Source: Ylistrum balloti
Taxonomy: Eukaryota
Direction of reading: 5' to 3'
Length of the DNA stretch: 64,000 nucleotides
NCBI RefSeq assembly: GCF_031769215.1
Contig: NW_026782003.1
Span: forward strand, 310,001 to 374,000
The notes under the pieces are model-generated. The model had not been told where the DNA came from. It did no database searches and saw only the letters and a list, made by a program, of their open reading frames with translations. Position numbers and translations under genes: made by a program. The stretch's first letter is position 1. Each line of letters starts with the position of its first letter. Below, piece after piece: positions 1-64,000 of the stretch.

Positions 1-674
1 ATGTGTAGTTTCCCAACAATAATCCCAAAAAATGTTCAGAATAAACGTTTGTTCTAAAATTCACTACAGACGTTAAATATATAAATTCTATTTACATATT
101 ACGGTCCGTGCATTCGTCAGCCAGAACAGACAGACAACAATTACAAAAAAACTATGTTGGTTTTTTTATTTTATTTTATTTTGTTTTTCGTTTTTTTTTT
201 TTTTTTTTTTTGAGCGGGTATCTTTTTCAACTATAACGCGACCATTGAGATATCTCTACAGGCGTACAATTATACAAAACATCAGTCCATGTTCAAATAG
301 TAACAATATCATCATTTAATATATCATCTAGTGTAACGATTAATCTATCTACTCTCCTTTCTGTACAAAATTGAACATTCTATTAGCATTCTATTTACAC
401 AGGTTACAAAATAAGTGCTACAGATTATTCCAGTCCTGCAACATCAGACTTCAAAAGAGCGATCACCGATTGTTGTCCTTTTTAGAATGAACGTTTATTG
501 TCTTCATCTGTAACACTATGGGCTTGATGATAATATCCTTTCTGCGGTACCCAGTTTACTGAATGCTCATGTAATGTTTAAGCAATTTAGAATAGCGAAA
601 ATAATTCTACCTCTTCGCTAAGTTTTCAATTCCCTTTACAATAAAATGCAAACAAATGAGTAGGCGTTGGATAA

Positions 675-3338
675 AGTAGACATCAGATCGAGTAGACATC
701 AGATCGAGTAGACATCAGATCGAGTAGACACATTAGATCCAGTAGACATCAGATCGAGTAGACATCAGATCCAGTAGACATCAGATCGAGTAGACATCAG
801 ATCGAGTAGACATCAGATCAAATAGACATCAGATCGAGTAGACATCAGATCGAGTAGACAGATCGAGTAGACATTAGATCGAGTAGACATCAGATCGAGT
901 AGACATTAGATCGAGTAGACATCAGATCGAGTAGACATTAGATCGAGTAGACATCAGATCGAGTAGACATCAGATCGAGTAGACATCGGATCAAGTAGAC
1001 ATCAGATCGAGTAGACATCTAATCAAATAGACATTAGATCAAATAGACATTAGATCGAGTAGACATCAGATCGAGTAGACATTAGATCGAGTAGACATCA
1101 GATCGAGTAGACATCAGATCGAGTAGACATCAGATCGAGTAGACATCAGATCCAGTAGACATCAGATCAAGTAGACATCGGATCAAGTAGACATCAGATC
1201 GAGTAGACATCAGATCGAGTAGACATTATATCGAGTAGGCATCAGATCGAGTAGACATCAGATCGAGTAGACATCAGATCGAGTAGACATCAGATCCAGT
1301 AGACATCAGATCAAGTAGACATCAGATCGAGTAGACATCAGATCGAGTAGACATCAGATCGAGTAGACATCAGATCGAGTAGACATCAGATCGAGTAGAC
1401 ATTGGATCGAGTAGACATCAGATCAAGTAGACATCGAATCGAGTAGACATCAGATCAAGTAGACATCGGATCGAGTAGACATCAGATCGAGTAGACATTG
1501 GATCGAGTAGACATCAGATCGAGTAGACATCGGATCGAGTAGACATCAGATCGAGTAGACATCAGATCGAGTAGACATTAGATCTAGTAGACATTTGATC
1601 GAGTAGACATCAGATCGAGTAGACATCAGATCGAGTAGACATCAGATCCAGTAGATATCAGATCGAGTAGACATCAGATCGAGTAGGCATTGGATCGAGT
1701 AGATATCAGATCGAGTAGACATTGGGTCCAGTAGACATTAGATCGAGTAGACATCGGATCGAGTAGACATTGGATCGAGTAGACATCAGATCAAATAGAC
1801 ATTAGATCGAGTAGACATCGGATCGAATAGACATCAGATCGAGTAGACATTGGATCGAGTAGACATTGGATCGAGTAGACATCAGATCGAGTAGACATCG
1901 AGTAGACATCAGATCGAGTAGACATCAGATCGAGTAGACATCAGATCGAGTAGACATCAGATCCAGTAGACATCAGATCGAGTAGACATTAGATCTAGTA
2001 GACATTTGATCGAGTAGACATCAGATCGAGTAGACATCAGATCGAGTAGACATAGACATCAGATCGAGTAGACATCAGATCGAGTAGGCATTGGATCGAG
2101 TAGATATCAGATCGAGTAGACATTGGGTCCAGTAGACATTAGATCGAGTAGACATCGGATCGAGTAGACATTGGATCGAGTAGACATCAGATCGAGTAGA
2201 TCGAGTAGACATTAGATCGAGTAGACATTGGATCGAGTAGACATCGGATCGAGTAGACATCAGATCGAGTAGACATTGGATCGAGTAGACATTGGATCGA
2301 GTAGACATTGGATCGAGTAGACATCGGATCAAGTAGACATCAGATCGAGTAGACATTGGATCGAGTAGACATTAGATCGAGTAGACATCAGATCGAGTAG
2401 ACATCAGATCGAGTAGACATTAGATCGAGCAGACATTTGATCGAGTAGACATCAGATCGAGTAGACATCAGACCGAGTAGACATCGGATCGAGTAGACAT
2501 TGGATCGAGTAGACATCAGATCGAGTTGATCGAGTAGACATTAGATCGAGTAGACATTAGATCGAGTAGACATCAGATCGAGTAGACATTAGATCGAGTA
2601 GACATTTGATCGAGTAGACATCAGATCGAGTAGACATTGGGTCAAGAAGACTTTAGATCGAGTAGACATCGGATCGAGTAGACATTGGATCGAGTAGACA
2701 TCAGATCGAGTTGATCGAGTAGACATTAGATCGAGTAGACATTGGATCGAGTAGACATCGGAACGAGTAGACATTGGATCAAGTAGACATCAGATCGAGT
2801 AGACATTGGATCGAGTATACATCAGATCGAGTAGGCATCAGACCGAGTAGACATCGGATCGAGTAGACATTGGATCGAGTAGACATCAGATCGAGTTGAT
2901 CGAGTAGACATTAGATCGAGTAGACATTGGATCGAGTAGACATCGGATCGAGTAGACATTAGATCGAGCAGACATTTGATCGAGTAGACATCAGATCGAG
3001 TAGACATTGGGTCAAGAAGACATTAGATCGAGTAGACATCGGATCGAGTAGACATTGGATCGAGTAGACATCGGATCGAGTAGACATCGGATCGAGTAGA
3101 CATTGGATCAAGTAGACATCAGATCGAGTAGACATTGGATCGAGTAGACATCAGATCGAGTAGACATCAGACCGAGTAGACATCGGATCGAGTAGACATT
3201 GGATCGAGTAGACATCAGATCGAGTAGACATTGGATCGAGTAGACATCGGATCGAGTAGACATCAGATCGAGTAGACATCGGACTGAGTAGACATTGGAT
3301 CGAGTAGACATCAGATCGAGTAGACATTGGATCCAATA
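675..3338. repeat. 16-bp minisatellite (consensus GATCGAGTAGACATCA), ~165 copies, with higher-order blocks
   Basis: Unit read directly. Variants CATTG/CATTA/CATCG. Diagnostic variants recur at fixed spacings: GAGTTGATC at 2523, 2708 and 2893; GGGTCAAGAAGAC at 2639 and 3009. Confidence 0.97.
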
Positions 3339-5254
3339 GCTATCGGTTCAAGAAAGAATTGTCGGCAAATGCGTTGACCGTGGTCAGTGGATTCATGTTT
3401 TGAAATTGGGTCGGTGATTACTGCAAAAACTTCCAGGATGCCACCGTTTTTGACATTGTATTACACAAACCTATTGATTTGACAGGGTTTTTTTCTAAAT
3501 GTAACTTGCACTCTCTCTTTAAAATTAGGGGCCTGTGAAATACGCTAAAGTTTGGTACAGTTTTCTAGAAGACCACTGACCCAAACACTACTAAATACCT
3601 TCATATATCTCTCTGTGGTAGGAGTAACGTACGTCAAGGTCTAAGGGGTGACATACACATGTTCTGTTGCTAAAAGCTGTTGTGGTGTCTTCGGACCTTG
3701 TTGTAGTCTCGCGGGAAGTTAATCTGTACATACCTTTACAGTTCACTTGTATAACACTTTTGTTAACGTTCTCTCTCTGTAATTGTCTATATCTTGTCTA
3801 TCCCTTTACCATCCTTTTATTAGAGATATACCTGTTTCATGCTTAAATGACTGGCGGATAAGTAGCAATAATGAAATAAGAACGGTATTTCTAAGTGAAT
3901 ACAGTCACTTTATTATTAGATATTTATCAACTTATGGCACTGACACTAAATATGTCCGTTATGAAGAAATTGTTCGTTAATATTTCAAAACAACTGTCAA
4001 CAAAAATTATGGGAACTTTGAATTCCAAAATGAGAAAAAAAAAAGATGAAAAGTCTGATAACGTAAGAAATGATAAATATATGCATTGATTCAGGTGAAC
4101 TACGCTTCCGTGTGTGATCTAACTTTATTACAAAAGTATGGCTGTATATTAAATGCTTCAGTCAGATAAAAGAACACGTATATTATAATTCATTCCCGTG
4201 TGCTCGCGTCCCAAGAAGAAGAAGAAAGCGACGAGTCGGGAGTGTTTAAATATAATATGGTATGCTATATCCTGTTAATTTTTACACATCACCAAAAACA
4301 ACCCCGAAACATAGTGTCTCTGACCCCTTATTTAACTTCAGAAAAAGAAAGTTTATAGAACGAAGGACGCAATGCATTTCATCTTTTTTTCTAGGCAAAC
4401 TGACATACAGTGTACTTGATGCTGAACTATGAAAAATAACAAGACCTCACAAGTTACATCCCTCACCGCCTACCTACAATTAGTCTGGATATCAAATATG
4501 TGGATTGGGACATTATTTCTTATTTTGAGCCATCAAATGTCACTTGTACATGTAACTGCATTAAAACATGTGTTTCAAGTATTGTTTATGTCATATATGA
4601 GTTTTTGTTTTTTTATTTATTCATTTTTATTTTTTGTTTATTTATTTATTTACTAATGAACTCACCGGAATTTGTGAAATATCGCCCGTTGTATTGCTTT
4701 GTTTTTATTTGCGCAACGGGCAATTCGAGAGAAAATTCGTTTCTTGCAGCATTATGAAGTGTACGAGTTACCTCCCTTCGTATATTTACTATATTTTTGG
4801 GGTGTTTTTTTAAAGAGAGAGAATTGCTTTGACACACACAATATTAGATGTGATTTCATTTGATGCCTATACTAAGCAAACTATTGGATGGTTTCGGTGT
4901 CTGTAGTAGCCTACAGTAAAATGTAGTCAGTGGCGTAGCGAGGCCTTCATTCAATTGCATGCTTGGGGGTGCAGGGGCGGCAGCTGAAGGTATTTTGATT
5001 ACAGCATTGTAATCATTCGAAATTATTAAAAAGACCAGCATATATAAAGATTATAAAGATTTTAATCTCACTTTTCACATTTGTCAAAAACAACTTTACG
5101 ATACAAAAGATGAGATAAAGAAATATACAACACAATACCAATCTAAAACGTAGATTTAAGGGAAGATTGTACCATGAAACATCAAAAAGTTACGAAAAAT
5201 TTTAAAGTGGTTATCTACCACAAAAAGACATCATTCTGATCCTCCGGTATTGGT

Positions 5255-8200
5255 TTAAACGAATTGCAACTTTCGAGACTTTGCTGCCGCGAAGTCATCA
5301 ATGACAGTATCTATGTCAACCTGAGTGTCCCGATGGGTATGGAGGACAGCAAGAGCAGACAGCCGTTCTGTCGTCATTGTTGTCCGGAGGTAGGTCTTAA
5401 TTCGTCTCATCGAGCTGAAAGATCGTTCGGCTGATGCAGTCGATGTCGGCATTGAGAGAAGTACACTAAAGATATTTCTAATGTTTGGGTATAGATCTCG
5501 ACTTGTCCGATCCAGGATTTCGCAGAGACCTCTTGGTCGGTCCTTTAGTGGAATGGCTACCCATCTGGTTCTCCATCGCCGAACTTCCGTCAGGTAAGAC
5601 GCCTTGTCGGACAGGTCTACTTCAAAGGCATCAAACACTGCGTTGACAATATCGTCAGTGAGTTGCTGAAGATTACGTGGGAAGAGCGTCTCTGCTTTGA
5701 ATCTACCCTCGCTATCCAATAGCCGTGTCTCCAGCTCTGTGATCAAATGGTCAAGAAAAACCAAGAACAGACTAACTTTCCAATATTGCCTTGGGTCGGG
5801 TATCTGGTAGTTTGCACGTTGCTGCTGTCGTCCAGTTTGTCTCGGGACGCAAGGTTGAATACCGTATTCTGCGGCTACGCCGACAGCCTGGTCAAACAGC
5901 TCATTCCAAACATCATCATCCGCTCGTTCATTTCTGAGCATACTTATTACAGTCCTGCATTCAGTGGCGGCTTCCATAAGGTCGCAGTCTACTGACTGTA
6001 GATGGTTGGAAAGCGCAACAGTGCCGCTGAGGATGTGTTCAGTAACGACCAGCCCAATGATAAACTCGAACCTCAAAATTGCTGCCAATCTTCCACCCGC
6101 TTTGTCATCTCCGTCGTTCTTCAACGCCTCCAAACTACTAACGATGACACTGAATGAAGCCTTGAACGTGTGTAAGGCATCAGCACGACTAGACCATCTC
6201 GTTTCGCACAGTGTTCTCAGTTTGGTCCTAGACTCCATTTGATCTTTGGCGTTTTGGTCACCGAGGAGCTCATTTTTGAAGTACTGCAAGCGCTTTGCTG
6301 AATAATCGAAAGCAAAAGCGATATCCTGCACCGTTCCCATGATGGTCCGTACACAGGCTTGGGAAGAGGAATGAACAAGGGCAAGATTTAACTGGTGCGA
6401 CTTGCAATGCACATAGGTGGCATGCGGAGCTGTTTGTCTTATAATTGCCTGTACACCGCGAAATTTTCCAGACATGTTCGATGCCCCATCATACCCCTGA
6501 GCCCTTAATTTTGCAATGTCCAGGCCAAAGTTCCGAAGAGCTTGTATGATTTCAGGAGCCAAGTCCTCCCCCTTAATGCTCTTAACATGTATGAAACACA
6601 AAAAGTCTTCTTTAACACATATTTCACCGTTTTCTGTCGTATCAAGGTAACGCACACAGACAGACAATTACTCTTTGGTAGATTTGTCTGTACATTCGTC
6701 TGCAAGAACGGCGATGTACGGTGACTCCTTAATTCGAAGTGTAATTGCTTTGGTGACATGAGACGCCAGTATTTCAATTAATTCGTTCTGGATATCTGGA
6801 GATGTGTACTTTAACTGCGCGTTAGGGTTGGAGATGTGATCTTGGACCACAAGATCATCTGCACACAGAACATTCGAAATTGCCCAAAAATTGCTCTTTT
6901 CTTCAGTGTGCCCCCTGATTGCAATGTTTTGCCGACCACACAGCAGCAACACCTCGATTATCTTTTTCAATATGTGTCTGTTTTTGTTGACATCTGCTTT
7001 GTGAGAAGAGTCGAGTTTTGATACAATTGAGTCATCCTTTCCAGTCATAATATCAATAAAATGATCCGCCGAAATCTGACAGCCATGGTGAGGTGAGTTC
7101 TCTGCTTCATGACGCTTGACGTAAGTGGAAAGGTTGATCCAGTCATCTACTGGAGATCTGAATGGCCTCTCCTTTCCAGACTTATCTCCAAATATGAAGC
7201 AGTGCACGCAATAAACTGAATCCTTGGAGACGGAATAGCGCATCCATGGATGTTCTTTCAACCAGGTGTAGTTGAATATTCTCTCGCGGCCATGTACTTT
7301 TCTGAAATAGAAAGACACTGGTATGTAAGTACATGTAAACACAAAAGTACCGAGCATAAGTCAAAAGGGACATTCCGAATACGACATCATCAATATGAAA
7401 TCACATTCACTGAGAATTAGCTTATATTCTCATTAATACCTAGTATGTGATAAATAGAATCTTACACTAGTGACTATGTAGCATGCAATATGAAACTTAT
7501 CAAACTAGTTGATTAACTCGATATGCTCACAAATCTTTATGCAAGTGGCATGTAGAATTATTGAGCGATTTTCATGTACAAATACATGATGTAACAACGT
7601 AAAATCATCTATTTGAAAAACGCTTTTAAAATTGCATATATAGTACGGAAGTAGCATGTATTATATCATGAACCATATATGTTTCATCAGACGGGTTCTA
7701 TATACGTTAACTCACTTTTCTGCTGAATTTTAGTTTCAACTCGTACGTAAAGCCCTTTTCAAAATCCTTAAAGCCCTTTTCAAAATCCTTACAGCCCTTT
7801 TCAAAATCCATATAGTTTAGATATGTTTTTTCCTGAATTTAAAATCTAAATTCACCCTTTCTATTTATCTATTGAAATCATATTTTTAAAAAGCTACACA
7901 AAAAGAGCATTGATTTTTTTATCGATAAGCGTCCATAAGTATGAGGAAACTGTATTGTTACAATACATGTAGTTTAGACACATATTTTGTTGTACTTTAT
8001 GATCCTTAATGAATGCAAAAGCTCATAAAATCATCGTTACCTTTTATTATGCATAGGGTAGTGGAAAAAGAGCTAACAATACCCTTGAATAACAGAAACA
8101 ATATGTCTTAGGGTAATGGTAACGAAACTGTCAATGAACTGGGATTGCCGGTGACCAGACGGCTTAATCGCTTAAACTGACGGTCTAGTGTTCAGAAGAT

Positions 8201-8915
8201 CCTGAGTTCAATGCTGCATATTTTTGTTCTCTTAATTCCAAGAAGTATTCTTATATGACCCAAATTGTTAATAAGACGAAAAAGAAACAAGTTGGCATAT
8301 TTAACAAATGGCGAATGCTGTTAAATTGATTATTTGAAACAAAATGTAGAAAACAGCCGTATATTACATTTCAACCACAAACATACCGATATGAGGCACA
8401 GAACACTAATACAAACACGCATAAGATTATGTGTTTTTAGTGTAACGTGTGTATGCGCATTTTGCCTCCTATCTGTAATATCTCTAATATAGATGTTATA
8501 GTATAGACACTTGTAACACAATTCTATTAGTTGACGATTTATTTCTTTGTGATGATATTAGATATATCTAGGCCATTATTTACAGTAATTGTGAAATACT
8601 ATAGGAATGGGGAAAGACCGGGCTCGAACCCGGAACCTTCTGAACTCTAAAACTCTCATTTGCGAATAACCAATACCTTTGTGGAAAGGGAAAACCGAGC
8701 CACTGATCCCAGGACTCTAACAAAACTTTCTTCTTTATTTGATCTGTTAACTGTTCGCAAGCTAGGTCAACACAACATGGTCCTTCTTTTAGTTCTTGCT
8801 GAAGTTTGACTGGGTCTGATTTGTCATCGGGAAGCGATTCGGCTATATTTGACGAAGACTCTTCAACATCAGACTTTGGAACCTTTTTGAAAAAATCTTC
8901 TATCTTTTTCGACAT
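5255..8915 (-). pseudogene. hAT transposase (TTF-type Zn finger, DDE core, hATC dimerisation domain; ZMYM1/THAP12-like family), 2 exons, ~760 codons, one in-frame stop
   Basis: Exon 1 is 8915-8677 (MSKKIEDFFKK...FPFPQ, donor AG|GTATTG). Exon 2 is 7301-5255 (acceptor TTTCAG|); the phases join as PQ-R-KVHG. Motifs: WLKEHPWMRYS..VYCVHC, ADECTD, GYDGA, HCKSH, TRWSSR, SAERSFS. ORFs 6668-7357 and 5255-6667 are in the same frame, separated only by TAA at 6670-6668 (KE*LSVCVRY, where EQL is expected). Confidence 0.92.
7748..7809. repeat. 3 x 21-bp tandem repeat in the transposase intron
   Basis: TAAAGCCCTTTTCAAAATCCT three times, the third copy with two changes. Confidence 0.9.
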
Positions 8916-9321
8916 GATCTCGAAAATGTAAGCGCTTGTTAACTTGGTTACGGAAGTGTGTCTGGTATTATAAAAGTAAACTTGAAACCTGGAAAGTTTC
9001 CGGAATATATCGTCGCAACGGTATATAAAACAAATCGCGAGAAAAGAATCATGCACATTATGGAAATAGATTAATAAACAAGAAAAAGAAAACATGTTTT
9101 CTCGAATTTTATTCTTGCATGCTTGAGCATGCAAGCATGCACGGACGCTACGCCACTGGTAGTGAAATAACTTTCTAGCTAGATATCTACTCAATGTTAG
9201 TGTATTGAAATAGATTATCAAAGAACAGTTGTTACAAATGCATAAGCAGAACGATAACTCTGAGCGAACATACGTCATAGTCGGGATGGAGATAAGCGTT
9301 TGAGTGACACAGATGAGTTCC

Positions 9322-9342
9322 GGAACTGAAAGTGGAATTCCC
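9322..9342 (+). promoter_or_regulatory. Putative ETS-IRF composite element abutting a kappaB-like site
   Basis: GGAACTGAAAGT fits GGAAnnGAAA and is followed directly by GGAATTCCC (reverse complement GGGAATTCC). It lies ~1.2 kb upstream of the STAND-ankyrin start codon. Motif match only. Confidence 0.4.
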
Positions 9343-10556
9343 AATAGTTAGATTGCTGTACGGAAAGGTAGGCAGCTATTACAGATTTTATTACTTGATA
9401 ACAGAAACTTTATTATTTGCTTCGTGTAATGTCATGGGTTTAACAGACCTAAACCCAGACGATATGTATCTTTCACTAGCGTTAGTGTGTGGATCGGCGG
9501 AACATGCTTGTCCTAGCCCCTTCCTCATGTTCATCCCGGTCGAATGAAATCGTCTCTGAGTTGTACATGTACAGATACTTTTAGAGAGTGGACGAGGAGG
9601 AAAAGTATAAGATACAATTGAGGCTGAAATGTTAAGGTCGGTGGCCCCAGGTAGACTAGTTGCTTCACTTCTTATTCCGATTCGTGCACCATAGTTGTAA
9701 CAGGAAGTAAATTAAATTGTTGGAAAATGGCTTTAATCTTTTATTTGACCAACTTCTAGCATTGGACTTTTTTAAGAAATCTGCCTTATACTTTCAGTAT
9801 TGTCCTCAAGAGAAGTACCTTAGCAACAAGAAACTTAGAAATTATTGATGCTATTAACCGAATCAAGCTGACAACTACACTAACAAAAAATGTTGTTCCC
9901 AAGAAAATTTCTTCAAAATGTTAAGTAATGCAACTTTCAGCTTATAAGTACAGCTTTAAATTTTAAAAAAAAGTGCATTAACACACTAAAACTCAAGATA
10001 TTACATTGGAATTTATTTTACATTGAATCCCTACTTTCAATCAAACATCAGACAGGTACATGCTTTACATTAGTAAGGTAGGCATGTAACCATAGACAAC
10101 ACTTGAGGGGCAATACATCAAATGTACATGATGTGGAATTTTGTTTCGGCTGTACAACATAAAATGTTTTTTTTTTTTTGTTTTTCTTTCATGTTTTAAG
10201 CATAGAACATGGTTTCAAAAGAAAAACCATTCATGGATATCACATAACTCCACCCATAATTCTTTTACCTGAAGTCTTGTTAATACACTGTTTCATTATA
10301 TTTTCATGACTTGTCTTTAAACATGAAAACAGAAAAGTGTCTATACAACCAACACTTTTTTTATTACATGAACATGTTGTATTTATGATGGCATACATAT
10401 GGACAGTGAACTAATGAGTATCTCATATATTTTTATGTATAGTTTCAGATTCCATCAAGTCTGATCATTTTTATTATATATTAATATGTCCTTATTTTAC
10501 TCATTTTTTTCAGATGTCATGTTGAATACTTAGCTAGCCAACAAAGATTTGTAGAA

Positions 10557-13500
10557 ATGGCTTACCAACAGTCCACCCAACCAGGTAATCCACTACGTAT
10601 GTTACATAGGATGTATGCATCATGTTTTCTGGGATGTCTATGAATTATAACAAAACCTTTAGGATTGTGGCTGTGATTTTTCACACAACATTTTGTCTCT
10701 GTAATGATATAGTAACTAAACGGCAGTGGTTGTTCTGACTACATTGTATATTGAGCAAGTAGGTTTTGTGTGTATGTGTGTGTACTGTGTAGTTAACAGT
10801 GTACTAGATACACTTAATGTTTACATGTTTTACCTGCTTTCAACTTTGTTGATTCTCATGTATCATTTTTACAAAATTATAGAATCCCATTCCATACTTT
10901 CACTGTAAATATGAATATTTTCACTGTCTGGAACCAAGCCCAGTGAAATCATATATCCGCTTTTAAACCTTTGTATTGTGTACTTCTCAGGTAATCAGAG
11001 CCAATCTGAGTTTGTGGAAATTCACAAACCGCCTCCTGAATACAACCTAGAAGTGTTCCTCAACGAAGATGAACAGGAATGTAAGTCGATACGAGTAAAG
11101 AACTCAAACTTATACTTTCACTTGTATAAACATTTTTAATTTAACAAGTGAGTACATTGTTTTCACTGATTTGATTGTTAAATACTTATATCATTTCAAT
11201 AGGATTTTTGAGTATTAAACACTGGTTAATGATCAAAATAACCAAGTATCCAGTTAACTGGTTCAGCATAGTAAATTTTCGTTTGAAATAATATTATTTG
11301 AGAGGATGCCAAATAGTAATAATCAAAGGTTATTATCTAGAATAATACATTATTCAGTGCTTTAATGATGAGTGGATATCATCAAAATTCATTATTGTGA
11401 AGTAGAGTTGAACAAAGATGAATAACTTACATTGTTATTTTTGTGTTTCAGTGTGGCATAACTTTTTTTCGCCATATACTGTTGTTGGAGACATGATAGT
11501 CAAGACATCCTCATTTGAACATGCCATCCAGCTGTTATGGATGAACGGCTTTGTGACTATCACTGGCCAGCCAGGTGATGGAAAAACCACGATGGCAGAG
11601 TGGATCATCACACAGTTGGTCATTGCTCCAGAACTGTTGCCAGAAAAGGGAGACGACTCCTCCAAGGAATGGTTTGTCAAAAGGAGTCTAGCTGGTCGAG
11701 GAGAGAGGACATATGAGTTTGTAAAAGTGAATTCTCCTGCTGACTGGGAGAACAAGGTAGACACAAGCAAGGATCAAGTTGTGCTCATCGATGACATATT
11801 TGGTCCAGCAAATATAAACATGTATACTGCTAGAAGATGGAAAAACACCCTTGTAGACATATCAAAAAAAGTGATGGACAACGTGCCCAAGCTACTTGTT
11901 ATTATCTGTTTACATAAGAGCCACCAAGAAGCCTTGATAGGCGATTTGGATCATCTTGATCTGTTTAAAGAAGATGCGGTTGTAGATTTGACTCTTAGCA
12001 AATTCCAACCAAGCCAAGCCGAACGTGAGAGTATAATGGGGGCGAATGGAGGCTACCGAGGTCTGAGTTACAGAGAAAAGTACAATATTGACTTCAAGGC
12101 AGTTAAACAGTCCTATCCATATGTTGCGAGGATATTTGGCTCAGTGAAAAGTTTTGGTATGGAAGGGCCCAAGTTCTTCTCGAATCCTTTTTCATCCTTC
12201 AGAAATGCAATCCAGAAAATTTTTGGATTCAATAAAGTAATATACTTCACTTTGGCTGCAGGAGTCTTGTTTGATGGTAAGCTGGAACTAGACAAACACA
12301 GCTTCGAGGAATTCACAGAAAAAGAGCAACACATCATACGCCGATTAACAGAAGAAGTAGGCATAGAGGATTTGAATATGGCAAAAATGCGTTATGCAGC
12401 ATCATTGTTGTATGGATTGTTCCTTCTTCCAACAAAGAGACATTGCTGGAAATTTATGCATGAGAGGTCATTCCACACTATGGCTGATGCCTTGACCAAC
12501 AAGTACCCAGAGATAGTATTAGAGTTCTGCAGCAGTGATTTCCTCATCAACCGGATTAGGACCATTTCATGTTATTCTTCAAATGTCTCGTCCAGCATTT
12601 CACTTTGGCACAAAGAGTATCCTCAATTATGTCAGCGAATTACCTTTGAAATCCTGGCAGGAAATCTGCCCCAGCTGGCTGGCCACCCTTCATTTGATGA
12701 TGAGAAATTTGTTAAAAAATGGTTTGAGTTTATGACAGATATGGGAAGCTTACTACCTGTAGTTCAACAAAGAGGAGAGTACAACCGCTCACTTTTCTTT
12801 TGGTCCTGTTTCTATGGACAACACAACATGGTGGTGACATACCTGAAACATGAGGACCTGGAGGACATGCGCCAAGAGGAGTGGTTTAAGGAGGAGATGC
12901 GTGCAGGTGTCTTTGCCACTTGCTGTGGTCAATATGGTATGCGTGAGGCACATGCCAAGGTATTGGAAGCACTTCATAATGCTGGGATGGAACTTACTGC
13001 AGATGATCCTCTTCCAGAGAATGATCTGAATGATTTGTATGGATCAGATGTGACTTTCCTCTTGAAGATCAAGGCCCCACTCTTGCATATTGCAGCATTA
13101 AGAAGTGAGGAAGCTGTCATAGATTTCTTGGTAGATGTGGGCAAGCTGGATGTCAATGAAAAGTCAGCAGATGGTTACACTCCTTGCCACAGAGCTGTAT
13201 GTAACAAGAAAGAGGGCGCTCTCAAATCACTTCTTAAACATGAGGCTGACAGCAATGTCGCAGCACCAAATGGGCGTCGACCTGTTCACCTTGCACTGAT
13301 GTGTGGTAATGGCAATGTCATTTATGCTTTGAAAATGAATAATGAAAAAGTGAAAGATGGAAAGATGCCAGATGGGACTTCAATGTTGACATCAGCAATC
13401 TTTACACAGGACGACTATCTTATTCGAAACGTTGCAGACATCTACAGCAAGGAGAAACCTTACAGACCCTCAGGTGACCTCATAGCTCCGTTGCAGGCAG

Positions 13501-13949
13501 CAGCAGCCATGGGAGACGAGGAGAACATAAAACGCCTGTTAGACAGGAACTTTGATATTGACTGTCGTGATGACATGGGATGGACTGCACTTCATTATGC
13601 TGTTTACTTTCACAACGAGAAAATGATCCGTTTCCTACTTGAAAAGAATGCAAACATTGACTGCCAAAATCGAGACAATAAAACTCCTCTTCACATAGCA
13701 GCCGAGCAAGGTTACTATGTAATTTGTGAATTGCTGCTGGATAATGGTGCCAATGCCGACAAGCATACCATTAAAAATGAATTTTCTTTCTCTTCTGCTG
13801 CTAAATATGGACATGTAGCCTTGGCCAGATATCTAGTTAGGCAAGGATTGATTCTTAGTACTCCTAACGGAGGGAAGGCAGGTGACCTCGAGGACCCACG
13901 AATGTATGAAGAATTTGAGAGATTAAGTAGAGAATGGCGATTCAAATAA
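10557..13949 (+). CDS. STAND-class P-loop NTPase (nSTAND3-like) with C-terminal ankyrin repeats, ~871 aa
   Basis: Exons 10557-10584, 10991-11080 and 11452-13949 have GT-AG boundaries in consistent phase 1/1 (MAYQQSTQPGNQSQ...EQELWHNFF). Walker A ITGQPGDGKTT and Walker B VVLIDDIFG are followed by a helical region. Ankyrin repeats include TPCHRAV, PVHLAL, GWTALHYAV and KTPLHIAAEQG. Further 5' non-coding exons (e.g. ~9798-9920) are possible but not established. Confidence 0.88.
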
Positions 13950-16900
13950 ATAAATCAGAATTTTACATGCTTTCAAATGGTTACTAGCAAATTACTTAGT
14001 TTCAAAATAGGCAAAAAAATACCATGAAAATTATGTAAATTTAGTGGAGTTACAACATTGTTGTGTTCATAACTTTACTAATACTTTGTTACCTAAAATT
14101 TCGAAAAATTCTTTGAATTTTCTAGCTTGTTGCCACCTCTCACACCCTAATATTGGCTTTTAGATATCTTATAGCCAGTTAAATTCGGTCCTATCTTTTT
14201 GTGTGTAACACAACTGCTCTAACAAAACCTGGATATATTCCTTACTGTAAGAAACATAATGCAGGTAAGTGACTTTCATATCTAAAGAACAATGTATCAA
14301 TTCAAGTAGGAATTGAGGCAATGGTTAACATTTCTGATTTGGCCACAGGAAGTTAAGACATTGCATTGTATGTCAAAAACAGAGATTACACAATGGTTGT
14401 TTGTTGTATTTATTTCACTCCAGCTGTTATTTCTCAAAAAAGTAAAAAAAAATAATACCATAATCACAAGCTTCAGCAAGTGTCTTTGATTTTTAGGACA
14501 AAAACTAATGTCAGGGAAAGAAATACTGTATTTAACAACCACAAGGCTGTGTGACCTGTTTCTACCACAATAAAAAAGCTATTTTGAAGTTAATCGACCT
14601 GTCCTGTACCAACATGTTTTGTTTACATCATCACTTGGAGTGTTGTTGCTTGACCTTCAGTTAAAAGCAACTATCTAATATTCAAAACTGACAATTTCAG
14701 AAATAAGAGATATTACAACTCATTACAGATTATAAATAGAATTAGACTGATTTGTTATCTACGATGCCAAAATAGAAATATGTCCAAATAAAAATCAAAT
14801 TATTACGAAAACAACAATGAACTACTTATTGTTGTTCCTAATTTCTGTGAGATCACAAAACGCCCTTTTTGTCATAGGTCATCCTGTCAGCCAATCAAAA
14901 CATGTTGAAGTATTCCACCACATTTGGTATAATATTCATGTTTATACAACAGCTGGAATGATTTAAATGATGCCTTGCCAGTTGAATAACAACCACCTGT
15001 TGTGATAGAAACCAGTCATATCAATGCAAAAGTGTATCTTGGTCATGAAAAACTTTTTAGCATTATACTGGCCTTGTAATAGTACAACAAAAGATGAAAA
15101 CTTCATTCATATTAATTACTAATATTAACTATCATTAATTAACTTTTCAGACACAATTGAACTGTGTTAGGATGTTAAATGTGATGGAGGTATCCATGAG
15201 ATATGACGATCACTTTGACAACTGTATTGAATTTGTTATTATGTTGTACAGGCATTACAGAAGATTGAAACACAATTTTTATACATGATCCCATCCATAC
15301 AAACTGTTGAGCAGTGTACGGAATGTCAATACATCTCTTGGCTGGGCAAAATGTTACAGGCAGTCCCTTCAGAATTTTCTACTTACCTTTACACAAAATG
15401 GGTAATAATTGAATATTGGACTGGAACTGCTTCGTGTTGTGCCTACTCCTGACGTCTGTACCATTATACAAGTACAGTAAAACTCCACAGGAACTCCAAT
15501 GTCAAATGTCAGTACCTTAGTCAGAGACCTAAAGGCATTTCTAAATGTTTTTTTTTTTAATTGATGATTTTGATGGATGGGAGGTAATTCATAATTGACT
15601 GTTAATTCATGGATCCTGGCCTATCTGAATTAAACTAATATTTAAGTTTTACATCTGTTGTGTTTTTTACTAACTATGTGTGCAGAATTATTTGAAAACA
15701 TGTGTCTTGGATGTGGGGCCATATCATCCAGCTGGATAACAATAATTGAGAAAGCAGATTGGGTAGTACATCAAACTCAAATGTTAACATGCATAAAGTT
15801 TACTTATGAAAATATACTTAATGAAATATAAATGTTATTCATGAAGAAAGAGGACAACTGTATAGGTGTTTAATTCCGCGGCTGTCCAAGTTTGGGCTAG
15901 TTTGAAAGAATACAATTTTGCTTATTTACAATGGTGTCCATGGATACAAACATATTACTAATTTCCATAAATTTTGATTAATGTTAAATGTTTGTTTGGT
16001 ATTTTGTTTCATGCTCTCTTTGTTGAAAGCAAGATAAACTCCCTGTGAGTACAACCAACTATATATCATCCATTATAAAGGGTCTTTGGTGTCTATCAGC
16101 CGATGGTACACCTAAGTTTACACTACCATCCTCAATTATAGTTTATAACGTGGGTTTTTGTTCTATGTATGTGATGTAATTTATGTAACATTTTGTGTCT
16201 TGATAAAGGGGCAGATTGCCTCAAATTGACACTCCATTTGTTCATACCGTCATTTTAACTTCATTGATCATTTATTATAGATGTATATATAAAGCTAAAT
16301 TCTCTGTAATAAACTTCAACAGGTTTTCTGTTACTTTTTGGAAATGAGTTAGGACCATGAAACTTAAACATTTCTTTCTATTTCAAATTTACCTTTGTTG
16401 TGTTGCAACTTATACATCAACTAATTCTGTAACATGATATTTAGATGTGAAGTTTGTTTATACTGATTGTCTGAACTATTCTATTAAGTTTTTCATTAAT
16501 ATCTCAGCCTAGTTGAGTTCATATATGAAAACAAAGTGCACAGCTTTTGAATTTCTTGGATGATCTGAAATAAGTAGTTTTTTTAATTGTTTTGAAGAGG
16601 AATAAAAATGCTTTACAATGAAATATGTACTACAGTCATTTTGTGTTTCAATGAAATTGTATTCACTATTTTTTATGAGTAATAAAATGTCAAAACTTAT
16701 TTGATATTACTCTGCTTATTGAGGCCTCAAACAAAATTAGGTGGCCTTCAACTCTGTCATACCATCAGGAAATGCATTAGGAGGACTCTATCCTATTTTG
16801 ATATTAATGATGCTGGTCATGTCTATAGCCTATTATTGGAATATCATGCTCTATCATAAACATCCTGTGAAGCATATCTTGTGGCCAGAATTACATCTCC

Positions 16901-19900
16901 ATCATTCCCAGAGATGGAAGGCATGTGTAATGTACCAATAGGATCAAACAATATGGCAACTCCAGGTAATTACAAAAATATCAACTTTATTTCACTCTTT
17001 TCAATTTGATATTTGACACACATTACACAGATCACAGACTCCTATACAATACATTTCAGTATGCCATGTTGCATGATCTTGTATGTCTCTAGTAAAAATG
17101 TTAGAAGAGCAGTTGTTGGTTAATTACTGATAAATCTGACCCATAGTTGTCCTGTTAACCTGGACTAGAACCCAAAATATGGCTAAATTGTACGAATTCA
17201 AAACACTGCTTAATGCATCTTGATTCCTGAAAATGCGTTTCCACTAAACATAGGGAAATTCAGATTTGCGTATGGCCATATACCTACTTATATTACAAAA
17301 CTTTTGAGTGGAAATCGAACGTGCAAGTTTATCATTAAACTTTTAAAGTTGTTTCTTGGCCAGTAACTTTTAACACAATACTTCCGTCAGAAAATTAATT
17401 GTATTAATACAATTTGTTTTCATAATGCCTTTTCAAATTTATTGCTAAAAATGGGTCCTGCAACGTAAATTTTAAGTATTTCCAGAAACTCTATAAGTCC
17501 CATCAAAATTTAATGAATACAGGACTCGCATTTAGATTTATCATTGTTAGTTTGTTGGTATATTTCATTTGATATAATCAATATGTTAGGCATAACCATC
17601 CTGAAACACTCTAACTTTCAAACACCTATCCCTTAATTTTGGCCAATCAACACAATATTATAAAGTATCACTGTGTTATCTGTCTGTATCCACTGCCATG
17701 ACAATAACTGCATTAATCCATTGTTTATTTCAGAAACATACGATTACACCTTTTTAATTTACTTTTAATCAGGTATGAAATCTGTACAATTTCAAAATGG
17801 CAACATGAATGCTTTATCGTCAGAATTATAACAAAAAAACATTTGAACAGAACCATGCTTTATATATCATACAATAGACGTGATGGATTTAAACATTTTA
17901 CACACGTTTTTCAAGCCATTAAATACTTCCCAAACTTTACCATTAAAAATGTATCACATGTATTAAACACTTTCCCTGTGTATTACCATTAACGTCACTA
18001 AAGAAGGTAAATAATACCTTATTACACCATAGAGAAGAAAAACAGCACAAACATATCAGAAAAGTCCCATTACTGAATTAATCTGAAAGATCATTAGGTT
18101 TGGGGGTCAAGCTAATGAACCAGAAGTCCCCGGTGTGAATCCTAGGCATTAAAATATTATAATGAACTCTGTTACATAGAATTAGTTCAAAACTAAGCCC
18201 TCCTCGTACTTTAATAGAAAGATTTTACACTCGTGGAGGGGCCTTATATGAGGATAAGTACAGGACTTTCATAACTTTATAGTAAACGTCAGTTTGGAGA
18301 TCAATTGAAGTACTAAAACCTCTCATTATTCCACATATACCATTCCTTACATAATCCCTTAAAGATTTACAAAAACATGTTGAGGGAATGTTGACACACT
18401 CATTCTCACAATACCTACTGATATTAATACTTGTAATCAACTTTTCATTTTTTTTTTTTACACATTTCATGTAAAAAGTATTTCACAATTGGAAAATTGT
18501 TGCCAAATACACATGTGACAATAACAAGTCATTAATAAACATACTTCACATTCAAGTGTCTCTTCCAAATACTAAAACAGCAGAAAAGTGAAATATTTCA
18601 ATTTCAAAAATTCACAGATATTCACACTTACATTGTATAATACACCAAATATGAGAAAGGACACCCACAGACCATGGATATCCTTTTGAGCAAGTATAAC
18701 AAGACCATGTTGGCAAAACACTATGCCCTGTTTAAACTTAAACAGAAATGACAATTAGTGTAATGCCTAAGAAAGTTTTCAGTTATGTTACAATTGGACA
18801 TGGTCATATGACATTCTTACAAAAAGATTATCAGAATTTGAAGTAAAGTTATCAAAATCCAACAAGAGCATTTTAGCCAACAGATATACAGTTGAGTATG
18901 TTATTAATCATTTTGAAATTAATAAACTCTACATTTTTAACATACATTGTAATTTGTCAGGTAAAAAGCCATCCTACCCACAACCTGTATACAATGGACC
19001 CTCCATAATCTGGACATCTTACTCCCTGGCCAATATTGTCTGGATTACAAGTTTTCCAAAATGTCAAGTTTTGTCTGCTGGCCAATAAAATCTGAGTTAT
19101 CTCCCTTAAAAACCTGACGATAACATCTTTGGTATGATATCTATATAGTATTTAATGTGAAGGCAGATATTCATAAATGTCTTTCATAAGTAAGTTTCAT
19201 TTCATGAATTATTGTATATACCGGTAGATTAAAATATCTTAAGTTAAATTGTTCTTACTCCTTGAAGTCCAATATCACAGCCAATTCATTTAATGACTTC
19301 TTGATATCAACAGTGATGACTTAAAAATATTTAATAACTCACGCCTCTGAATATTATATTACTGCAAACAGTACTGTATTTACATGTGTTTTGACTCAAT
19401 TAGGATGCAAATTCCTTGAAGAATATGACAATTTTCTACATAAAATATGCTGAAATACTGAGGGACAATGGTCCATTTTTATTAGTCTAATTAAAGCCAT
19501 ACCCCATGATTTATATCAAGTGTTAATAACAATGTGCCTTTGTTTTATCTCCTGAACAATTCACTTAGATAATGTTATATCCTGTATTCCTGGTTACTAT
19601 CATTATTCAAAATCATACAAAATACTTACAGAAAAACAACACTTCTCTCCATAAAGAACTTGACACATATAAACAAATTGAATAATTCTAGATTATTTGC
19701 CAAATGTTTAAAAACAAGAGCAGCTGAAGACCTTGATATTTTCCTTACAATGAATTCACTTTGTCCTCTGACAAGAGTTCCATAGGTATATTTATGCCTT
19801 GGGTGATGATATAGCAGTAGTCACAATGACTACATACAGTGTCTAGCGGTGTGCTGTAATACAGATGTCTAACCACAACATATTTTCTTCATGTGGTGAC

Positions 19901-20278
19901 AAAAAAAGTCTGGGCTTTTGCAGGAGTATCACTACGAAAAGTCCATTCCATTCCCAAAATGTATTCCAGGAACCAGAATTCAAATTTCCAAACTGGTGAA
20001 AACAATTACTATTACAGAAATCCATTCACTAACATCTTCATTCAGACAGTGATTTTTTCTATCTGCATCCAGATTACAGCGGGTCCACTGAACTTCCACG
20101 CTTTATTACTGAAATTTCTGGATCCTCTCTGCATGATTATGATTTCATTCAATCATACAATTATCAACTAATTTCATTATAACATATACAATGTGAACCC
20201 AAACCTCAGTAGTCAATTCCCTGAAGTAGATAATATTGCATTGTCAGTAAAAGCTTTGGGTTCATGCAGTTACATGTA

Positions 20279-23200
20279 TCAACTGTTACGTGAAACATTG
20301 TCTATACACCAGTCAAATGCATTTATGAACATTTTATACCAAGGTGTCAAATCCATGTCGGTTCTCATTTCAGTTGGCATCCACGGACACTGCCATGGTA
20401 GAAAGCAACGTTCAGGATGGGGCATGATGGCCAAATGGCGCCCATCCTCTGAACACAGAGCCCCTACACCATCCTCAGTACCGTTCGGGTTCATTGGGTA
20501 CACTGTAGTTGGCTCTCCGGAATCATCAACATAGCGAACTGGGATCAGCTGCTTGCTCACAAGATCTTCATAGATTCTACGATCTTTGAATACCATTCGT
20601 CCTACAATAAGAGTTACATATCAACATCATTCCTTCCACAAAATTTTTTTTCATGAAATTTTGAAAAGAAAAGAAAAAAAAATTGAACAATACTTTTGAT
20701 AGAGTTACCTTCTCCATGAGCACTCCACATGCCAAATGTAGTGCCCTCCATACCCTTAGTCATGATGGATGGACTGTCGTAGACCTTAACTGTGGAGAAC
20801 CGACACTCAAACCTATTGGACAAGTTGTGATCCAGCAACACCCCCTGTCCAACACCACTGTTGCTGTTTTCTGTATGCCAAAAACAGTGTTATTTTTAAT
20901 TCTTGAATAAAGATATCTCAATTATCTTTCTCCTTTTGATAGATACACCAAATAAAACTACAATGCACAACTAGCAGTTTATGTAAATAAGCAAGCAACC
21001 TAAATTTTTTGATAATTTTTGACGTCAAATGAGGCTTTAGTATTACAAATTCAATAGATATTCAGTCTAACTAATATGTAAGAAACTCATTTGCTATACC
21101 AATGAAAATATAGAACATTTTTATATCAAGTAATATCCAGTTATATCTTAATTTTCTTTACCTTTCTGGTCCTCGTCCGGGGCAACCCAGCCTAGCAGAG
21201 CCATTAGCTGGCAGCCATTACATACACCCAGACTGAAGGTGTCCTGTCTTTCTTTGAACTTAGCAAACTGTTTTTGTACAGACTTGTTGAACAAGGCTGT
21301 AGCTGCCCAGCCTATAACAGAAGTAGGAAATACATAAACATCAAGCTGTAGCTGTCCAGCCTATAATGCATGTAAGTTATAAGGTACTTAGACTTGTTTG
21401 CAATTGATAATGTATATTATTTCCATGATAACATCAATTTTATATTTATCAACAATAAAAAAACCTTTAGCAGATCCGCAAACATCAGCATAACTAAATC
21501 CCCCGACAAAAACAAGGCCCTGGAACTGGTCAAGGGTGATAGCCTCAGAACATAAATCCTGCATGTTGATGTCCCAAACTTCATGAAAGCCAGCCATTTT
21601 GAGAACAACTGCCATCTCACGGTCACTATTGCTGCCCTCCTCTCTCAGCACAGCCACTCTCAATGGGGTATTTACTACAAAGTACAACAAGACATAACGT
21701 CATTCTAACAACATGGCTGTTCATCATATATTACTTTGATGAAGACTATTCACGACTTTGTAAATTTACAATAATATTTTGCTACTAACAAACCCAAACT
21801 AATCAAAGTAGAATTAGTTTCAGATCTTCAAGTTGATCACTCTACATAAATTTATCAGATCAAATTAAAACAATTACAGCCACTTAAAATGTCAGAAATC
21901 TTACATGAAACTAATATCCAAGTTATATAACTGTAAATTGAAGAAAATTGAACGGAAAAATCTGTGGTGGTTTTGTCTTATGAATGGATATGTAGATTAC
22001 AAAATATCTTATTTAGCTCATCAAACTCCTCAAACTATTATAAGTTAAAAGAGTGAATCTGTGATTGTTATTTGTCAATAGGAATTTTAAGGAAAATTAA
22101 ATGTGGAAGACATGAAGGAGCAACACAATTCATTCAAAGCATGCAAATTAAAGATTTGTTACCTTGATTCATATGTTAGCATAACAGTGCAGTGTGATGC
22201 TAGGTTATACATACTTGTGTTGCTACCTTTTGGTGAGAATGACACTATATCACACTCAAATGGTACATGATACTGAGGACCTTCTCTCTCAGACAGCACT
22301 TTCTGTTCCTGGTCTACACACATGGTAGATGTTTGTCGACGCTCTAGCTGGAAACTTGTCTCCTCCCAGACATTACGCAGGAGAGGCATGTCATCCACCA
22401 ATACTGGGCTACCATTGATACTCAGGCGGACCTACAGAACAGGAATTATATAACGTAGTACATCTACACTGGCAACCATTTATACTCAGACAGACCTATA
22501 GAACAGAAATTATATAACGTAGTACATCTATACTGGGCTACCATTGATACTCAGACAGACCTATAGAACAAGAATTATATAAAGTAGTACATCTACACTG
22601 GCAACCTTTTAAACTCAAATATTTCTTTAAAAAAAAAGGAATAGATTAAAGTGGTACATCTATAACAAACAAGGCTTGTGGAAAAACACATCTTGTGATT
22701 CATCATTACCTGGTAAAGTCATTTCTGCCATTTCAGGGCAAAACAATAACGGTGTCAAAGACTAAGGGAGTGCAAAGCAGTTTAAAAGTGAGAAAAGATA
22801 TTGACCATAAGAGGATCCTATTCTGCTATTCGATGCTTTCCTCCTCCCGTCTACTCTCAACCAAAGAGGGGGAGGAGGCACATGTGAACAGAAAACCATC
22901 AAATAATGTATGTGTTATGAGTTTTCCCCCCGGTTAGTTACCACCAACTCCTCAGAGCAGAAAAACTTGCAGTGATAATATGACCATATACCTTAATTAG
23001 AACTCCCAGGTAATTTTATCATTGTTTTAAGACAACCCAAGTACACATCTTGACAAACACAATGAGCCAATGTCAAGAGAAATACTGACTTTCTTTGTGT
23101 TGGTATTTATTTAATGTTTTAGATTGTTGTCATTTTGTTTTTATTATCACTTTTTTGTGTTTTTGTTATTTTGGGGTTTTTTTATGATTCAATTAAATTT

Positions 23201-26200
23201 ATCAGCAAAACAATTGATGGTTACATCTGTCTGGGTGTTAGAGTATTTTTTTTTCCCAAGTCACACATGAAATATGAACAAAAACTTCAAATATCAAGTC
23301 TAACTGTATTTACTTTTGGTGTCTCCTTTTTTCTGCTAACTGAATGACCAATCAAATAGCAGGGTACGTTGCAAGCTGAATACTCTTCCAGAATTTCATG
23401 TTGATATTTCTCCTGTACTTCTAAAACCAGGCCAAGTTCCTCCGCAAACAGAACATCTATATCTGATACTCCTACAAAATATCAAATTTGTATCACACTA
23501 CATTTGTATATATGTTATATAGAATTATACATTTGTAATACACTACAGTTATATGTTAGACAGAAGTACACTACATCTGTAATACACTACAGTTATATGT
23601 TAGACAGAAGTACACTACATTTGTAATACACTACAGTTATATGTTAGACAGAAGTACACTACATCTGTAATACACTACAGTTATATGTTAGACAGAAGTA
23701 CACTACATCTGTAATACACTACAGTTATATGTTAGACAGAAGTACACTACATTTGTAATACACTACAGTTATATGTTAGACAGAAGTACACTACATTTGT
23801 AATACACTGCAGTTATATTTTAGACAGAAGTACACTACATTTGTAATACACCACAGTTATATGTTGGACAGAAGTACACTACATTTGTAATACACTACAG
23901 TTATATGTTAGACAGGAGTACACTACAATTGTAATACACTACAGTTATATGTTAGACAGAAGTACACTACATTTGTAATACACTACAATTATATGTTAGA
24001 CAGAAGTACACTACCTTTGTAATACACCACAGTTATATGTTAGACAGAAGTACACTACATTTGTAATACACCACAGTTATATGTTAGACAGAAGTACACT
24101 ACATTTGTAATACACTACAGTTATATGTTAGACAGAAGTACACTACATTTGTAATACACCACAGTTATATGTTAGACAGAAGTACACTACATTTGTAATA
24201 CACCACAGTTATATGTTAGACAGAAGTACACTACATCTGTAATACACTAGTTATATGTTAGACAGAAGTACACTACATCTGTAATACACTACAATCTTAT
24301 AAGACAATGTTTGTATTACAATATCGAAGGAATAAGAGGCCTGATTTCATGGTATGAAGACAATACCTGATTCCCAATGGTTATCACAGTATGTGTTCAA
24401 GCCTTGTCTTTTGTTTTTTGTTTTTTTTGAGTTGTTCAATAATTTTTTGATAAGGAGTGAGGCTAGCACAGGTGGTAGCATTCTCCATCATCTACCTAAA
24501 TCAGATACTGGTATATCACAATCCAGACCACAGTTGCCAGCAAATGCCATTTCTAGGATACAGGTGACCAGTCCACCATCACTGACATCATGTCCACTGA
24601 TAATTTTTCGATCTGAAAATTCCATGACAAAACAGATTTAATTAGAGAGAAATATTTCCCATCCTCCAAATAAAAGTTGAAATAATTTGGAGACAATTTT
24701 TCACATAACAAAGTACTGCAAGCAATCTATATTACCCCTAATCTTCAAACAAGCTTTGGGATCGTGAACAATATATGTAAATGTGACCAGATGTCAGCAT
24801 GCAACACACTGCCATCCTAATTAATACCAGTTACTTGGGTACAAAATATGGTAGATGAACTGTAAAACCATATTTTTCATGGGGCTCAAATTTTGTGGTC
24901 TTCTATAACTTACATTTTCATTGGTACTTGAATTATGGATAAATCTTGCTCACAAAATCCAATGTTTCTAAAACCCATGTTAACTTTTGTGTGTTTAGAT
25001 ATTTTTGATGACTTATAAATTTGTGGATTTAGGGTGTACACAAAAATTGATGATTTTACAGTAATGGACTTGGTAAAAGAGATATGTTGGGACAAAGCCA
25101 CTCAGAGGCGTTGAATGATGGACGGACTGAAAGTACTAATAGTAGGATATCGATCATTTTATGGATTGTAATGGATCACTCAATGGTATTTATTGAAACT
25201 CAATGATTTTCTTTAAATTTCAAATCATAGTATGGTGAACTGTAACTGGATTCCTCCAAAAGTACATACCTTTAATTAGTTTTTGTGTTACATCAAACGC
25301 CTGACACAGGACTTGTGGCTGTTCCAAATCGGGTGTCAACTCTCCAATCTGCTGGTAACATTGAGCAAGGGCTGACCCTCCCAGTCGATGTTTTCCTCCA
25401 CTGATGTCCACAAACAACAGGGTACCTACACAAAAAAGAAGAGTCGGTGCAACATGAATGACCACACCAACAACCAAGGGGAGGAGTCATATGGAACTTT
25501 TTAGTGTCACCTGTATTAAAAACTTCAAACTGCCCATCTCATACATCTAAGGAAATAATGTCCTAATAGAACAACATCATATTTATCATATCAGGCAAAA
25601 CAGCAAAATTTAAGACCAAGGGGAACTTGAAAATGTATAAAGTCAAAGTGACCAGAAGTGTCAGAGATAAGAGCCCAGACAAAGTTTTCCTTTGATGTAG
25701 GTCAACTGTCAAAATGTAGGTCAGAGTAACCTATTTTTGATTCTTTACACACTTGGTCATCAAGATGAACCCATACCCTGAGTATCATGTTCCAGTGACA
25801 AGAAGTGTACGAGATAGAGCCTAGACAACATAACTTTTACTTTGATGTCGGTCAAAGTTCAAAATGTAGGTCAGAGTGATCTACTTTACATCAGATACAT
25901 GACACATAGCCTCATCTATGTGAACTCATACTGCAAGCATGAAGTTCCATTGACAATAAGTAGTGTGGGAGATTGAGCACAGATGAGAGAGCAAATGGAC
26001 AAAAGCCACAAAGCAAAACTGTAATACAAACAAGAAATCAAAAGTTTTAACTTAAATTCTACCAACCTTCGCCTTGCGGACATTTGAGATCTGGTGTGAC
26101 TGTGGCTGTGATATCTGGACATCCACAATACATAGAAATAACCAGTGTACCTAAAACAATTATAATGTATTTTTCAATTGGTACATTGATAGGGATGTTG

Positions 26201-29200
26201 ACAGTAAAACAATTGACTCATTCTTGGAACTATATGATTAGACCTGTAGCTAAACAAGTAAGTACTTTTAAAATTACTTTATTGGGAAAAAAATGTGATA
26301 CTATTCCAGACTTTATAATGTATCATAAGTAATATACAAAGGCTAGCTACTGATTTTTACATTGTGACATACCCGGAGCCTTCACAGTTTCACCCTCGAC
26401 ACGGGCAGCCATACTCAGCGAGTCCTTTCCCCCATCGACTGCTACACCAAGTCCACTCATTACATCACACATAGCACAGCAAGCATCAAAAAGAGCTGCT
26501 CCTTCCCCAGGAAGTTTGGCTGGCCACATCCAGTTACCACTGACTTTGATATCCTATTAAAGTACCATACTGACATATAGGTAGAGTTTGTTACTGTTTA
26601 TTGTTTCATTGAATCTCTACTTGACAAGCAGGATCGTTTTAATTGTTAATTAAATCCAATACATCAATGCTTTCTTTGATTTTTATACCAGCCAGTCATT
26701 CTAGCAGATCAACTTTGGTTATATTTTACAACAATCAAACGTATCAAGAAAGTAAAATACAACAGGTCAATTTAGACTTCTGTTAGTCAAGTCTGGCCTC
26801 CTGCAGCCTCTGATGGAAACCCTTGTCTCTGTATGTAATCTTTGTTTGTTTTGATGAAGTTTTCTTGCAACAAATATAGAGTCAAACCTGTCAATAAAGG
26901 CCACCTAGGAGAGAAAAGTGGCCTTCACAGATAAGTGGCCTCTATCAAAGGTTCACTTACCATGAACTGTATTAAATTAGGAGCCAAAATGAGGCCTTTA
27001 TAGGCAGGTGGCCTTTACAGACAGGTAGCTTTTTAAGTCATTTGGTGTATCTACTGTATGCGTAATAATAACATGTACAAGTCAAGAGAGGGATATAGTC
27101 TATCAATTATACCTTTCTATGAGTTACCAAGGCAAACACTAGATTTGTCATGGCCTCTCCCACAGACATGCGTGCCCCAGCAGCCGGACTGACCAGCCCT
27201 TTCACTGGCTGTTCTCCTATGGCTGTGGCTGACCCATATAAGTCCTACAATGAAATAAAGCATAGATGCAACAGGTGTCAAAATATACCCTTACATAGTT
27301 AGTTACTCTTTCTATCTAATTTAAGAACAACAAAAATCCCTCCAGATGCTTTGAGTTTTGATTTGTATCTGTTCTGAAATTGATATTCATCCTAGGTAAA
27401 TCAAGAATTCCACAGAAGTGGATGTGTTGCCTGCCCAGCAAGGTTTCTAGAGATGAGTCTATGTAACAACAGCCACAGACATTCTTTGTATATCTTTGAA
27501 GAAACCTTTGTGCAGACAACGACGAATCCATTGATGATTTTCTATACATAGCAAGGGTGACCTTGGCCTTGACCTCAGGTTTCTGAACAGAAGCTAAGTG
27601 CTTACATTGTGAGTGATTGCAGTCACTGCTACATCAGCTAAAGGTGTATGAAGTGGACCCACACACTGCTGCTGGGCTACAAGACCAGTCACACATCGGT
27701 CCACCTGAATAAACACATACTTAATATTACACATTGGTTCACCTTATAAAACACATACCTAAATATGACACATTGGTCAACCTTTAACACTGACCATAAA
27801 AGCTTGTCCAGGACTGATGTTTTCTTTAAGTATTAAGTGACCTCTTTGTTACCATAACATCACAAGAGCTGTTTAAGAACTGCGCTGCTCACCTATTGAT
27901 GATTTAAGGCAAATATAAATCAACCCATTTTTGGCCCCATAGATATGGAAAACATGGCGCAGTATCAATGCTTAATCTATTTTGATTAATTGCCCATTGA
28001 TATTTATGATCCAGTACTGCTTGATAAAACTGACTAAAAGTTTTTAAACACTTTAAGGTGGGACGCTGCCAAAACCAATGTCAGAGTGACAACATTACCT
28101 CCTTTGTTCTTCTAATAGACAAGCTAAAACTATTAAAGTCCAGACTTACCCTTAAAACTTAAAATGGTTGTGACCAGCGAGTCAAAAATGAAAATTTATC
28201 TCATTAATACTTACTACTTAAGTCCAGTTTCGGGTCAATGGTCAATTAAGTTAGCTGATTACCTTATTAGTAAGATACCTCTTGCTGGCTACTGATGGCA
28301 GGCGTAGAACCCTCATTAGGGCATCCTTTACCTGTAGCCCCTCAGGTAGAACCAGGGGTTTCAGTGGCATTTCCTTGTGGTCAAGGGTAAACTCCTACAA
28401 CATCAGAACAATATATAAACTTACATTTTGTCAGCAAGTCTATTTCACATATGATTGTTTGGACTTCAATTTTACAGTGTTATAATGATCATAGCAAACA
28501 GTCAAAAATCAAAATCAAGAATTGCCAAAAATGGTGGTCTTTATGTTCAACTGAATACAAAAAACATACAGAGTATTGCTAAAGCAATACAGGTCCCCAG
28601 CAGGGCCCAACAATCTATAACATTGTAATAATTTATTGAGATGTTTAGTGTTAATTTGGAATAAAAGGAAAGGATACAGTTAGTTTGTCATTGATTGTAA
28701 TGGAACAATGCAATGAATAAGTATGACAATCTGACAATATAGTTTAATTATAAATGTGTAATAATGTGTCATTTATTCGTAAGTGTGTGAAGTTTGATCA
28801 AAATTTTGTAAGGAATGAAGCCACTAGAGTGTTAGTAACAATATTCTAAAAATAGTAATGGAATGCTGACCTTGACCTTGACCAAATGACCCTGAAATTT
28901 GAACTTGTTAAAAGATATTTTAATACTTTAACTCTTTCTGTACTCAACTCAAATTCTGTGGTTGCTACCAGAAGTGACCTCTCGGTTGTTCACTGCACAT
29001 GACACTTATCCAAGTACATAGCTGGAGTGCTCGTTTTGATACAATTTACAACTGAGAAGTGCTTAATTTTGTTGAATATCTGCTTAGAAATACAGTGTAA
29101 TTGTTCAGTAAATTCACAAGATGTACAACAGTTCATGTGTTTACTGTGTCACTCATGTGTACTGTACCACTCCATTGTAAACTCAGTTTTTTGTTACATG

Positions 29201-32200
29201 CACAAGTTACACATATTCTAGTTTTATTTTCACAATAAACTGTACTCATTTATATATTTATCATATTTATATGATTTTCAAAAGTTGTAACAGCGATCTT
29301 GATCAAACAACTAGGGAAAGTCAAACTTGTTCAAAGAATATTGATTCCTTACATGGATATGAAATTCTGATGAGAATTCCTCAAGGAAAAAAGGTTCTAG
29401 TAAGCTGAAAACTTATGACCAGTGGATAGCACGATACCATAAAAATTATGTGCTGTCATGTGTACTATTTAAATGGTTTAATCATGCATTTTTGGTTTGG
29501 GTTTTTTTGTTTTTGCAATTATTATTGATAAATTATTGCAGGATAAAAGAGTGCATGGTAAATATGGTACAATATATGATTTATTGTTGTTTCGGCACAG
29601 AACAAGGGGATTTTCAGATGATTTGCCAACGTTTTTTTTATCTTTGTCTAACCCTCAGCAACAAAAAAACCTTGTATAAGTATTAAATAATGCCAACAAT
29701 GCATTCTTCAAGTATAAAGTGAATGATTGAAGTTATACACCAAATTTCATTCTTACAGTATTGTTGAATTGTTGTGGAGTGAAATTTCTCTATATTCATT
29801 ACCATGTGGTTCAAATTTCTAAATGATCAGTTATGTCTTGATCTTACAAAAGCATTTTCTTCATTATATTGTAAATCATTTCTAATCTACCCTGCTATAA
29901 TACAAATACTCCTGGTTAACATACATATCCCTACCTTTCTTGGCATGGAGCCAAGCACATGTTCAAGGTGGAGATCAACAGGATATTTATGAAGCTTCCT
30001 TCTTTTTTTAGCAGGGCTTCCATCTCCTTCAGAGTAGTCAAATCCTTCAAACCTAATCTGTGAAAAATATTCACACCATTAATTTTGGTATGTCGTTAGC
30101 AACAAATATATATTTATATAAGTTAATTAACAGAAAAGCATCAGTTTTAATATTTTGTACAGTGGACTAGGTTACAACACTGATGCTGACTATGGTTCAA
30201 TCCATTCAGGTGTAATCTACATAGAATTCATACCAGCCAGTGAAACTGTAAACTCAAGCACACAGATTATTCAATCCCAATACCTGGTTGTCTCAATCTT
30301 TATATTAAAGTTTGGACATGTCTGATAAAATATATTAATTGAAACTTTTAAAACAATTGAATTTCTCTGAAGAAGCATTCATATGGGAAATATTTTGTAA
30401 ATTCAATTCTGTCAAATTTGGTCAAATAATCATAATTTTGAAGTCAAGTTTCATCAGGCATTAAATTTCAAGAAATGAACCTTGAGTGATTTAAGTAACC
30501 TACTTTTCCATCCCCAGTGATCTTGCCCACTACGTCAACAGGACATCTTTCTCTATTACCAATGGTTTCTAGGACATCACGGTCAGACTTGTGGAGGAGA
30601 ATAGCATTACTTTCCTGGTACTCTGCCCCCCATAACTCCATGTTGGTGAGAGTGGGGTCTCCTAAAGTAAACTCTGATGCTCTGATCAGAGCCCCAGCCG
30701 GCTCTGCTATCTCCTTCAGCACATTACCTGAGAAAGCGACAAATTCACAGAAATGTTATACCAGGTTTGATTCCTGCCGAAGTTTATTTCTTAAAAACCA
30801 CAAGTAATGCCTATTTCGTGACACAGGTTTCTTGTCTTCAGAGCTCTACATTAGCACTTCTCCATACCAGTACAAAACTCTGTTGAAAAAGTACATCATG
30901 ACATGAACCAGTCCAATCAGACAAGTGATTTTAACTGTAACAAGTTGTTATAAATGTTTTAAAAATATTAAATAAATAAACTACATCATTCAAATTCTCC
31001 TGTCACAATTGATGTACTCATGTTTTTTCTATTCATGTCCTATGAGGCCACAATGAAGATTAAGTTAACAATTAACAAGATACCGGATGTTTTTTACTGC
31101 TGGAAAGTAGAAGTGTTCTGAATGTAATCTGCATCTTAGCTATGTTTGTTTTCAGGAGCAGTTACTCAGTCAAAGTGTTTTAGTGACATTGAATAATATT
31201 GACTGCTAGATTGTTTATGTTTGAGGTTGTCAGATGATGGATTCAACAAATTTTGGTTTAAGTCTGAAAGGAAAAAAGTAAAAAAAAAATAAAAAAAACT
31301 CGTAATGTTGATGATCAGAGCAAAGAAGCTAGAAAGGAGCATGAGCTAAAGAGATTCAGGACATTTAAAATCGCGCTGATTATTTATTGTAAATGAAATC
31401 TGATTCTAGCTTGAAAGTTTGGACAACTGCATTTAACAGTCGTACAAATGGTTTTTAAAATATACTTGTAAAATATTAATGTTGAGCCCAGGTCTTGATG
31501 ATGTAAGGTTAAATATTAAATTGATTTTGTCCAGAACAGGGTTATTGCCATGCCCATTTCTTTACACAAGGCTAGTGTTGTGTTCTGTTGCTTTCCAATG
31601 TTAATGTAATGTCCATTTCTAGATTGTTATCATGTCCATATCTTCATATAAATATTCTACATCTATTTCATGACATTATTTAATTGTCCTGTTAATTGTC
31701 ATCCTCACATCCATTTCTTGAGATGTAGGGTTACTGTCATAGAGATAAAGTTAGTGTTATTTCTGGACATATGGTTATTGCCATGACTTTAAGAGATGCT
31801 AAAAAATATCGTTTTCAGCATATGGAACACAGAAATGATGGTCATCGGTTGCATCAGACAGGTAGTTGCTGAATTCAGGTTAATTGTGTAGTAAATTACA
31901 TTGGGAGCAAAACTACAGTCACATATGACAGGAAGTCACTTAATTCAGGTGATAGCTAAGACATATTTTTACTGTATATGATAGTTTGTGATGATTGATA
32001 CATACCATTGCCTCCTGCCCCCTGGTCATGTATACTAGCTATAGGATTCTTGTCCCCCATCTCCAGACAAGCACGAATCAGACGATTGAGTTTCTGCTCC
32101 ATTTCAGGGTCTCCTCTTTGCACAGCTCCGAAATCGAGCTCTGCCTTGTTATCTCCCTGTACGAGGACAGAGGATGCAGCTCCCCCGCCTACTCCAATAC

Positions 32201-35200
32201 GGTACACTGGGCCCCCTATCTTAGCTACTCTCATACCTACAAATATCAGCATACCACTATTTAGCTGCTGCAAGCTTGGTCAAATCTTTAAAGGATGACA
32301 GTGCTACCCACATGTACATGAAAGTAAAACCAGATCAAGAGACTTTGAGCAAATCAGGTATTTGATTTTCGTTGACTTAATGCCACCTGCATTTACAAAT
32401 TTTAGTAATTAAGTTGACCAATGAGCTTCACTGCTTACTTGGTACTTAATGTTTTTTCTAAATATATTAACTTTATTATCACTGACATGCACAACAGGTT
32501 TCTATCAATTCTATTTAAACAAACATGCTAACACTTAACATTAAAATCATATGTTGACAAATGATGACTTCTATGACCTTGAATATAGATTAAGGTCATT
32601 ATCTTTAGCAAGATTTGTTAGGCATTATCCCAAGGCTTCATCCCAGGAAGCTACAAATTTATACATGCAGTTGTTTAATTTTAAGCTAATCTTCCACAAT
32701 TGTTCCAGGTTTGGCAATTTCACTGGTGTTTAATTTCACACGTCTATGAACTGGTGTCAATATATACAGGAATAACAGATATTTTCTGAAATTTTTTCGA
32801 ATTATTTGCAGGTTGCTTAATTTTGTGTTATCTTTATTGACCATGATTTCAATCCTTTGATAATGTAATCAATCATAGTCAAATACTGCAATTTATGACT
32901 TGTTTATAAAGAAAATGAATAAGAAAACAATGAAGTTACAAAATAAATCTATAGAGTTCTATTGATATACAATATTGAGAAAGTTTACATTTAAAAGCAT
33001 CAAAGGACTTCATTTTCATCAGCTTTTTCACTTTCATTTACAATGTCAATAAGAAATTGGCCTTTGGATCTCTGCAGCTGGCGATACGATACCATATTTT
33101 ATGAACACCAAGGAACAGTCTAAAGATAACATTTAAACAAAATACATTGTACATAATCATCTGTGCCACAGAGGCAATTAATGATCTGTTGTGCTACTGC
33201 GGAGGTCCTGTAAAAGTTAACTTTGCTTTTAACCAATTTCCATTTACATAGTCACATGTACTGAATATATTTTAAATACAAAAATTACCTACCTTCTTCC
33301 GGTAACTTTTTAGTGATGCAGTTAGCATCTAATTGTCCAATACCGCCACTAAACATGATAGGTTTAACATATTCTCTCCTCTCACCGTCTGGTGTGGTCA
33401 GACCAAACGACCGAGCAAACCCTGTGAGAACAGGCTCTCCAAATTTGTTGCCGTAGTCTGAAGCTCCATTACTGCCCTCCACAGCGATTTCAACTGGACG
33501 AGCGAAGTTACTAGGGTAGATATAAGTCTTATCCTCCCATGGCAGGTCATAACCTGCAACAGATATGATACTGATCCAGCACAGGCCTAATTCAATCGGA
33601 TCCCACAATCAACGATATTTCCAATAAAGCAACATCATAGCCAATTCCCTTAATTTTGATTTTTTGGTGTCACAAAAATTTCAAACTTTGGGGTCTGAAT
33701 AGAATGGTTTTATTTTCCTTTGTCTAAATTCTGATGTCTTGAAAGGAAACAGATAACTTTAGCCACAGACAAAAGAATATTGTTGATGAGGTTTTTCTAA
33801 AGGGTTTGGTTCTCTTATAGCATTATTATGAATCGCAACATACAACATTGTAACAAAAGTCTTGAAGAGCTTTTCATATAGTAGTGTTTTTAGCCTAAGT
33901 GGCAGAGCCAATGCAGATATGCATGTTATCACATACTTACCTGGTATGTGAAGGTTGCCAAAGCTATAACCTGCGGTGCCTGCCACAACGTGAGCCCCTC
34001 GACCCGCAGCCTGAACATCCCTGATTCTCCCCCCTGTACCTGTAGTGGCCCCTGGGAAGGGAGCCACACCTACAAAAGTAAAACATTACCTTAACATCAG
34101 TTAACAAATTGCTTTAGGTGCAATTTGTTTCATCTTTCCTCCAAACTACCACTTAAAGTCTGCATCGATCATCTTCAGTCAAAAATATTCACACAAAGGT
34201 GAGGACAATCCAGGGGAAAAGGTGTTTCAAATGAACAGGCAGAATTTCTCTCAAAATGCAGTACACGTTTGACATCTGTACCAAGATACCTTTAACTAAT
34301 TGACAGGAACTTTTCTGCATTTTTATCAATATTCAGCACAATATGGTGAACATGTTTAGTTCCATACCTGTTGGAAAGTTGTGAGTCTCTGCAGTGAAGA
34401 TAATATGTCGTTTTTTCTCTTTTGAGTGTACCATGGGACTCGGCTTGGTTGGGTCACTGGGCTGTAATACCTCCACATCAAACCCCTTGATACCACTGTC
34501 AGGAAAATTTACTGGTTTTCAATGAAGACCATGATCATGACCTATTCAGTTACAGCTTTGAACTTTTCAATATATAATGTATAGAAAACGAAAGTTGAAA
34601 TGACCAGTTTAAATTTACTGAAAAGTTATCACCATGTGACATTAAGTCACCCTTTTAATGTATCTAAAATCACCAATTCTTCTAGAAAGATTTGCTCAGA
34701 GTTTTTTTTTTCCTAAATTTAAGTATTATACATCTTTATTAACAGATGAGCATATCACTTGTAAAGACTCACTATGTAAAAAGGGGATCTAACAGGAGTT
34801 GTCACACTATGATGAATTTTTTGTGTTCAGTAATTTGGTATGTCTACACTTGTGTTGCATAGTCTCTAGATGAAGCCTACCGACAACAATGTATGTATTT
34901 ATCAATACTTTGACAAGACAATTAGTCACAAGAGTCTCGTTATTATCAAAATCAGTTGTAGATGCTTGATGTTTCCTTACGTCACTAAATTTTATGTAAG
35001 CATTGTTTAAATACAAAGAGACATGTAAGACACCTAAATGCCATGTGATATGATATATACCGTATTTATTCCAATAAATGCCCCAGGGGGTGATTAATAG
35101 AACACAAAATTTCATAATTTGTTGGTCGTGACATGCCATGGCTGCCACTTAAAAACATTGTTTAACAACCTAACGAATTACTCAACAAAGAATGCATTTG

Positions 35201-38200
35201 AAAATTGCAGTAATTCCAACATCGTTGTAGCTTTAAACATTGTTGTCAATTGCATTCTGATAACCTGAATTCTTGTATGAAATGACACGATGTCAATCGT
35301 GTCAGCTTCATTCAAAAATGTACAATGTTCATCATCGCTTGTAGGCCTAGTTTGCATAACAAAATAAAAAAACACAGCGGTATATATGCCAGTCTGTTTC
35401 TTAATAAATCCCACATACCTGATAACAATGTCTGGGACAAAACGAAATTATGACACTGCTTTCAAGCTTAAAGTAATCGCCTTCGCAGAGGAGAAGGGTA
35501 AACATGCCGCCGCGAAAGGGTTTTGTGTTGACAGAAAATGAGTGCGGGACTGGTGTCAAAACAAAGAAAAATTTTTAAATCTTTCTAAAAACATCTAAAC
35601 GCTGTAAAGGAGGTGGGAGGCATGTCAGATATGAAGATATTGACAAAAATCTTATGAGATGGCTACAGGACAGACAGGAGGCCGGAATACGAGTGACTGG
35701 GAAAGCATTGCGGTTTGAGGCCCTGCGTATGCATAAGGCAAATGGTAGTCAATCGTTCAAAGCCTCATATGGATGGTTTTCTAAATTCAAAAAGAGACAT
35801 AACATTTCGTTCAGGCGATCTACACATGTGGCACAACATGAAGTTTCATTCATTGATGATCGTATTGACAGTTTTTTTAATTTCGTGTTAAGAATGCGTC
35901 AGCTACGAGACAGTAGTTCGTACGGCAGTCCCGGCCGTTAGGAATGCAGTATATTGAAATGAACCGTGGATTAAATTGATATCACTTGTGTACATGTCGT
36001 GACAGTGTAATTTTCTTGTGCCAAAATTCATTTGTTCATGTTCATGGATACCAGGAATTCAAAATTTATTAAAAGGTAAGCTTTGTAACCTGACTCCTGA
36101 GTTGTTGAAATTTACTGAGAAAACAGGTGGGGGGCGTTTATTAGAGACGGGGCGTTTATTGGAAAAAATACGGTATTGTTGTTAATAGTTAATATAAACA
36201 TTGATTTAATCATTTGATCTTGGAAATTATATACACATAGTGTCATCAATGATGCCTAAGTGGCATCACCTACTACATCCAGTTTAATTTGGCATTTCAA
36301 TCATACAGGAGATAATCTAATGAGATATTCTATGAAAATCTGTTGTTATGAAGTGTAAATATTAGGACTATTATTTATTTTCTGTACATGCATGTAAGGG
36401 TATTTACATTTGGGTAACCACATATTTTACTTGGTGTGCATTATCAAGCATTATATAGTTATCTCGAAAGAAATACACTTTGATGCACAAAACAATCCAT
36501 GACACAAGCCTTCAGGCAAGCTTAATCAATTCAATATGATATTGACAAGGATGTAGGATTCTATTTACCATAAAACTCAATACAGTGGGATACCTTTTTA
36601 CTGACTATAAAATCTTGTAACATCATTTAGTTATACATGTTTTTACATGTGTCTCCCGATGTGTATGACATGTCAGAACAGGACAAGCCTTATAATCCAA
36701 CCTTGTACAGTACCTGCTGTTATCAGAAAACTTGATGACATTGTTATCATTAGATGTTTTTTGTGTCCCCTTAATCATGTCAAATAACGATTCCTGGTGC
36801 TCTTTTCCATCCACCTTCATCCTCCCTCGAAAAAACCAGTGACGACTGTGTTCACTGCAAAATAAAGTCACATATCAATTGTCAACAAAAATCTACAGTC
36901 TCCTGTTTGATATTAGCTGCTAATGTGTTAATTTGCTAAATTTTGTAACCTTTATGGGTGAGGCATTTATAATTCAAATTTTACTGAGGTATATCATTAT
37001 GAAAAGATTTTATACAAGACATTTCGCAAGAATTGAAAATCATAGTTATCCACATAACTATAGCTGTATTTATTTATGTTATTTATGTGAATGATTCTCG
37101 TATTTTTCCAGTGAAATCAAGACATGTCTAAAAGCCTGAAAATTGGAGCTTTATAAACTGACACTGTAAAATGTTACATGCTATATTTGAACTTGATGTG
37201 ATGATCACAGTAAACAAAACACAGTACATTGACTTTCCTTTATGTGATGCACCTGGTATATTTTATCAAGATCTTATAACTCTGAGCAAGTAAGAAAGCA
37301 AAATATGACGAATCAGTATCAACAAGTTTTCCTTCTGCCTAAAATCTAAATATGAAGGTAACAGAGAACAGGATTATATAGTATGAGAAACCACAAAGAA
37401 TGCAGAACAAACACAGATGTTGTATTCTCCTTCCCAGCTAAGCCAGTTTTACTATTTACAAGACTTATCCAATGATAAGCCCATGCCTAGTGTTGCAGTT
37501 ACATACAAATGTCAATAAATATTTTTTCAAGGAAATGTAATAAGATGATGCGTTTCTCAATTACAGTCTGATGTGTTGACAACTTTGATTTATTACAGCG
37601 GACAAAAAGTGAAATGTTGAACAAAATAATAACTTCAAGTTTCCAAAGTGATCCCTATAAATCCTCCATCTTGACACTGTAGTACCTGTTTGACTGTGCC
37701 AAATCGAAGCATTCTACATTGGTTGGGTTACGTTTGACAGTCTCCTGGAACAACTTGGTATAGTAGTCCATATCCCAGTCATCAAAAGCCAATCCTGACA
37801 AAACAATTGGCAAGAAACTAGAAAATATCTTTACAGATTCTATACCACATTCTCATGAAAATTAGTTTGGTATGACAATTTTCTACAGTAATGAAATGGT
37901 TAGCGAGACTTTGGCATCCTAATTATCATAACATTGATTAAATTTTGTTTCAAATTCAACACCCTGATTTGGTTATCTTTTATAGTAACAGTGACCTTGA
38001 CCTGCAACTTGGAAATAGACGCTCTATAAAGTATTCTCATTGATGAATTCCAGCATCGTATAGTTTGTATTCAAAATTAGAAAAGAGTTGCAACAATGAA
38101 GCATTGAAATGAAACAGGATATGATAAAGAATGGTAACAATGGAATGGACAGGAGAGCCAAGGTTAAAAATAACATAAATATAATATACTGCACACATTC

Positions 38201-50289: not shown

Positions 50290-51207
50290 TAGGTACATTG
50301 CCCTGGTATAACAACACACTTTTACTGAGCTTTCCACTACAATGGAGTTTAATATTTACTCTAAACTGCCCAAGACGTGACGCATGATATGTGCCGTTGA
50401 TTGTTTGTCCTTTTTGCAGGTAATTTACTGTCAGAACATCATCAGCATCCCAGAAAACCGAGGCCATGACCTTTCCAGCTGATGGAATATTAATTGTCTT
50501 CTTTTGCGTGGTTGAACCAGGGTGTTTCCATTGTTGAGACTGTTGTTTTGCCTCTAGGGTGAAATGATGGACCCGAGTTTCGTCAAAAGTCACAAACCTC
50601 TGCAGACAGTTAGCATGATTTGCCTATAAAATGTTAAGATTAGCACGCGACAGAGTCCGTCTGGAATGTTTCCGATCAACTGTCAGAAATCTTGGTACAC
50701 AACGGGCTGAGAGCTTTCTTATTGCAAGATTTCGTAAGAATTGAATGTACTCTTTCCTGTGAAATCCCAATTGTAGTGGCTATACATCTCTCTGTAATTT
50801 GTCTGTTAGCCATAACAATATCATGGACATTATTGACTATTTGTGGGGTTGCAATAGGGACAGGTCTACCAGGACAGGCGTCATCCCCAAGGCTCTGCCT
50901 GCCACGCTTAAATTCTGTCATCCACTTTTTCACTGTAGAATGTGAAGGGACACCATTCCCTAATGTTGCTTCCATATCAGTATGGATATCCTTATGTGCT
51001 AGACCTTCCTTATGGCAATATTGCATCACTGCTCTTTCAGTGATTATGTCGATTTTTCAAAAGTAATTGGCTTTGTTTACTTCATTTGCATTGTTACACT
51101 AGTCTTCGGTTACACAGTATTAAATAGTCAGAGGATAAATAGAGCTGAAAAAACATCCCTGCTTAACTTCTTCAATTCAAGGCTCACAACTTGTCAAACA
51201 GTCCTTG
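50290..51207 (-). mobile_element. Degraded, 3'-truncated mariner transposon
   Basis: Frameshifted transposase pieces: ERAVMQYCHKEGL...STVKKWMTEFKRGRQSLGDDACPGRP (HTH) and TFDETRVHHF...SAGKVMASVFWD...TINGTYH (start of the DDD domain). A possible 5' TIR-like sequence lies at ~51180-51207; no matching 3' TIR was found. Confidence 0.85.
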
Positions 51208-52974
51208 TCATATACAGGAATAGATTACAAAACACAAGCTACACAGTTACACAATCATTAAACAGCGCTGGACGTAGGAAAGTAACCAACAGTCGCCTCC
51301 TATATGTCTTTAAATGGAGGGCCTTGTCACTGATGTGTAATAGAAAGACAGCGGTGCGATGCAGTTAAATTCGTTATTTTACTCTAATGTGTGTCTTTTA
51401 TGCAATCTGGAAAGCCAGCATGGAAAATGCCAGCATGTATTTCAGCCCTGTACCAAATTTAAATCAGAAATACCCCGTGAATAATACTCTTGTTTTGTGA
51501 TCTGTTTGGTTTTGAGTGCATTATCATCACAACATTATTGTCTTCGTATCATACCCCTAATTTATGTCTTCCTACGCACCAGGATCCGTTCAATAGCCTG
51601 ATTCCACCGAAGATTTGTTAATCTTTATATCTATGCGTGGGGTAGGGTGTTGAAAGTAAAACAATATTTCAATTCCGCGTCAGTTATTTAAAAAAAAAGA
51701 CCGAACTGAACCGAGCCGAACCGAACGAACTTTGTCCCTGGTGACGATGACAGCCTGGCACGTGAATCGATATGTGACCGCCAGGCTAGTGAACAGGTAG
51801 TCAGAAGCGATAACGGTTACGATACACGACACCCGTCATCAATTACTCAAGTGGTTTAAACACTATGATGTCTACTGATAAACAACAATTATTATCAATA
51901 GGATTGCTTTTTTTTAATCTTATGGAAACAAAGACAAGGCACTGGTCACCGGTCACAAGAATATACAAGTAGTGTTACCCATTTCTCTACATGAAAAATA
52001 CTATCCGGATCTGTGCCATTCATTGTCGACAAATTTAAACAACATCGATTTTCAGCAATTCAGGACTTCACAATTTTTTTTAAATCGGATTTCAAATGAC
52101 ATGATAAATACATAACAGTATAGATAATGTGATAGGTACATAAATTAGCCGGTTCTTTGTTGACTCTCCTGGGGCAGTGCGCACGACGACAGTTGATGAT
52201 GTTTGCGGTGTTAGTAATACACACGTCAGTGACCGGTACACCACACAGGTATGACACAAGGTATATTGATCTGTGATTTAGTAGGTATTGATTCTATCAC
52301 CAGGTGAGTGAGTGCACGACAATTACCTGTGTCGGTGTGAGGTTATCGACCGAATTTCGTTATTGATATATAACTACGTCGCCACGAGATGTAAACTAGG
52401 CGATAACGGTATTATTGTTCCGGTTATCCATGGAAGTCGTACCTGTAACGTAGAAATGTCTTGAATGCCAACATGTAGGAAAGATTAAGTTGATTGCTGA
52501 TTGTCACACGAATCTACTGTACTTGTAGACACTTCCGTGTCGCCTATCTGTTCCTGTCTTGATCTCGGGACCTCCCCATCGTATATGTACCTCCGCCCCT
52601 CTCCAATGAAAATTAGAAACGTTCAATACGTTTTCAAGACGTTTAACGCCATTTTCCTCAAAGGAATCTTCTAGTATGTTTATTAATCATTTTGTCGAAA
52701 ATTAGATAACTGGTCATTTTTCCGGTTTTAGTCCACTGTGCGCCCCCAGCCCCTCTTATTCCAAAAAGTACAATATACCTTCCATCTTCCTCCCTTTAGC
52801 CCCTAACTATATTCAATGATATTGTCCTCCTTGATTTCCACTGCGTTGCAGGGAGACTATGTGCATCAGGGATTTCTTATGGTATAAGGCTTATTATTTA
52901 AACACAATATCACACACATGAACAAATTTTTTTTTTTTAAAGGAAAGATTTAGCTCCCAGCAGATTGTCGAATC

Positions 52975-53105
52975 CATCTGGCCTTAGGTTCTAGGTTCGA
53001 TCCCTTGGCACTGAAGTAAGTGATTACCAGTACATTGTACGACGTTCGAAACGCTGAGGTTTGGATATTAATCACAGTGACTTGACATAAAACCCAACAC
53101 CCATC
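52975..53105 (+). mobile_element. tRNA-derived SINE-like fragment
   Basis: B-box-like GGTTCGATCCC near 52993-53003 and a SINE-tail-like GACATAAAACCCAACA near 53083-53098. No A-box or TSD resolved. Confidence 0.35.
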
Positions 53106-54019
53106 ATGATGATTTGAGATCTTTGATAGAAATCACTATATTTCATGTACATCTTATATATACATGTTGGATTCAGTGGTATCCCACTGCAAATTGTAAC
53201 TCATGCCAGTGTCCAGTTTACGTACAAGAACATGGCCGATGTCGTGTAAAAGATTGGCTAAACTGGACAGTGACATGGCATTATCGCCGACCAAACACGC
53301 TGTTGTCGATCAGTTTCGGGTCAGATAGCCTAAATCATCCTGGCGAACAGCTCCGTTATTTGCTACAACCTCCGTGTAAAACGCATATTAATATCACTGT
53401 TACATCATAGACAATGCCCCGATTGTTAGGGCGATACTAGTGTACGATTCGGACTGGACTGGAGTGACAGTTATCCGGATAATTAATCGCTAGTGTCCGA
53501 AACTAGTCTGTACATTATACATGTAACGGTCAGTTAGTGACGTCTTACGTGGATTTATGGTACTTACAAATATATGAGACATAAAAGCGATAATTCTGCA
53601 TACAAGTCCGACAGTGTGATACGGAAGAGACATGTAAACAGACCATACGCTCAAAAAATACACAGCGTACCATTCGGGGCATAACTTTCACTCGGATTTA
53701 TCCTTCAACAGCTCAATATGTGTAAGTTGCAAGTTATTTAGTTAGTAACTGGTTTAATCATGTATTCTAGAACAGTTTAATTTGATTACTAACATGATGG
53801 AAGTGCACGTTTGAGAAGGAGAATGACGCCAGCCTGTTCCTTATATTGGCTTACAATGATTTCTTGTGTTACAATGTGAGCAGGAAAAACAGTCTAAGGG
53901 ACCTCGATGGAATACATCGTCCGTTGTTAATGTCGCACCCAAGTTGGAACACATTATTACTGACACTTATTGTTGTATACTCTGGGACCTCGTCCTTTAT
54001 TGCTACTTTTGTAGGTCCA

Positions 54020-55045
54020 GGGAACACATCACTCATTGTTATTCCTGTGCACCTGGGGAACACATCACTCATTGTTATTCCTGTGCACTTGGGGAACACA
54101 TCACTCATTGTTACTCCTGTACACCAGGGAAACATGCCACTCATTATTACTTCTATACACCAGGGAAACATGCCACTCATTGTTACTCCTGTACACTCAG
54201 AAAACATCCCACTCATTGTAACTTCTATACACCAGGGAAACATGCCACTCATTGTTACTCCTGTACACTCAGGAAACATGCCACTCACTGTTACTCCTGT
54301 ACACCAGGGAAACATGCCACTCATTGTTACTCCTGTACACTCAGGAAACACGCCACTCATTGTTACTCCTGTACACCAGGGAAACATGCCACTCACTGTT
54401 ACTCCTGTACACCAGGGAAACATGCCACTCATTGTTACTCCTGTACACTCAGGAAACATGCCACTCACTGTTACTCCTGTACACCAGGGAAACATGCCAC
54501 TCATTGTTACTCCTGTACACTCAGGAAACACGCCACTCATTGTTACTCTTGTACACCAGGGAAACATGCCACTCATTGTTACTCCTGTACACTCAGGAAA
54601 CATGCCACTCATTGTTACTCCTGTACACCAGGGAAACATGCCACTCATTGTTACTCCTGTACGCTCGGGGAACACATCACTCATTGTTACTCCTGTACAC
54701 CAGGGAAACACATCACTCATTGTTACTCCTGTACACTCAGGAAACATGCCACTCATTGTTACTCATGTACATCAGAGGAACACATCACTCATTGTTACTC
54801 CTGTACACAAGGGAAACATGCCACTCATTGTTACTTCTGTACACTCAAGAGAAAACGTCACTCACTGTCACTCCTGTACACTCAAGAGAACACGTCACTC
54901 ATTGTTACTCCTGTACACTCAGGAAACACATCACTCATTTTTACTCCTGTACATTTGGGGAACACGTCACACATTATTCCTGTACACTCAGGGAACCCAT
55001 CACTCATTGTTACTCCTGTACACTCTGAGAACACATCACTCAGTG
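54020..55045. repeat. 36-bp minisatellite, ~28 copies
   Basis: CATGCCACTCATTGTTACTCCTGTACAC(CAGG/TCAG)GAAA repeated; it explains the 12-residue periodic ORFs. Confidence 0.96.
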
Positions 55046-56445
55046 ACAATGCTGTCAGTTAATAAGCTAACATTGTCATATAACAAATCATACTTTATTT
55101 TACCTCAAAATAAATAAATGTCCTGAGTGGATCCAGCATCCATTTTCCCAACATTTTTCTATCTTTTTCTTTGTTACCAAGTAGTAATGGACTTTGCAGC
55201 AAATAACGTGTAAGATTTCTTATATCCCAGGTTATGACCATCAGTGACCTTCATGTTTTGTTTGTTTGTTTGGGTTTTTTGTGGTGGGGAGGGGATGGCG
55301 AGGGAGGTTTGGAAAATTAAAACAAAATATGATGTTCAAATGTGAATCGTAAGTACATTGTACCCAGACAAACATTTCCTTAAAAATGGGAAATCTGGGG
55401 GAAATGAAATTAATATCTTCCTAAGTTCTCTCTGAGTTGCAATGGTTTAATTTAATAGTTACTTGGTAAATAAAACATGTTGCCTTTTAAAATGATTTTA
55501 TTGTTAACTTGGCAAGTTGACTGTTTATTTTTAAGCCTTGATTTATTTACGTTCTTTAGCTTTTGTTACATATTATATGGCAATAGTGTTGAACCAATGA
55601 CGTACAACCAAATCTACATTAAACACTTGACGTGTTTTTTTTTTTTTTTTTTAAATTTTCATTCATATCAATGTTATTGAAAAATGTTGACAGGAAATGA
55701 CCAGTATATTTTTAACTGTGTAACAATGTCCGTGAACGTTTGATTTTCGTTACCTCCTACAACGGTGTTTGTTACAAGTCGGTTGTGTATGTGGGAGTTA
55801 CTCGTGCAGTGTGTATGTACTATTCGCCCAAAGCATACTGATCTTCGCCATGTGAAAGTTTAAAATTTCAAATTGTGTTTTTTTCAAGAACAAGTCCAAA
55901 TCAATAAGCTTTCATCGTAGGGTTTTCTCGGGAAGTTAATTTCAAATAACAGCACGTGTTTGTCAAGATTTCAATCCGATGATTTTAAGCATTACATTTT
56001 TCCTACATGGTGGTGTAAAGCTTGTTAAGTTGGGTGTTGTATAAAGCGCCTGTTTACTGGCTTCCACGGTCTACAGGTACCCGACTTAGTGTACTAGGTA
56101 AACATGTGTACAGGTTTATACAGGGACACCCAGACTACAAAGGACTTAGGTTGTTTACTTGTATGTAATGTCAATTATATGTTTATTTACAACATGAAAG
56201 ACCAGATTAACCAAAGAAACACCCAATGAAAGAATTTAATGTGGAAAGAGATCTGTTCGAAAACCGAGGAGTTCATTATCAGTATATCGAGAATATAAGT
56301 GCTGTTTTAGAGATGAATATGTAATGATGTGTGTGATCGATTTTTGTCAAAATCAATCCAATCTATTTTATTTTTTAATCATATTAAGTATAGAAAAAAC
56401 ATAATTACAAAGCATTATACAAGTGTTTCATACTTTGTCATAAAA

Positions 56446-56450
<5 letters not shown>

Positions 56451-56477
<27 letters not shown>
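56451..56477. repeat. (AT)13 microsatellite
   Basis: Read directly. Confidence 0.95.
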
Positions 56478-58599
56478 GCATTACATAGTACAATACAACA
56501 CGTATTTCATATACAATAGATACTACACGCTAGCAAAAATATAAAGCAAAATTTTACAGTAAAATCCATTTTATGTTTTGAAAAAAAGAACTACTAGTGA
56601 CTGATATGTGTGTTTCATTGCCTGGCTGGTCTAGCATTCGATTCTATATCAACATCAAGCAATTATTATTTCTGGGACGAATTTGTAACATAGATTGTAA
56701 GTTATGTTAGCACACAGAATATCTTTCACTAGATTTTGTATGTTTGATATGAACATTGGAAAAACAACAGGGATTTATACCCGATACTATGTGTATCTTG
56801 AGGAAGTACTCATTGTATGATACATTTGTTGACTGTATAATGTTACGGTCATTTCCAGGAAAATTACAATGGAAATGTTTGTTTATTCAAGTGTATATAG
56901 TATAGAAAACATGCATGGTTAGAGCGCATGAGAAATGATAATTATTTTTTTATATATTTAAGCTTATCCATCTTTAGCTTTAAGTACATCACTTATGGAA
57001 ATTAACAGTACAGTATCCTCAATATTATCGATATATACAGTGTATGTTAAAAGTATGTGTAAGTTCGTGCATGTTGAACCATGAGGAATTGTGTTACTAC
57101 CGTGGTATGTTATACAAAGATTCTATAACACATATTATTTGTCACAGTGAAAAAATACTGATATTCGATATTAATTAAGGTGTCAATTAGTCAATAAGTT
57201 GGGTATTAATATCATGACGTGGTTGCATAATTTGTCGGACTTTCACTTAATGAATACTTTGTTGGTGGCACTTTAAACCATGAAATGTCGGAAGAAGATT
57301 TGGAAAATTTCAGAATGGTAGATTTAAGATTTCCGTGTCAACTGTTAAAACTTATGAACTACATTATTGTGATTAATTACCTGTATATTTGCTATGTACA
57401 CTATACGACTCTAGATTCAATCTTGATTTTATTTTGATTGTATTGATTCTATGGAATCTATGAAAAAGAGGTAATAATGATGAGAATAATAAAATAATAA
57501 TAAAATAATAATAAAAATAAACAGAAACTGGCCCTCTAGCGATAGTTTATTTGTTTATATCCGCATCTTTATGAGTATTTTTCCCGACAGATTTGAGAGC
57601 TTTTGAATTTGATCAAATCCGATGTATTAGAATGTAAACTGCTGGTCTTTTATTTGCCCTGAACTGTAAAGACAGTTTGATGAGAAATATCCCGCAAACG
57701 TAGGCGACAAAATGCAGGTTTATGGTCGATACCTGTACCGATTAAGGTTAACATATCAGTAATTTGTCTGTTCGGATTAGTTAGGTTTTTGGTGAAGTTT
57801 GTCACGAATGTCAGTCTATATACAGTTTAAGTTGATTTCTACGTGTCATATTTATTGTATCGTTAAACAGGAGAATGTGATCTCGTAGAAAAATTTATAC
57901 AAGGACAGTTTCAAATTCTGTTCATATCGTGTAAGGCCATTCTGAAACATTTATTTATATATAATGGGACGAACTGAAGGCTTCAAAATTTAATTGTTTT
58001 TTATATTCTTGATAATATACTATGTGGATATTATATAAATCACCAACTCACTACCTGTTATAAAGTGTCCACTTACAAAACTCTTACGTCATCCTGCAGA
58101 GAGGACTTTGAACCCTAGATTGTGTGATTTTACCCATTGCCCTGTTCAAGATATATACCAGTACGTGTGTGTAACAATCTACTATATCGGATTCCAGAAA
58201 GAATTTTAAACAGTGGTTGTAAGTAGATAATCGGTTTAATGAAATATGCGGTGAAGATGTGTTTTCCGTCCTATGTTCATACCCCGGGGCAGGATGTTAT
58301 TGACAGCACGTCCTTGAGAATCGATTAACGAAATGTATTGTATGACTAATACTTGTGCCGTGTGCTCTATTTCATCATCTTTCGAAGTTGTTTTTAAGAT
58401 TCCTTCGTTTCGTTATCGAGTTAATTTATCTTCTGCATAAAATCACCATTCATCACAACAATAATTAAATTACTCACACATCGCTCTATACACCTGGTAC
58501 AAGTACAGGTAATAGATGATTCTGGTTCTTTTGTAAATGTTGTTTACTCCAGTCGGGTCTGTTTTTTGAACTTTGACCTACTGCGAACGTCACATGCTC

Positions 58600-58609
58600 A
58601 TGACGTCAT
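58600..58609. promoter_or_regulatory. Palindromic CRE/ATF site upstream of KLF5
   Basis: ATGACGTCAT ~300 bp upstream of the predicted TSS. Further TGACGTCA copies at 59817, 60730 and 61651. Confidence 0.5.
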
Positions 58610-58831
58610 TTTCAGTGAATGAAATAAACAATTTCTATATATTCTACCATCATCATCTGATTGAACCATGGTTTGGGTTTGATGTCAAATTTATGATTAT
58701 ATATCCTAAATGCAGTGAAATATTAGTCCTCGTCATGTTAAAACGCGATTACTAGTACCAAGAAATACGGATGTTGCTACTATATTTTTTTGGAAGCCAG
58801 CCAGCTTATTATTCAAGGTCGACAAATAGCT

Positions 58832-58905
58832 CCGCCTCCTTTTCATGTGATTGGTTGAACATAACAACGGTATATAAGAGCAACAGTCTTGTGTGGGTTC
58901 ATTCA
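58832..58905 (+). promoter_or_regulatory. Core promoter of KLF5 (GC-box-like, inverted CCAAT, TATA, Inr)
   Basis: CCGCCTCC at 58832, ATTGG at 58850, TATATAAG at 58871-58878 and TCATTC at 58899-58904 (about 28 bp after TATA), ~140 bp before the ATG. Confidence 0.65.
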
Positions 58906-59040
58906 TAAATAGATTGTCTAGAGAGAGAGGAGGTGAGACGTGTTACAATCACCATCTGTGAATTATACATAAAACATATTCATATTTCAGTGAAACCGAC
59001 TTGTGGAATTTTACTTTCATCAAGCAGTGCTCCTAAACCG

Positions 59041-62000
59041 ATGGCGAACACTGAATTCCTTTTAGAAGAGACCGAAATTTTCGAGGATCAAATTGTGCCC
59101 GACCAAGACGATTGTTTTCTCCCGCCTAGCGCGGATGTAGCTGTGCAGTGGAACGTAAGTACATTTTAGTTGAATAAATTTAACTGATTTCATCAAACAT
59201 CGCGAATACGTTTCTACCATGGGTTTGTTATCGGCTTGAGGTTGTCGAACTGAGAGATGGTAGTTCACACGCTTGGTTAACCTACACTAAACCTATATGT
59301 ACCGAGGGGGGAAAAAATCGATTTTTAATCAATTGAGATCTACTATCGGGCCTATATATTACCAAGTGGTACTTTTCCATTCAAGTAACAAGCCTGTATA
59401 CGTGTCATGACTTTAAATTAGAATATTTAATCATTTATCGAACCGAGGTAAGCCAGATGTCTTAACGCCATTTTGAGATGTCGACACTTGAAAAAGTCGG
59501 TCAGGTTGTCATGTAGGGCCTGGCGATATTTGATATTGTGAAATATTTGTAGACTGGCTAGGTCGCTCGTAACGTGTGCGTGTGTGTGACTGGGCACTTT
59601 GTAGAGTTTACCTGTGTCCTAGTATAAGTGACACTGTGATATCTACAGGTAAACGTCAGCCTTAACTTATAGCCGGATATACCTCAATAGTAAACCGAGT
59701 TTAATAAAACGTCCCATTTAAGTTAAGTATTTTAGAGAAACTACAATAATTTACTACACAACATACAATGTATCATCATAACATGCTTTGGGTTTAATAC
59801 TCTATATTCATCGAAGTGACGTCATTACGAAGGTGTTGGAATTCATTAACAGATACCCAAAAATACATTGTGTGGCCCTGCTAGCGACATACTCCCTACT
59901 ACGTCCGTTATAGTACCTATGTCATATTCTAAACAGTGATGCATCTTATAGGAAAACCCTGTAACGTAATCTACATTCGATTTTTTGAATGTTAGACACA
60001 ATATTCGGTGGTTAAAGTCTGGTGTGTGTCGTTCACCGCCATCGGCAGGTATTTAGCCAGGCATGTCTGAAACGGCGCATGTGATTGGACGGTTTATCAG
60101 TGATCGTGGACCTGATGAACCGACTGCGCCATTCCATTCATAACTAGTTTACAGAGCTGGAGTCATTCATAAAACTCAGTCAGCATACGAGTGGGCGTTT
60201 CGGCTCGTGAGCCGAAACCTTTGAAAGGCATTGATCGCGTGTTCAGCCATTTTGTTTCTGTTTGTGAAAAAGAATGTCTATATTTAATGTGAGCTTACAA
60301 ATAAAACTTATAAATAAAATATATTTGAAATGAAGAAGTGTGTACGAAAATTGATCAGCTATTTTATTAATTCATTTTTTTTAACTTTCAGGTTGTCCAA
60401 GAATTGGAAAAATATCTGCCATATGACCCCCTGACTCAAGCACCAGTAGCGAAGAAGGTGAGGCGCGAAAGCGCCTCAGTAGTCGACGAGTTCTTCGGCG
60501 ATGATAAAGACACACCGGAATTGAACAACGCCAAACAGCGCGTTCAGTTGGCACGTGCCAAGTACATGGACTTGGGACACCTTAGAACAGGGTTGATTGG
60601 TAACCCGAAGTCCCAGACAAGTGATATACCGAGACGCGGAAGTTCTAATCTCATTTCCGAATTCTTTGGAGATGTTTCTAGTCCCAAGAAAGTTATTCCG
60701 TCAGTCAAGAAGGTGGATACTACCTCCTTTGACGTCAGTGCTACCATGATGGACACATTCGTCCCCAGCAGTTACACTGAGTTAGAGGAACAGAGTAAAA
60801 AAGTGTCGGATTCGCTATGGGAGGACCTCCGAAGTAGTTTTGATATTCTCGAACCTTCGGTTAACGATGAGAAGAGAGACGAGGTATACCAAACGAAAGG
60901 TGCCACTACGATACCTAAGATTAAATCGGAATTTGTGGACTTAACTAGTAAACCTTCTTGTCAGTTTGAAAATTCACAAAGGACAACGCCTAATGGCGTA
61001 ACTATTAAAGTAGAGCCGTCGGAGCCGAGCTGTCTGTTGACAGCTAGTGTTTCAGATAGTTTTAATTCTCGTCCCAAAACTCTTCCTATTCCAGTTTCCC
61101 AACAAGTGATTCTTTCCCAGCCCGGGTCATCAGTTGTGCAATATATTACCCAGCTTAGATCTGTGGGCGTTAACAAATCGCAGGTGACCACAAACAATCG
61201 GATGTACGTGAGCACCCCGCCCCACACCGTTCCCGTGTTACCCCCTACTCCTCCTAACTCCCAGCCAGGAAGTCCAGACCAGGACACGGTCCGTCGGACT
61301 CCCCCACCCCCTTACCCTGGACTTCACCGCCCATCTCCCTTATCATCCCCAGCCGGTGGTTTCAACATTAAACCAGTCATTCCCATCAGGACCCACACAC
61401 CGACACGCCAAAGCAAGCCCCAGTTGACACATCCAGGCTGTTCCACCATCAAATACAACCGAAAGAACAATCCCGAGTTGGAGAAACGGCGTATCCACTT
61501 CTGTGAATTTCCAGGTGATTATTTTACCCCTCTCCCCTCTATAAAGAGAAACTACTTATTTACAATAATTTTACGATTACTTGTGCCATTAATAACCTTC
61601 GTGACGTAAACGCTATACTTTTAAACCATGTTGTAAATTGATAGACCTTCTGACGTCATGATTGATGTCAAGAAAATATTTACTTGGTCTGGGTCTGGCG
61701 AACGTAGAAAGTAAGCGCTCAGTGTTAAATACTACAGTGAATCAAACATCTTACAGAAGTAGTACGTGTGTGTACATGTGCTGAATATAGTGTTGACGCA
61801 GAACAGCTGTCGAGCAGTGGTATTTCGAGATAAAATCTATACACGATAAACGAAAACATAGAATGTTAATACATTTTTAACAGGAAAATAACCAAAGCAG
61901 TAGACAGTTGTTTTCAAATTTCGCTCATTTATGCGCCGTTTGTTGAAAGAAAGCCTCCGGCTCGGCATCTGTAACCTATCGAGATATTAGAAGGCGTACA

Positions 62001-62879
62001 TCATTATAGAAAGATAAACAAGCTGATGGCATGACGAATAGAGAGCAAGCCATGCATTATTTACGTCACATCAGCCAAGTCGTTGGTTGACCAAGAGAAT
62101 GTAAATCTAGCTTGCCGTGTTAGCCTAATCAATGACACTAGAGTGCCCGTATGTCGGTGAATGAAAGCTAAATATATATATACGGTATCGATTTAGTCCG
62201 TGTAGCTGTAAGATGGCTGGTTCTGTCAAATTTATTTGGTACAAGAATAGTCTTTGTATTTCCAGAAATAGCTGTTTGTGTATAAAATGGCAGTTCAGGT
62301 TAGATACATGCCCCAGACAAATCAAGTTAATTGATCTGTTATTGAGGTACTCAACCAGACGGCGCAGATTCTATGTCTCAAATGCGAACATGCATACAAT
62401 AACCATCATTCCCATATTGCTTGTGTCAGAATTGGAAAGTAATGTTTGTATTTATTTTGTGTGTTTCAGGTTGCAGAAAAGCCTATACCAAGAGTTCACA
62501 TCTTAAAGCTCATCAGCGGATTCACACAGGTAAATTTGCGTTCATTAGATTAATGGAACTTTTCGTTATCATTGATGTCCTTAACTCCATTCTTTAAGAC
62601 AAGAAATGAAAACAGAGTTATACGTGAAGTAACATAATCTATTTATGTTTTAAAAAAGCCACGACATTCATGTTTCATTAATTTGTCATTTCAGGTGAAA
62701 AGCCATACAAATGTCACTTCCCAACTTGTCAGTGGAGATTCGCAAGGTCCGACGAGCTTACCAGACACATACGAAAGCACACGGGTGCCAAACCCTTCAA
62801 GTGCAAGGTTTGTGAGCGGTCCTTCGCAAGGTCTGATCACTTGGCGCTGCACATGAAACGCCACGAGCCCAAGAAATGA
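59041..62879 (+). CDS. KLF5: Kruppel-like factor 5 type C2H2 transcription factor, 4 exons, 493 aa
   Basis: Exons 59041-59154, 60392-61514, 62470-62529 and 62695-62879, phases 0/1/1, 1482 nt. KLF5-type motifs [24 protein letters not shown] and [15 protein letters not shown]. Three zinc fingers with HTGEKPY and HTGAKPF linkers, ending [12 protein letters not shown]. Confidence 0.93.
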
Positions 62880-64000
62880 AGGGAATCACAACCCGAGATT
62901 TTTTGTCGTGGGATTTGAGCCCTCACGTTTGGAACCCAGCAATGGCATGGGACTCCATGAAGAATCCAATTGGAAGGCTATTTGAATAAAGCCTGGAAAG
63001 TTTGTAGCTGGACATTTGAATGAATGTGAACGGCCATCAAAGGACAAGTGCTAGGGCGACGGTGATATTTTTTGCCACGCCCCGTGTTACTGGAGGATTG
63101 CCCAATGACCGAATTTGGGTGGAAAGAGACACTTTTTCTGAGAATGGTTCTGGTTAGAACGTATATATGATTGGCTAGTAGTTACGGCCAGGGAACATAC
63201 TGGACGTTCTGATTGGTGTCAAGATCTTTTGCCAGTCGTTTTTGGCTGTTTGTTTACGAGAATGAAAGATTATCGAATGCTAGTCGAGATAACTGAAATG
63301 TATGTACCGGTGACTAATCTGGTGAATGTACAATGCCCATAGACAGTATTAATATCTCAGGGCTACGAGAAGCAAACAGCACCACTGAAGCTGTGATCAC
63401 GTCGATAGATCAAAATATAGTATCGATTAGAGCAGGCACACAAGTTGTTGACTGTCGTCGTTGCGTATTTATTGTAACAGCTAAATGTTATACATATTGA
63501 TACAAGTAGTGCGCGTGCGCACTTGGCATACCGAGGTTACTAGAGATGTGTAATGGGTCTGCAGTTGTTTACAGACAAGAGGTGTTGAGTCATACTATCT
63601 TTCTAGTTTTTTCTGCGCAGTGTTGATGTTGGGCCGTTAGTTGTTGCTTATTTTGACGTAAATGGGAAAGTGCCATTAATTGTTAAACGTCATTAACAAT
63701 TTGTTATATCTGTGTTTGTTGACGTAAATAGGTTAATTAATTGCTGTTGTTTTCCCACTACATTATCATTCCAGAACTGTGTTAATGTGCTTTATGGATG
63801 ACAAAATTTCTAGAGCTTTTTTTCTTTTTTTTTCTTTTCTTTTTTCTCCTCTTCTCTGAATGTTACTTTGATATATATTTAAACAATACATTAGAAATCC
63901 TTTGATAATTGCTCTTTGGGATTTCTTTGCTTATCGGATCTTTGATATCTTGTACACTATTTGTCAATTTTTCACTGACACAAATCTATGATCAGAAATC

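What the first reader, a model, noticed from the sequence alone, without database searches (positions are those of the whole stretch)
10557..13949. Animal NLR-like receptor built from an nSTAND3-type NTPase and ankyrin repeats, with no N-terminal effector domain
Seen: a short N-terminus (~55 aa), then VKT..F..A..LL...GFVTITGQPGDGKTT, VKVNSP.DW and VVLIDDIFG, a helical/winged-helix-like region, a linker and two blocks of ankyrin repeats. The NTPase-to-ankyrin part is one 2.5-kb exon. Established: STAND NTPases with C-terminal repeats are the architecture of NLR/Apaf-1-type immune sensors, and the DDxFG Walker B pattern resembles the nSTAND3 family known largely from prokaryotic conflict systems and seen in molluscan protein models (family assignment from memory, not searched). 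Inference: an uncharacterised intracellular pattern-recognition sensor that lacks death, TIR or HEPN effectors and so would need a partner; the intron-free core hints at retroposition or lateral origin.
Basis: partly seen in the sequence, partly recalled or inferred. Interest (0 to 1): 0.72.

Follow-up and report, generated by a model that had tools for sequence, protein, structure and literature searches.

The report
Ancient effector-less nSTAND3–ankyrin gene of molluscs
This is a real, intact scallop gene for a switch-type (STAND/NLR-like) ATPase joined to about ten ankyrin repeats. It is an old, single-copy, slowly evolving mollusc gene, already predicted in public databases but never studied, and not a recent import or a fast-evolving pathogen sensor.

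Summary
Window 10557-13949 (+) is a three-exon gene (10557-10584, 10991-11080, 11452-13949). It encodes 871 aa and is identical to NCBI's "uncharacterized protein LOC132545529" of the scallop Ylistrum balloti. Pfam assigns nSTAND3 (E 3e-24) plus ankyrin repeats, with no NACHT or NB-ARC hit. An AlphaFold model of the N-terminal 520 aa matches STAND proteins (MalT, NRC2, NLRP1/3, Avs5, Apaf-1) over the nucleotide-binding, helical and winged-helix parts. No effector domain was found in this gene or in any orthologue.

The gene is single-copy here, although the genome holds more than 100 other nSTAND3 loci. Orthologues occur in scallops, ark clams, oysters, pearl oysters, mussels and freshwater mussels, with abalone as sister group. 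The 2.5-kb terminal exon and its intron position are shared across these groups, and synteny with PFAS is kept in Pecten. That argues against recent retroposition or lateral transfer. dN/dS is about 0.15 in every domain, and the ankyrin binding-face positions are as conserved as the framework, so a conserved ligand is more likely than a variable pathogen ligand.

A short N-terminal motif (F-V-x-I-H) is conserved from scallop to abalone and may be the output element. No RNA data exist for this species. Another nSTAND3 gene of this genome was noted earlier by the scan.

The parts
10557..10584 (+). Coding exon 1 (Met1 to the first base of codon 10), followed by a GT donor at 10585
   Evidence: Sequence read. 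The joined translation equals NCBI model P0001.
10991..11080 (+). Coding exon 2 (aa 10-40). It encodes the conserved N-terminal motif S-E-F-V-E-I-H-K and the acidic stretch NEDEQE.
   Evidence: Splice sites. The exon is conserved in Pecten (L007 11200-11400). The motif [FY]-[VI]-x-[IL]-H is conserved from scallops to Unionida and Haliotis.
11452..13949 (+). Terminal coding exon (aa 40-871 plus the stop codon), holding the whole STAND module and the ankyrin stack
   Evidence: Open frame. The same single exon is found in Pecten and in Pecten, Mytilus, Potamilus and Haliotis.
11499..12038 (+). nSTAND3 P-loop nucleotide-binding domain (aa 56-235)
   Evidence: Pfam PF20720, E 2.9e-24, 86 bits against a cut-off of 27.2. 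The AlphaFold model shows an alpha/beta core with five strands.
11565..11588 (+). Walker A motif G78-Q-P-G-D-G-K84-T85
   Evidence: G81, G83 and K84 are invariant among the 15 Pteriomorphia-level orthologues. K is replaced in one distant orthologue, P0025.
11778..11795 (+). Walker B motif V-V-L-I-D153-D154
   Evidence: The pattern hhhh[DE]D holds in 14 of 15 orthologues. The second acidic residue is lost in oysters, Unionida, P0025 and P0026.
12039..12593 (+). Helical domain plus winged-helix domain (aa 236-420), including the invariant W372-x-F-x-H376-E377 ('MHD-like') motif at 12447-12464
   Evidence: Structural matches to MalT, NRC2, NLRP1/3, NOD2 and Apaf-1 run over model residues 9-384, which are aa 49-424. 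Invariant columns are listed.
12594..12785 (+). Helical hinge (aa 421-484), the best conserved segment of the protein (QRFTFEIL.GN ... EMGSLLPV)
   Evidence: Mean pairwise identity is 0.80 among scallops and 0.51 across the orthogroup, the highest of all regions. Omega is 0.14.
12786..13847 (+). Ankyrin-repeat stack of about 10-11 repeats (aa 485-838). The first two or three are degenerate.
   Evidence: Pfam Ank_2 E 1.2e-45, with Ank, Ank_3, Ank_4 and Ank_5 also hitting. The full-length AlphaFold model shows paired helices from 487 to 836 at pLDDT 83-93.
13848..13949 (+). Low-confidence C-terminal tail (aa 839-871) and the TAA/TGA-type stop at 13947-13949
   Evidence: pLDDT is below 50. Conservation is weak.

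Best explanation
SHOWN. Window 10557-13949 is an intact, single-copy gene of the scallop Ylistrum balloti. Its 871-aa product has a 55-aa N-terminal peptide without a known domain, then an nSTAND3-type STAND module (P-loop domain, helical domain, winged helix with an invariant H-E), a highly conserved helical hinge, and a stack of about ten ankyrin repeats. It belongs to an orthologous group at least as old as the split between pteriomorph bivalves and freshwater mussels, with abalone proteins as sister group. It has kept its exon structure and is under purifying selection in every domain, including the ankyrin binding face.

INFERRED, from how solved STAND proteins work (Apaf-1, NLRC4, MalT, Avs). 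The protein rests as a closed, ADP-bound monomer in which the winged-helix histidine and the repeat stack hold the nucleotide pocket shut. Binding of a ligand to the concave ankyrin face allows ADP/ATP exchange and oligomerisation.

INFERRED, about the ligand and the output. Because the ankyrin face is conserved, the ligand is probably an invariant molecule: a host protein, or a conserved danger or microbial pattern. A rapidly changing pathogen protein is less likely. Because no effector domain exists, the output is probably recruitment of a separate partner by induced proximity. The best candidate output element is the conserved N-terminal F-V-x-I-H peptide encoded by exon 2. In short, this looks like a conserved, 'institutionalised' branch of the otherwise expanding molluscan nSTAND3 family.
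For: Gene model and identity.

Family: Pfam nSTAND3 at 86 bits, with no NACHT or NB-ARC hit. The nearest ESM Atlas clusters are nSTAND3 clusters of molluscs, then of bacteria.

Fold: the STAND-module model has pLDDT 82.5 and pTM 0.80. Foldseek's best hits are NLRP7, EfAvs5, NLRP14, NOD2, SAMD9, Avs3, NLRC4 and Apaf-1. VIA-align gives MalT Z 13.8, NRC2 13.4, NLRP1 and NLRP3 12.4, all over about 270-330 residues including the winged helix. Generic AAA+ proteins align over only about 190 residues.

Catalytic motifs: conserved in scallops and most orthologues.

Single copy: the next best locus in the genome has 24% identity and 62 bits, while the nSTAND3 family has at least 108 candidate loci.

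Orthogroup and age. In the tree, the bivalve clade has SH-aLRT 99 and the Haliotis sister clade 99, and scallop paralogues fall outside.

Conserved exon structure. Synteny with Pecten, including PFAS downstream.

Selection: omega is 0.15 overall and 0.10-0.21 per domain for Ylistrum against Pecten. Ankyrin binding-face positions show 0.79 identity among scallops, against 0.78 for the framework and 0.56 for other exposed positions. Repeats are only 20% identical to each other.

N-terminal motif: conserved from scallop to abalone.

Expression in relatives: contig L008 is a spliced transcript with an in-frame stop upstream of the ATG. An independent genomic run of this species shows 9 substitutions and no indel in the coding sequence.
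Against: No expression data exist for this species; the only run found holds genomic DNA.

Nothing here tests nucleotide binding, oligomerisation, the ligand or a partner. The N-terminal peptide is modelled with pLDDT below 50 and docks nowhere with confidence.

In some orthologues the Walker motifs are degenerate: oysters have GK-R and D-K, Unionida have E-N, and P0025 lacks the P-loop lysine. A nucleotide switch may therefore not be essential to the family's function.

dS between the scallops compared is about 1 or saturated, so omega values are rough. The pairwise, domain-level test cannot exclude a few positively selected sites. The binding-face comparison rests on 40 positions in five species.
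Confidence: 0.6

Rival explanations
1. One reading: a classical intracellular pattern-recognition receptor. Its ankyrin repeats would bind variable pathogen molecules and it would be induced by infection, like the lineage-expanded NLRs of marine invertebrates.
For: It has the STAND-plus-repeat architecture. It belongs to a family that is heavily expanded in this genome. Bacterial members of the family, such as Avs5, are proven antiviral sensors. Some paralogues carry HEPN_DZIP3 RNase or SAM domains typical of immune proteins.
Against: The gene is single-copy with 1:1 orthologues across bivalves. Omega is 0.10-0.21 on the ankyrin blocks. Binding-face positions are as conserved as the framework. 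There is no high internal repeat conservation. No ISRE or kappa-B consensus lies in the 1.2 kb before the ATG, which is weak evidence because the transcription start is unknown.
Confidence: 0.15
2. A helper or regulator that hetero-oligomerises with the effector-bearing nSTAND3 paralogues. It would act either as a shared downstream hub or as an effector-less brake, as in sensor/helper NLR pairs or NAIP/NLRC4.
For: It lacks an effector while relatives in the same family have HEPN_DZIP3 or SAM. It is the one conserved, single-copy member among more than 100 variable loci, the pattern expected of a hub. The hinge and winged-helix regions are the most conserved.
Against: Its STAND module is only 20-24% identical to the paralogues of the same genome, which makes mixed oligomers less likely. 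No co-occurrence or interaction evidence was obtained. The conserved ankyrin face argues that it binds something itself.
Confidence: 0.12
3. A non-immune scaffold or housekeeping regulator, comparable to the NLRP proteins of the oocyte cytoplasmic lattice or to ankyrin adaptors. In this reading the NTPase fold is mostly structural.
For: Purifying selection, single copy and deep conservation. Walker A or Walker B residues are lost in oysters, Unionida and P0025, while the rest of the protein stays conserved. Transcript contigs were recovered from many public runs of oysters and mussels.
Against: The scallop, ark-clam and mussel proteins keep canonical Walker A and B motifs and the winged-helix H-E, which points to a working nucleotide switch there. 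No tissue or developmental expression data were available.
Confidence: 0.12
4. A recent retrogene or a gene laterally acquired from bacteria, as hinted by the intron-free core.
For: The STAND-ankyrin core is one 2.5-kb exon. nSTAND3 is also a bacterial family.
Against: Two spliceosomal introns lie within the coding region. The same exon boundary is found in Pecten, Mytilus, Potamilus and Haliotis. Synteny with PFAS is kept in Pecten. The gene tree broadly groups by taxon. All 14 named clusters among the 20 looked up from the top 150 relatives are molluscan. Long single exons are the rule for the paralogues too. An ancient bacterial origin of the whole animal nSTAND3 family remains possible but was not tested.
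Confidence: 0.02

Closest known systems
Pfam PF20720 nSTAND3 family, including bacterial Avs5 (SIR2-nSTAND3-TPR/Sel1 antiphage sensors; PDB 9jap, 9nc9)
   Same: The P-loop domain scores over the family's cut-off. Avs5 structures are among the best structural matches. Both share the layout of a STAND module followed by helical repeats.
   Different: Avs5 carries an N-terminal SIR2 effector and TPR/Sel1/PPR repeats. This protein has no effector and uses ankyrin repeats. It is eukaryotic, spliced, and vertically inherited in molluscs.
Lineage-expanded molluscan nSTAND3-ankyrin genes, some with HEPN_DZIP3 or SAM. The DZIP3-type HEPN + ATPase + ankyrin expansions in oyster were noted by Anantharaman et al. 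2013 (PMC3710099).
   Same: They share the same NTPase family, the ankyrin C-terminus and the single large exon.
   Different: Those genes are many, variable and often carry effectors. This one is single-copy and only 20-24% identical to them in the STAND module. It has no effector and has 1:1 orthologues across bivalves.
Animal NLRs (NACHT-LRR: NOD2, NLRC4, NLRP family) and Apaf-1 (NB-ARC-WD40)
   Same: They share the three-part STAND fold with a winged-helix histidine near the nucleotide, and a repeat sensor at the C-terminus.
   Different: There is no NACHT or NB-ARC HMM match. The repeats are ankyrin, not LRR or WD40. There is no CARD, PYD or BIR effector. Like Apaf-1 and unlike most invertebrate NLRs, it is conserved and single-copy.
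Fungal NLRs with ankyrin, TPR or WD40 repeats, some of which have only a short N-terminal amyloid signalling motif instead of an effector domain (background in PMC13449251 and from my own knowledge of the Dyrka/Daskalov work)
   Same: They share a STAND module plus ankyrin repeats. In some members a short conserved N-terminal peptide stands in place of an effector domain.
   Different: Fungal ankyrin sensors often show high internal repeat conservation and diversification, whereas here repeats are 20% identical to each other. The F-V-x-I-H peptide has no demonstrated amyloid or templating property, and no partner carrying the same motif was sought.

Membership tests
nSTAND3 (Pfam PF20720) | Match to the family HMM above the curated gathering score | tested here: met
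   86.0 bits against a cut-off of 27.2, E 2.9e-24, covering profile positions 2-149 of 155. The orthologues carry the same precomputed call.
nSTAND3 (Pfam PF20720) | Closest relatives by profile search and by language-model features are nSTAND3 proteins | tested here: met
   The profile search gave 1119 hits. All nine top hits that were scanned carry PF20720. The Atlas neighbours are nSTAND3 clusters.
STAND NTPases (superfamily) | Intact Walker A (GxxGxGK[ST]) and Walker B (hhhhD[DE]) | tested here: met
   GQPGDGKTT and VVLIDD in this protein. The motifs are conserved in 14 of 15 close orthologues and degenerate in some distant ones.
STAND NTPases (superfamily) | P-loop domain followed by a helical domain and a winged helix that carries a conserved histidine | tested here: met
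   Structural alignments to MalT, NRC2, NLRP1/3, NOD2 and Apaf-1 span aa 49-424, with Z 10.6-13.8. W372, H376 and E377 are invariant among 15 orthologues.
STAND NTPases (superfamily) | Nucleotide-dependent oligomerisation | not testable with these tools
   This needs purified protein (SEC-MALS or cryo-EM with ADP and with an ATP analogue).
NLR in the strict sense (NACHT + LRR) | NACHT domain (PF05729) | tested here: not met
   No NACHT hit even at E up to 1. Only NPHP3_N appears, at E 0.14.
NLR in the strict sense (NACHT + LRR) | Leucine-rich repeat sensor | tested here: not met
   Only ankyrin families match the C-terminal half.
Apaf-1 / NB-ARC family | NB-ARC domain (PF00931) and a WD40 or LRR sensor | tested here: not met
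   There is no NB-ARC hit. The similarity is at fold level only.
Innate immune pattern-recognition receptor (functional class) | Induction by, or requirement for defence against, pathogens; signs of diversifying selection on the sensor | tested here: inconclusive
   No RNA run exists for this species. The selection tests show purifying selection, not diversification. Function was not tested.

The most novel reading that the evidence does not exclude
The effector-less protein would signal through its conserved N-terminal F-V-x-I-H peptide, conserved from scallops to abalone and encoded by its own small exon. On oligomerisation the peptide would be clustered and would recruit or template a separate executioner protein. 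That is analogous to the short N-terminal signalling motifs of fungal and bacterial NLRs. It would make this gene a fixed 'hub' of the molluscan nSTAND3 network and a new animal STAND signalling mode.
Probability: 0.08. Interest if true: 0.7.

Novelty: new member of a known kind. Interest (0 to 1): 0.33.

Why it matters
Bivalves have very large, fast-changing repertoires of STAND/NLR-like genes, and almost none has a known function. This gene is the opposite case within the same family. It is one copy, kept for hundreds of millions of years, with a conserved binding face and no effector. That makes it a tractable entry point, because one orthologue per species gives a clear knock-down target in oyster, mussel or scallop. 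It could show how nSTAND3 proteins signal in animals and whether a conserved member serves the expanded ones. On present evidence, however, it is an already predicted, uncharacterised member of a known family, not a new kind of system.

Tried and rejected
- RNA evidence in this species. The run search found one holder (X1). When laid on the window, it proved to be genomic DNA: a 5.3-kb contig runs through both introns. So nothing can be said about expression or the transcription start.
- Sequence search of the STAND module against PDB chains gave only noise, with E at least 0.12.
- NCBIfam and PADLOC gave only ankyrin-driven or weak hits and no defence-system assignment.
- Looking up the contig of the Mizuhopecten protein P0002 returned nothing on record.
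- Literature. 'nSTAND3' occurs in five papers, none on molluscs. The 2020 eLife paper does not use the term. The locus names of the orthologues occur in no paper.
- Promoter motifs. There is no ISRE or kappa-B consensus in the 1.2 kb upstream of the ATG. This is weak evidence.
- PPxY reading of 'PPPEY' in the N-terminus: rejected, because it is not conserved outside two scallops.
- Pseudogene: rejected, given the intact frame, omega 0.15, and frame-preserving polymorphisms.
- Link to the upstream hAT transposon: rejected. It lies on the other strand, in high-copy DNA, and is absent from the Pecten locus alignment.
- One Pfam call failed on a size limit and was repeated with fewer proteins.
- No complex prediction was run, because the report does not claim a specific binding pair.
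- Handling of the spliced model. Searches used the large exon by reference, or the database protein P0001, which equals the spliced model. No typed or joined exon sequence was sent to any search tool. The exons were joined only inside a local script, to check the reading frame.
Full report
OBSERVATION. The window holds an 843-codon open frame at 11418-13949 on the + strand. Reading the DNA upstream shows an ATG at 10557 and a donor after 10584 (CCAG|GTAAT). An acceptor lies before 10991, a donor after 11080 (GAAT|GTAAGT), and an acceptor before 11452 (TTTCAG|TG). The three exons (28 + 90 + 2498 bases) encode 871 residues. A word-based search with the large exon returned a 100% identical 871-aa protein, P0001. 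This is NCBI's 'uncharacterized protein LOC132545529' of the scallop Ylistrum balloti, and its N-terminus is exactly the one derived from the splice sites. The finding's coordinates are therefore start codon to stop codon. The window contains no N.

An independent public run of the species holds the locus as genomic DNA. It shows nine substitutions and no indel in the coding region: four synonymous codons and four conservative replacements, I252L, F305L, Y494F and H636R.

Handling of the spliced model: searches used the large exon by reference or the database protein P0001. The exons were joined only in a local script to check the frame.

WHAT THE PROTEIN IS. Pfam places aa 56-235 in nSTAND3 (PF20720; 86 bits against a cut-off of 27.2). 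The C-terminal half falls in the ankyrin families (Ank_2 E 1e-45). NACHT and NB-ARC do not hit even at E up to 1.

An AlphaFold model of aa 41-560, built on 15 orthologues, is confident (pLDDT 82.5, pTM 0.80). Foldseek's best matches in the PDB are STAND proteins: NLRP7, EfAvs5 (a SIR2-STAND protein of the nSTAND3 type), NLRP14, NLRP2, NOD2, SAMD9, Avs3, NLRC4 and Apaf-1. The independent VIA-align search gives MalT (Z 13.8), NRC2 (13.4), NLRP1 and NLRP3 (12.4), an archaeal STAND-TPR protein (12.1), NOD2, Avs5 and Apaf-1. These align over 270-330 residues that include the helical and winged-helix domains. Generic AAA+ proteins align over only about 190 residues.

Several motifs are conserved. 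Walker A is G-Q-P-G-D-G-K-T and Walker B is V-V-L-I-D-D. A winged-helix motif W372-x-F-x-H376-E377 occupies the place of the 'MHD' histidine of NB-ARC proteins and is invariant among 15 orthologues.

The full-length model (pLDDT 74.6) shows a helical hinge (aa 421-484) leading into one continuous stack of about ten to eleven ankyrin repeats (aa 485-838, pLDDT 83-93). The first 56 residues, a loop at 222-282 and the last 33 residues are not confidently modelled.

NO EFFECTOR DOMAIN. Several results agree:
- The 55-aa N-terminus has no Pfam match.
- The longer, low-complexity N-termini of the oyster and mussel orthologues have no Pfam match either.
- No orthologue carries any domain other than nSTAND3 and ankyrin.
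- The + strand upstream of the ATG holds no coding-like ORF.
- In a related scallop, a 2.9-kb contig (L008) carries the spliced coding sequence with an in-frame stop 36 bases before its ATG. That N-terminus is therefore complete. Because the contig lacks the introns, it is also evidence of transcription.

EVOLUTIONARY CONTEXT. The genome holds many nSTAND3 loci. A six-frame scan found 108 candidates; the 21 that were scored all exceed 97 bits and lie in long open frames. Yet this gene is single-copy: the next best match to its STAND module has 24% identity.

A word-based search with the STAND module alone returned only nSTAND3-ankyrin proteins of scallops, oysters, ark clams, mussels and pearl oysters, followed by a gap from 345 to 69 bits. 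An exhaustive profile search gave 1119 hits. Nine representatives match full-length at 378-845 bits. Among them are freshwater mussels (Potamilus, Sinanodonta), and next at 290 bits is an abalone protein.

In a maximum-likelihood tree of 73 STAND modules, the bivalve sequences form one clade (SH-aLRT 99). Within it, scallops, ark clams, oysters plus pearl oysters, and mussels each form a supported subclade, with the freshwater mussels outside them. Haliotis plus one further sequence is the sister group (99). The nearest scallop paralogues (Mizuhopecten 'Ankyrin-3', Argopecten) fall elsewhere. All 14 named clusters among the 20 looked up from the top 150 hits are molluscan.

The closest paralogues also combine nSTAND3 with ankyrin repeats. 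Some add a DZIP3-type HEPN domain or a SAM domain N-terminally. That architecture was noted for oyster expansions by Anantharaman et al. 2013 (PMC3710099).

GENE STRUCTURE AND SYNTENY. In Pecten maximus, Mytilus galloprovincialis, Potamilus streckersoni and Haliotis asinina, the STAND-ankyrin core is likewise one terminal exon of about 2.5 kb. In each it begins at the same point, just before the conserved L-W-x-x-F, and is preceded by small 5' exons. The Pecten locus is colinear with the window, covering exon 2, the large exon, and the exons of the downstream minus-strand gene. That gene is PFAS, to judge from its GATase_5 exons and the 1350-aa neighbour in Pecten. The 'intron-free core' is therefore an ancestral trait of an old, vertically inherited gene. 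It gives no hint of recent retroposition or lateral transfer. Whether the whole animal nSTAND3 family once came from bacteria, which are the nearest non-mollusc Atlas clusters, was not tested.

SELECTION. Nei-Gojobori estimates on the large exon give omega 0.15 for Ylistrum against Pecten (dS about 1.0). Per region the values are 0.19 (NTPase), 0.11 (helical and winged helix), 0.14 (hinge), and 0.21 and 0.105 (the two ankyrin halves). More distant pairs are saturated.

Eight canonical repeats were placed in register. The positions that form the target-binding face of ankyrin repeats (2, 3, 5, 13, 14 in the consensus numbering, from my own knowledge of designed ankyrin proteins) are 79% identical among five scallops. 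That equals the framework positions (78%) and exceeds the other exposed positions (56%). The repeats are only 20% identical to each other, with a maximum of 32%. This is unlike the highly self-similar repeats of diversifying NLRs described in PMC13449251. The best conserved segment of the whole protein is the hinge between winged helix and repeats. This is the signature of a protein that binds something invariant, not of an arms-race receptor.

A CONSERVED N-TERMINAL PEPTIDE. Aligning the residues before the P-loop shows a short motif, [FY]-[VI]-x-[IL]-H. It reads EFVEIHK in Ylistrum, EFVPLHR in Saccostrea, EYIEIHK in Mytilus, VYVDIHE in Unionida and AFVDIHQ in Haliotis. About 20 residues later comes [FY]-L ... 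W-x-x-[FI]-F. In the window the motif is encoded by exon 2. It is the only conserved feature outside the folded domains, and thus the best candidate for an interaction or output element. Its role is inference only.

MECHANISM. The following are shown: a STAND fold with intact nucleotide motifs, a repeat stack, no effector, and deep conservation.

The following are inferred from solved STAND proteins. The protein has a closed ADP-bound resting state. A ligand binds on the ankyrin face. Nucleotide exchange and oligomerisation follow, and a separate partner is recruited, perhaps through the N-terminal peptide.

One caveat applies. Some orthologues have lost key catalytic residues: oysters have G-K-R and D-K, Unionida have E-N, and one unnamed lineage has lost the P-loop lysine. 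Hydrolysis, or even nucleotide binding, may therefore be dispensable in parts of the family, which keeps a scaffold-type function in play.

Rivals considered were a classical inducible pathogen sensor, a helper or brake for the effector-bearing paralogues, a non-immune scaffold, and a recent retrogene or lateral transfer. The last is contradicted.

COMPARISON AND NOVELTY. The protein is a member of nSTAND3 by every test available here. It is NLR-like in fold and layout, but it is not a NACHT-LRR or NB-ARC protein. It is already predicted in NCBI, and its orthologues are auto-named 'Novel STAND NTPase 3 domain-containing protein' in UniProt. No paper mentions it.
- the delimitation of an old, single-copy, effector-less orthogroup inside an expanding family;
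- its conserved exon structure;
- the conserved ankyrin face;
- the N-terminal motif.

It is a paralogue and was not re-examined here.

VERDICT. This is a new, uncharacterised member of a known kind and is of moderate interest.

Noticed in passing
window 5255-7357 (- strand), and 8580-9344 (- strand): Two adjoining ORFs (470 and 229 aa, separated by one stop at 6668-6670) encode a hAT-type transposase (DUF4371 plus the hAT C-terminal dimerisation domain). The DNA at 8700-9158 has about ten times the depth of its surroundings in a genomic run, so it is repetitive. It looks like a transposon copy lying head-to-head with the nSTAND3 gene.
   Followed up: partly
window 20282-21693 (- strand): These are exons of the C-terminal glutamine-amidotransferase (GATase_5) part of PFAS (FGAM synthase). 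They are 75-90% identical at protein level to the Pecten maximus neighbour, so the pair nSTAND3-ankyrin / PFAS (tail to tail) is syntenic between the two scallops.
   Followed up: partly
window 50204-51029 (- strand): A mariner/Mos1-type transposase remnant, split into an HTH_48 ORF and a partial DDE ORF.
   Followed up: partly
window 44592-45014 and 53846-55117: Minisatellite arrays that stay open in several frames on both strands (units of about 30 bases, for example ...TPVHQGNMPLIV...). The long ORFs there are repeat artefacts, not genes.
   Followed up: no
window 60404-61609 (+ strand): A 401-aa Ser/Pro-rich ORF without a Pfam match. It ends in ...[10 protein letters not shown], which from memory resembles the start of the first C2H2 finger of a Krueppel-like factor. 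It may be the large exon of a KLF-type gene whose fingers lie downstream.
   Followed up: no
orthologues P0006/P0022 (oysters), P0024/P0176 (Unionida), P0025, P0026: Catalytic motifs decay outside scallops, ark clams and mussels. Oysters have Walker A G-K-R and Walker B D-K. Unionida have E-N. P0025 has lost the P-loop lysine (G-N-G-T-S). P0026 has lost the winged-helix histidine. The rest of the protein stays conserved in these sequences.
   Followed up: partly
L009 (Logan contig of run SRR27895283), 88-2706: The open frame of this orthologue contig reads through the sequence upstream of the acceptor of the large exon (…FIFCVSVWHNFF, like the window's …CYFCVSVWHNFF). The contig is therefore unspliced or genomic, and the 870-aa protein P0005 has an artificial N-terminus.
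   Followed up: partly
G000 contigs C478, C15, C1325, C551, C359, C578 and others; L002-L006: There are at least 108 candidate nSTAND3 loci in this scallop genome. Those scored lie in open frames of 233-1287 codons. The five closest to this gene all combine nSTAND3 with ankyrin repeats. L005 and L006 are near-identical neighbours on contig C576, about 22 kb apart, which suggests a recent tandem duplication.
   Followed up: partly
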